Positions 1-64,000 of a stretch of DNA of 64,000 bases are shown here, piece after piece. Every line of letters begins with the position of its first letter. Position 1 is the first letter of the stretch. The stretch spans positions 78,618,001-78,682,000 of the forward strand of contig NC_086097.1 in the NCBI RefSeq assembly GCF_963921235.1, written 5' to 3'. Both the position numbers and the translations under genes were made by a program. Under the pieces are notes generated by a model. That model ran no database searches, had not been told where the DNA came from, and saw nothing but the letters and a program-made list of their open reading frames with translations. Source of the DNA: Mobula hypostoma (lineage: Eukaryota).

Positions 1-645
1 AAACTTGCCCGCAAGGATTTTGGTCCCTTTTGGGTTCAGGTGTAACCCAGCCTTTTTCTACATGTCATACCTTTCCCAGAAGAAATCCCAATGATCCAGA
101 AATTTAAAACCCTGCCTCCTGCACCACATCTTTAACTACTCATTCATCTGTAATATCATCCTATTTCTGCCCTGACGAGCATGTGGTATTGGGAGTAATC
201 CAGAGATTGGAGATCTTGCTCTTCAGACTCTTCTTTAACTCCCTACACATACCATAGGGAGTATACTCACCATCTCCCTCCCGTCCTCTGTAAATTGGTG
301 CCACAACCTCTGGCTGCTCACCCTCCCTCTAGAGAATCTTCTGCAGCTGCTCGCAGACATCCTGGACCCTAGCACCTGGGATACCATCCTGGTGTCTTTT
401 GCATGGACAAAGAATCTCCTATCTATCTCCCTAACTGTAGTCTCTTATTGCAATTGCTCTTTCCTGCTGGGCCTCAGAGCCAGCCACAGTGCCACTAGCC
501 CGGCTGATGCTGCTGTGCCCTGATAAGTCCACCCCCAGCAGTATCCAGAGGGTTGCTGAGGGGAACTCTGCCTTGACTACTTACTCCCTTTATTTCTCCT
601 AGTGGTCACCCATCTACTATCTGAAGCCTGCACTCTGGGTGTGAT
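1..645 (-). mobile_element. CR1 LINE ORF1 (esterase region) remnant
   Basis: Colinear similarity to about 59570-60270 (gcaaggat...gggttcaggtgtaaccca..., ctggctgctcaccctc). Confidence 0.75.
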
Positions 646-1860
646 AATTAAGCTTCTTTACAAGAAAGTAAACTTTAAGCTGCATGTAATAGCAATTCAA
701 TAGTCATAGAATCTAGATTTGTCCTAGAAAATCCTTCGAGAAATATTGAAAAATATAAATATTAGAACAAATAAACAACAATATCATTTTTCTTAAAAGC
801 ATTATGAACACAATCAATTCTGTAGAACAGTACTGGATTCATTTCCTTCAGCTTCCTGTTATCTACTACCAGCACCATAAGCTGCGATTTAGTATTTACA
901 GCAATAGGCTCTTCATCAATGCCAATTAAAGCAATTGTATCTGTCATGTTCTAATAAAATGTGGTTTGAAGTGTTGACAGGATTTTAAGTAAGATAATTA
1001 TAAATCAATGCCAGATGAGAATCAGTACTATGTTCATTAAGATAAATCATTTTAGTTCCCTAGCATTGTTACATTCTAAAATGCAGTGAAGTGGTGAGCC
1101 ACATAAAACTCTTCTCAGGTTAATTTCAATGATTTTTCACTTTGTGGAGGCTGAGTTGGGAATGGAGAAGGGGAAATTAATCCAATTAATGGATCACACA
1201 GTCCGTGAGCATTCTCCGGTTGTACAAGTCATGGCAATTTATATATACTCAGTGATAGCAGCACAAGCTTTACAATGTACAAACGTACTGGTATCACTTC
1301 TGTACCAATCCCACACAAGAAGTCACATTGCCATTCTTCTGACTTCACCTTCCCTGCCATGTCACGTGCCTGTGTTTGGTACATGGTAGTCTCATGGCCA
1401 AAGTATCACTTTGTTCAATGAAAGCCTTGGTTACCATTCTGATGGGCCAATTCCCACATTCCTCACTGCAGCCTTCTTGTATTTCTTATGCTGTTACACA
1501 AACCAGCTCTGACTTATTTGATGGGGTAGAAATATACTTTTATCTAACACTATGCTTTCATAATATAATTTTAAGTTAATATTATAAACTGGGGATGTCC
1601 AAATATCTGTGCTATAAGATCCTTCAAAAAGGTTAGAGCTCAACACAGCAGTCACATTGCATGTTATTGATGCTTTAAATCCATTCCTTCTACAAATTGG
1701 TGATGTGCAAAAATTCTTTAGTTTAATGAACATCCTGAACATTCTTACTGAATAGCCCATCACCTCACATACCATATGAGGACACGCATGACAGCTCCCT
1801 CAACCCTCTTCCCCTACACAGTTCATACCAACTTTCTCTTCTGTCCATAACCACTTTCAT

Positions 1861-2785
1861 AAGACTATAAGACATAGGAGGAGAATTAGGCCATTCAGTC
1901 CATCAAGTCTGCTCTACCATTCCATTATGGCTGATTTATTATCCCCATCAACCCCATCCTCTTGTCTTCTCCCCATAATCTTTGACACCTTGACTAATCA
2001 AGAACCTAACTTCTGCTTTAAATCTACCCAGAGACCTGGCCTCCACAGACATCTGTGGCAATGAGTTCCAAAGATTCATTACCCTCTAGTTAAAGGAATT
2101 CCTTCTCACCTCTGTTCTAAATAGATGTCCCTCTATTCTGAGGCTGTGACCTCTAGTCCTAGAATCCCCCACTAAAGGAAACATCCTCTCACTATCCACT
2201 TTATCTTGGCCTTTCAATATTCAGTATGTTTCATGAGATCCCACCTCATTCTTCTAAACTCCAGCAAGTACAAGCCCAGAGCTGTCAAACTCTCCTCATA
2301 CTTTGTACATTAATCTTTTCATTCCCAGAATAATCCTTATACACCTCCTCTGGACCTTCTCGAATGCCAGCACATCTTTTCGTAGATAAGGAGCCCAAAC
2401 CGTTCACAGTACTGCAGTCTGACCACGGCCTTATAAAGCCTCAGCATTACATCCTTGCTCTTATATTGTAGTCCTCTCAAAATGAATGCTAACATTGCAC
2501 TTGCCTTACTTACCACCTACTCAACCTGCAAATTAACCTTCAGGGAACCCTGCACAAGGACCCCAGGTCCCTTTGCACCTCTGATTTTTGAATTTTCTCC
2601 TCATTTACAAAATAATCTATGCCTTTATTCCTTCTATCAAAGTACACTTCCCTACATAGTATTCCATCTGCCACTTCTTTGCCTATTCTCCCAATCTGTC
2701 TAAATCCTTCTGCAGAATCCTGCTTCCTCAATGCTACCTGTCCCTCCACCTATCTTTGTATCGCCCACAATCTTGCCACAAAGCC
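1861..2785 (-). mobile_element. CR1 LINE, 5'-truncated 3' portion
   Basis: Tail aagactataagacatagga..gaattaggccatt followed by degenerate RT C-terminal sequence shared with other CR1 copies in the window. Confidence 0.85.
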
Positions 2786-3239
2786 ACTTTCTCTCTCCTA
2801 CCCATCATATTCACATAATCACCAATTTTCACAAAGTCAAAAGATTGCATTAAAAAATGTATACAAGATTATTAACCAAAAGATATAATGTTAAAACATG
2901 GAGCCAATCAAAGGCATATTTCCATCTCAACAAAGCAAGTCCTAGCTTGCATAGCTTAGTTAACAGGTACACTGCAGTTCTTATAAAGTTAATGCTATTT
3001 TCACTGGAGTCCACAGAATTTTAGCAGAATTACAATCTTTGTAGAAATGTATAATGTTATTCGGGTCCTGATCAGCATATGGGCATACAGAACTACAGAA
3101 AGTAAGATATATTGTAAAGACTAGGTTGCCATATGCATAAATTCCAAATTGTTTCCTCAGGTACAGTAGGCTGTGGACCAGGTAAATAGAGCAAGAAGCA
3201 TTGACACAAGTAGCTCCAGATGTAAATGGATAAAAATGA

Positions 3240-3570
3240 ACAAATATGATGCTGGAGGAACTCAGCTGGTCAGACAGTACCTGTGGAGGAAATAGATAGT
3301 TGTTTTGGATTGAGCCCATCCTATGGACTGAAAAGATAGAAGGAAGATTGCCAGTATAAAGATATAAAAAGGAAGAGATAGAGCAAGAGTGGGCAAGCCA
3401 AAATGGATCCAGGTGAGGAGGGGTGATAAGCAGATAGAGAAGGAGAGAGTGGAAATAGCAATTGAGGCTCAGAGGGGATAGATTGACAAAGCAAAGGGCT
3501 GCAGATGATAGATTTTGATAGCAAACTAAGGTGGAGCATGAAATCGAATAAATGAGGTAGCGTGGGCTAA
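3240..3570 (-). mobile_element. Degenerate Penelope-like terminal repeat
   Basis: tgctggaggaactcagc.ggtcag followed by a purine-rich tract; reverse complement of the 50235-50660 terminus. Confidence 0.65.
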
Positions 3571-5550
3571 TCTGACCAGCAGGGGATGTGGAACCAATGA
3601 AAGGACCATGAGACAGAGAGACAGAGAGAACACAACCGACAGGCAGTCATGAAGTAAAACCACACTTGGTGAAGTACAGTTCTTCCTTATCCACTTGCTT
3701 GAGCTTAACCAAATGAGGAGACCAGTGGTGCCATGCCATATAACAGCAATCAATCAATAATGCTGGGTTATAGCTCAAACATGACTTCTTAAAGACCTCC
3801 CATCGTTGACTATATTTTTTCTTTACGTTAATGTTTGGATAATAGTTTGTACAATATACAGTACAACTGTTTGTGCTTATTACAAAATAAGATCTGCATT
3901 TTTTTCTTAATATAATTGCCAGTTTTTCTGCTAAGCATCATTAAGTTAAATTGTTTAAAAGTTATTGCATTTTAGATCTCTGATGCACTTCCCTCTTTAA
4001 ATAAAATTAGAAAATTAACAATATTCCCGAATTCAGGCTGCATCAGTAGAAGGAGCCCATTAAATAGTTTGTGCAATACCCCAATTAGCAGCTTTCTCTG
4101 TCTGATGAAATACCCTTTAAACTATTCTATGACTGTTATTTTTATAACTAAATTTATATCCCAGTCTTCCATGCTTCATCCAGTGCTGAATGTGACTTTT
4201 TGGCTTAATGAGTGAGCTAATTACTACAAATTCTCTTGTTCTTTCCCTATAATCTTTCAGATATCTCCTGTTCAAATATTCAACCACTGGACTGCTGATA
4301 TGGCAGCAGAAGAGAAAGACCAAATGTGAAAGCAACAATTTGCTGTGGTGGTATAAACCTGCACTAAAGGAATGTTAGAGATGGAAATCTGAAGTCAAAG
4401 CTGGAAATATTCTTCTAAAAAGATTTGTATACAGAGATTCAACGAACTTGACCTCTTGGAAGAGTCATGTTTCCACATGCAGAGTCTGAAATGTCAGATA
4501 GAGGCAGACACTCACATTCTAAGATAAAAGACCTCTTGTCCACATGATCAAATTAACGCAAAAAGATCAAAAGTGGCCTCTGTATTAGCTTCTAATCCCT
4601 CCCCAACTGTTACTGGATCAAAATGGTTTGTTTGCTAGAAGTATAGAACTATCTAATCCTGAGATAACACTTAAATTTATCTTTATGTCAGCTATATGAT
4701 GCCAAGCATAGCAATCCAGGTACTACAACAAAGAGAGAGAAAAAAAATTATAAACCATAAAAAATATTCTTCCATCAATACCAGCTGGTGTACAACAAAA
4801 TATTCATATAGGAATATATTAAACTGTCTGGCCTGCTGTTGCGAGAATACCCTTCATTCCTTAAGATTTTAAACATCTGTCATGGTTGGAACATTGTGGT
4901 TAGATTCTGCAATTACTACTATGACTTGCTTTAGGGTCCAAGAATACATCCCATCCCATCTTCCTAGTGAACACTACTTTCAGTGCTTTCTTTCTGCCTA
5001 TCTTTAGTTTATCCATATTCTCCATTTCCCTTTATTTAAAGGTACAAAGTACCCATTCAGAAGTTGCAGCACAACATTCATTATGGCCCAACCTGGATGT
5101 TATCATTTAAACCTGTAACAGGAGTTGTGCTGCACTGTTTGAAAACCTAACTTTTTTGTCATGCAGAGATTGAAATCCATCTCTCAGCAGTTTGTCACAC
5201 ATCACTTTAGAATGATCATGATCTGAACATGAAACACCTCGCCTTGAGTTTAATTCTTTAGTTGATATAGTTGGCTAAAATTTTAATGAAGCCTGGAGCC
5301 AAGTGATCCTGCAAAACCCAACTTATGCTTCAGAAAGCAGGTTTTTAGTGAGTAAGAGCCAATAACACCATCATCAATACCCTCAAAAATTTTGTTGATG
5401 AACCTGTCTTGATTTTTATGACAATAACAAGTAAACATAATTACTTTGACAAGGTACCAGAAAACAGTACCTCTATAAAAACATAATACAACAAGCAATC
5501 AAGATTACTTTTGCCTTAGAGTGATGTAAATCTCTAAAAGCTGGTCTTAC

Positions 5551-5652
5551 TTCATGGTTTGGTATCTCAGCATCAACATTCTTCAATAGTTCTGCTAATC
5601 TTCTTTTCTCATCATCAGTCAACAGCACTGGGTTCTTAGCTTCTTTTGCTAA
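5551..5652 (-). CDS. FSIP1: FSIP1 coding exon 8 (gene continues leftward)
   Basis: attttcag|TTA...GAA|gtaaga; encodes LAKEAKNPVLLTDDEKRRLAELLKNVDAEIPNHE (recalled [27 protein letters not shown]); 102 nt, phase 0 to 0. Confidence 0.95.
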
Positions 5653-6625
5653 CTGAAAATATCAGTAAATAGCTATTATCAATAAAGGCTTGAAATAGAA
5701 AAAAATCATTATAAATAAGCCTGTTTTAAAAGTACACACAGAAGCACGTTAAATAAAAATTGATAGAAGTAATTAATGCACCATCAACAACAATTAGTCA
5801 AAGCCTGCAGCTAATAACATTGTGCACCTAACAATTCCACCTAGGAAGGATGTTGATATGTTTTGTAACGCCAAAAACTAAGCAAAAGAAAAACAAAGGA
5901 GCCAAGAGATGCGTATCTACCTTGTTTTACTTTAAACTAACCTATCCACCAAGCCACTTGTAGCTGGGTGGTACAGTGCAGATATAAATGCCTTATTCCA
6001 TTCATTTTCAGGAATGACTGAAATTGTTCCACAACAAACTGTGGTCCTTTCTCACTGACTAAATGTTCTGAAACAACAGTCCTTGAGAAGAGGCTTCTCA
6101 ATACATCAGCAGAATGTGAAGCTGTAGTGAAGGCCACTGGGAACATTCCTGCCCACTTTGTAGCTGCATCCACTACAGCCAAGAAATTTGTGCCCATGAA
6201 TAGTCCAGCAAAATCCACATGAATCCCCTGCCAGGCAAAACAGGCCATCCCCAGGGATGGAGAGGCGCTGCACTTGGTATCTTCCGGGCACGTTAGCATC
6301 CCAAACAGTACATGGAAATCCATTCAATCTGTTGATCTATCCCAGGATACCAAGCAAAGCTTCAAGCCAACTCTTTCATTTTGACAATGCCTAGATGACC
6401 AGCATGTAGATCCTCTAACACTATAGCTCTCAGCTTGGATGGTATAACAATTCTCAATCCCCACACAAGGCAACCTCTGTCTAGGCAAGCTCATCTCAGC
6501 ATTCGTAAAAATGAGGGAAAGGCAATTTCATCTGGACATTCCAGCCATTTTGTGTGGCCACGTAGACTTGAGACAGTGTGGGATCTTTTCTAGTTTCCCT
6601 TAGGATCATCTCTGCGCTGTAATAG

Positions 6626-7636
6626 ATTAGATTAGATTCAACTTTATTGTCATTGTGCGATCATCTGACTAGAAATGAAAAGAACAGTGTTATTTACAAA
6701 ATAACTGCGAATAAAAAGTAAGTGCTACAGCACACAAATATAAAAGTACTAAGACAGTATAGTATGGGTGAAATACTGCTCAGCGCTGTGATGTGAGGTT
6801 CAGCAGGGTCACAGCCTCAGGGAAGAAGCTCTTCCTGTGCCTGCTGGTGCGAGAGCAGAGGCTCCTGTAGCGCCTACTGGATGGGAGGAAAGTAAAAAGT
6901 CCATGGTTAGGATGAGATGCATCCTTTTTTTAAAAATTTTTTAATTCAATATTCAAACTTGATTACATAAAATAATATCTACCCTCACCCCTCCCCTAGA
7001 TGCATCTTTGATAATGCTTTTCGCCCTGCCTAGGCAGCGTTTATGGTAAATGTCCTCAATGGTGGGCATTTGGGTGCCAATAATCCGCTGGGTAGTTTTC
7101 ACCACACGCTGGAGTGGTTTGCGGTCCGATACGGGACAATTGCCATACCACACGGAGATGCAGTTGGTGAGCATGCTCTCAATAGTACAGCGGTAAAAGT
7201 CCATCAGTATCCTGGGACAGAGGTGAGCTTTCTTGATGCTCCGCAGGAAATAAAGGCACTGTTGCGCCTTTTTGATCAGGATAGAGGAGCTCAGGGACCA
7301 GGTGAGATCCTCGGAAATGTCAACACCAAGGAATCTGAAGCTTGATACACACTCCACTACAGCTCCATTGATGTAGATGGGGACGTGAGTGTGGCTCCTA
7401 GCATGCCTGAAGTCCACAATGATCCCCTTGGTCTTCTGGGTGTTAAGGCCATGTTTTTGTCAGCACACCATGCGGCCAGGTGCTGGACCTCATCCCTGTA
7501 GGCCGTCTCGTCATCCCCTCTGGTCAGGCCAACCACCGTGGTGTCGTCTGCAAACTTGATTATGGAGTTAGAACCATGTACAGGAACGCAGTATTGGTGA
7601 AAAGGGAGTACAGAAGAGGGCTCAGCACACAGCCTT
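6626..7636 (-). mobile_element. Rex1/Babar-type LINE nested in Gypsy A
   Basis: FRFLGV..SEDLTW...KKAQQCLYFLR...FYRCTIESMLTNCISVWYG; (ATTAG)n tail at the left end. Confidence 0.88.
6924..6997 (-). mobile_element. 74-bp A-tailed retro-insertion inside the Rex1 copy
   Basis: Flanked by a direct repeat AGATGCATC (6915-6923, 6998-7006); T-rich left end; interrupts the Rex1 ORF. Confidence 0.7.
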
Positions 7637-10370
7637 GAGGCTTTCTATTTGCATTAGGGAGAATACATCAAGACGAGTATCCTCCTTGTAAATTTTTCAG
7701 TTATTTCTATTTCCAAGGCTAAAGAGGACAATCCATCAGCAGTTCCATGATTAGTCATCCTCTTGAATTTGATCTTGTAATTGTGTCCTCTAAGAAACAG
7801 AGCCCCTATTTGCATTTGTGCTGCTGCTGTTAGCAGAACATCTTTCTGCGGATTGAAAATGGACACTAGTGGCTGATGATCAGTAACAAGGGTAAACTCT
7901 CTCCCACAGAAGTACTGGTCGAAATGTTTTACACCCAAACCAGACTCAAGTCCTCTGTCAATCTGTGCATAATTTTTCTTTGCAACGATAAGGGAACATA
8001 ATGCAAAAGCTATGGGGCGTTCACTTCCATCACTCATAACAGGTGACATGACTACACCTATACCATAAGGTGAGGCATCATGGGCAAGCTTCACTGGATG
8101 CACAAGGATTACACAAGTATCAATGGTGTGACCACAGTAAGCGATGCTTGATTTAAAGAATTCATACTTGTTGCATCGTGCTCTGAGCCCATAATCTTCT
8201 AAACTTTTTAACACTGTCTTGAGATTTTGACGATATTCCTTGTCATCCTTATGGGTAATAATGATGTCTTCCAGGTAACACTGAGAGCTTGGGCAGCCTA
8301 GCAACACTTGGTCCATGGCTTTCTGCCAGAGTCCAGGTGCAGATGCTACTCCAAATACAAGCCTACTGTAGCGATAAAGCCATTTGTAAGTGTTAATGGT
8401 GAGAAATTGTCCATTTCCATCAGCCTCAGCTAAGTCCACTTTGCTCAAGTATTTTCCCCCAAAGAAGTTTGCAAAGATTTCCTCTATCTGGGCAGGGGGT
8501 ATTGATCTACTTTCAGTACTGGGTTGATAGTGACATTAAAATCATCACAAATCCTGACAGACCTGTCCTTATTGGCTGTTGTCCATGGGCTCCACTCAAC
8601 CTCGGAAAGCATTCCTTCCGGCTCCATGTAACTTAGTTCACTGGCTACTTTACCACGGATGGTATAAGGAACCAAACAGTTATTAAAAACTTGTGTGTGG
8701 CATTTTCATTTAAGACTATTTCACCCTTTACATGTTTGAGTTTTCCAGTGCCACCCTTGAACACTGCCATGGCTTCATCCAGAATCTTTCTTTATTCACT
8801 TTCTGTTGACTCTATTACAGAGGATGTGGCATGCAAATTGAGGATAGATCTGCAATCATGTTGTAGTTGTCTCAGCCAATCATGGCCCCACAATGCTTAC
8901 CACATAGAAGCCCAGTGTGGCTTTTTGGTTGTCGTATTTCACGGTTACAGGAGTTATCTTTTCTCCAGTATAAGTTCTTAGTTGGATATATGTAGCCTTC
9001 AGTTCAGTATCTTTGAAATGCCATTCAAAAGCATTTTGTGCAATGACTGAAACAGCCAAGCCAGTTTCCAATTCCATTTTAATTAATTTGCTGTTCATTT
9101 CTGGTAAGTCATATTACTTATCTCTTGCGAGTTTTCACATTATAAATTTCAAGGCTAGCAGTCCGATGTAACTCTCATCATTATCAGGTTTTTCCATCAA
9201 CAGCACGCAGATTAATGCTCCATTTGAAACTGCAACTTGACATTTTATCTTTCTCTCTTCCCAATGCAGCCCATTTATTTTTAACTGCCCAACCTGTTCT
9301 TTGTACAGTATGTATCCTACTTCGTTACAGCTTCTGCAAGTTTCACCTTTAATCCTGCATTGGGCTGGTGTATGTGAGCCCCTGTCAAAATGGTCACACA
9401 ATTTGTTCAGCCAGGCAGGTTTCTGTTCAGACCTTGCAATTTTATTCACGCTCACTTTCATTCCTGACTGCAACTCAATTGCATCTCCAGTTGTTGTTTC
9501 TATTGATACTCTGATTTTAACTGATCTTTTAAGTGTGAGTTGTGCTTCAGTTAGGAGTCATTCTTGAATGGTTTTTTGTAAGATTACACAAACTAAACGA
9601 TCTCTCTGTGCATCATTAACCCCATCACTGATCTGACGATACTCAATTTACTTTGTTCAGCCACAAAAGTTGAAATGAACTTTCCTTCCTTTTAAATCAG
9701 TTTTTGAAACCTAAAGAGTTCTGCAATCAATAATGTTCCTGCATTACTTTCATATTATCAGCTCATTTCAGCTGGTTTGGTTGGAGCAATCAAACTTATA
9801 AGCAAACTGTATGCTCTTCCACCAATTGCACTCAGCAAAATTGGCACTCATTTCTCGTCAGCTATTCCATTTGCTTTAAAATACTGCTCAATTCATTTTT
9901 GTATACATAATCCAGTTATCTGTTATGGAATAGAATGCATCTATCTTTCCAATGTAGCCAACTATTTCTGCTTTTTTAAGAATATTATCATCATTTGGTA
10001 CTCTGTTTATGAAACCATGAAATTCTTCTGTTTTCTGCCTTTTTTAAAAAATTGTACCTCTCTCTCTCTCCTCCCAAAGAAGAAAGCGTGTTGTACTTTT
10101 TTAAAACTCAAACTTCTTGCTACACTTCAACAGATAGGCAGTTGTCTTGGGTTCATTTTAAAACTTCCCCATCACCACTGTTATGCTTTTTAACTCCAAA
10201 AATTGATCAACAGAAAAACACAGGAGCCAGGAGATGCATGTCTACTTTGTTTTACTCCAGTGAGGCCTGCACATATGATGTGCTAGCATAATGACGTATG
10301 CCATTCACATATTTTTACATATAACCCATAATGAATTATGTAAATAACAAAAAAATCCTTAAACAATATA

Positions 10371-10930
10371 CAGTCGGCTCTCTGTATCCACAGGTTCCGT
10401 ATCCGCAGATTCAACCAATCGCGGATCGGGATCGGAAAAAAAACCGGAGGTTCTCTCTCCAGCACTCGTTTGAGCATTGTTCACCTCGCATCTCGTTCAT
10501 TTGTCACTTGTGTTGTGAGCGAGAGGAAGGAGTTTAAGGCTAGTAGGGGATGACTGGCTAGCTACGTAAAGCGCTACAGCCTCAAGAACTTAAAGATCAC
10601 GGGAGAATCGGCATCGGCTGATGCCGAGGCAGCATCAGCGTTCCCAGAAGAGCTACGATGGTCGCGTCTGTACTGAACATGTACAGACTTTTTTTTCTTG
10701 TCAATATTCCCTAAACAATACAGTATGACAACTATTTACATAGCATTTACATTGTAATAGGTAGTATAAGTAATCTAGAGATGATTTAAAGTATACGGAA
10801 GGATGTGTGTAGGTTATATGCAAACACTATGCCATTTTATATATGGGACTCGAGCATCTGTGGAAATTGGTATCCACGGTGGGGGGGGGGGTCCAAGAAC
10901 CAAACCCCAGTGGATACGGAGGGCCAACTG
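10371..10930. mobile_element. Tigger/pogo-type non-autonomous DNA transposon (Tigger3/MER2-like)
   Basis: TA on both sides; 21-bp TIRs CAGTCGGCTCTCTGTATCCAC / CAGTTGGCCCTCCGTATCCAC; the empty site is visible in the paralogous LTR near 25753. Confidence 0.92.
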
Positions 10931-11000
10931 TACTTACAATATTACTTAAATATTACTGAAATATTAAATACACAAGGAGTAGTGAAATGAACTTACATAC

Positions 11001-11137
11001 CTCAATGTTCTTCTTAATAAAATCTTTAACTTTAATCTTATTTTGGGGAAGTATTTGGCTCCCATTTTCTTTGTTTTGGACATTTTTGGAGCAAGCTTCT
11101 GAAGGCAATTTAACTTCTTCAGCACAGCCCTGGTAAA
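11001..11137 (-). CDS. FSIP1: FSIP1 coding exon 7
   Basis: tttattttgtcag|TT...GAG|gtatgt; ends in KVKDFIKKNIE (recalled QDFIKRNIE); 137 nt, phase 1 to 0. Confidence 0.93.
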
Positions 11138-11454
11138 CTGACAAAATAAAGTGTTGGCACTTATTGAACAAACTGTTTTGACTCAATGCATAAAATATCA
11201 CATCCTGCTCCAACCCTAATAAATGTGTAACCAATTTACTCAGATTGCTGTATAACTAATGTGCAGAACTAAAAGCTATTTTAAAATACTTTCAGCAACT
11301 TGTACTGTTGAAGATCATAGATTTTGTATAATATTTACAAAATAAATGTGGCCTCTGAAAATCTGACATATTCCATAAAATTTGAGGGTGCAACACTCTT
11401 ATTTAGTACAATCTAAAAATCTATCAGGACTTCATATTGCTTTGATCTTGCAAA

Positions 11455-11660
11455 AAATGGCAAATCTCTGGAATTTTTTTTTACTCTGCAGGGTTGTGGA
11501 AGCTGGATCATTGGACATTTTTAAAAAGAGGGGTTGAATTATTTCTGAAAGTTCAGGGATTTGAGTGCTGCCACATTAGGGGAATTGAAACTACAATCAT
11601 AATAAATGGCGGGACGAGCTTGAGAAGCCAGATGTCTACTCCACCTATTTTCTGTACTTT
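11455..11660 (+). mobile_element. Old CR1 3' end remnant
   Basis: aatctctggaatt...gttgtggaagct...aaatggcggga..agcttgagaagcc.gatg.ctactcc.cctatttt matches the 3' end at about 23920-24140. Confidence 0.65.
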
Positions 11661-12239
11661 TAGAAACTAAACATATAGTAGATATAACTCCAGAAAAATA
11701 GTGATCCTAACCTCTAACAAATACAATAACAAAATTACAAACTGTATTCTCTTCATATATAAAAATATTTCAACCTGGGAAGTTTAAACATAGAACTGTA
11801 GAAAAGTTGGAGTAAGTTTTTAAAAATTTCTAAGGAGTAATGAAAGGTTAGAGATGGAAGAGATATGTGGTTGAGGGCAGGTTACTAAATGCAAAAGTTA
11901 TGATTTTGAAAGGGATTGGCAACATGTCTGAGGTCTAAAATGGCTGCCTAAGAGTTATTTTGGGTACTCCTTTGGTCATACAGAAATGGTGACATGGTAG
12001 CAAAATGAGACAGAAGTAATCAGCAAGCAAAACAACATAGGGGAGAGAGAAAAGAAATTAATATTTCTGTATTATGACCTATTATAAGCTCTTACAATAA
12101 GTCATCAATTAGAAATATCAACATGCTCTTTTCCCCTCTTGGCACTACTAAGTATTTTCACCATTTCTCATTTTAATTTCAGATTCTAGCATATGCATTA
12201 TTTTGCTTTGGCAAAGAAAAAAATTTTGTGAGAAAATGA

Positions 12240-13022
12240 CAGAGCGGACCGCCCGACCCAATTTACATCAGTGGTGCACAAGTGGAACAGGTCAAAAGCT
12301 TCAAGTTCCTCAGGATCAATATCACAAATGACCTGACTTGGTCCAACCAAGCAGAGTTCACTGCCAAGAAGCCCCACCAGCGCCTTTACTTCCTGAGAAA
12401 ACTAAAAAAATTTGGCCTGTCCCCTAAAACCCTCACTAATTTTTATAGATGCACCGTAGAAAGCATTCTTCTAGAGTGCATCACAACCTGGTATGGAAGT
12501 TGTCCTGTCCAAGACTGAAAGAAGCTGCAGAAGATCGTGAACATGGCGCAGCACATCACACAAACCAATCTTCTGTCCGTGGACTCACTTTACACCACAC
12601 GCTGTCAGAGCAGTGCTGCCAGGATAATCAAGGACACCACCCACCCAGCCAACAGACTTTTTGTCCCTCTTCCCTCTGGGAGAAGGTTCAGGAGCTTGAA
12701 GACTCGTACGGCCAGATTTGGGAACAGCTTGTTTCCAACTGTGATAAGACTGCTGAGCGGATCCTGACCCGCATCTGGGCCGTACCCTCCAAATATCTGG
12801 ACCTGCCGCTCGGTTTTTTTGCACTACCTTACTTTCCATTTTTCTATTTTCTATTTATGATTTATAATTTAAATTTTTAATATTTACTAATTTTAACTAT
12901 TTTTAATATTTTTAATATTTAATATTTGTAATCCAGGGAGTGTGAAGCGCAGAATCAAATTTTGCTGTGATGATTGTACGTTCTAGTACCAATTGTTTGG
13001 CGACAATAAAGTATAAAGTAAA
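12240..13022 (+). mobile_element. Rex1/Babar-type LINE, 5'-truncated, fairly young
   Basis: FKFLRINITNDLTWS...QRLYFLRKLKKFGL...FYRCTVESIL...LPSGRRFRS; 3' UTR ends aataaagtataaagta. Confidence 0.9.
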
Positions 13023-13138
13023 GAGCAAAATACGGATTCAGGGCTAGGGTTAGATAAGAAAGCAGGTGGAGATGAACACAAGGTCTCAATCCCATCTTAG
13101 AGGCTTTCATTGGCACAAAGAGTAAGTAACACAGAATC

Positions 13139-13416
13139 TTATTTATTTATTGGGATACAGAACGAAGTAGGCCCTTCGGTCCATTCAAGCAGTGCCACCC
13201 GGCAACTTCCGATTTAACCCTAGCCTAATCACAGGGCAATGGACAACGACCAATTATCGTACCAACTGGTATGTTTTTCGATACGTTGTGGGAGCAAACT
13301 GGAGCACCCGGAGGAAACCCACATGGTCATAGAGAGAACGTACAAATTCCTTTCAGACAGTGGCAAGAATCTGGGTTGCTGGCATTGTAAAGCATCGTGC
13401 TAACCACTACACTACT
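13139..13416 (-). mobile_element. V-SINE (HE1-like) with tRNA-derived head and CR1-type tail
   Basis: Minus strand reads AGTAGTGTAGTGGTTAGCAC (A box), then the V-domain GTGGGTTTCCTCCGGGTGCTCCAGTTTGCTCCCAC, then gaagggcctac and an (AAAT)n tail. Confidence 0.85.
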
Positions 13417-13984
13417 ATATACAAAGTCCTGATTCTATAAGCAAGAAACTCAAAATTTGGTGCAGTGCTTGTATCAAGAAAGTAAATTGGGTTTCACAAA
13501 TGAAGAAGCACCAGCCTGTAGCAACCCAAATCAAGAGTTTAATATATGAGATATGAATAAAACTGCAACATGACAGGAAGGCCATAACATAATTAGATGG
13601 TGAGTTCTACAGTTTTTCTCTCACCCTTAAGAAGGTTGAGTCTCAATTATAATTCAGTACTAACAACACAACTAAAATTAATATCTGGAAATCAATTATG
13701 AACTTAATAACAATTAAACATTATTAACAGCTACAAAGCACCCTTCCTAGTAAAGCGAATTAAATTATAAAAAAAACAGCAAGGCAGGGCGTGGCTTTTG
13801 ACTGTTCCATGTGAGAACACTCAAGATCACAATGATAAACAGCATCCCCATTAAGAGTAAGGGTCTGCAGCTTGAGGACCTTAACGTCTGGAATTCAGGG
13901 AGAGGCATGGCCCCCCTTGCACTTTGTTCCAGCATGTTCCCACAAATAGAAAGAAAGCACAAACTGACTATTTCAGTAGGGACA

Positions 13985-14540
13985 CACAAGAGACAACAAA
14001 TACTGGAATCTGAAACAAAACAAAAGTTGCTGGAAGAGGTCTGTGGTTCAAGCAGCTCTAGGAAGGATATAGACATTTTGGGTCATGACCTTTCATCTGC
14101 ACTGAAGGAGTAGGGAGGGAATAGCCAATACACGGGGATAAATGGGAAGGTTAGGGCAAGAGCTGGCAGGGGTTCATTAGGTCTAGGTGAGGAGGGTTTC
14201 ATTGCAGATAGAGAGAGTCAGCACAGAGGGGGAAATGGAGGTAACCTCCTCTACTTGGTTACACCATCCACTTTCCTTTCTTAACTGATTTTGATTCCCT
14301 AACTTGTGCCTCTTGGTTACCTCTACTTATCACTTCTCAGCCTATGTCATTATCTGCACCTATCACTTGCCACCACTTGACCCCCCAACCACCACCTTCC
14401 CCTCTTCCCCTCACCTCTTTAGACTGGCCTTCCAATCTTTCAGTCCAGATGAAGTTCTCAACCCAAAACATAGACTATCCATTTCCCTTTGCAGATGCTG
14501 CTTGATACACCAAATTCCTCCAGCAGGCAGTTTTTGTTCA
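13985..14540. mobile_element. Penelope-derived element with inverted terminal repeats
   Basis: Minus-strand terminus at about 13985-14240 followed by a plus-strand terminus (cagtccagatgaagttctcaacccaaaacat...gatgctgc...cctccagca). Confidence 0.7.
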
Positions 14541-14599
14541 TTTTGCATGGGCAAGGGTGTAATGTTCAAATTGGGGAAATGAAAGGAATTAGTAGTGAT

Positions 14600-15065
14600 G
14601 ACAGAGTGTAATAAGAGAAGAAGATACTCTTCACTGCAGTAATGAGCACAAGTCCCAAAACTAGAGTTGCCTGCTCAATGTCAGTTAAGGGTTGGAAAGA
14701 TATGAAATGAACAGAGAAATATTTAATTGTTATGATCCATGAAGGTGCCAACAACATGGGTAGCATGGAGGTTACAATGAGGATATTTGAGTGCACAGAA
14801 TCTAAACTTAAAACCAGAAATATAAGATAATAATCTTTTGATTACTGATTGCATCACATGTAATTGGCATAGATTCAAAAAGGTCAGAGAGTTGAATGCA
14901 GGTCACCGAGACTGAAGTTGGAAAAGTGGATTTCAATTCACAAGGCATTGTTAACAGTTCTGGGAAAGAGGAGGCTTTTTAATGGGACAGGTTTGATCTG
15001 ATTCCAGGAAAAACCAGTGCCCTAGTGAACCTAGCAGGGCTATTGAAGGAGCTTTAATCTAAACA
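14600..15065 (+). mobile_element. Old CR1 ORF1 esterase remnant
   Basis: Degenerate similarity to the reverse complement of 59540-60000 (atccatgaaggtgccaacaacatgggtag; ttctgggaaagagg...gggacaggtttgatctg). Confidence 0.55.
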
Positions 15066-15460
15066 ATGGGGAAGGAGATAGATACAGAAGTATGTGGGCA
15101 CAACACACTGGTGAGAGTGCCCAACACCATGCTTTAAAGAAGCTTGCTGTAATTCAAACCTCATGTACTGACTTTGCAGATGCTTCCGACGATTTTTAAC
15201 AAAAGCTTAATGATCATATACCATTTTAAAGACACATCACTTCCACATCTAAGATAATAGAGAGTTGCTGATGGAGATGAGCAGCTTATTGACTCTTCAG
15301 TTTTCAATTACCTCAACAAAAGGAGGAAATCATAAGCCATATTAACTTCTCACCTACACCATACCGGCAGTTTAAAATACCAAAAATTCTTAGCTTCTAT
15401 AGTTAAATATATCTTTGTTGCAGAAAACCTTAGCCTGACTACTTGCAGCACCGACGCTGT

Positions 15461-15671
15461 TGAAGAAAGCCCTTAACTCCGAGTGGAGTCATCGGGACAC
15501 CGTCACGACAGCGTTTTTTTTAAGCAGGCTTTCCTATTTTTATGAGGCCGAGTTGCGAGCTCGACGTTTAACCCAGCACAGATGGAAAGTGTACAAGTGA
15601 GCCGGCTGGATTCGAACTCCGGAGCCTTTGCTCCGAAGTCCGGCGCTGATGCCACTACGCCACCAGCTGGC
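15461..15671 (-). mobile_element. Young tRNA-derived SINE
   Basis: A box TGGCGTAGTGG and B box GTTCGAATCC on the minus strand; CpG-rich; imperfect 13-bp TSD GCACCGACGCTGT / GTACTGACGCTAT. Confidence 0.85.
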
Positions 15672-16309
15672 GTACTGACGCTATAAGCTGATCTAAAAAA
15701 TCTGACAATCTCCATTGCACATGACAATACTATCTTGCATTAGACCGTTAAAATTTGTCACTTTAATCTCTAAAGTTTTAAATCTAAACGCTGATACCAA
15801 TAAGGAGTTTTATTAGAAATATAAAATGTTGAATTTCCGCTTGCCCAACTATTCTAATCCCTTTTTCTCTCTCATGCTTGAGTTAAATAAATAAATAAAT
15901 TCAATCAAAGGCAGACAAATCTAGCTAAAATGTGATTCCATGCCCTTTTGTTTAGGATTTAAGAACTAATCAAGCTACTTAATCTATTAAATTAAAGCAC
16001 AACTTCAGAGTTGTCACTTAACATACTACTCCTATGATTATTTTTACTTTTTACATTCATTGGAAGAAAAACATTAAAATTTTGGTAAGATAAATAGAAA
16101 GATTTTGGTAAGAAAATAGAAAGTGCATTTCCCACTATAATTAAAATAGCTCTAAATTTGCAATTGAAGCTAAAGCTAAAATCAAAATATTTCTTAAACA
16201 AAAAAAACGATGTCATTAAGTCTTCTGATGTCAATCCTAGGAAATATTTAATTTTATATAAAGTATTTTATTGAGTGAGTTGAAAGTTAGTTAGTGATTA
16301 GTAATACTC

Positions 16310-16327
16310 TGCTGCCATCTGCTGTCA
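16310..16327 (-). promoter_or_regulatory. Possible CTCF motif
   Basis: Minus strand TGACAGCAGATGGCAGCA resembles the CCAGCAGATGGCAGCA-type CTCF core and sits in unique AT-rich DNA; motif match only. Confidence 0.3.
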
Positions 16328-16559
16328 TTAGGATAAACTCCTCTGAAGCTTCTATTCACTTTCTACGATTTCTGAGGTGGCTAGTGTGGTCAGTTGGGGA
16401 AGAAAGTGCTTCAGGGCAGATAAATGGATAATTTAGAAATGTTTCCCTTCCTTCTATTTACACTAAACTTCTGTGTGCTCCTGACAAATGAATTTCAAAC
16501 TCTTAATGCCATCATGAATGACCATTTCTCCATTATGAGTGGTCATGAGGCAGAGAGAC

Positions 16560-16760
16560 TCAATTGCACATTTTCAAGGAGCATTTAAGAACATCTGTGA
16601 ATCATTTCTTCTGTCCACCTTGCAATTTCTTGCTGCAATAGAGCTCAAAATAGAGTGTCTATTTCAGGAGTCCATTGTCAAACATTTAAAAAGCATACCC
16701 TAACCAACAGCTCAAACTGAGGATGACTGGGCCCTCAATACTGGGGATTTAGCTGGGAAA
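16560..16760 (-). mobile_element. RTE-clade LINE remnant
   Basis: Translates WLGYAF*MFDNGLLK*TLYFELYCSKKLQGGQKK*FTDVLKCSLK, like the RTE C-terminal WxGH..RLPK..LY.EL..GGQ.KR..D.LK motif. Confidence 0.7.
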
Positions 16761-16799
16761 TCATTCTACCAATTCTTGACGCAAATTTCCGCCTGATCT

Positions 16800-17330
16800 A
16801 TATCCTTATGCGTCCATTGATGACCTTCCCAATTATCCAAAACTCCATCAATTTTCATGTTACCTGCAAACTTACAAACTAGACCACCTACATTTTCAAA
16901 CAATCAACGTACATCACGAACAGCTGAGCTTCCAGCAATGATCCACGCAAACCACCACTAGTCACCGCCTCCAGACAGAAAAGCACACCGCTACCACTCT
17001 CTTGACTTCTATGAACAAGCCAATTTTGGATCTAATTTACCAAGTAGACAACACCCACAGCCCTACCCTCAAAAAACATCTTTGTTATCTCCTCAAGAAA
17101 CTAAATCAAATTTTTGAAACAGTACCTTCTCAACATAAAGCAATGCAGACTATCCATAATAGGTCTACGCTTTTCAGAAAGCAAATAAATCATGGTCTTA
17201 TGGATCATCTCCACTAATTTTCCTACCACTGAAGTAAGGCCCACCAGCTTTGAAATTCCTGGTTTATCCTTGTTGTCCTTATAAACAAGGAACAACATTG
17301 ATTATTTTCAATTCCTTGTGTACCTTATTC
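16800..17330 (-). mobile_element. Old CR1 RT remnant
   Basis: KPG...LTSVVGKL and FA motifs, degenerate. Confidence 0.65.
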
Positions 17331-17339
17331 ATAACTGAC

Positions 17340-19030
17340 CCTTATGCAGAATTTGTTTGATGCATTCAGGACGGTTTCTTAAATCAATATGTAAGTGTTC
17401 CAGTAAGAGGAAGGGTCATACAGGACCTGATGTTGAACTGTCCAGGTAACTAGACCTTTCAATAAGATAACATTTAGGAAACAGTGATCACCATTCCTTA
17501 AGTTTTAAAATAGCTATAGATATTAGATATATAATCATGGACCCCGTGGGAAAGTAATAAGTTGGAGCAGGGCAAAGACCGTAAGACCATAAGACAAAGG
17601 AGCAGAAGTAGGCCATTTGGCCCATCGAGTCTGCTCCGCCAATTTATCATGAGCTGATCCACTCTCCTATTTAGTCCCACTCCCCCACCTTCTCACCATA
17701 ACCTTTGATGCCCTGGCTACTCAGATACCTATCAATCTCTGCCTTAAATACACCCAATGACTTGGCCTCCACTGCTGCCCGTGGCAACAATTTCCATAGA
17801 TTCACCATCCTCTGACTAAAAAAATTTCTTCGCATTTCTGTTCTGAATGGGCGCCTTTCAATCCTTAAGTCATGCCCTCTCGTACTAGACTCCCCCATCA
17901 TGGGAAACAACTTTGCCACATCCACTCTGTCCATGTGCAGACTATTAGACAGCAGCTAGGGAGAGTTAATTAGAAACAACTGTTTCTGGGCAGGTATGTT
18001 CCAGTAAGAAAGATAGACAAGGATGCCAAGATAAGGGAACCTTGGATATTGAGAGGTGGTGAATTTAGTCAAGATGAAAAGGGAAGCATATGCAAAGTTT
18101 AGGAAGCTAAAATCAAACAGAGCCCAAGAGGACTATAAAGAAGTCAGACAAGAATGCATGAAGGTAAAGAGGAAAGCGAAAGGGGGCCATAAACAAAGTC
18201 CTTGGTAAGTGGGATTAAAGAGATTCCCAGAGCATTCTATACATACACAAAGAGCAAGAGGATAACTAGGGAGCAGGTAGGGCCAGTCAAGGATAAAGGA
18301 GGGAACATGTGCTTGAAGGCAGAGGATGTGAGTGAGGTTGTAAAGGAGTACTTTGCATCAGTAATACCGAGGAGAAAAGCGTGGAGGATAGGGAGATTAG
18401 TGTGAAGCATGCTAATATGTTAGGGTATTTTGAGATAAAGAAAGGGGCAATGCTGGGTCTCTTAATGAACATTACAGTGGATAAGCCCTCAAGGCTTGAT
18501 GGGATGTAGCCCAGGTTACTGAGAAAGGCAAGAGATGAGATTCATGGGGCATTGCCCAATATCTTCATGTCCTCTCTAGCCACAGGTGAATTCCCAGAGA
18601 ATTGGTGAGTAATTTATGTTGTTCCTTCATTCAAGGAGGGAAATAGGGGCAATCCTGGAAACTATAGACTGGGGAATCTCACATCAGTGGTAGGAAAGTC
18701 ATTGGAAAGCATTCTTAGGGATAGGATTTATGACCAATTGGACAACCATGGCCTAATTAGGAACAGTCAGAATAGCTTTGGGAAAGGCAAATTGTGTCTT
18801 ACTAACCAGAATTTTTTTTGAGAAGGTGACATGAGGTAGATGCTGGATATTGTGTATATGAATTTTAGTAAAGCATTTAACAAGATCATTCATGAGAGGT
18901 TCATCCTGAAGATTAAGAGGCATAGGATCTATGGTAAATTGACCATTTGGATTCAGAAGACAGAGGATAGTAGTTCTTGGGACCTATTCTGGCTGAAGAT
19001 TAGTGGCTAACTGTGTTCCACAAGTTCCGT
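17340..19030 (+). mobile_element. Old CR1 ORF2 (endonuclease to RT), interrupted by a younger CR1
   Basis: FLNQYV..P, SDH, IKEIPRAFYTY.KSKRITRE.VGP, NPGNYR, LTSVVGK and FSKAF motifs with many lesions. Confidence 0.8.
17575..17935 (-). mobile_element. Young CR1 3' fragment
   Basis: DRVDVAKLFP...RNFFSQRMVNLW...; aagaccataagac tail. Confidence 0.9.
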
Positions 19031-20033
19031 TGATGAACGGTCAGCTCAGATGTCATTACATTTAGCTGCAATGTGGCTTTTTGGCATTTATCATTCTAAC
19101 ATATTATCTTGTCAAATTGATAAGGTTTCTCAAGTGCAATCATTTTTATTCTACTATAACCACTATGATAAACTTTAGATATCGTCTTCCTTGATCTATG
19201 TTATTATGTTTCTTCCTTACACAGATGCAGTGACTTACTGATTGTATCTTAAAATGATACGCAATTCTGTTTAAGATTATAGATACGCAAAGGAAATGTA
19301 TGTACCATGAACCAACATCATTCTGAGTCAGATAAGATTGCTGCCCAGAAAGAGCTAAAATAGATGAAAAATGATGGTATCAGTGATGGCAAGCAAAGAG
19401 AGAATAACTAAAAGAAAAAACATGGCAACAGAGTGCATTCAGAGTTGGCACAGGAAGAGAAACTATGATGGAAGATGGGAACAGATCAGGGATTAACTAA
19501 ATAGGACCCAGAATGCAATGGTACTGAAATACAAGTAAAACTAAATTCTGACTTTAAAACTGTAAAAAGTAGAGAAAGCCCTCCCATTTACAGTCAAGGT
19601 TGCTGATTGTTTTAAACAGTAGTCTATTGTTCCTCCAGAGAGCATTAAGTTAGAATTTCATTTAATAATGAATAAAGCTCTACGAACTTATCATAGCCAG
19701 GCATCTCATCCTTGTCGCTAATTTGTTGAGTTCACTGACCTATTACGACTGATGAAACCCAAGCCAGGAGATAGAACATGAAATGAACCTTTATTCAGGA
19801 AAACCATGCAGCTATGAAAGCTTCACAGTTTATCACAAAGTATGACTACTTAAACAGTTTACCCAAGAATATTTGAGATGTTGTTAGAACAACGACCCGT
19901 CGGTGAAAGTCAGCCTAGGATTGACTGTCAGCCAATCAGTAGGAGTTAGTTGTTTCAGCTTGCTGTAACACAGAGCAAACAGGAAGAGATCACCAGTAAT
20001 AAAAAAAATCTTGTAAACCGTCTAAATTCATAC

Positions 20034-20126
20034 CATGGGCTTGTTCATTAGATTTCCTTTCATAGTCCTCCACAGGGAGTTGGGTGTGGAATATAGACAT
20101 AACCAGGAGTTCTTCAGCTGATTGAA
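20034..20126 (-). CDS. FSIP1: FSIP1 coding exon 6
   Basis: ttcttccttttcag|TT...CATG|gtatga; encodes VQSAEELLVMSIFHTQLPVEDYERKSNEQAH (recalled SVFHTQIPPEEYE); 93 nt, phase 1 to 1. Confidence 0.95.
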
Positions 20127-22399
20127 CTGAAAAGGAAGAATCATGTAATCATAGTCACAAAGAATTAATAAATTATAAAGTTTATACTGATGTGTTTTCA
20201 CTTTACTACAGATTATTTTTTGTTTTGTATTCAAAACAACTTTGAAACCCTGTTGGTGATGTTGCCCCACAAAGCGGAGTAAACCACAATCATGAAAAGG
20301 CCTCAAATAGTGCATCCTGAGGACCTACTTCTTGAATGGTCAAATGGTGTTTATGCAGCTCACAGTTGTAAAAGCCTTTTGAACCACTTCTTAATGTTTC
20401 TGAAAATCATTTAGATCATCATAAAAATAAAACTTAATCAATAAAATAATACACTTACTCTACACTGTAGAAAGCAAAGTAAAATAATTATTGATGAACC
20501 AATCACTTCTATACAATTATTTTTGCTTTAAATATGCTTTATTGATCCTATCAAATAATTGGAACCACACTACTAACATCAGTTAGTCCTACAAAGTGCA
20601 CACGACACTGACTTCATTGTCGTAGATAAAGATCAGATGTATCTACATCCATTGTACAGAGAAAACAAACTGAACAGGACATGGATACTAAGCAGCACAG
20701 CCTAACCATGATCACTCTTTATAATCCTTCCAACTACTGATCCTTTCGACAAGGTGTAATTGTATAGATCTAATCAATCACATTTCAACAAAAATCAAAA
20801 ATCCCAAAGTATTTGAAATAATGCAAATATTCACAAATTGCATGTACTGTATGCAAACAAGTGCATTGTTGTCAAACATAAATACTAAATATGGATCATA
20901 AACATTGGCAGAGATTTATTGAATGAAGTAGTCTTTTGCTCCAAAACAAAATTTAATATAAAATATATCTAGCAGTCTTTGCCAACCTTTAAAAATGTAG
21001 TTTAATTGCAGATTAGATCTTACCAATAAAATTACATAAACAAAAATCATTTAGTCTACAGCTTCTGTAAAAGTTTCTCACCCTTCCTATTTTATATCCT
21101 AATAAAAATAATTGCTTTATCAACACAAATTTTTGGAGATAGAGGGCAGAATTAAATCTACGAACTCCAACTCTTCAGCTTCCTCTGCCAATCCCTCCCT
21201 TTTTGATATGAACTGCCTGCTGCAGATGTACTCTTGCCTGTCAGTATTCAGGTCACACCCATTAAAGAACCTGCTCCCAAGGTCTCTCCAAATCAGAATC
21301 ACCAGAAAGAACAGTGTAGATTGAAGGCACATTTACATTAGTGCCTCCATATCTTCCACTGTCAGACTCCATTTGCAATGCCATTCACTTTCTTGGCTTC
21401 TACTCAGTGCCAGCTCTGGCAGTTCTGCAACAAAACCTTAGATTCTCATGTCAGATTGGTTCCCCAAATAGTGTTGAGTTTAGTGTTACCTTCCTTGTCT
21501 TAACCCAGCTGAAAAGCAGAACTGACCAAGCACCCTTCAACACTCCAGTCAAAAAAATTAATAATATCTGGACAAAATACTAAAACAGATAAAAAGCAAA
21601 ATAGAAACAAAAAAATCCTGGAGTTCAAAATAATGTGGAAACAAAAATCAGAAATTGGAAACAAAACACTATGTGCCAAAGCAAGTTCAGAATGAGGATG
21701 GACAGAGAAGTCCACTAGGTCAATAGCCAGAGATTAGAAAGTATAACTAGATTCTTGGTCAAATAACTGTATATAAAACTTGATTTTAATAGGGTAGAAA
21801 GAAAAATTTTACGCCAAAATTTCTGAATGTAAGTCATCTAGGCCGTCTGACACTCTTCCATCAATGATGTAGAGAAGGAATTATCTAATAAAATCATTGC
21901 AGAAGGAAATACAAAGTTGACAACAATACAAAAAAAAAGGAATTGGGGTCAATCTTAAAGTCCAGGTTTTGAAATTTATGCATGGGAGTTTAGGATGAAC
22001 TTTGTCAACCTAGTTTTACAGGGTTATCTATGCACTCTGGATTATCTGATGAATTGCAAGATAAAGAGGTGTATAATTCAATACACAACAGATTATTATA
22101 AAGCAAAGCAGTCCATTTACTCAGTAAATATAGTACTTTTAAAGAATAAAAAAAGGGAACACAAAAGAACATCATTCAGGATAGAAGCTCATCCTACCTG
22201 TGACATCCTGAGCTAGCTCTCAGTACATTTTACCATTCCTTCTTCAAATCCAGGTGAGTTCTTTTTCAAACAGAGATATAGTTCCCTGCTGAATATTGTT
22301 ATCAAATCTGCCACCACCACTCTACAAGGCCATGTATTGTGAAGCTTAATGTCAAGAAACAGAACCATTCATACAAGTCCATTGTATCAATACATTAAC

Positions 22400-22545
22400 A
22401 ACTCTGAAGCTTTTACACTTGCTCTCCATTCTTATTGTTTGACCTTATTCTACCTCAATGCAATGTGTAATCATTTGATCTATATGAACAGTATGCAAGA
22501 CAAGCCTTTCACTGTATCTTGGTACATATGACAATAATAACTCAC
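22400..22545 (+). mobile_element. Rex1-type 3' tail remnant
   Basis: tatgaacagtatgcaagacaagc.tttcactgtatcttggtacat.tgacaataataa; a related reverse copy lies near 24570-24620. Confidence 0.5.
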
Positions 22546-22728
22546 CAATAATAACAACTCACTAAAATTCCCCATTTGACCTCACCACTTGTTTCTTTTT
22601 ATCAATAATTTTAATTCTGTGTCCTTAGAATTACTAACCTTCCTACGAATAGCAAAATTTTCCCTCTAGAAATTCCATTAAAACTCCTTGAAGGAGAGTT
22701 TAATAAAGTGCTTATCTTTACAGTTCTA

Positions 22729-24143
22729 GGAACAGCAGTTATAATGGGTGACTTCAATCTACATGTAGACTGGGTGAACCAAATTGGTAAAGGTGCTGAG
22801 GAAGAGGATTTCTTGGAATGTATGCGGGATGGTTTTTTGAACCAACATGTCGAGGAACCGACTAGAGAGCAGGCTATTCTGGACTGGGTTTTGAGCAATG
22901 AGGAAGGGTTAATTAGCGATCTTGTCGTGAGAGGCCCCTTGGGTAAGAGTGACCATAATATGGTGGAATTCTTCATTAACATGGAGAGTGACGTAGTTAA
23001 TTCAGAAACAAAGGTTCTGAACTTAAAGAGGGGTAACTTTGAAGGTATGAGAATTGTTCATAGGGGAGAACCAGTGGATGTGGTATATTTGGATTTTCAA
23101 AAGGCTTTTGACAAGGTCCCACATAGGAGATTAGTGTGCAAACTTAAAGCACACGGTATTGGGGGTAAGGTATTGGTGTGGGTGGAGAATTGGTTAGCAG
23201 ACAGGAAGCAAAGAGTGGGAATAAACGGGACCTTTTCAGAATGGCAGGCGGTGACTAGTGGGGTACCGCAAGGCTCAGTGCTGGGACCCCAGTTGTTTAC
23301 AATATATATTAATGACTTGGATGAGGGAATTAAATGCAGCATCTCCAAGTTTGCGGATGACACGAAGCTGGGTGGCAGTGTTAGCAGTGAGGAGGATGCT
23401 AAGAGGATGCAGGGTGACTTGGATAGGTTGGGTGATTATACACCAGTCATTGAAAGTGGGCATGCAGGTACAGCAGGCGGTGAAAAAGGCGAACGGTATG
23501 CTGGCATTTATAGCGAGAGGATTCGAGTACAGGAGCAGGGAGGTACTACTGCAGTTGTACAAGGCCTTGGTGAGACCACACCTGGAGTATTGTGTGCAGT
23601 TTTGGTCCCCTAATCTGAGGAAAGACATCTTTGCCATAGAGGGAGTACAAAGAAGGTTCACCAGATTGATTCCTGGGATGGCAGGTCTTTCATATGAAGA
23701 AAGACTGGATGAACTGGGCTTGTACTCGTTGGAATTTAGAAGATTGAGGGGGGATCTGATTGAAACGTATAAGATCCTAAAGGGATTGGACAGGCTAGAT
23801 GCAGGAAGATTGTTCCCGATGTTGGGGAGGTCTAGAACGAGGGGTCACAGTTTGAGGATAGAGGGGAAGCCTTTTAGGACCGAGGTTAGGAAAAACTTCT
23901 TCACACAGAGAGTGGTGAATCTGTGGAATTCTCTGCCACAGCAAACTGTTGAGGCCAGTTCATTAGCTATGTTTAAAAGGAAGTTAGATATGGCCCTTGT
24001 GGCTTCAGGGGTCAGGGGGTATGGAGGGAAGGCTGGGTTCTGAGTTGGATGATCAGCCATGATCATAATAAATGGCGGTGCAGGCTCGAAGGGCCGAATG
24101 GCCTACTCCTGCACCTATTTTCTATGTTTCTATGTTTCTATGT
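22729..24143 (+). mobile_element. Young CR1 LINE with two internal deletions
   Basis: APE motifs (MGDFN, LGKSDHN) joined in frame to RT (YLDFQKAFDKVPH, GVPQGSVLGP, FADD), intact C-terminus and (TTTCTATG)n tail. Confidence 0.95.
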
Positions 24144-24984
24144 AATCCCAGTTTCGCTATTCTCTCCAGATAACCAAAACCACTCAGCCCTGATATCAGT
24201 CCTGTAAATCTCTTCACTTCCCTCTTAAGATGTTGATGTTATGTCTACAGCTAGATGCATTACTTTGGCCATGATATTCCTTGTTTTTTGTCATAAAGCA
24301 AAAACCACAGGTGTTACTTAATCTGCTAAACTAAAAATGCTGGAAAAGTTTTAAGTTTTTTTGTTTTATCTTGCTTCCTTGTCAAAGTTGCTCCCTGGCG
24401 GGGCACAAATATTGACAATCAACATTTAAGTAAGGAGCACCATTGAATTATAATCAGCAATTTCAAAATATGATGTGAAAATTTTCATAAAACAAGTGTT
24501 TTAAGATATTTGACAAAATTGATCATAATAATTTTGTCCATTTATAACTTCTTCATCCTGATAAACCAGTTTACATGTACCAAAATACAGTGAAAAACAT
24601 GTCTTGAATACTGTTCTTGCTTATCTATTCATTAGGAGTTTAGAGATAACTTTGGTTATGATTACAGTATTGATGGAGCTACAGTCAATAAACAGTCATC
24701 TAATACAAGTGTCTTTACTGCGCAAATGGCCCAGAAATGAGTGTAGTGCCAGGGAAATGGCATCTGTGTAGACATTAATTGTATGTCTAAATCTAAACAA
24801 AAAATTACCACTGAATCACATTCCCAATAACCTCTGCTTTTATAGAGTCATAGAATCATAGTTATAGATTACTACAGCACAGAAACAGGCTCTTTGGCTC
24901 ATCGAGTCCACACCAAACTATTGATCAGCCGAGTCCTATCGATCTGCACCTGGACCATAGCTCCACATACCACTCCCATCCATG

Positions 24985-25502
24985 TTCAAAGTTCAAAGTA
25001 CAGTAAATTTAATATCAACGTATAGATATATCACCATATACAACCCTGAGATTCATTTTCTTCTGGGGCATACTCTCAAAAACCATAATGAATCAATAGA
25101 AGATCCCCCCAACAGGGCGAACAAACAACCAATATGCAAAAGATGATAAACTGGGAAAATACAAAAGAAAAATAATAATAATAATAATAAATAAGCAGTA
25201 AATATCAAGAACATGAGGTGAAGATTTAGTCCTTGAAAGTGAGACCATAGGTTGAGGGAACAATTCAGTGATGGCATGAGTGAAGTTGGGTGAAGTTATC
25301 CCCCCTGGTTCAAGAACCTGATGGTTGAGGAGTAATAACTGTTTCTGAACCTGGTGGTGAGAGTCCTGAGGCTCCAGCACCTTTTTGCTGATGGTAGCAG
25401 CGAGAAGAGAGCATGACCTAAGTAATGGGATCCCAGACGATCAATGCTGCTTTCCTGTAACAGCACTCCACATAGATGTGCTCAGTGGCAGCGGAGGGTT
25501 TT
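24985..25502 (-). mobile_element. Rex1-type LINE 3' fragment
   Basis: ttcaaagttcaaag tail and degenerate LPS..RC..L..TTRF.NS C-terminus; ATCCATG present on both sides. Confidence 0.8.
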
Positions 25503-25791
25503 ATCCATGATGAATCGATCCAACTTGCTCTTAAGTGTTGAAATTGAACGGGCATCCCACATTTCAGCAGGCAACTTGTTCCACACTCTCACCACCCTCA
25601 GTGAAGAAGTTCCTCCTTATGCCCCCCTTAAACATTTCACCTTTCAGCCTTAACCCATCACCTCTACGTTTAGTCCCAGCCAAACACAGTGGAAAAAGTC
25701 TGCTTGCTGTACTACCTTTAATATTCCAGTAATATTTGAGTAATATTGTAAGTATATTGTTTGCTTACATAATTCATTATGGGTTTATATA

Positions 25792-26310
25792 CAGTACTGT
25801 GCAAAAATCCTGGGCACATATATAGAGCTAAGGTGCACAGTACTGTATTTGTAAACATGGAGCGGAGAGCGAGTTTGTAAATCTGGTGGGAGCCAAGGAT
25901 GTTGGAAATGCCGAGGGTGGAGTGCTGCAGGAGATGTGTGGACACGTGGCAGAGAATGAGTAACAAGGTGATGGGGTGGCATGGCTGCAGGCACACCCAG
26001 TCCTGAGACACGAAGCAAGGTCATTCGATTACAAACAATTGTTTTATTACAGAATGTCTCGGATGCTTCCTGCTCCCTTCCCTCTCCCTTCTCTTTTCAA
26101 AGCCATGATTCCCCTCACCCAGTTTCCTTCCTACTCTCAATCCACAGTCGAGACCCATATCAGACTCAGGGTTATCATCACTCACGTAGGTCAAGAATTT
26201 GAGGGTTTTTGCAACAGCAATACAGTGCATTACAAAAAATTACTACAGGACTGTTCAAAAGTCTTAGGCACCCTAGCTAGATATGTGCCTAAGACTTTTG
26301 CACAGTACTG
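25792..26310. mobile_element. Composite Tc1/mariner-type non-autonomous element
   Basis: TA TSD; 30-bp TIR CAGTACTGTGCAAAA(A/G)TC(C/T)T(G/A)GGCACATAT; second copy at about 61470-61973. Confidence 0.88.
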
Positions 26311-29163
26311 TAAATAGTATGTGAATAGCATATGACATTATGCCACCACTAGGAGAAAAACAAAGTACACAAGTATCTGGCTCCTGTGTTTTTTCTTTTG
26401 ATTATGCTCTGGAGTTACTAAAACATAACAACAGCAATGAAGAAGTTTCAAATGAACCCAACTACCAACTTGTTGAAGCATAGCATGTTGTTCTTTGGAA
26501 GTGAAGAGAGACGGTCAAGATTTTAAAAAGTCAGAGAATGGACAAAATTAACAAGCAATGAGTATGGCCATGGGTTCATAAGCAATGAGTAACAATAATA
26601 ATAAATTTTAAAAAGCAGGAACACCCGGCTACGTCAGAAAGACAGATGCATTCGATTGCACAACAGCTAGCTAGATAACATATACTGAAAGACTTTTGCG
26701 GTATCTTGAAACAAATGAAATAGCTGATGATAATCGAGTGCCAGTATTGCTGAGTACAATGAGTAGAAAAGCATGCAGTTTGTTATAAGTTTAACTGCTC
26801 CAACCAAAACAGCCAAAATAAGCTTTTCTGATATTGTGAACAAAATGAAAGAACATTTAGAACTGAAACCATTGTTCATTGCAGAGCGCTTTATGTTTCA
26901 TAAGCGGAATCAAAAGGAAGGGCGTCCATTTCAGCTTAAGTGGCTGAATTGACCAAGCATTGTCATTTTAATGATAGGTTTAATAATGCACTGAGAGATT
27001 GTTTAGTTGGTGGTATCTTACAAGAAAGTATTCAAAAATGGCTCCTAATTGAAGCACAACCCACATTTAAAAGAACAATTGAAATCAGAGTATCAATAGA
27101 AATCACAGACAGACATATAATTGAGTAGAAGTCAATTGAAGTGGAAGTGAGTGTGAGTAAAATTGCAACATCTAAACAGAAACCTGTCCTGTTGAACAAA
27201 TTGTGTTACTATTGTGGCAAGGGATCACATACACTAGACCAAAGCAGGTTTAAAGGCAAAAATTGCAGAAAATGCAATAAAGTAGGATACATACAAAGAG
27301 CATGTCAGACAGACAAAAATAATTAGACTGCACAGGGAAGGGAAAAAGATAAAAAGCCATATTTGCAGTTTCAAAAAGAGCACTAATCTGCATGCTATTG
27401 ATGAAAAATCTGATAATGCTCAAAGTGACACAGAACTAGGTAGCCTTGAGACTAACATAGTGAAAGCTAACAAGAGATAAGTAACATGGCTTATAACAGA
27501 AGTGAACAGCAAATTAAAATGAATTGGACGCTGGCTGGGCTGTTTCAGTAATTCCACAAAATGAGTTTGAACAGCATTTCAAAGATAATGAACTGAAGCC
27601 TGCAAATATCCAACCAAGAACTTATACTGTAGAAAAGATAACTCCAGCGGGAATGACATTCGTAACAATGAAATACATTGGGCTCGTATGTGGTAAAAAC
27701 AGAAGGGCCAGCATTGTGAGTCCGTGATTGGCTGAGACAACTACAACTTGATTGGAGATCCATCCACAATTTGCATGCCATATCCCCTGGAATAGAGTCA
27801 ATTGAAAACAAATTAAGAAACGTTCTGGATGATGCCACAGCAGTGTCCAAGGATGGCATTGCAAAACTCATACATATCAAGGGCAAAATAGTGTTAAATG
27901 ACAATGCCACTCCCAAGTTTAACAAAGCATGTCCAGTTCCTTAAACCATCCATGATAAAGTACTCAGTGAGCTAGATTGCATGGAGGCTGAAGGAATTCT
28001 TTCCAAGGTTGAGTGGAGTACATAGACAACACCAGAGGTCCCAGTAATTAAGAGGGATGGGTCTATCAGGATCTGTGGTGATTTTAAGGTCACCATAAAC
28101 CTAGTACTGAAAGTAAATTAATACCCTCATGGTAATGGAAGAAGAGTCCAAAGAGTTTCTCACCATTGACACTTACAAAGGGCTTTAGTGTTATAATTGG
28201 TGAACATTGGAGCAACATCTGCACCTGCACTCTGGCAGAAAGCTATGGACCAGGTGTTGCAATGCTACCAAAGCACTCAGTGTTATCTGGATGACATAAA
28301 TGTTACCCATGAGGATGACAAAGATCATCTCCAAAATCTCAAGACAGCATTAAAATGATTAGAAGATTATGTGCTCCGAGTATAACACAACAAGTGTGGA
28401 TTCTTTAAACCAAGCATCACTGATGCACATCATTGATGCACACGCATTACATAAACGTGCAAAGAAAGCTCAAAAAGTATTGAATGCCCCAAAGTGAAAG
28501 GATGTGTCACAGTTGGGATCCCTTTTTATAATTTGTCAATTACAATAATAGCTTCTTGCCAAACCTGGCTGCTCTGCTCCACCACTTGAACTCACTATAA
28601 ACGGGGAAGAAATGAGAATGTACAAAGCAGTATGAGCTGGCTTCCCAAAAGGGAAAGGAAATGGTGACATCAGATATCATATTCACACATTATGATCCAC
28701 ATCATCTAGTAAAGTTTGCCTGTGATGCTTCACCTTATGGTATCGATGCAGTCATATCTTTAGCTTTTACATCATGTTCCTTTACAGCTGCAGAGAAAAA
28801 TTATGCACAGAATGACAGACAGGCTTTGAGTCTGGTTTGGCTGTAAAATATTTCAACTAGTACTTGTAAGGGAGAGAGTTCACCCTCATTACTGATCATC
28901 AACCATTAATGTTCATTTTCAATCCATAGAAATGTGTTCCACGAAGGACACAATTACAAGGTTGAATTCAAGAGGACAATTAATCATGGAAATGCTGATG
29001 GATTGTCCCATTTAAAAGGAAATACTTGAAAAATTTACAAAAGAGGCAAATAGAGTCTCCCAATTGTGGCAGCTATGGTCCAAAGAAAAACCACAGAAGA
29101 CCCCATACTGTATCAGATCTACATGGCCACACAAAATGGCCAGAATGTGCAGCAGATACAGTT

Positions 29164-29744
29164 ATAGAAACGTAGAAAACCTCCAGCAGAATACAGGCCC
29201 TTCGGCCCACAAAGCTGTGCCGAACATGGCCCTACCTTAGAGCTACCTAGGCTTTACCCATAGCCCTCTATTTTTCTAAGCTCCATGTAGACATCCAGGA
29301 GTCTCTTAAAAGACCCTATCATTTCTGCCTCCACCACCACTACCGATTCCATGCACTCACCACTCTCTGCGTAAAAAACTTACCCCTGACATCTCATCTG
29401 TACCTACTTCCAAGCACCTTAAAGTTATGCCCTCTCATGCTCGCCATTTCAGCCCTGGGGAAAAGGCTCTGACTATCCACACGATCAATGCCTCTCAATA
29501 TCTTGTACACCTCTATCAGGTCACCTCTTATCCTCAGTCGCTCCAAGGAGAAAAGGCAGAGTCCACTCAACCTATTCTCATAAGGCATGCTCCCCAATCC
29601 AGGCAACATCCTTGTAAATCTCCTCTATGTCCTTCCTGTAGTGAGGCAACCAGAACTGAGCACAGTACTCCAAGTGGGGTCTGACCAGGGTCCTATACAG
29701 CTGCAGCATTACTTCTCAGCTCGTAAACTCAATCCCACGATTGA
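29164..29744 (-). mobile_element. CR1 3' fragment nested in Gypsy B
   Basis: GLFSLE-like motif then RGDLIEVYKILRGIDRV; atagaaacgtagaaa tail. Confidence 0.9.
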
Positions 29745-32156
29745 GTTCCCCCATTTTGACTAGTACTGGGATGAATTGCCTTCAACAGGGTTGCCTTATG
29801 TGGGGATTGAGAGTTGTTATACCATCCAACCTGAGAACTAGTGTTGGAGGAGCTGCATACTGGTTGTCTAGGCGTGGTTAAAATGAAGGCGCTGGTTGAA
29901 AGCTTTGTCTGGTGGTTTGCAATAGATCAGCAGTTCAAGCAGCTTGACATACACTGTCGGGATGCCAATGCTACCAGAAGATGCCAAGAGCAGAGCCTTT
30001 CCATCCCATTGAATGACCTGCATTGCCCTGGCAGAGGATTCATGTGGATTTTGCCATCATAGGCACAAATTTCTTAGTAGTAGTGGATACAGCTACGAAG
30101 TAGGCAGGAGTGTTTCCAATAGCCTCCATTACAGTTGCACACTGCTGATGTGTTGAGAAGCCTCTTCTCAAGGACTAGTGTTCCAGACACTTAGTCAGTG
30201 ACCATGGACCACAGTTTGGTACAGAACAGTTTCTGTCATTCAGGAGAATAAACAGGATAAGACACATTATATTTGCACTGTACAACCCAGTTACAAATGG
30301 CTTGACAGAAACGTTTGTCCAGGGTCTAAAGAACACAGTGCGTGTAATGTCGACAGAATACATGACACTGAATCAGAAGCATGCCAATTTCCTCTTTGCA
30401 TATTGCAATGTAACAGTCCATAACAAACATCTCACCGTCTATGCTGTTCCTTGGTTGTCCCTTGCGCTCACACTTGGATCTCCTCAAACCCAGTCTCAGA
30501 AGGAGTATGCAGGACAAACAGCGGATGCAAGTTGAGGGCTCCTCAAGCAAGGAGGTTTGATGTTTCACACCTGGACAAGCGATTCTGGTGAGGGACTACA
30601 GAGATGATTAAAAGTGGGTGGTTGGAAAGATTAAGGATAGAATGGGACCTCTCTCCTACACAGCAGAGATTGCACCTCAAGTCATCTGGAGATGATATCA
30701 CCAGTTGAGGAGAGCAGAGTCAACTGTTAGAGAAGGAACTTGTCAGAGCTGTCAGAACAGCTTTCTGCAGTCCCAGAGTCAACTCCTACAAACACCACTA
30801 AGGAAGCCCCAGAACCTGAGATTGTTTCACAGCTACAAATCTCATCTGCCAAGCAAAGAGACCCTCCACCCGTTGTCAGGAAAGACGTTATCCACAAGAA
30901 TAAGAAATCCTCCACAGAACTTCAATCTTTAGACCTGAATGGAACTATTTTAAATTTACTATGCTATGGATGTCTATTTAGGAGCTGTATTATATAGTAT
31001 ACATATTTGAGTTAAGAGTCAAGATGTATTCTATATTGTTGGAGTTTATAGCTAAGCAGGGAGGAGTGTAGTGTATTTAATATTTGATTAATATTGGAGA
31101 TATATTGTTTGATTCAGTATTCTTTGCTTGTTTATGCAATTCATATGGTTTTATGTAAGAAGTACATGAATGGCATATGTTATTATGCCACCATGTCATA
31201 GGTGAGTGTCTGACTAAATATAAAGGAGGAAAAAAACTCTGTAGACAAATATCCTGGCTCCTGTATTTTTCCTTTCAATTAGTTTCTGTAGTTACAAAAC
31301 TTGCCTTTACCCTCTCTATGCCCCTCACACTCTTCCACTCTGGGGAATGAAGTTCTCACCTATTTAACATTTCCCTTTAACTAAGGTTCTCAAGTCCTGG
31401 CAACGTCCTTGTAAATTTTCTCCACACAATAGATAGGTGACCTGAACTGCACACAATACTCCAAATCAGGCCTCACCAACATCTTATACAAGTTCAACCT
31501 TACATCCCAACTCCTGTACTCGTTACCTTGACTTATGAAGGCCAATGAGGCAAAAGTTTGCCTTATGACCTTATTTACCGATGACACCATTTTTAAGGAA
31601 CTATGGATCCATATACCCAGATCTCTCTGTTCTACCACACTCCACGGTGCCATACTGCTCACTGTGCAAGTCCTACCCTGGTTTGTCCTCCAAAAGTGCA
31701 ACACCCCACACTTGTTTTCGTTAAAATCCACCTGCCATTTTTCAGCTGATCCAAATCCCGCTGAAAGCTTTGATAACCTTCCTTGCTGTCCACTACATCA
31801 CCTGTCTTGGTGTCATCTGCAGAACTGCTGATTCAATTTACTACGTGATCATCCAGATCATTGATATACATTTATAGATCACAAACAACAACAGACACAG
31901 CACCAATCCCTATGGCACACTACTAGTCGCAGGCCTCCAGTTAGAGAGACAACTAACTACTACCACTCCTTAGATTCTCCCACAAAAAAAATGTCTAATC
32001 CAGTTTCCTACTTCATCCTGAATGCCAAGCAACTAAACCTTCTTGACGAATTTTTATTTCAGAATACGTGCAGTTAGGTTTTATAGCTTCAATTATTTTA
32101 ATAAATGTCATAGTATTTTGTATAATTAACCAGCCTACATATTTCTTCTGACTCAC

Positions 32157-32241
32157 CATTTCCACCTGGTGTCAGAGCTAGGAATCTCATTGTATTTTCT
32201 GTCACCTCAGGGTGCTCAAACATTCCTTCAGGTTTTGCATT
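32157..32241 (-). CDS. FSIP1: FSIP1 coding exon 5
   Basis: ttttctttgtttcag|AATGCA...AATG|gtgagt; encodes NAKPEGMFEHPEVTENTMRFLALTPGGN (recalled ENTKKFLSLT); 85 nt, phase 0 to 1. Confidence 0.95.
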
Positions 32242-34321
32242 CTGAAACAAAGAAAATTATTAATTCTTAACTGCAAACATTTTCCAATTTTCACATACAA
32301 ATTTACTATGATATTATAGTATGAATTCAAATATAAATGAAGTATTTATATTTAATTACTTTTACGGAGTAATTGTTTTTCATAACAATGTGATCATAGG
32401 GGGTTGATTAAAATAATATTACATCATTAAACACTTTTCAAAAGCAAATAAATTACAAAGACTACAGTTGTAATATCATTTTTCAACACAAACATCATTA
32501 GCATTTAGGTCATTAGAGCTTACAGAAACAAAAATTAGCATTTATGTAAGGTTTTCTTTAAGGAAGAAGGTTCATATTTCAAACAGTTATAATTGAACAA
32601 TAATAAACAGAACAAATAAAGTACTTATTCATTGGGGTTAAAATTTGCATTATTTTGATTAACATTTACAACTGATAACGAAATACCATAAGATCATTTA
32701 TACTTCAATACTTATTTAAAGATAGTAGCCACCATAATCAAGGATTAGCAAAGACATAATGTGGAAGAAGATGACAATACTCTCCAGTTTGTGAACTCAT
32801 ACTTAAGAATATAGGTCTTATGGTTACATACAAAAAGATATAAAACTCAGTGTAATTGTGAATACATGTAAGAATCTTTTTAGACCACATTTATGGGAGA
32901 ATGTGCCGATTTGGGCTCCAATATGAAGAGTGATGTACTGTACATGGCACAATACAGATTCAAAGGTGCTTTCTAATATCAGGAAATAAAAAGGCATAAC
33001 ATAAAAGAAATAACAAGACAACAACTGCTTGAGATCCTCAAGTTGCAAATGAAACATTAAGTCTATGTCTTGTAGAAAATGACATTAATCAAGCAACAGT
33101 ATACTAAGTATTACTTTCAGTAAAATTATGGAACTGTTAGTAGATTTTTTCCAACTGACACATAACACTGATCTGCAAAAATAAATACAATCTCGAGAAT
33201 TAATTTGGATAGCATACTGAACAGCAGGGTTGACATCGATACTATGGGAAAAAAAATGTTGAAATGTTGAAATGTGCAGTTGAGAATACATTCTCTCATG
33301 CAGCAGAGTGGAGAGAAAAAAGATAATCAGGATTGTAATACCACGACACCAACTTCTTAAAAGAGGTCTTTACCCCATAGCCATTAATGTAACAATAATA
33401 TCCTATTCATGTTCAAAGTGAATGAGTTACTTTATATAATTAATGCTATGTTCCCTGCTCTTACTATTGTGCACTTCTTTATTTGACAATAAATTTTATA
33501 CAAGGAATTGTTTCCTCAGAACTTACTTTTTCTGCAACTGACTTTTCAGTAATCACATTCCTGCTGCTTGTGTTCCTCCGAGTCTCTTTCTCACTCTTTT
33601 CCTACCAAATAATCAAGCTTAATAAAAGGGTACTATAAAAGGTTGATTTTTTACTATCTATACTGAACAAAATAAATTGCTTTATACTACAGCTTAATAT
33701 ACTAACAGATAATTTACTTTCTTGTTTTTGCAATTCTTTTTCATTTCTTCCATATTCTTGCCTTTCTATTGTTTTTTTACTGTAGAGTTTATTATCTTCA
33801 GCTGTCGGCTCAACTTCACTTTATTTTGCCGATTTTTTGTCATCAACACTTGTCATCAGTGAGCTATGGAGTAAATTGCTCAGTCACTGTGGAACCCATG
33901 TCATATTGATTCCATAATGGAATGGGAACCAGGCAGAAGAACTAAGGTGACAGATTACCAGTCAACCTAAGCAGTGAAGGTGAAAACTTACTCCCACATC
34001 TGTCAAAAAAGTTACTTTCATCATGTTATTTTCTCAGTCTTTAAATCAATTTGTTTCCTAATTGCTAGCATTGCATTTTATTTCATGCCATTCTTTAGAC
34101 ATTTTCCAAATTTTCCAATAACTTCTTTTGCATTTCCGTTTCCTCCTTGTTAAATAAAAGTTTTGCTAAGATTTAAACTCCTCTCTTCAAATCCATGTTG
34201 AAACATACATTTTTTAAAATCTCTAAAATCTTTCCTAACTAGTCATTTCACATTCACTTCCCATCACTCTTCCAAATGTGCTCGCCAAATAACTTCTTCT
34301 GTTAGGAACATTAATCTAAAT

Positions 34322-34460
34322 AAAGTCCTGATGAAGGGTCTCAGCCCAAAACATCAACAGTTTATTCACTTCCATAGATGCTGCCTGACCTGCTGAATTC
34401 CTCTGGCATTTTGTGTGTATTGCTTTGTACTTCCACCATCTGCAGACTTTATCGTGTGTA
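34322..34460 (+). mobile_element. Penelope terminal-repeat fragment with decayed hammerhead
   Basis: agtcctgatgaagggtctcagcccaaaacatcaacag...gatgctgcctgacctgctga.ttcc. Confidence 0.8.
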
Positions 34461-35762
34461 ATCTAAACATTTTCCCAGTTTCCATTTCAAAAACCCAACT
34501 GTTTTAACCCAGGAGGAATTATAATAGTGAGAATATGCATAGAAAAAAAACCCCACAAATTTAGTGAAATAGAAATTAGGAATTAGATTGGGTCACCATG
34601 AATGTTGCACAATAAAAAATAAACATCGAACTTAATTACAAAATAACTCACTCTAGAAAGTAAACAACCTCAGAGCTATCACAGAAAGTTACAGTTGCAA
34701 TACTGGAATCACAAATTTAAATTCAAGACAATTATAGACTAGTTTGCTAACAACTTCAAAAATGCCGATATTTGTTCCAAATTCAACTCTTAACACCTCA
34801 AATGCAACAATATGATAAGAATACAATCCTGTTCAATTTACATTCAATCCTGCCTCAGACATCCATGATCATGCCTTCATTACCAAATTTCACGACATAT
34901 GCCAGCAATATTAAATCTGATTCTGATTAATTATTCTGGAATAAAAATCCAATAGTTCCTTAATCAATACGATCATAAGGGTGTCATGACCTTAAGAATT
35001 CTAGAAATTCATTGAGAAAACATAACACCACTATTTCAAGAAACAAATGACAAGACATACAATAAATGCAGCAGTGCCAGCAAAGCCCATTTCCCAAAAA
35101 TAAAAATATGTACTCAATAAATGCATAATATGACAGCTAAATCCAAAAAATACATTGTTTCAACCCCAGAAGCAAAATTCCATTAATCAGTTATACTTAT
35201 GACAAAAAAATTAAATGATCTCAAAATAAAGGGAAGATTTAATCTCAAGTTTTAATTTTCATTATCAATTTGAGCCAGGTTCTATGTTGTCATTTAAAGT
35301 TAAATTGGATAGATATATGGACAGGTAAAGAATGGAGGGTTATGGACTGAGTGCAGGTCGGTGGGAATAGGATCAGGTAAGAGTTCGGCACAGACTAGAA
35401 GGGCAGAGATGGCCTGTTTCTGTGCTGTAATTGTTATATGGTTACATGATTTCACAAGTAAACTTACGAACCAAAAAGGTAAAAGAGATAAATTGAGAAA
35501 TTTCAGCAAGTACAATTTCCACATTTTATATATGCAAGTATGAACATTAGGTAACATTTTTGAACATCATCAGCAAACAGTTAAAAATGAGATTTCACAA
35601 TAAAGATACAAGATTTATCAAGACAGAAGGGACCCTGAAAATTGTCGTTCATTTGACAAAATAAATGATTTATTTTGTACTCAGCTCAAGAAAGGCAATA
35701 ATTTTCATTGCTTTTTACTGACATTAATCTGAAGAGAAACAGAATTAATACAAGGATTTCTA

Positions 35763-35951
<189 letters not shown>

Positions 35952-36419
35952 TTATTAAGGAATGATCTTTGTTACTATTTCTTCAGACAATAATAATTAC
36001 GCCTTAAAGGCAATAGAGCATCACTTCCAATCTATGCAATGTCAATTGTGAAAACCACTGCCCAAAGCTGCTAAAACTAGGACTCCTCAGGAATGCACCT
36101 CAGCTGAAGGCATCAAGGCACAGGATGAAGAAAAGATGACAATCACAGCTGGGGATTGAGCAAGGTTGTGAATGATAAGGCTTATATGAAAGAGCAAGGA
36201 CAACACACCTGCTCTTCATTGTCCAAGAAAGAAATGCTGTAAAAGGCCTTCAGCTCTTGGTTCCATTTCCAAAATATTGCAAAGCTCAGACAGTGTCATA
36301 AATTTTAAATTGCAAAATGTGAGCCTAATTTAAATATGTTAATAAATAGTTCACTTTTTTGTCAAATTGTGTTACTTCAGTGTTACACCTTTAGCATTAC
36401 TCATTTGACAATATCCCTG

Positions 36420-37160
36420 ATAGTTGATCCAGAAGATTAAGATGCATGGAATCCACAGTAACATAGATAGATTGGATTCAGAATAGGCTTGCCCATTAAA
36501 AACAGAATAGTGTTGGAGGGAGCTATTCAGGCTGAAGGCCTGTGATCTGTGACCAGCAGTGCTCCACAGGGATTAGTGCTGGGGAGTCTGCTGCTTGTGA
36601 TTTACATATCACTTTGATGAAAATGTAGGTGAATGGGTCAGTATGTTTGCAGACCACATAGATTTGGTGCAGTTGTGGACAGTGTAGAGGGATATCAACT
36701 GATACAAGAAGATTATAGATCAGTACAGATACAGGTAGAGAAATGGAAGATGGAATTTAAACCAAGCCAATGTGAGGTTCCACATTTAGGGAGGAAAAAG
36801 GTAAAGTATACAGTTAATGGCATGCTCTTGGGGAGCAGACACCTAGCTTCTTGAAAGTGGCTACACAAGTCAAAGAGGTTATAAAGAAGGTATACATCAT
36901 GTCTGCCTTCATTGGTTAGGGAATTGAGTATAAGAGTAAACAATTCATGTTACAGCAACATGGAACATTGGTTTCACTGCAGTTGGAGTATTGTGTGTAA
37001 TTCTGATCACTCTATTATAGGAATGATATGGAGAACAAAAGGGTACAGATGAAACTTGTCAAAATATTGCCTGAACTAGAGAGTGTTTGCTATAAGGAGA
37101 GGTTAGATAAATTTCAGTTGTTTTCTCTGTATCACTGAAAGATAAGAGGAGACTCGACAG
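36420..37160 (+). mobile_element. Old CR1 RT remnant
   Basis: Degenerate PQG.VLG, FAD, KW.MEF...CEV.HLG and LEYCV motifs. Confidence 0.8.
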
Positions 37161-38542
37161 GCATTACATTATGATTTTATTTTGTTCCAGTTGTGCTTTC
37201 TTGTAAACAAATGTGCATAATTTGTTAAGTTTTCCTTGTAAATGCTGCTTATATGGTGCTATGTGTGTATATGGCCTTGAATTTTTAAACTCCTATATGG
37301 TCCTTATGTCAGTTATGTACAAATATTAATAAATGATATTGTACCTGAATTGCTAAAAAAAAGTCTATACTCAACTTAAACATTGATTTCTCTTAAAATG
37401 TACTGAAGTAGCACAATTTCCAGAAACAAAGGTGGTAATTTTTGCAATTCCACTCGTATGCACCATGTCTAAATGTATCATAGACTTAAAAAACCTGAAA
37501 AAATTATTATTGATTCTCACATACAAATGTGTGTTATGGTTTCCAGTATGGAAGCTGCCCTGAAGTTGTATTAGAAATACTTCACATTAGATTCCAATAA
37601 TTTTACTTATTATTATAAGCTTACTCAGTTTGTCAGATAAAACATTTTGTGCAGCAATCTTAGGATATCTTCAAACAATCATTACAGAACCTATTCCTTG
37701 TGCTGTGAATCTGGAGACAAGTTGATGTGCATTTAATCAATATTTTGATTTATGCATGAGAGATCTTTGTATTACAGTGATATAAGAGACTCCCACTTCG
37801 GTCAGCGTTCCAAAACAAATTGAGTGGTTTACTTAGTTCTAGCAGCAATGGTTGACAATCCTTTCCCGGGTCCAAAGACCTGCTGTCAGAACTCCAGACT
37901 TTGTAAATACAAAAAGAAAAAAAGTTTCCAATCCTCTGAAACCCATTCTGAATTGGATGAGTAGAATGGATTATTGGAAGAGAATAAGGTAGTGTTTTGA
38001 CAATTCTTTGGGATGCTGCTACTGTTCATGATATAAAACCATCTTTATGATTCTCATTTGTGATCACTTAAATAGATTATGAAAGTGATTCTCAGAAATG
38101 ACAAGTATTACCATGCCAACAGGAGATCAATGGAAACTCTTTATGTTAAGTAATGGTCAGTTTAAATCAGTAATGGTCAATAATCAAAGTTCAGAAATTC
38201 AGTCCGGAGTTTATTTAAGCATTGATTAAATGCTTGCGCACTATTGTGAATTTCACCATTTCTTTTAGCTGTTACTCAAAACAAAAACAACTAAACTTTC
38301 AAGTTATCAAGAGTTTAGTGAAAAAAATACAAATTAAATTGGGATTGTTTAAAACAACACACAAATCATTCAGCATGCAAAGAGAGCAAGCATTCTTGAA
38401 TAGGTTTCTTCAGAATTGAATTGACTTTATTTCTTACATCCTTCACATACTTGAGGAGTAAAAATCTTTACATTACGTCTCCAAAACACAAGAAAATGTG
38501 TTAAATTCAAATCAGTTCCTCGTGTTAAAAATATATTCCTAC

Positions 38543-38632
38543 CAGATTCATTTTTTAATGGTATTGTCTGATCTTGGATAGTTAAATGATCATCAGAATT
38601 CTCCTCTGAATCTGTTGGAGTAGGAGGGATCC
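38543..38632 (-). CDS. FSIP1: FSIP1 coding exon 3
   Basis: tgtcttccag|GG...TCTG|gtagga; encodes GIPPTPTDSEENSDDHLTIQDQTIPLKNES (recalled human EEGSDEDLDLVQHQII); 90 nt, phase 1 to 1. Confidence 0.85.
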
Positions 38633-39651
38633 CTGGAAGACAGGCAAGATGGAAAAGCAAACATGAATTTTCCAATGAATATAACATGTTCATGGATCGA
38701 CTCTATGTTTTTCAATTTAGATATCTGAAGTTTCCGTGCTTAGGATTAACCTTGTCAGTACCATTCCCTCCTCATACTGTGTAAAGAATTTTAACTGTCT
38801 AGCTGTGGATTCACGGAGAGATCTGGAATAAACAGACATGTCTTTAGTTTATTTCAATCACTATTGTAATTACGTAATCCTCCTCTTCAGAAATTGACAT
38901 ACGTGTTACTGGTTAGACATTCTGTTGCACCTGAAGGTCAGATAGAATTGCAGAGACACAGTTGAAAAATGACTATCCGTATCAGATTTCAGAGGCCTCA
39001 AACACAAGTGACTTGATATCGCATTCTTCTGCATCCAAAAAATTGAACACAAGTCCTTTGTTCCACAGACTGCATTCAGGAGATTAACCACAGACTGGAA
39101 TTATAACCTTGCGAGTTGGGCCCTTAAATTTTGGGACTTAACAGCACTCTGGCAGCTTTGGAGGTTTTTTTTTGCAGGGGGGAGAAAGGAAGAGAGCAGA
39201 GGAACACCTATAATTTAAAGGGGGTGGGTGGGAGAGAGAGGGATGTCAGGCAACCACAGGGATTTTGAAACTAGTACTTGGTATGAGACAGTGTGGCCAG
39301 CCAGCAAGGAAGAAGGTAAATTACAGACCTACATTTTAATAGCTCAGGTTTGAGTGGTGGTAGGAGAGTGAGGTGGGGTAGGGGGAGTTGGACCTCAGCT
39401 GCATTTCAAGGAAGACTTAGGAGGTAGTGAGGGTGGGGGATAGATCATGGCTGTTTCAGAGTATGCTATATATCAAGGGTGGGGGATATCATGCTTGTAA
39501 TGTGAGGAGGCATAGTTGCATAACATGACCTGGAAATGCCCGATATCAGACAGCCACCAAAACAGGACAAGCAAAAGCACCCACATGCAGAAAGTTAGAA
39601 CTTCAGATACTTGCCATGCATGCTCATTCTTTTTTTGTGTACGTTGGTTTC

Positions 39652-42165
39652 AAAATCAGAATCAGGTTTAATATCACTGACATGTTCTGAAATTTGTTTT
39701 GCACCAGCAGTACTTTGCAATACATAATAATAAAAACTTAAAATTACAATAATTTGTAAATATAAAACAAGAAAATATTAAATAAGTAGAGCAAAAAGAG
39801 AGGGGAAAATACTGAGGTAGTGTTTATAAATTCATTGACTATTCAGAAATCTGACGGGAGAGGGGAAGAAGCTGTATGTGAAACATTGAGTGTGTCTTCA
39901 GGGTCCCATAACTCCTCCATGATGGTAGCAACAAGAAGATTATGTGTCCTGGGTGATGGGGGTCTTTAATGGTGGATGCAGCTTTTTTGAGACATTGTCT
40001 TTTGAAGATGTCCTAGATGCTGGGGAGGCTAGTCCCATGATGAAGCTGGCAGAGTTCACAATTTTCTGCAACATTTTCCAATCCTTTGCAGTGGCCCCTC
40101 CATATCAGATGGTGATGCAACCAGTTAGAATGCTCTCCATGGTACATGTGTAGAAATTTGCAAGTTTCTTTGCTGACACCAATTCTCCTCAAACTCCCAA
40201 AATATAGCCACCATCATACCTTCTTTGTAATTGTATAAATATGTTGGACCAGGGTAGATCCTCAAACATATTGACACCCAGGAACTTGAAACTGCTCACC
40301 CTTTCTGCTTCTGATCATTCGATGAGGACTGGTGTGTGTTCCCTCAACTTCCCCTTCCTGAAGTCCACAATCAGTTCCTTGGTCATACTAACGTTGAGTG
40401 CAAGGTTGTTGCTGCAACACCACTCAGCTGATCTATCTCGCTCTTATGTGCCTTCTTGTCACCATCTGAAATTCTGCCAGTAGTTGTTCCTAGCCACATC
40501 TCTGTGGGTGTACAGAGGAGGGCAGCCAGCTAAGCATACACCCTTGAGATGCACTACTGTTGATTGTCCACAAAGAGGAGATGTTATTTCTGATCCCCAC
40601 AGACTTTGGTCACCCAGTGAGGAAATCAAGGATCCGGTGCAGAGGTTGGTACAGAGGCCCAGGTCTTGGATCTTTAGATTAAAACTGAGGGTATGACTGT
40701 ATTGAATGCTGATCTGTAATCAATAAACAGCAGCCTAATGTCAGTATTACTGCTGTCTATGTGATCCAAAGCCAAGTGAAGATCCAGTAAAATTGTGCCT
40801 GCTATAGACCTATTGTGGTGATAAGCAAATTGCAGTGAATCCATATCCTTGCTTAGGCAGAAGTTGATTCTAGCCATGACCAACCTCTTAAAGCACTTCA
40901 TCACAGCATATGAGAATGCCACTGGGCAATTGTGTTGTATTAAATTTTTTGAAACATTTAATGAATGTCTGAACAGTTCAAAATGATAATTTAACTCTTT
41001 GTGAGCTTGCAGCATGTATAATGTCTGTACAAGGCAAACACTGTAGATCTATTAACATGTAATGTTTGTTGATAGTAGCTGGATTCTTTCTTAGTCTCAG
41101 GCACCATTAACTTGAGGATGTCTGCTAATGACTAAATGTCTGCTGGTCACTTTGACAATGAGGTTGATGGATTCTTTCTTAGTGACTTAATAGATTCCTT
41201 ATATGCATTCGTGCTTATCGTTTATATGTAATCAATATTATTTTCTAACTAAAGGAATGTTAAAATATTGGTGGACTGATGGATAAGGAGTGAACATTAA
41301 AGTGTCTAATTGATTTATAAGAGTATGCTGAACACTGTTAATGAACCCATGTATTATTTGAATGAAAGAAACTAAGCTCAGCTAATGGCATGAGAACAAA
41401 AGATCGAAGAGTTTGTCTGTCTCTGTATATTGCTCTACACTTACGGAACTCGTATTTATTGGAGTACCTTTCCCTGGGTTAGTTCGACATCACCGAGACT
41501 GGAAATCACAATTGGTGCTGAGGCCCCAGGGCGGTTTCACGACCGAGTTGGAATTTGGAGTTTCCCCCAACAATGGCGACAATCAAGTGGTGACTAAAAA
41601 TCGTGAGCCTGAAATCTTTGTGACTTACTACATAGCATTTTATGTGGTTGATTTGTGCCTTCTATTTATGACAATAAATTAGGCTTATGTTACTTTCTTG
41701 TGCTTGCATGCTTATTGCCACATCTCTTACACGCTCATTGTTTAGGTCTGATCAACCCAGCCAGTTACAGCGACAGTATTTGAGGCAGCTCACCCTGCTC
41801 TTCTTTGGCACTGGTATGATTGTTGCCTTTTTGAAGCAGGTAGGAACCTCTAACTGTAGCACTGAGAGATTGAAAATGTTCTTGAAGACTCCCACCAGTT
41901 GGTTAGCACACATTTTCAGTGCCCTACCAGGTACACCATCAGGGCCTGAAGCCTTGAGCGGGTTCACCCCCTTGAAAGATGTTCTGATGTCAGCCTCCAA
42001 GATAGAGATCACAAGGCCACTAGATGCTGCAAGGATTCACACAGGTGTAGTTTCATTCTTCCTTTCAAAACATGCATAGCAAGTCTTAAGCTCATCGGGG
42101 AGTGAAGTGTCACAGCCAGTCATAATGTTAGGTTTTGCCTTGTTGAAGTAATGGCCTGCAAACAC
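39652..42165 (-). mobile_element. Rex1-type LINE split by an LTR-like insertion
   Basis: aatcagaatcagg tail; KASGPDGVPGRALK...FKKATIIPVPKK in the right piece continues as PVA...VMKCFKRLV...LQFAY...RLLFIDYRSAFNT in the left piece. Confidence 0.88.
40931..41769 (+). mobile_element. Probable solo LTR (839 bp)
   Basis: TG...CA ends; imperfect 5-bp TSD GCAAT/GCGAC; AATAAA about 95 bp before the right end; cleanly interrupts the Rex1 ORF. Confidence 0.7.
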
Positions 42166-42816
42166 TTAAGGGAGCTTGAAGAGAAGTATGCTTAGACAGT
42201 CATTGAAATAGCTCTCAATACTAGTACCCAAAAAGGTTTGAGAATGTCATGGCATCCCAGCAATGAATCCTCCAACAACAGTCAAGCATTGCCAAAGTCC
42301 CACCCAGCATAGTGGTAAGAACTCTGTTGGGCAAATTGCTATCATCTTTCAGAATGATAACATTTGTGATTTTACCACCGTCCTCTGCCAGTATCCTTTC
42401 TGTTAGCCTATCAGCAGTGCTGTCTACTAAATAACACTGCATTAACCTGTAATTATTAAAAGGGAAAATTTATAAAAAATAAAAACCTGCAACCCACCAC
42501 CCAAACACCTAATGAAATTATGTTAGAGCTAAATTTTGTGTTCATTATATCAAAGATCTTTGTCTATTAAACTGGACATCCAGGTTTCCATTGCGCGATT
42601 CAAACATAAAGGTCATTGTTATGCTTGTTCTTTAACAAAGACAAACTTGCGTGGGTAAAAAACACGAACTATTTTACAGAATGGCTTCAGCTCGACCACA
42701 TTTTACTTGGGACCTTCAGCCTGCCAACAGCGTGTGACTCCCATTCCCCCAAAATCTATTCTGGTTCCAGGTGTTTGCTTTTACCCTATCTTACTCATAA
42801 GAATAAAGTTCTAACC

Positions 42817-42885
42817 CAGGAGTTCCCAATCTTTTTTTTATACCATTAATCAAGAGTTCCATGGACCGCAGGATGGGAACCCCTG
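42817..42885. mobile_element. hAT (Charlie-like) mini-MITE
   Basis: TIRs CAGGAGTTCCCAA / ATGGGAACCCCTG; 8-bp TSD-like TTCTAACC / TCCTAACT with central TA. Confidence 0.7.
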
Positions 42886-42941
42886 TCCTAACTTATTTAA
42901 CCTTTCCCTACCACTCAGTCCTCAAGACTTAGCAACATCAC

Positions 42942-43470
42942 AAGACCATAAACCTTAAGACATAGGAGCAGACTTAGGCCACTCTGCCCATCGAGTACAC
43001 TCTAGTCCATCATGGCTGATCCATCATTCCTTTCAACCCCATTTTCCTGCCTCATCCTCAATCTTTTATGCCCTGACACACCAAGAACCTATCAACCTCT
43101 GCTTTAAATATACTCAATGCCTTGACCTCCACAGCCATCCATGGCAATGAATTCCACAGAACCACCACTCTCTGGCTAAAGAAATTCCTTCTAATCTCTG
43201 TTCTAAATGGACATCCCTCTAATCTGAAGCTGTGGACCTTAGTCCTAAACTCACACACTTCTGGAAACATTCTCTCCACATCCACTCTGTCTAGGCCTTT
43301 CAATATTTGATAGGTTTCAATGAGATCCCTTCTCATTCCTGTAAACACCAGCAAGTACAGGTACAGAGCTATCAAATGCTCCTCATACGTTAACCCTTTC
43401 ATTTGTGAAATCACTCTCGTGAACCTCTTCTGGACCCTATCCAATGCCAACACATCTTTTCCTAGATAAG
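42942..43470 (-). mobile_element. CR1 3' fragment
   Basis: VQKRFTR...DLIETYQILKGLDRVD...RNFFSQRVV.LWNSLP. Confidence 0.9.
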
Positions 43471-44371
43471 AAACTGCAATTTTCAGTCACTCTATTGATT
43501 GAATGAAATCTTATCAATTCAAATTAATTAAAATTTCGGGCAAATGCACACAAGTTTAGCTTTATAAGCTTTAATTAATTCTTCTTGTTAAAGTCAAGTC
43601 TATCTGTTCGAAAGTTTTTCATTTCTGGCCATTATGCTTTTGGATCCAACGGCTCGAATAAACATACCTCAAACACAAACAAGTCAGGCCGAATGCAAAA
43701 CTCCCACTTAAAATCACCCTACTGAAAAATTAATTAACCCTGTTACTGAAAGGACAGAATTCTTAAAAAAAAAGTGTGTCGGGGTAGGGGTTTACTCTGT
43801 AATGGTCCATATTTTATGCCTGAGATGTATTTGACATTCAGGGGCATTAAGTATTATTCAAAATATAGAATTTAAATAACCTAAAAAACCTTGCAAATAA
43901 TTAAAAACATAACAACTAAAACAAATGATTCAAAATCTTTTTACCTTTCTTCTTTGCAGCCATATCCCTTCAAATAAATGGAATCAAAGATCCTGAATCA
44001 TTCCTAACCTTACACAAAATGTGCAAGGACAATTTTCAGCTTAAATGTGAGTGAATTCCAGCATAGCCAAGCTTTGCTGTTGGATTCCACATACACTGGT
44101 TAATTTACCACAGGCAAATTCTATACTTCCCAAATATGCCAGAATTTATACAGTTCACAGCAGAAATGCCAAACAATTTAAGAAAAAAAATTAGGATAAT
44201 TTTAATCATAACTGGGTCTCCTAAATCATTTCTAGTCATGGCTAAAATGACTCAAGTATAGATGATTATTCTGCCACTTGCTTTTTATTTGCTTTAAAAT
44301 TCATGTAGGAAATAGACTGAGTGAACAAATAATGTCACCAAGTTCTGAAATGTTAGTGTACTGCAATGTAC

Positions 44372-44594
44372 CTGATTTTTCTGAAATCAGAACTTCCATT
44401 GTATTAGATTTAATGTGATCCCTTGGTGGGGAAAGACATCCGTGTTGTCCTTCAGGATCTATATTGTTAGTACCCAAAATCTTCACTCCGTCTTCTTCAG
44501 TAAAAATTTGCAGTTCACTGTCCAGATCATCAAAGTAAGGATTAGCTGAGGATTCCACGGGGTTAAAATGGCTTTCCAAAGACTCAGACCTTTC
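44372..44594 (-). CDS. FSIP1: FSIP1 coding exon 2 (acidic, poorly conserved)
   Basis: ctcttctgattgcag|GAAAGG...TCAG|gtacat; open frame ERSESLESHFNP...EKS; 223 nt, phase 0 to 1, fitting both neighbours. An alternative same-phase donor exists at 44339. Confidence 0.75.
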
Positions 44595-44864
44595 CTGCAA
44601 TCAGAAGAGTAATTTTGATTTAGTGAAATTCATCTTTTTCTCATCTATACAGAGTTTAGGCCTGACTGGTTTGCTACAGAATCAGTGCATGGCACACTAG
44701 TGACCATTTTGATTCTGATCTTACTGCTTCAAATTTTGTTTCAGTGATGCACTAAGTTTATGCCAGGTTTCACAGCCATCTCATTGATTCCCTTTGTCCA
44801 GTTACTGCCTGGTAGACTATTCACTTTGATATGCTCATCATCTCCAAACAGATTTTCTTTCACC

Positions 44865-45030
44865 TGCCAATTAACTGACCATGTCTTGGGAATGTGGGAG
44901 GAAACTAAGGCACCCCAGAAAAAAAACACATACAATCATCAAGAGAGTATTAAAACTTCACACAGAAAGCAATGGAGGTCAGATCCAACCTGAGTCACTG
45001 AAGCTGTAATGAAGCAACATTATATGCCAC
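44865..45030 (-). mobile_element. Degenerate V-SINE
   Basis: atgtcttgggaatgtgggaggaaact.ag.caccc V-domain, similar to 13270-13330. Confidence 0.6.
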
Positions 45031-45259
45031 TGGGATATGAGACTTCTGGAGCAGCTCTTAAATGGACATGCTAAAATACAAGAACATTCTCCTAGCTACA
45101 CAGATATAGTGCTACTGATTTAATGGCTATTTCAACAATAAAAGGAAGGTAGGAAAGTGCTCCAAGGGTCTCAAAAGAGGAATCAGGACAGGCTGGTACA
45201 GCACAATGGCAAGAGCTGACAAATTCTATGTGCAGGAGGGCTACAAAGATCCTCTAGAG

Positions 45260-45336
45260 CAGGGGTTCCCAACATTGTATGCCATGCACCCCTAGCAATA
45301 ACAAGGAGTCCATGGACCCCAGGTTGAGAATCATTA
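45260..45336. mobile_element. hAT mini-MITE, second copy
   Basis: CAGGGGTTCCCAAC...gtccatggaccccaggttgagaa; flanks CTCTAGAG / CTCTATGC. Confidence 0.65.
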
Positions 45337-45769
45337 CTCTATGCACTCCTGGTAGAAAGGTACAAGGAATGTCACCGTGAGACAAGCAAGAAGTCCAAGA
45401 ATGCTTGCAATTTGAGGAATCCTGCAATGTAGGCAAATTCTTTTCCTTATCTACTCTCAAGTGCTGATGGGAAAATTAACTCTGGAGTTCAGGTAACCTT
45501 TTTAAACACAGCAGTAAACAGCAGCCTATGAAATGTAGTAGAGGTGAGCAGCTTTAGGCTGGAATGATCCCAAAACTAAGAACCCAAGAATGATCTTGGT
45601 CTTAACATCCATAAACAATCTGGTGTGTTAGGCACATTTGAGTTCACAAATCTCTGAAGACAAAGAATGTACTTTTAAATAGAACCATTTCAGGGGAAAA
45701 TGGAATTAATAAACCTGGATACTCCATGAGTAAAAATAACTCTTGTCTTACAGACGAGTGATGTTGAAA

Positions 45770-46000
45770 ATCAGGTAGGACATGAACTTTGGAACTTAGC
45801 AGGTCAGGCAACATGAATGGAGGGGAATAAACAGCTAACAATGTGGGCTAAGACTCTTCATCAGGTCTCTTAATGAAGGGTCTTGGGCTGAAACATTGAC
45901 TGTTCATTCCCCTCCACAGATGATGCTCGACTGCTGAGTTCCTCTAGCATTTTGTGAATGTTGTTCAAGATTTCCTGCATCCGTAGAATCTCTTGTGTTT
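45770..46000. mobile_element. Inverted pair of Penelope termini
   Basis: A minus copy ending ...gactcttcatcagg directly abuts a plus copy taatgaagggtcttgggctgaaacattgactg... Confidence 0.8.
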
Positions 46001-46059
46001 AGGATATGCAGTTTGTATGTTGCACTACTGTATGGTATCCTATGGAAGGCAGGGTTATG

Positions 46060-47000
46060 GATTATAGAAACGTATAGAAACAGCCCTATCAGCCAGCCAC
46101 CTTGTCTAATCCTACCTATACTACTCCCATTTGCCTGAATTAGAGTTGCATTTCTCTATAACTTTCCTATCCAAATACCTTTCTATACACCTTTTAAACA
46201 TTGTATCTGCCTCTTCCACTTTCACTGGTCACTCATTCCAGATATTTACCTTAATGTATGTGGAGAACTTATCTCCAGATCTCTTTTAAATGCCTTTCCT
46301 CTTCTGTTAAAATTGGGCCCCCTAGTTCTAGACCCTCCTGATCTTGAGAAAAGACGACTCTGGCTATCCAATCTACACTATACTTCTCATAATTTTATAA
46401 ACCTCTAAAGGGGCATTCCTCAGCCCTTTAACCTCCAGTGAAAAAAACCCCAACCTATCCAATCACTCCTTATAACTACAGCCCTCTCTTTCAAGAAACG
46501 TTCTATGTGAAATCTCTTCTGTGCTCTCCTATTTGCCACCACATCCTTCCTATAATGCAGTGACCAGAACTGTTTATGATACTCTTAAGTGCTGTCTACC
46601 CAGTGTTTGGTACAACTGCAAAACAAAAAGGCACGAGGGCAAACAAATATCTTGTCAAAAGCCAGATACTGAGTTTCTTGATAGGCATTAAGATATCCAG
46701 AAGAGCATAAAAACACCATATACAAAAATAGGAGTGGATCATTCAGTTACTCCCTCCCCCTAGTATATAATATAATGAGATTGTGACTGCTCTTTTACCT
46801 CAATGCCGGTTTCCTACACTACCTTCCATATCCCTTGATTCTGTTTTGGCCCAAAAACTCTTTCGGTCTTTGTCTTAAATGTACTCAGTGCTGAGCTTCC
46901 AGAGCCCTCTTGGGTTAAAAATTCCAAAGAATCTCTACTCTTGCTGTGAAGAAATGTATTCCCATCTCAGCCAACCCCTTTATTTTGAGATTGCCCCCCT
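46060..47000 (-). mobile_element. Two old CR1 3' remnants
   Basis: atagaaacgtatagaaa tail, accagaactg...tactc motif, and a second tail near 46715. Confidence 0.6.
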
Positions 47001-47825
47001 GATTGAGACACCCCGGCCAGAGTGTCACAAATCATCTCTAATTCCATTCCATCAGACCTGCATCCCAAAGTTCAGACAGATGTGGCAAAGGAGTGGGTTG
47101 TCATCTTTCAAATTTCCCACAGGTGTCGCCCTCATATAAGAAAGGAGAGAAGGAAAAAGCAAGGAACTAAACATCAATGAATCTGACATCAATATCAGGA
47201 AAAGTGCTCAAATCTACCCTGGAGAAAATGGTTGTAGGGCATTTTAAAAAATAATAATTTTATTATGCAGAGTAAACATGAGCTCATGAAAGACAAAACA
47301 TATGCTCTTGATGTAACAGAATGATAAGAGGGAGCCAATGGATGTGGTATATTTACTTTTTAAAAGGCCTTCAATATATCCACACAAGAAATTACTGAGC
47401 AAAATTAGAGACACTGGGGATCAGGGATAACATACTACTGTGGATTGAGGATTGGGTTATAAACAGAAACAGGTAGATAAACTAGATGGATTGTTTGCTA
47501 GTTGAGAGTCTGTGCAGAGTGAAGCGATATAGAGATTGGTGCTGTGCCTTTGCTGTATCAATACATTGAATATATCAATTGCAATGAGGAACCCAAATGT
47601 AATATCTTCCCAGATGCCAACAAATGTGAAAAGGATGCAGAGACTTCAGATGTTGTAGATTATAATCAGAGTGTTACAGATTAGAGAGCAAAGTGAATGG
47701 ATAAGAAACATGAAAAGATTCTTTGCTAAAAAAATCTGAGTACTTTTTTTAAATGGTGATACTTGGAAGGTTTTAGTGTCAAGAAGAAACCAAATATCTT
47801 TGAACAGAATCACTAGAAGTTAATC

Positions 47826-48355
47826 ATAAACGCAAGAGATTCAGCAAATGCTGGAAATCTTGGAAAAACATGCACAACATGCTTGAGGAAGTCAGCAAGT
47901 TAGGCTGTATCTATAAGGGGAATAAACAGTTTTAGCATTTCAGGCTGAGACCTTTCATCGAGACCAGAAAGGAAGGCAGCAGAAGCCGGAATGAGAAGCT
48001 GGGAGAGGGGGTGGAATACAAGCTGGCAGGTGATAGGTGGGATCATGTGAGGGGGAATGTGTGAGTGGGGGAAGGGGATGAAGTAAGAAGCTTGGAGAGG
48101 ACAGGTAAAAGAGATAAAAGGCTGAAGAAGAAATTCTAATAGAAGACCCTTCCTTCCATGGTCCACTGCCTTCTCCTATTAGATTCACCTTTCACCTGCC
48201 AGCCTGTACTCTTTCCCCACCCCCTCCATACTTATTCTGGCTTCTGCTCCATTCCTTTCCAGTCCTGATGAAGGGTCTCAGCCTGAAGTGTCAACAGTTT
48301 CCCTCCATAGATGCTGCCTGACTTGCTAAATTCCTCCAGCATTTAGTGCATACTG
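47826..48355. mobile_element. Penelope-derived element with inverted termini
   Basis: Minus terminus 47830-48130 and plus terminus 48190-48350 (cagtcctgatgaagggtctcagcctgaa); flanks cactagaagtta / cactgaaagtta resemble a TSD. Confidence 0.8.
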
Positions 48356-48905
48356 CACTGAAAGTTAGCATGCAAGCACAACAAATAAAGGAAATCAAAT
48401 GACACTTGATTTTTACTACAAGAGTAACTCCATTTTACTGCAATCATCTGGATCCCTAGTGAGACTACATCTGGAATGCTGCAAGAAAAACACAGGTCAG
48501 GCAATATTTATAGAAAAAGAAACAGAACATTTCAGGAGTAAGACTCTTCATTAGAGCTGAGAAAGGGAGAAAACAAGTTAGTCTGGGTAGCAGAAAAGTA
48601 CTCAAAAAGGTTTTTCTGAATAATGTGGCAATTAAGAGGCAGTTAAGCTTCTTTTCTGTAGACAATATATTGCTAATATTGTAAAGTATGGCCAACTAGA
48701 ACAAGCCCAGCAAGCCAAAATATACAAATGAAAGAAAAAGGAAGAGAGAGATGCCAGCCCTGATACTCCCTTAGTCTACAGGAGTAATCCTGAGCCTACA
48801 GCTGCCCAATAATTTAATTCCACGTCCCACTTCCACACCTGCCCCTCTGTTTGTGGCCTCCTGAACTCATAACAAGGTCCAATATAAGTTAAGGGAAAGA
48901 CAACC

Positions 48906-50660
48906 CATCAGGAAGGTCTCAAAGCTCTACGCTTCTTTTTGGATTCCAGACCTAATCAGTTCCCCTCTACCACCACTCTGCTCCGTCTAGCAGAATTAGT
49001 CCTTACTCTTAACAATTTCTCCTTTTGCTCCTCCCATTTCCTCCAAACTAAAGGTGTAGCTATGGGCACCCATATGGGTCCTAGCTATGCCTGCCTTTTT
49101 GTTGGGTTTGTGGAACAATCTATGTTCCGTGCCTATTCTGGTATCTGTCCCCCACTTTTCCTTCGCTACATCGACGACTGCATTGGCGCTGCTTCCTGCA
49201 CGCATGCAGAACTCGTTGACTTTATTAACTTTGCCTCCAACTTTCACCCTGCCCTCAAGTTTACCTGGTCCATTTCTGACACCTCCCTCCCCTTTCTAGA
49301 TCTTTCTGTCTCTGTCTCTGGAGACAGCTTATCCACTGATGTCTACTATAAGCCTACTGACTCTCACAACTATCTGGACTATTCCTCTTCTCACCCTGTC
49401 TCTTGCAAAAACGCCATCCCCTTCTCGCAATTCCTCCGTCTCCGCCGCATCTGCTCTCAGGATGAGGCTTTTCATTCTAGGACGAGGGAGATGTCTTCAT
49501 TTTTTAAAGAAAGGGGCTTCCCTTCCTCCACTATCAACTCTGCTCTTAAACGCATCTCCCCCATTTCACGTACATCTGCTCTCACTCCATCCTCCCACCA
49601 CCCCACTAGGAATAGGGTTCCCCTGGTCCTCACCTACCACCCCACCAGCCTCCGGGTCCAACATATTATTCTCCGTAACTTCCGCCACCTCCAACGGGAT
49701 CCCACCACTAAGCATATCTTTCCCTCCCCGCCTCTCTCTGCATTCCGCAGGGATCACTCCCTACACAACTCCCTTGTCCATTCATCCCCCCCATCCCTCC
49801 CCACTGATCTCCCTCCTGGCACTTATCCGTGTAAGCGGAACAAGTGCTACACATGCCCTTACACTTCCTCCCTTACCACCATTCAGGGCCCCAAACAGTC
49901 CTTCCAGGTGAGGCATCACTTCGCCTGTGAGTCGACTGGGGTGATATACTGCGTCCGGTGCTCCCGATGTGGCCTTTTATATATTGGTGAGACCCGACGC
50001 AGACTGGGAGACCGCTTTGCTGAACATCTACGCTCTGTCCGCCAGAGAAAGCAGGATCTCCCAGTGGCCACATATTTTAATTCCACATCCCATTCCCATT
50101 CTGACATGTCTATCCACGGCCTCCTCTACTGTAAAGATGAAGCCACACTCAGGTTGGAGGAACAACACCTTATATTCCGTCTGGGTAGCCTCCAACCTGA
50201 TGGCATGAACATTGACTTCTCTAACTTCCGCTAGGCCCCACCTCCCCCTCGTACCCCATCTGTTACTCTTTTTAATGCACACATTCTTTCTCTCACTCTC
50301 CTTTTTCTCCCTCTGTCCCTCTGAATATACCTCTTGCCCATCCTCTGGGTCACCCCCCCCCCGTCTTTCTTCCCGGACCTCCTGTCCCATGATCCTCTCG
50401 TATCCCCTTCAGCCTATCACCTGTCCAGCTCTCGGCTCCATCCCTCCCCCTCCTGTCTTCTCCTATCATTTTGCATCTCCCCCTCCCTCTCCAGCTTTCA
50501 AATCCCTTACTCACTCTTCCTTCAGTTAGTCCTGACGAAGGGTCTCGGCCTGAAACGTCGACTGCGCCTCTTCCTATAGATGCTGCCTGGCCTGCTGCGT
50601 TCACCAGCAACTTTGATGTATGTTGCTTGAATTTCCAGCATCTGCAGAATTCCTGTTGTT
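48906..50660 (+). mobile_element. Young 5'-truncated Penelope-like element (RT + GIY-YIG) with terminal repeat
   Basis: Uninterrupted frame 48906-50234 with QTKGVAMGTHMGPSYA, FLRYIDD and VIYCVRCSRCGLLYIGET..R...RFAEH; pyrimidine-rich 3' repeat containing a hammerhead. Confidence 0.95.
50527..50564 (+). ncRNA. Minimal hammerhead ribozyme
   Basis: UAGUC-CUGACGA-AGGGUCUCGGCCU-GAAAC-GUC^GACUG: stem I UAGUC/GACUG, intact core, stem II hairpin, palindromic ACGU stem III. Confidence 0.85.
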
Positions 50661-51371
50661 CATCTTTCTTCAGGGCACATTGCAGGACTCAATAATTAAT
50701 TTTCCAACTTTAGATAATTTGTTCATTCTTTTTGTTTGCATCAGGGTTAGCTATTTCTTTTTGCCTATCATCCCTCTTCTTTCATTATTTCACCCTCTGG
50801 TAAGTTCCCTTTATTCCACCCACTGCCGTCACTCACCTTCTCTGCTACATAGACTAACTAGTTTTCTCTCTTTCTCAGTTTTGATTAAGGTGGGGGAGGG
50901 TGTGACTGTTAACAGTTTCTCTATCCATTTATGCTGCTTGCCCTGCTTAGTTGTTTTTTTTTCCCCAGCATTAAACACAGATGTGAAGTTTCCCCTGTCT
51001 AAGATGTCTAAAGCTTAGAGATCAAACAATAAGGGGCCAGCCAATTAGGTGAGGAAAAAAAATCTTCTTCACACAATGAATAGGGAATCTTTTGGATTCC
51101 TCAACTATGGGGAATGTGGAAGCTCAAGAAAAAGCTCAATGGACAATTTGGAAATTAATCTATACTGAGCCAGGTAAAAGATCAGCTATGATCATATTGA
51201 ATGGTGCATCAGTCACAAGGTACCACACTGCATTGCAGTCACATCTGGGAACAATATTCCATGTTAAGAAAATTTGCATCTGCATAACAACATTTGTTTT
51301 GAAATTCTATGAAGGAATTTCTAGGCCAGTATCTTTCAGCTCCAATTTGAAATGAAAGCTCTCTATCCCAA

Positions 51372-52180
51372 TCATCAAAATCAGGTTTAATATCACCGGC
51401 ATATGTCATGAAATTTGTTAACTTTGCAGCAGCAGTACAATGCAATACATGATAAATATAGCAAAAATAGAATTACAGTAATTATATATATGCATATTAA
51501 ATAGTTAAATTAAAAATAGTGCAAAAACAGAAATAAAAAAGGAGTGAGGTAGTGTTCATGAGTTCAATATAGAAATCACATGACAGAGGAGAAGAAGCTG
51601 TTCCTGAATCACTGGGTGTGTGCCTTCAGGCTCCTGTACCTCCTTCCTGATGGTAAGTGTGAGAAAAGGACATCTCCTGGTGGTGGGGGTCCTTAATGAT
51701 GGACGGTGCCTTTCTGAAGCACCACTCCTTGAAGATGTCACGGATACTACAAAGGCTAATACCCATGATTCAGTTGGCTAAATTTTACAATTTTCTGTAA
51801 CTTACTTTGATCCTGTGCTGTAGCACCCCACCCCATAGCAGACGGTGATGTAGTCCTCAGAATGCTTGTTACAGTACATCTATAGAAGTTTTTGAGTGTT
51901 TTAGGTGACAAACCAAAGCTCCTCAATCTCCTTATGAAATATAACCATTGTCTTGCCTTCTTTATAGCTACATTAATATATCGCAACCAGGTTAGGTCCT
52001 CCGAGATATTTACACCCAGGAACTTGAAAATGCTCACTCTCTTCTTCTGATCCCTCTATGAGAATTGGTTTGTGTTCCTTCGTCTTACCTTTTCTGAAGT
52101 CCACAATTTGCTCTTTAGTCTTACTAAAGTTGAGTGCAAGGACGTTGCTATGACACCACTCAGCTAGCTGGTATATCTCA
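51372..52180 (-). mobile_element. Rex1-type LINE 3' portion
   Basis: FKFLGVNISEDLTW...KKARQWLYFIRRLRSFGLS...FYRCTV; aatcaggtttaatatcac tail. Confidence 0.88.
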
Positions 52181-52321
52181 CACTACCACCACGTTCCCAT
52201 TGGGAATCATTATTTATGACAATGGTTCCATTACTGTTTACAATTTCATTTTATTGAATTGCCTGAAATATTTGAGCACTGAGAGGAAATATAACTGATA
52301 TTCAAACCATACACATTTTAC

Positions 52322-52489
52322 CTGGGATAAATTTGGTTCTGGTGTTAAAACCACCATAGCTCCAGAGCAGTGTATATTCCGTCTTTGCTTGTCTGGTGAT
52401 GGACCACTTGCCACTCGGCTGCCAGGGCGTGTTCGAAAACCAGTTGCTGAACGTGTGACCTCATCAAACTGGCCTCTAACAATGTCCAT
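52322..52489 (-). CDS. FSIP1: FSIP1 coding exon 1 (ATG at 52489; exon starts at 52495)
   Basis: Encodes MDIVRGQFDEVTRSATGFRTRPGSR...VVLTPEPNLSQ, resembling the recalled FSIP1 N-terminus [25 protein letters not shown]. Acceptor tttag| lies 6 nt before the ATG; donor CAG|gtaaaa; 168 nt, ends phase 0. Confidence 0.93.
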
Positions 52490-53107
52490 TATAACCTAAA
52501 ATAATCCAATGTTTTAAATAAGTGCACATGATGATGTCAGGGAATCACAATGTGCATCAACATACAACACCAGAATGAATAAATGACAATTTACCAATGT
52601 TTTAGACCTGGTGTAAAGCACATTTAATTTTCAATATTTTAACAATATCCAACAATTACCAGCAGAACAGAACTGCCAGTAGTTGTCACACAAACAAACA
52701 AATACAATACTGGAATATCAACACAAACTAGATTTTTCACACTACAATATCTGCGCAAGCATGTTACAGAAAGGGAAAGTAAACTTCATTTTTAGACTTT
52801 TTAATTCAGGAAATAGAGATCCACAGGAGAAGTATGTGTTAAGAGCTAAGGTAATACAGCCCATACACTAGAAACTCTTGCACTCCTGCTCCGAAAATAA
52901 TAGACCATGTCGTGTAAGGTTCAGCTAGATTTTCCATATACAGAAACAAACTACAACAAATTCAGAGTGGAGCACATTATTAATTAATTATTAATAATTA
53001 ATTAATTATTGTTCTTGCAAGAGGAGATATACTTACAGCCAATTTATGTCTGGAAATATAGCTCTGATCTTCTGTTTCAACCAAGGTACTTTTATAGTGT
53101 TTTTTAA

Positions 53108-53131
53108 TATATATGCATATGTATATATATA

Positions 53132-53165
<34 letters not shown>

Positions 53166-53171
53166 CACACA

Positions 53172-53210
<39 letters not shown>
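53108..53210. repeat. Compound (TA)n(TG)n(TA)n(CA)n microsatellite
   Basis: Directly visible. Confidence 0.97.
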
Positions 53211-53212
<2 letters not shown>

Positions 53213-54170
53213 AGGACAGTGATTAGATTGCTCCATTCCATAACATTACATTCATCTGCTATCTTCATCCCCATCTCATTCTCACATTTGATCTTTAGAA
53301 ATTGCGTCCTGTTTCCCTACTATCTAGACATCCTCTCTGGCCATAAAACAAATTGCCTGTCATCAAAGAAAATAGTTTGTTCCATATAACGCAAACACAC
53401 TTGTAAGTTTTCTCACCCAAACCAACAAGGCATCTTAGGATTTTACAGACCCCATTTTGTTACATTATATTTTACAAAAAATACAAATTCATAAAGAATT
53501 CAGGGCTACAAATACATTTCCAAAGCCACATTTTGTTATGAACATCAAGTGATTGGCGACCATTCACTTGATTTACAATTTCACTTGTGTACAAGCTGCT
53601 GTATGGAGGATCAGTAAAGTCCCCTCCACAGACTATTTAGTGTATGCAGATAGAACAAGCAACTGTTTACCTCTTTAATCAACTGAACTGAAGAATTCTT
53701 AATAAGCATAAGCATTCTTAAGCAGTATAAAGTTCAAACTAAGAAAAGCAAATTGAATGCCAAATCACAAACAGCAAACTAAGTTAATGGCAAACTAAGA
53801 GAAATACCTCAGTGAAGGCAAACTCGTGGAGAGGATTTTTAGGGGCTGGATTTACAAGCATTTAAAGAATCAGAGTCATACTAGAGATATCGGCATGGTT
53901 GTGAGCGGGATGAGGCTGATTTAGTTTTAAGGAGGTGACAAAGCAAATTGATTGAAGTACAGTGGCGAATGTGGTGACAAGGCTCCCGATGGTAGACTCA
54001 TCCAGAAAGTCAGGAGGCAAGGGATCCATGGAAACTTGGCTGTGTAGATTCAAAATTGGCTTACCTACCCATAGAAGGCAGAGGATGGTAGTAGGTGGAG
54101 CAACTTCTCCCTAGAGGTCAATAACTAGTGGTATTCCACGGGAATCTATTGTAGAACCTTTACTCTTTGT

Positions 54171-56385
54171 GATAAGAATATAAGAAAGAGGAGCAGGAGT
54201 AGGCCATCCGGTCCATCAAGCCTGCCCTGCCATTCAATAAGATCATGGCTGATCTGTCCGTAAACTCAGCTCCATTTACCTACCTTTTCCCCATAACCCT
54301 TAATTCTCCTATGTAAAAATCTAACTGTATCTTAAATATATTTAGTGAAGAAGCCTCAACTGCTTCCCTGGGCAGAGAATTCCACAGATTCACCACTCTC
54401 TGGGAAAAACAGTTTCTCCTTATCTCCATCCTAAATCTTCTCCCCTGAATCATGAGGCAATGTCCCCTGGTTCTAGTCTCACCTACCAATAGAAACAACT
54501 TTTCTACTTCTATCTTATCAATACCTTTCAAAATTTTGTATGTTTCTGTAAGATCCCCTGTCATTCTTCTGAATTCCAGACTGTATAGTCTCAGGCGACT
54601 CAATCGCTCCTCATAGGTTAACCCCTTCATCTCTGGAATCGTCCTGGTGAACCTCCTCTGCACTGCCTCCAAAGCCAGTATATCCTTCCTCAAGCATGGA
54701 AACCAGAACTGCACACAGTACTCCAGGTGCAGCCTCACCAGTACCCTGTATAGTTGCAGCATGACCTCCCTGCTCTTGAATTCAATCCCCCTAGCAATAA
54801 AGGCCAACGTTCCATTTGCCTTCTTAATAACCTGCTGTACCTGCAAGCCAACTTATTGTGATTCATGAACAAGCACTCCCAAGTCCCTCTGCACAACAGT
54901 ATGCTGCAATCTTTCACCATTTAAATAATAATCTGCTTTTCTATTATTCCTTCCAAAGTGGATGATCTCACATTTACCAACATTGTATTCCATCTACTAG
55001 ACCTTGGCCCACTCACTTAACCTATCTATATCCCTCTGCAGACTCTCCACATCATCTGTACAATTTGCTTTTCCACTCAGTTTAGTGTCATCAGCAAATT
55101 TTGCTACACTACACTCAGTCCCCTCTTCCAAATCATCAATGCAAATGGTAAACAGCTGCGGGCCCAGCACCGACCCCTGCGGCACCCCACTCACCACGGA
55201 CTGCCAACCAGAGAAACACCCATTTATACCAACTCTCTGCCTTCTATTAGTTAACCAATCCACTATCCATGCCAATACACTTCCTCCAACTCCATGTGTC
55301 GGTATCTTATTTATAAGTCTCTTGTGCGGCACCTTATCGAACACCTTCTGGAAATTCAAGTATACAACATCCATCTGTTCCCCTCTATCCACTGCACCCA
55401 TTATGTCCTCAAAGAACTCCAGTAAGTTTGTCAAACAGGACCTGACCTTTCTGAATCCATGCTGCGTCTGTCTAATGGAACCACTCCTTTCTAAATGTTT
55501 CGCTGTTTCTTCCTTAAAGACATCTTCAAGCATCTTCCCAACTACAGATGTTAAGCTAACTAGCCTATAGTTGCCCATCTTTTGACTGCATGCTTTTTAA
55601 AAAAGTGGTGTAACATATGCTGTCTTCCAATCCACCAGGACCTGCTCAGAGTCTAGAGAGTTTTGCTAAGTGATTACCAACGTGTCTACTATAACGTCTG
55701 CCAGTTCCCTCAGCACCCTGGGATGCATCCCAGCAGAATCAAGGGACTTATCTACCTTCAGGCCCTCTAGTTAGCTCATCGCTATCTCTTTACTGAGAGT
55801 GATTTTATCCAGGTCCTCACCTCCCATTTCGTCCATAACATCACTCTTTGGCATATTAGACGTGTCCTCCACTGTGAAGACCGACACAAAATAGTCATTC
55901 AATGCCTCAGCCGTTTCCTTATCACCCAGTATCAATCTCCCCTTCTCATCTTTCAAGGGACCTACATTGACTTTAGCCACCCTCTTCCACTTTATATATT
56001 TATAAAAACTTTTGCTATTGATCGTGTGGATAGTTAGAGGCTTTTGCCCAGGGTTGAAATGGTTGTCACAAGAGGACACAGGTTTAAGGTGCTGGGAAGC
56101 AGATACAGAGGAGATGTCGGGGGTAAGTTTTTTTTATGCAGAGAGTGGCGAGTGTGCGGAATGGGCTGCCGGCAACAGTGGTGGAGGCGGATATGATAGG
56201 GTCTTTTAAAAGACTTTTGGATAGGTACATGGGGCTTAGAAAAATAGAGGGCTATGGGTAAGCCTAGTAATTTCTAAGTTAGGGACATGTTCAGCACAAC
56301 TTTGTGGGCCGAAGGGCCTGTATTGTGCTGTAGGTTTTCGATGTTTCTATTTTGTGCTAATTTACTTCATATTCTATCTTCCCTA
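54171..56385 (-). mobile_element. Younger CR1 (about 1.9 kb of ORF2 3' part)
   Basis: GNYRLVSLTSVVGK, QHGFRK.RSCLTNL, GVPQGSVLGP, KFADDTK; ataagaatataagaa tail. Confidence 0.93.
56018..56349 (+). mobile_element. CR1 3' fragment nested in the preceding CR1
   Basis: Same family as 29164-29744 (gtgggccgaagggcctgtatt.tgctg.aggttttc); the host sequence resumes after it. Confidence 0.85.
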
Positions 56386-57055
56386 TATTTAGAAATGACT
56401 TAGATGACAAAGTGGAAGGTGGATGAGTAAGTTTGCAGATGAAACAAAGGTTTGTGGCAACTTGGATAATGTGGAAGGTTATCATAGGTTACAAAGGGAT
56501 AAAGACATGATATCGATATATATGGAGAAATAGCAGATGGAGTTCAATCAGAAAAATGTGAAGTGATACACTTTGGAACATCGAACTTGAAGGCAGAGCA
56601 CAAAATTGATGGCAGGATATTTAACAATGTGGAGTAAAAGAGGGATCTTGGGGTTCAATCCAGAGATCTCTCAGAGTTAAAACACAAGTTGATAGGCTGA
56701 TTAAGAAGGCCCGTGATGAATTGGCCTTTGTTAGAAGAGGGATTGAGTTCAAGAACCATTAAGTTATGCTACAGCTTTATAAACCTCTGTTTAGACCATA
56801 CTTGGAATATTACATTCAGTTCTGATTGCCTCATTATAGTAGGATGTTGAAGCTTTAAAGAGGGGGCAGAGAAGATGTACCAGGATTCTGTCTGGATTAA
56901 AGAACTTGTCTTATGAAGAAAAGATGAGCAAGCTAGGGTTTTTTTCCTCTTTGGAGCAAAGGAGGATGAGAGGCAACTTAATAGAGGTGTATAAGATAAT
57001 GAGAAGCATACACAGAGTGGGCAGCCAGCACCTTTCTCTCAAGACAGCAATGACC

Positions 57056-60000
57056 AGTACTCCAAGTGAGGCCTCACCAGTGCTTTATAAAGTCTCAACA
57101 TTACATCTTTGCATCTATATTCTAGTGTTTTTGAAATTAATACTAACATTGCATTTGCCTTCCTCACCACAGACTCAATCTGCAAATTAACCTTTACAGA
57201 ATCCTGTACAAAGACTCCCACCATTGTGCCTCAGGTTTTGGTATTTTCTCTCCATTTAGAAAATAGTCAACTCTTTCATTTCTTCTACCAAAGTGCATGA
57301 CCATACACTTCCCGACATTGTATTCCATCTGCCTCTTTTTTTGCCCATTCTTCTAATCTGTCCAAGTCCTTCTGTAGCCTCTCTACTTCCTCAAAACTAC
57401 CTGCCCTTCCACCTATCTTCATATCTTCTGCAAACTTTGCAACAAAGCCATCAATTCCATCATCCTAATCATTGACACAACGTAAAATGATTCGGTCGCA
57501 ACGCAGACCGCTAAGGAATACCACTAGTCACCAACAACCAACCGGAAAAGGCTCTCTTTATTCCCACTCCTTGACTCCTGCCAATCAGCCACTATTTTAT
57601 CCATGCTAGAATCTTTCCTGTAATACCATGGGCTGATAGCTTGTTAAGCAGCTTCATGTGTGGCACCTTCCTTCTGAAAATCCAAATACACAACATCAAC
57701 CAATTCTCCTTTGTCTATTCTTGTTATTTCGTCAAAGAATTCCAACAGATTTGTCAGGCATGATTTTCCCTTGAGGAAACAAAGCTGACTATGGACTATT
57801 TTATCACATGCCTCCAAATAACCAGAAATCACATTCTTAATAATCAACCTCAACATCTTCCATCAACCACCAACATCTGACCTTTGGAGGTCAGACTAAC
57901 TGGCCAATAATGTTTTTCTTTTGCCTCCCTCTCTTCTTGAAGAGTGCAGTGACTTTTGTAATTTTCCAATTTTTCAGAACCATTCCAGATTCTAGTGATC
58001 TTGAAAGATCATTACTAATTCCTCCATGATCTCTCTCAGAACCCTGGGGTGCATGCCATCTGGTCCAGGTGACTTATCCACATTCAGATTTTTCAGTTTC
58101 CCAAGAACCTTCTCCCTAGTAACGGTAATTTCACATACTTCATGACCCCTGACATCTAGAACTTCTGCTGTTAGTGTCTTCCACAGTGAAGACTGATGCA
58201 AAATAATTATTCAATTCATCCACCATTTCCTTGTCCCCCATTGCTACCTCTCCAGCATTGTTTTCCAGTGGGCTGATATCCACTCTCGCCTCTTTTGCAT
58301 TTAAGTGTCTGAAATAAACTTCTGGTATCCTCTTTAATATTATTGGCTAGCTTACTTTCGTACTCCATCTTTACCTTCTTAATTACTTTTTTAGTTGCCT
58401 CCTGTTGGTTTTAAAAGCTTCCCAATCTTCTAACTTCTCACTAATTTTTGCTCTATTATATGCCCTCTCTTTGGCTTTTATGGTGGCTGTGACTTCTCAT
58501 TAGCTATGGTTATGTCATCTTGCCTTTAGAATACATCTTCCTTTCTGGGATGTATACATCCTGTGCCTTCCAAATTGATTCCAGAAATTCCAGCCATTGC
58601 AGCTATGCCACCATCCCTGCCTGTGTTCCTTTCCAATCAATTCTAACCAACTTCTCTCTCATGCTTCTGTAATTCCCATTACTCCACTGTAATACTGATA
58701 TATCTGACTTTAACTTCTCCATCTCAAATTTCAGGGTGAAATCAATCATATTATGATCACTTTCCCCTAAGGGTTCTTTTACCTTAAGCTCTCTAATCAA
58801 TTCTGGTTCATTGCACAACACTCAATCCAGGATAGCCGATCCTCTAGTGGGCTCAACCACGAGCTGCTCTAAAAAACCATCTCATAGGCATTCTAGAAAT
58901 TTCCCCCTCTTGGAATTCAACACCAACCTGATTTTTCCCAACTACGTACATATTGAAATCCCCTATGACTAGTGTAGCATTGCCCTTTTGGCATGCATTT
59001 TCAACTTCCCATTGTAATTTGTAGACAACATCCTTACTATTGTTTGGTGGTCTGTAAATAACTCCCATCAGGGTCTTTTTACCCTTGCAGTTCCTTAACT
59101 CTATCCACAATGATTCAACACATTCTGACCCTATGTCACCTCTTTCTAATGATTTGATTTCATTTTTTAAAATCAACAGAGCAATGCTACCCCCTCTGCC
59201 TTCCTGACTGTCCTTTCAATACATTAAGCTCCCAGCTATAATCTTCTTTCAGCCATGCTTCAGAAATGCCTACATCATGCATGCCAATCTGTAACTGGGC
59301 TCCAAGTTCATCTCCCTTATTCATTAATTCTGTGTCCATTCAAATATAACACTTTCGGTCCTGTATTCACCTTTTTCCATTTTGTCTGCCTTTTACATTG
59401 CAACTCATTCTGTTGACCGCAATTTTGCCCCACCATCAACCTCTCCTTGCTAGGAGTCTCACTACATATTCAATCTGTTTGTAAGCCAACTACATGGTCT
59501 TCAGCACTATCACTCTGGTTCCCAACCCCCTGCCAAATTAGTTTAAACCCGCCTGAACAACTCTAGCCAACCTGCCTGCAAGGATATTGGACCCCTTCGG
59601 GTTCAGGTGTAACCCATCCCTTTTGGACAGGTCATACCTTCCCCAGAGTGATCCCAATGATACACAAATCTGAACCCCTCCCCCCTGCACCAATTCCTCA
59701 GCCATACACTCCTCTGCCAAATCACCCTATTCTTGTCCTCACGGGCACAGGGCAGGAGCAGCAACCCAGAGATTACTAACCTGGAGGTCGTGTTTCTCAA
59801 CTTTCTACCTAACTCCTCAAAATCTCTTTTCAGGACCTCATCACCTTGTCTACCTATGCCATGGGTGCCAACATATACCAAGACTTATGGCTGCTCACCC
59901 TCACCTTGAGAATGCCATGGACCCGATCCGAGACATCTCTAATCCTGGCACCAGGGAGGCAAGATATGATCTGGGTTCCTCAATCGTGCCCACAGTATCT

Positions 60001-60600
60001 CATTTCTGTTCCTCTGACTAAGGAATCTCCTATCAACACAGCAGTCCTCTTCACCTCTATGCTCTTCTGAGCCACAGCACCAGACTCAGAGCCAGGCACC
60101 TGGTCACTATGGTTCCCCACGGTAGGAAGTCCCTGACAATATTATCTGAAGTTGTATAATTATTATTGAGGGGAATGGCCACAGTTATACTCTGCACTGG
60201 CTGCACATTTCCCCTCCTTCTCCTCACAGTCACCCAGTTACCCTTCTCCTGCAATATAGGTGTGACTACCTCCCTGTAGCTCCTGTCCATCACCTCCTCA
60301 TTCTCCCACATGAGTCAACGGTCATCAAGCTGCAGCTCCAGTTCCTTAATACATTGTCAGAAGCTATAGCTCAGTGCACCTGGTGCAGATGTGTTTATCT
60401 GGGAGACTGGAGGCCACCCAGACTTCCCACATCCCACACACAGTACAAAACACTGTGCCGGAACCATTCCCACTAAAGTATTATGCCTTAATAGATGTGG
60501 AATGAACAAATAAGAACAGAGAGACAGAGTAACTTACAATATACTTTACCTTACCCAAGCCTGCTCTCACCTCAGCCTGACGAGCCAAAGGCACTCTAAA
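57056..60600 (-). mobile_element. Long decayed CR1: 5' UTR, ORF1 (esterase), APE endonuclease and RT; 3' end missing
   Basis: VYVGTHGI...RLVISGLL, RDGLHLNPKG; ESLWIEL, GVIYRPPN, GDFN, LGESDHN; KSPGPDG.HPRVL; SCLTNLLEFF, YLDFQK. Confidence 0.92.
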
Positions 60601-60699
60601 GCTGACACACTCAAAAGAATGCCACTCTGCTTGCACTTGAGTTATTTGTACTGGTCCTTTCTGATGAATCACTTTAGTTGACTGGTTGCTCCTCATCTC

Positions 60700-60968
60700 A
60701 AACTACTGCAAAACTCTACCTTTAAAATCCTGGTTAAAAGATAGATCTTTTTATGCACCCTTGACATTAATTGTCGAACTCAAAGAAAACTACTGTGAAG
60801 CTCTGATTTTTAAATCTTCACCATGGACCAGACTGAAAGATAGCTCTTTTCACACACTGCCTTTTGCTAATTGGTCACTCCTTGACTCAGAGAAACTGTC
60901 ATGAAACTCTGCCTTTAAAATCTCAATCACCATCCTGGTTGACAGGTAGCTCTTTTTATGCACCCAAC
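60700..60968. repeat. Three degenerate tandem units of about 90-100 bp
   Basis: aaact.ctg..aaactct.cctttaaaatc...gatagctctttt.atgcaccc recurs at about 60700, 60787 and 60893. Confidence 0.7.
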
Positions 60969-61469
60969 GTTTATTGTTCAACCTGTGCTGTGGATACAGA
61001 TGCGGCTGAGAAGACACGTTGGCATTTATTGCCCACCCCTACTTTCCACGATAGGACAGCAGTAGGCTTTCCTCTTGAATCACCTTAATCCATGTGGTAC
61101 TGTATCAATGACCTTGTAATATCGTCTAGTTGTGAGTTTCACTCAATAAGCAAAATATCAGCAATATATTGCATACAGAAATGTATAGGTAATAATGAAC
61201 CTACACATGTCTTCAAGGTGATAGTGATTACAGCTCTTGCAGATACAGATAACAAAGCCCTGGCAATGGCTGCAGTGCATACTGTGGATAGTGTAAAATG
61301 CAGTAAAGGCACTGAGAGTGGGGATTTAAATAAAATTGATAGGGTGCCAACAGCTGCAGATGTGTCCTCCCAGACAAGCAGAGTACACTCTGAAACCTGC
61401 CTGATCTTCATTTGTAAGTAGAGAAGATTTAGTGATTTGTCTCAAGATATAAAACCTGCTGTAGAGCTG

Positions 61470-61973
61470 CAGTACAGCAGTGATTTTATGTATTGTACTG
61501 TACTGCTGCAACAACAAAAGGAACCAAATTTCATGGCATACTGTATGTGAGGGAAGACAAACCTGATTCTGATATGAGTCTCTATTGCGGACTGAGAGTA
61601 TTAAGGGGTCAAGGAGAGAGGAATCATGGTTGGAAAATGGGGAGTGGAGAGGGGAAGGAGCAGGATGCAACAGAAAAACATTCTGTAATGATCAATAAAC
61701 CAATTGTTTTCAATCAAATAACCTTGCTTGGTGTCTCAGGGCTGGGTGTGTCTGCACACACACCACTTCACCCCCTTCCTGCCTCTGGCATTCCTTCTCT
61801 TCCACCTGTCCCACACCCCTTCTGCGATGCTCCACCCTCACCATTCCCAACGTCCCTTAACAAACTCACTCTCTGCTCCACGTTGACAAAGATGCTGTAA
61901 AAGTCTTAAGCACCCTAGCTACTGTATATAAATGTGCCTATGTGCCTAACTACAGTATTTTTGCACAGTACTG
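61470..61973. mobile_element. Second copy of the composite Tc1-type element, opposite orientation
   Basis: Reverse-complement similarity to 25850-26240; ends aaaagtcttaagcaccctagcta...ttttgcacagtactg|ta; left terminus degraded. Confidence 0.8.
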
Positions 61974-62289
61974 TATTTATTGAACCAGAAATTTTGCTGT
62001 TTAATGTTGTTCCTGGAGGAGACCTTTGTTTAAAATATCAACTTTTGACAAGATTTCAAATGATTGACTGAACAAAACAGTAAGAACTCACGTGATCTAA
62101 GTTTAAGTTGCAAACTGAATCAAAACTCAAGTAAGTGACAGGAAGCTTGGTCATGGTTGCTGATTGTTTTTGTGATTCAATTCAGCTGGGCTCAGTATTC
62201 AGCCCATATGTTTTTGCAAAATATAGCAATGGTATAGATGAAAATATAGATCTATAAAATCTATAGAGGATACAAAAATAGCCGACATT

Positions 62290-62880
62290 GAGTAAGAAAG
62301 CTTTAAAATACAAGTAAATATAGATAGTCTGGTCAGTTGTGCTAAAAATGAAAGGCAACTGGAATTTAATACAGAGAATAAAGCATCTGGAGAGCTAAAA
62401 CAGAGGAAAGAAATATACAATAAATGGAAGGATACTGGTTGAGGAAGAACCAAAGAATTGTGGAATACATGTCCACGATGGATAGAGTGCAAAGGGAATT
62501 TACAAACAAAATGTTGTCAGATCTTGAAATTTTCAGCCATAGTGCAAGATTAGAAAAAAACTAGGATTGTTTTCTTTAAAATAGGTGAGACTGATGGGAA
62601 ATTTAATGGCGGGGGCAGGGGGGAAGACTTGAGGATCCTAGATAGTATAAATAGGAAATGCAATAGCAGGATGGCCAAAGTCCAGGAGTAAAGTTTTAAA
62701 AGTAATTGCTAGAAAGCATATGAAGGAAAATATTTTCATTAAACACATGGGAACTGTTAGAAATCCATTACCTGAAAGTGTGCTGGTTCTAGTAAAGTTC
62801 ACCACATTCATAATGTACTTGGACGTGTGCTTGAAGAACCATGACCTGCAGACCTTTAGACCTATTACTGGGATCAATAC
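62290..62880 (+). mobile_element. Very old CR1 3' remnant
   Basis: gatagagtgcaaaggga.tttaca, ctaggattgttttcttta and ttacctgaaagtgtg motifs. Confidence 0.55.
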
Positions 62881-63759
62881 CTTTTTCAACCAGCACTTAT
62901 TTTGGAGGGAGCAATCTCCATTGTGTTGTAATTTTCTATAGCAGATTTTCCAGATACCATTCAACAAATTATTTCATTTTGAAAGCTATATTCCAATACA
63001 TTATAAACAAAGTCACTTTATTTGCTGCAACTTGACAAGACTGGTTCTGCAAGAATGAGCAATATTCCAATAGATCCCAGGTTTTGTATACTCACAAAAG
63101 AAGGAAGCATGCACACAAGAGAAAGCACCATATACAAAAACATGCTGCAAGCAGTCCACAGTGGAATAATATCAGCATACAGGCAGCCCATTTATGTGGA
63201 CAAGAAGTGCACAATGTCAGGGCTGCACATAAATCAACTGTATGTTTTGTGCAAGCACCACACACATGCTGCAAGCAGGCTGCATTTTCAGTGCAAGTGA
63301 TATACCTGAGTAGGTTGTACACTTCCAGCAAGCATCATATACAGGCAAACTGCACCAGTGGTACCAGCACTCTTCACCAGCAGCCTGCACATTCACTGCC
63401 AACTCTGTACTCGAAGGCCACAGGTTACCCTGAAAAGGCTGCACGCCCATTACCAGCACTGTACATGGCACACTTTCATTGCAATGCCAACTCCATACAC
63501 AGGCAAGATGCCTATTTGATACCAACACTGTAAGAGGGCATGCTGTGCAACACTGAACATAAGCAAGTTGCACAGTCAGTGCAGTAAACGTAGTAGGAGT
63601 TATAGGTGGGGAGGTAGGGGAAAGTGTTTGGAAGTTAAAGTCAAATATAGCAGAAAAAGTAAGTAGATTTCAGCTACTCCATTATTAACTGGGTCTGCCT
63701 TGATGTGAAAGAGTGAGTAGAGTTTCTAAAATGCATCCAGGAGAGCTTTCAGAGATAGA

Positions 63760-64000
63760 AAAGTCAAGTTTATTGTCATTTAACTACATACGTGTATATG
63801 AGGTATATAATGCATACAGAAATGTCACAACGTTTCTCCGAACCAGGGTGTAAAGCGCGGAACACACGATAACTTATGAGGTAACGATAAAATCTACAGA
63901 TGAATCTCACATAAATAACAAACTAAAGTGTATTAATACTAAATATTGTAAGGTACGGAACATATTAACCAGTAGCTCTTCTAATACGATGAGGCCGGGA
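63760..64000 (-). mobile_element. Rex1-type 3' UTR running off the window
   Basis: aaagtcaagtttattgtcatt tail, similar to 6640-6655. Confidence 0.5.

Follow-up and report, generated by a model that had tools for sequence, protein, structure and literature searches.

How did a short DNA transposon in the genome of the ray Mobula hypostoma come to have non-coding ends that resemble those of a repeat family that is likely mammalian? The element lies in a 64,000-nucleotide stretch of contig NC_086097.1 (positions 78,618,001 to 78,682,000, assembly GCF_963921235.1), which is the window in what follows. A preliminary description had proposed that it is a MITE closely resembling mammalian Tigger3/MER2 and a candidate for horizontal transfer.

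The element occupies 10371-10930 and was confirmed from the sequence to be 560 bp long and flanked by a TA duplication, with one TA at 10369-10370 and the other at 10931-10932. Its 21-bp terminal inverted repeats, at 10371-10391 on the plus strand and 10910-10930 on the minus strand, paired at 18 of 21 bases, and two of the three mismatches were CpG-type transitions. In a chance control, a score of at least 18/21 was reached by 4 of the 151,106 TA-bounded pairs with 300-800 bp spacing in the 64-kb window, and of these four, one was the element itself and three were registers of a single other insertion. The TA target-site duplication and the short inverted repeats (21 bp, with an upper limit of 40 bp, and starting with CAG) are features of pogo/Tigger transposons, and family ranges for Tigger inverted repeats are given in the available portions of PMC9219625 and PMC7386202. 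One copy of the element was present in the window. It contained no functional ORF, as the term MITE implies, but a transposase remnant with a stop persists in it, so that it is described more precisely as an internal-deletion derivative, here of a DNA transposon of the Tigger (pogo) type.

The observed/expected CpG ratio was 0.88 in the element versus 0.24 in the window. This value was reached by 5 of 454 sliding windows, two of which overlapped the element. That many CpGs are retained holds for the element overall but not for its 3' part, which contains 4 of the 26, the other 22 being located inside 10371-10670. A further CpG-rich stretch, with ratios of up to 0.99, was observed at ~15100-16100. 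The fold z-score of the element was -3.95; this is explained by the inverted ends together with internal palindromes, and RNA function is not claimed.

The insertion is hosted by the 5' LTR (10180-10975, minus strand, ends approximate) of a decayed Gypsy-order retrotransposon. The LTR matched other LTRs at ~5850-5930, 25720-26430 and 31070-31300, and Pfam located the coding domains of the retrotransposon on the minus strand, with RT/RNase H at 7654-8532 and integrase at 5937-6320. Both LTRs of a second Gypsy copy (~25.7-31.3 kb) were without the insertion at the matching site. By sequence comparison, the paralogous 5' LTR (25717-26433, plus strand) had a single TA at 25754-25753, with 176 of 200 aligned bases identical, and the 3' LTR (31071-31298, plus strand) was empty as well. 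The earlier claim of an insertion into a Gypsy LTR with an empty paralog was thereby upheld, and the LTR near 31.1 kb adds a second empty one. FSIP1 exons (Pfam PF15554) flank the element at 5476-5661, 35763-35951 and 52241-52495, which places it within an intron of this minus-strand gene (5476-52495). Both Gypsy copies are intronic in FSIP1, in mutually opposite orientations. The paralogous LTR has an insertion of its own, an unrelated TA-flanked 519-bp sequence at 25792-26310 with inverted ends of ~25 bp, located ~35 bp from the site of the first element; the AT-rich LTRs received two independent insertions. Elsewhere in the window, a 448-codon open frame at 48888-50231 on the plus strand gave a weak GIY-YIG match (E 3e-4) and likely belongs to a Penelope-type element.

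The preliminary description had missed that part of the element is coding in origin. Positions 10518-10655 on the plus strand encode 46 residues of a Tigger transposase, comprising the end of the CENP-B-type helix-turn-helix and the linker, with one stop at 10551. The tblastn alignment and the codon list assigned them to residues 131-176 of the parent. Over 47 residues in tblastn, the remnant was 87% identical to P0002, 89% to P0008 and 83% to the Mobula protein P0014. Two of the 46 codons were unlike all three references, from which it follows that the copy is little decayed. The preceding stretch, 10446-10517 on the plus strand, matched neither intact transposase nor any of the 150 ORFs described below and is likely the untranslated leader of the parent transposon.

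P0002 (607 aa) and P0008 (611 aa) are intact, with CENP-B_N, HTH_Tnp_Tc5 and DDE_1 domains, and their catalytic aspartates (194, 308 and 341) have DD32D spacing. DD32D is given for the Tigger sheet in the available portion of a supplement table (PMC7386202). Gene models with GTF2I repeats open with a P0008-type N-terminus that is 90% identical over 177 residues. In P0006 and P0014 (XP_062887396.1 and XP_072099312.1; two assemblies, P0006 from Mobula) the first ~190 residues were transposase DNA-binding domains, and this fusion is possibly a transposase capture or an annotation artefact.

Among the 120 of 788 P0002 matches listed, the closest named full-length relative was a skink protein (73%), no mammalian protein exceeded 63% identity and no Trichinella protein was named. 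A maximum-likelihood tree was built from 37 of 41 chosen rows; the two Mobula fusions, Emys and the window piece were left out as short. The tree grouped ray-type, skink and whipworm sequences, with P0002/P0008 as sister to the skink protein and two others (support 94/86) and the whipworm proteins joining next (92/89). From the node common with the skink group, the branch to P0008 measured 0.07 changes per site, and this short branch also hints at transfer. The transposases of elephant, dugong and opossum, 59-63% identical to P0002, were placed in the sister clade of the P0002/P0008 group and were for that reason dropped as the mammalian partner. No mammalian member was present in the P0002/P0008 clade of the 37-row tree, so that the common ends are what connects this enzyme with the mammalian copies. 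The skink protein and its two relatives (P0028-P0030), which are sister to the ray-type transposase at 73%, are without the catalytic aspartates of P0008 and look domesticated; a short deletion in them coincides in position with one in Mobula P0006. A search of the ESM Atlas returned generic Tigger clusters only for P0002 and chordate clusters for the flank of P0240. A metagenome scan returned 77 loci with 29-72% protein identity, none of which had the DNA or the ends of the element.

Spurious ORFs are called over repeats, and the non-coding 3' block (10656-10930, plus strand) was therefore translated, with X at stops, and searched with phmmer against 1.84 billion proteins. The search returned 415 ORFs at E<=0.001. 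The best 150 of the 415 were used for the ORF analyses, a set whose identity values are inflated, as its members were chosen by their similarity to the window. Individual matches in this set averaged 61% residue identity to the window. The majority residue of the best 150 of 415 was the window residue at 60 of 71 columns over 10655-10876 and at 31 of 38 columns over 10820-10933. An agreement of 60/71 requires 13 or more substitutions over 213 bases; ~11 are left when it is considered that one difference is a CpG codon that the window retained and that another is one change, not two. According to a simulation, 85% residue identity corresponds to ~7% DNA divergence and 79% to ~10%. The bootstrap range of the majority agreement was 0.76-0.93, the weaker 75 matches alone agreed at 57/68 columns, and the best-covered 49 columns agreed at 39/49, corresponding to ~9-10% DNA divergence. 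On the best-covered columns, 36 of the 150 copies were at least as near the majority as the window is.

Taken from one translated frame, in which silent changes are missed, the DNA identity of the ends to the majority of the repeat family is estimated at ~90-93%. Part of the 7-10% gap is the element's own decay. The two stops in the window frame were located at columns without a dominant residue, and three differing columns showed CpG-decay pairs. An identity that is nearly base for base, as had been stated in the preliminary description, is thus replaced by an estimate of ~93%. The threshold of about 85% that had been named there in support of transfer is exceeded by this estimate (60/71 columns, ~93% DNA), measured against the majority of unnamed copies.

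The likeness had been confined to 10670-10930. The 3' block does match, but the 5' 75 bp (10371-10445, plus strand) match as well, with 27 frame-level matches in the 150 ORFs (9, 11 and 7 per frame) and none in shuffles. No match to the middle of the element was found in the 150 ORFs (0/150). Since mammalian proteins among the listed matches of P0002 also stayed at or below 63% identity, this transposase and the mammalian copies are linked only indirectly. The reverse frame of the 3' part matched 3 ORFs only, and frames B and C gave 12 and 9 matches, which were mis-framed and too few for use. P0150, P0152, P0175, P0200 and P0231 had ~20 additional codons upstream of the common 3' block, and at least 34 matching ORFs bore a different upstream block, which indicates several deletion variants in the other family.

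The flanks of the ORFs bear on whose copies these are. The repeat in P0291 continues into LINE-1 ORF2p (E 5.5e-13 against solved structures), and the flanks of twelve further ORFs we take to be Alu, ruminant Bov-A/BovB, pig SINE or mammalian L1. Identity of the 13 copies with mammal-type flanks was 66% to the window and 61% among themselves, all having been selected for window likeness; the diagnostic columns at which the whole set departs from the window also set these 13 apart from it. Pfam returned nothing on all 150 ORFs, a PDB search with P0187 was without match, a paper search with four flank peptides found none, and the flanks of the 150 ORFs did not match other repeats of the 64-kb window. 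The 5' end of the element also resembled the Rfam consensus of mir-9080, at 37 of 45 bases counted by eye. This match is weak: a search over 701 bases gave E 2.3, and E 0.001 appeared only after the query had been narrowed to 106 bases; the 25-bit score is far short of the family cut-off, 100. In the available text of PMC6826835, mir-9080 is a horse microRNA. Rfam returned nothing at gathering score for the window and nothing for the 3' tail; a Tetrahymena snoRNA match (E 1.7) was rejected as chance. Based on one tool-checked flank, the weak Rfam match and the twelve flanks taken to be mammalian, the matching repeat family is likely mammalian.

We take this family to be MER2/MER2B and the ends of the element to be MER2-type. 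The 5' and 3' blocks of MER2/MER2B are presumably the same as those of the element, and the 150 ORFs look like decayed copies of it. In contrast to MER2/MER2B, the 560-bp element has ~210 bp more middle, including the 46 transposase codons, and its CpGs are kept. The inverted ends of Golem/Tigger3 presumably differ from those of the element. Of the Tigger3/MER2 identity proposed earlier, the likeness of the ends to an old repeat family stands, presumably MER2-type, while 'Tigger3' is probably a wrong label, given these ends and a separate listing of the two in Repbase. That listing, in the portion of PMC5753468 available, sets MER2/MER2B apart from Golem/Tigger3 and also separates MER2 from those human Mariner families in which coding sequence persists.

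MER2/MER2B, human non-autonomous elements of the Mariner/Tc1 class (names as in the available text of PMC5753468), likewise have a TA duplication and short inverted ends. Golem/Tigger3, a separate family from MER2 in Repbase, likewise has a Tigger-type DD-D transposase with CENP-B-type domains and internal-deletion derivatives (available text of PMC3268980 and PMC5753468), and Golem is printed among Trichinella sequences in a published tree, judged by text order only (PMC7325037, in part). A Tigger transfer between Eutheria and two sharks has been claimed (Diaby et al., 2022, PMC9219625, available portion), in the same family and with the same kind of claim as here. The five chondrichthyan elements of that study have other inverted ends, and its shark-mammal distances are 0.65-0.70 versus ~0.07-0.10 here. 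MER6 and its turtle parent Mariner-2_CPB are likewise a mammalian non-autonomous element and an autonomous parent that mammals lack and another vertebrate has, but they belong to a different family, and their authors prefer vertical inheritance of a captured SINE domain (PMC6887750, available portion). The inverted end of the element had no row in the supplement table of PMC7386202, within the first 400 characters of its cells. A supplement search for PMC9004415, PMC2836564 and PMC3606631 came back empty, and PMC11195612 gave no occurrence. In the openly accessible papers, neither a ray element of the MER2 type nor a transposase for MER2 turned up.

Searches of plasmid and phage DNA returned no copy of the element. 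Three patterns gave 0, 1 and 0 matches in viral contigs, where none of 22 transposase candidates was positive, and a GTDB DNA search gave 1 match; the single viral-contig and GTDB matches were 19-base chance matches and not copies. Window motifs retrieved no copy from paper text and four supplements, and a four-motif full-text search returned 0 papers. In read data from eight coded organisms and skin metagenomes, 21 of the 23 runs listed carried 13-49% of the element's sampled words. The FSIP1 intron was compared in four runs, from organisms A, B, C and G of the eight; the skin metagenomes and organisms D, E and F had small shares of the words, and neither they nor organism H entered the comparison. 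It was identical to the window in A, had 26 changes in ~2,150 bases in B and was ~94-96% identical in C and G. From this likeness, the top word carriers among the runs compared are the host species and close kin.

In pogo/Tigger transposons, a transposase bound to the inverted ends cuts the element out and integrates it at TA, and deleted copies are mobile in trans (available text of PMC3268980). Two deletions would have joined the 5' end of a full-length parent, 46 codons and its 3' end. The inverted ends would then have been bound by an intact P0002/P0008-type DD32D transposase, which would have excised the copy in trans and reinserted it at TA, and the same transposase lineage may also have mobilised the copies of mammals. 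This lineage would likely have reached rays and mammals separately via a third host, without passing from one to the other, and the copy at 10371-10930 would now be dead and without host function.

With ends estimated to be ~93% identical to a likely mammalian family, we consider it quite probable that both lineages acquired the family by horizontal transfer; the route was probably through a third host. The mark of transfer is a divergence far below that expected from the host split, and the estimate here is 7-10% in non-coding DNA, the mammalian origin of the compared copies being in part presumed. The transfer between fish and mammals put forward in the preliminary description is carried by the high non-coding identity and qualified by that partly presumed origin. 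Contamination of the assembly is unlikely, as had been argued; the TA duplication, the two empty paralogous LTRs and the occurrence of the FSIP1 intron (~94-100% identity) in four word-carrying runs speak against it. That mammalian DNA was assembled into the contig could be read from the best runs carrying only 46-49% of the element's sampled words, but the middle of the element is a transposase piece that is absent from the 150 ORFs and common with Mobula gene models, and the CpGs are kept, which makes this explanation extremely improbable. The matching copies could also be a real family that is wholly or partly non-mammalian (reptile, other fish or invertebrate) and has no special tie to MER2. 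In that case the element would be either a transferred or an ordinary Tigger derivative. This would agree with the skink protein as nearest named full-length transposase relative among the matches listed (73%) and with 12 of the 13 mammal-type flank labels being presumptive. We regard it as unlikely, since it has to account for the LINE-1 ORF2p flank of P0291, the match to a horse microRNA family (mir-9080) and the deviation of the 13 flank-typed copies at the diagnostic columns of the whole set.

The resemblance might instead be vertical, from a family that was active in the jawed-vertebrate ancestor and changed little in both lineages. Squamates, turtles and coelacanth have related transposases, and ancient transposon fossils can render patchy families vertical, although the conserved fossils described are single exapted loci (PMC9004415, available portion). 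Against this reading, MER2 has been dated near the divergence of the mammalian orders (PMC1914374). An intron of the same host gene is already ~6% changed among close kin. Cartilaginous fish and mammals split >400 million years ago, and an estimated non-coding divergence of 7-10% would need exceptional conservation in active copies, so that we judge vertical descent very unlikely. Passage of the family straight from one ancestor to the other, ray to mammal or mammal to ray, without a third host, would suit the high end-to-end identity, and the two waves could be similar in age; the transposase clade, however, includes squamate and whipworm sequences and no ecological route is shown, and we see less chance still in this route.

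The element is likely a case of horizontal transfer of a known kind, and we hold this with good confidence; what sets it apart is that its non-coding identity is unusually high and that there is a candidate for the parent transposase. For a more specific proposal the balance appears even: rays would keep the nearly intact, missing autonomous parent of MER2/MER2B, its lineage would have entered early placentals, rays and squamates separately, P0002/P0008 would have spread MER2, and in Mobula the DNA-binding half would have been captured before a GTF2I-repeat gene. Mammals or birds were involved in 24 of at least 975 transfer events in a survey of 307 genomes (PMC7070016). Transfers involving mammals are rare, and the present case is estimated at 0.07-0.10 in non-coding DNA. 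The copy joins what we take to be MER2-type ends to a still-intact transposase, and the source and the enzyme of a common mammalian repeat are therefore directly testable. Tigger transfer among vertebrates was known; a link between a ray and mammals with a candidate transposase for these repeats did not appear in the openly accessible papers.
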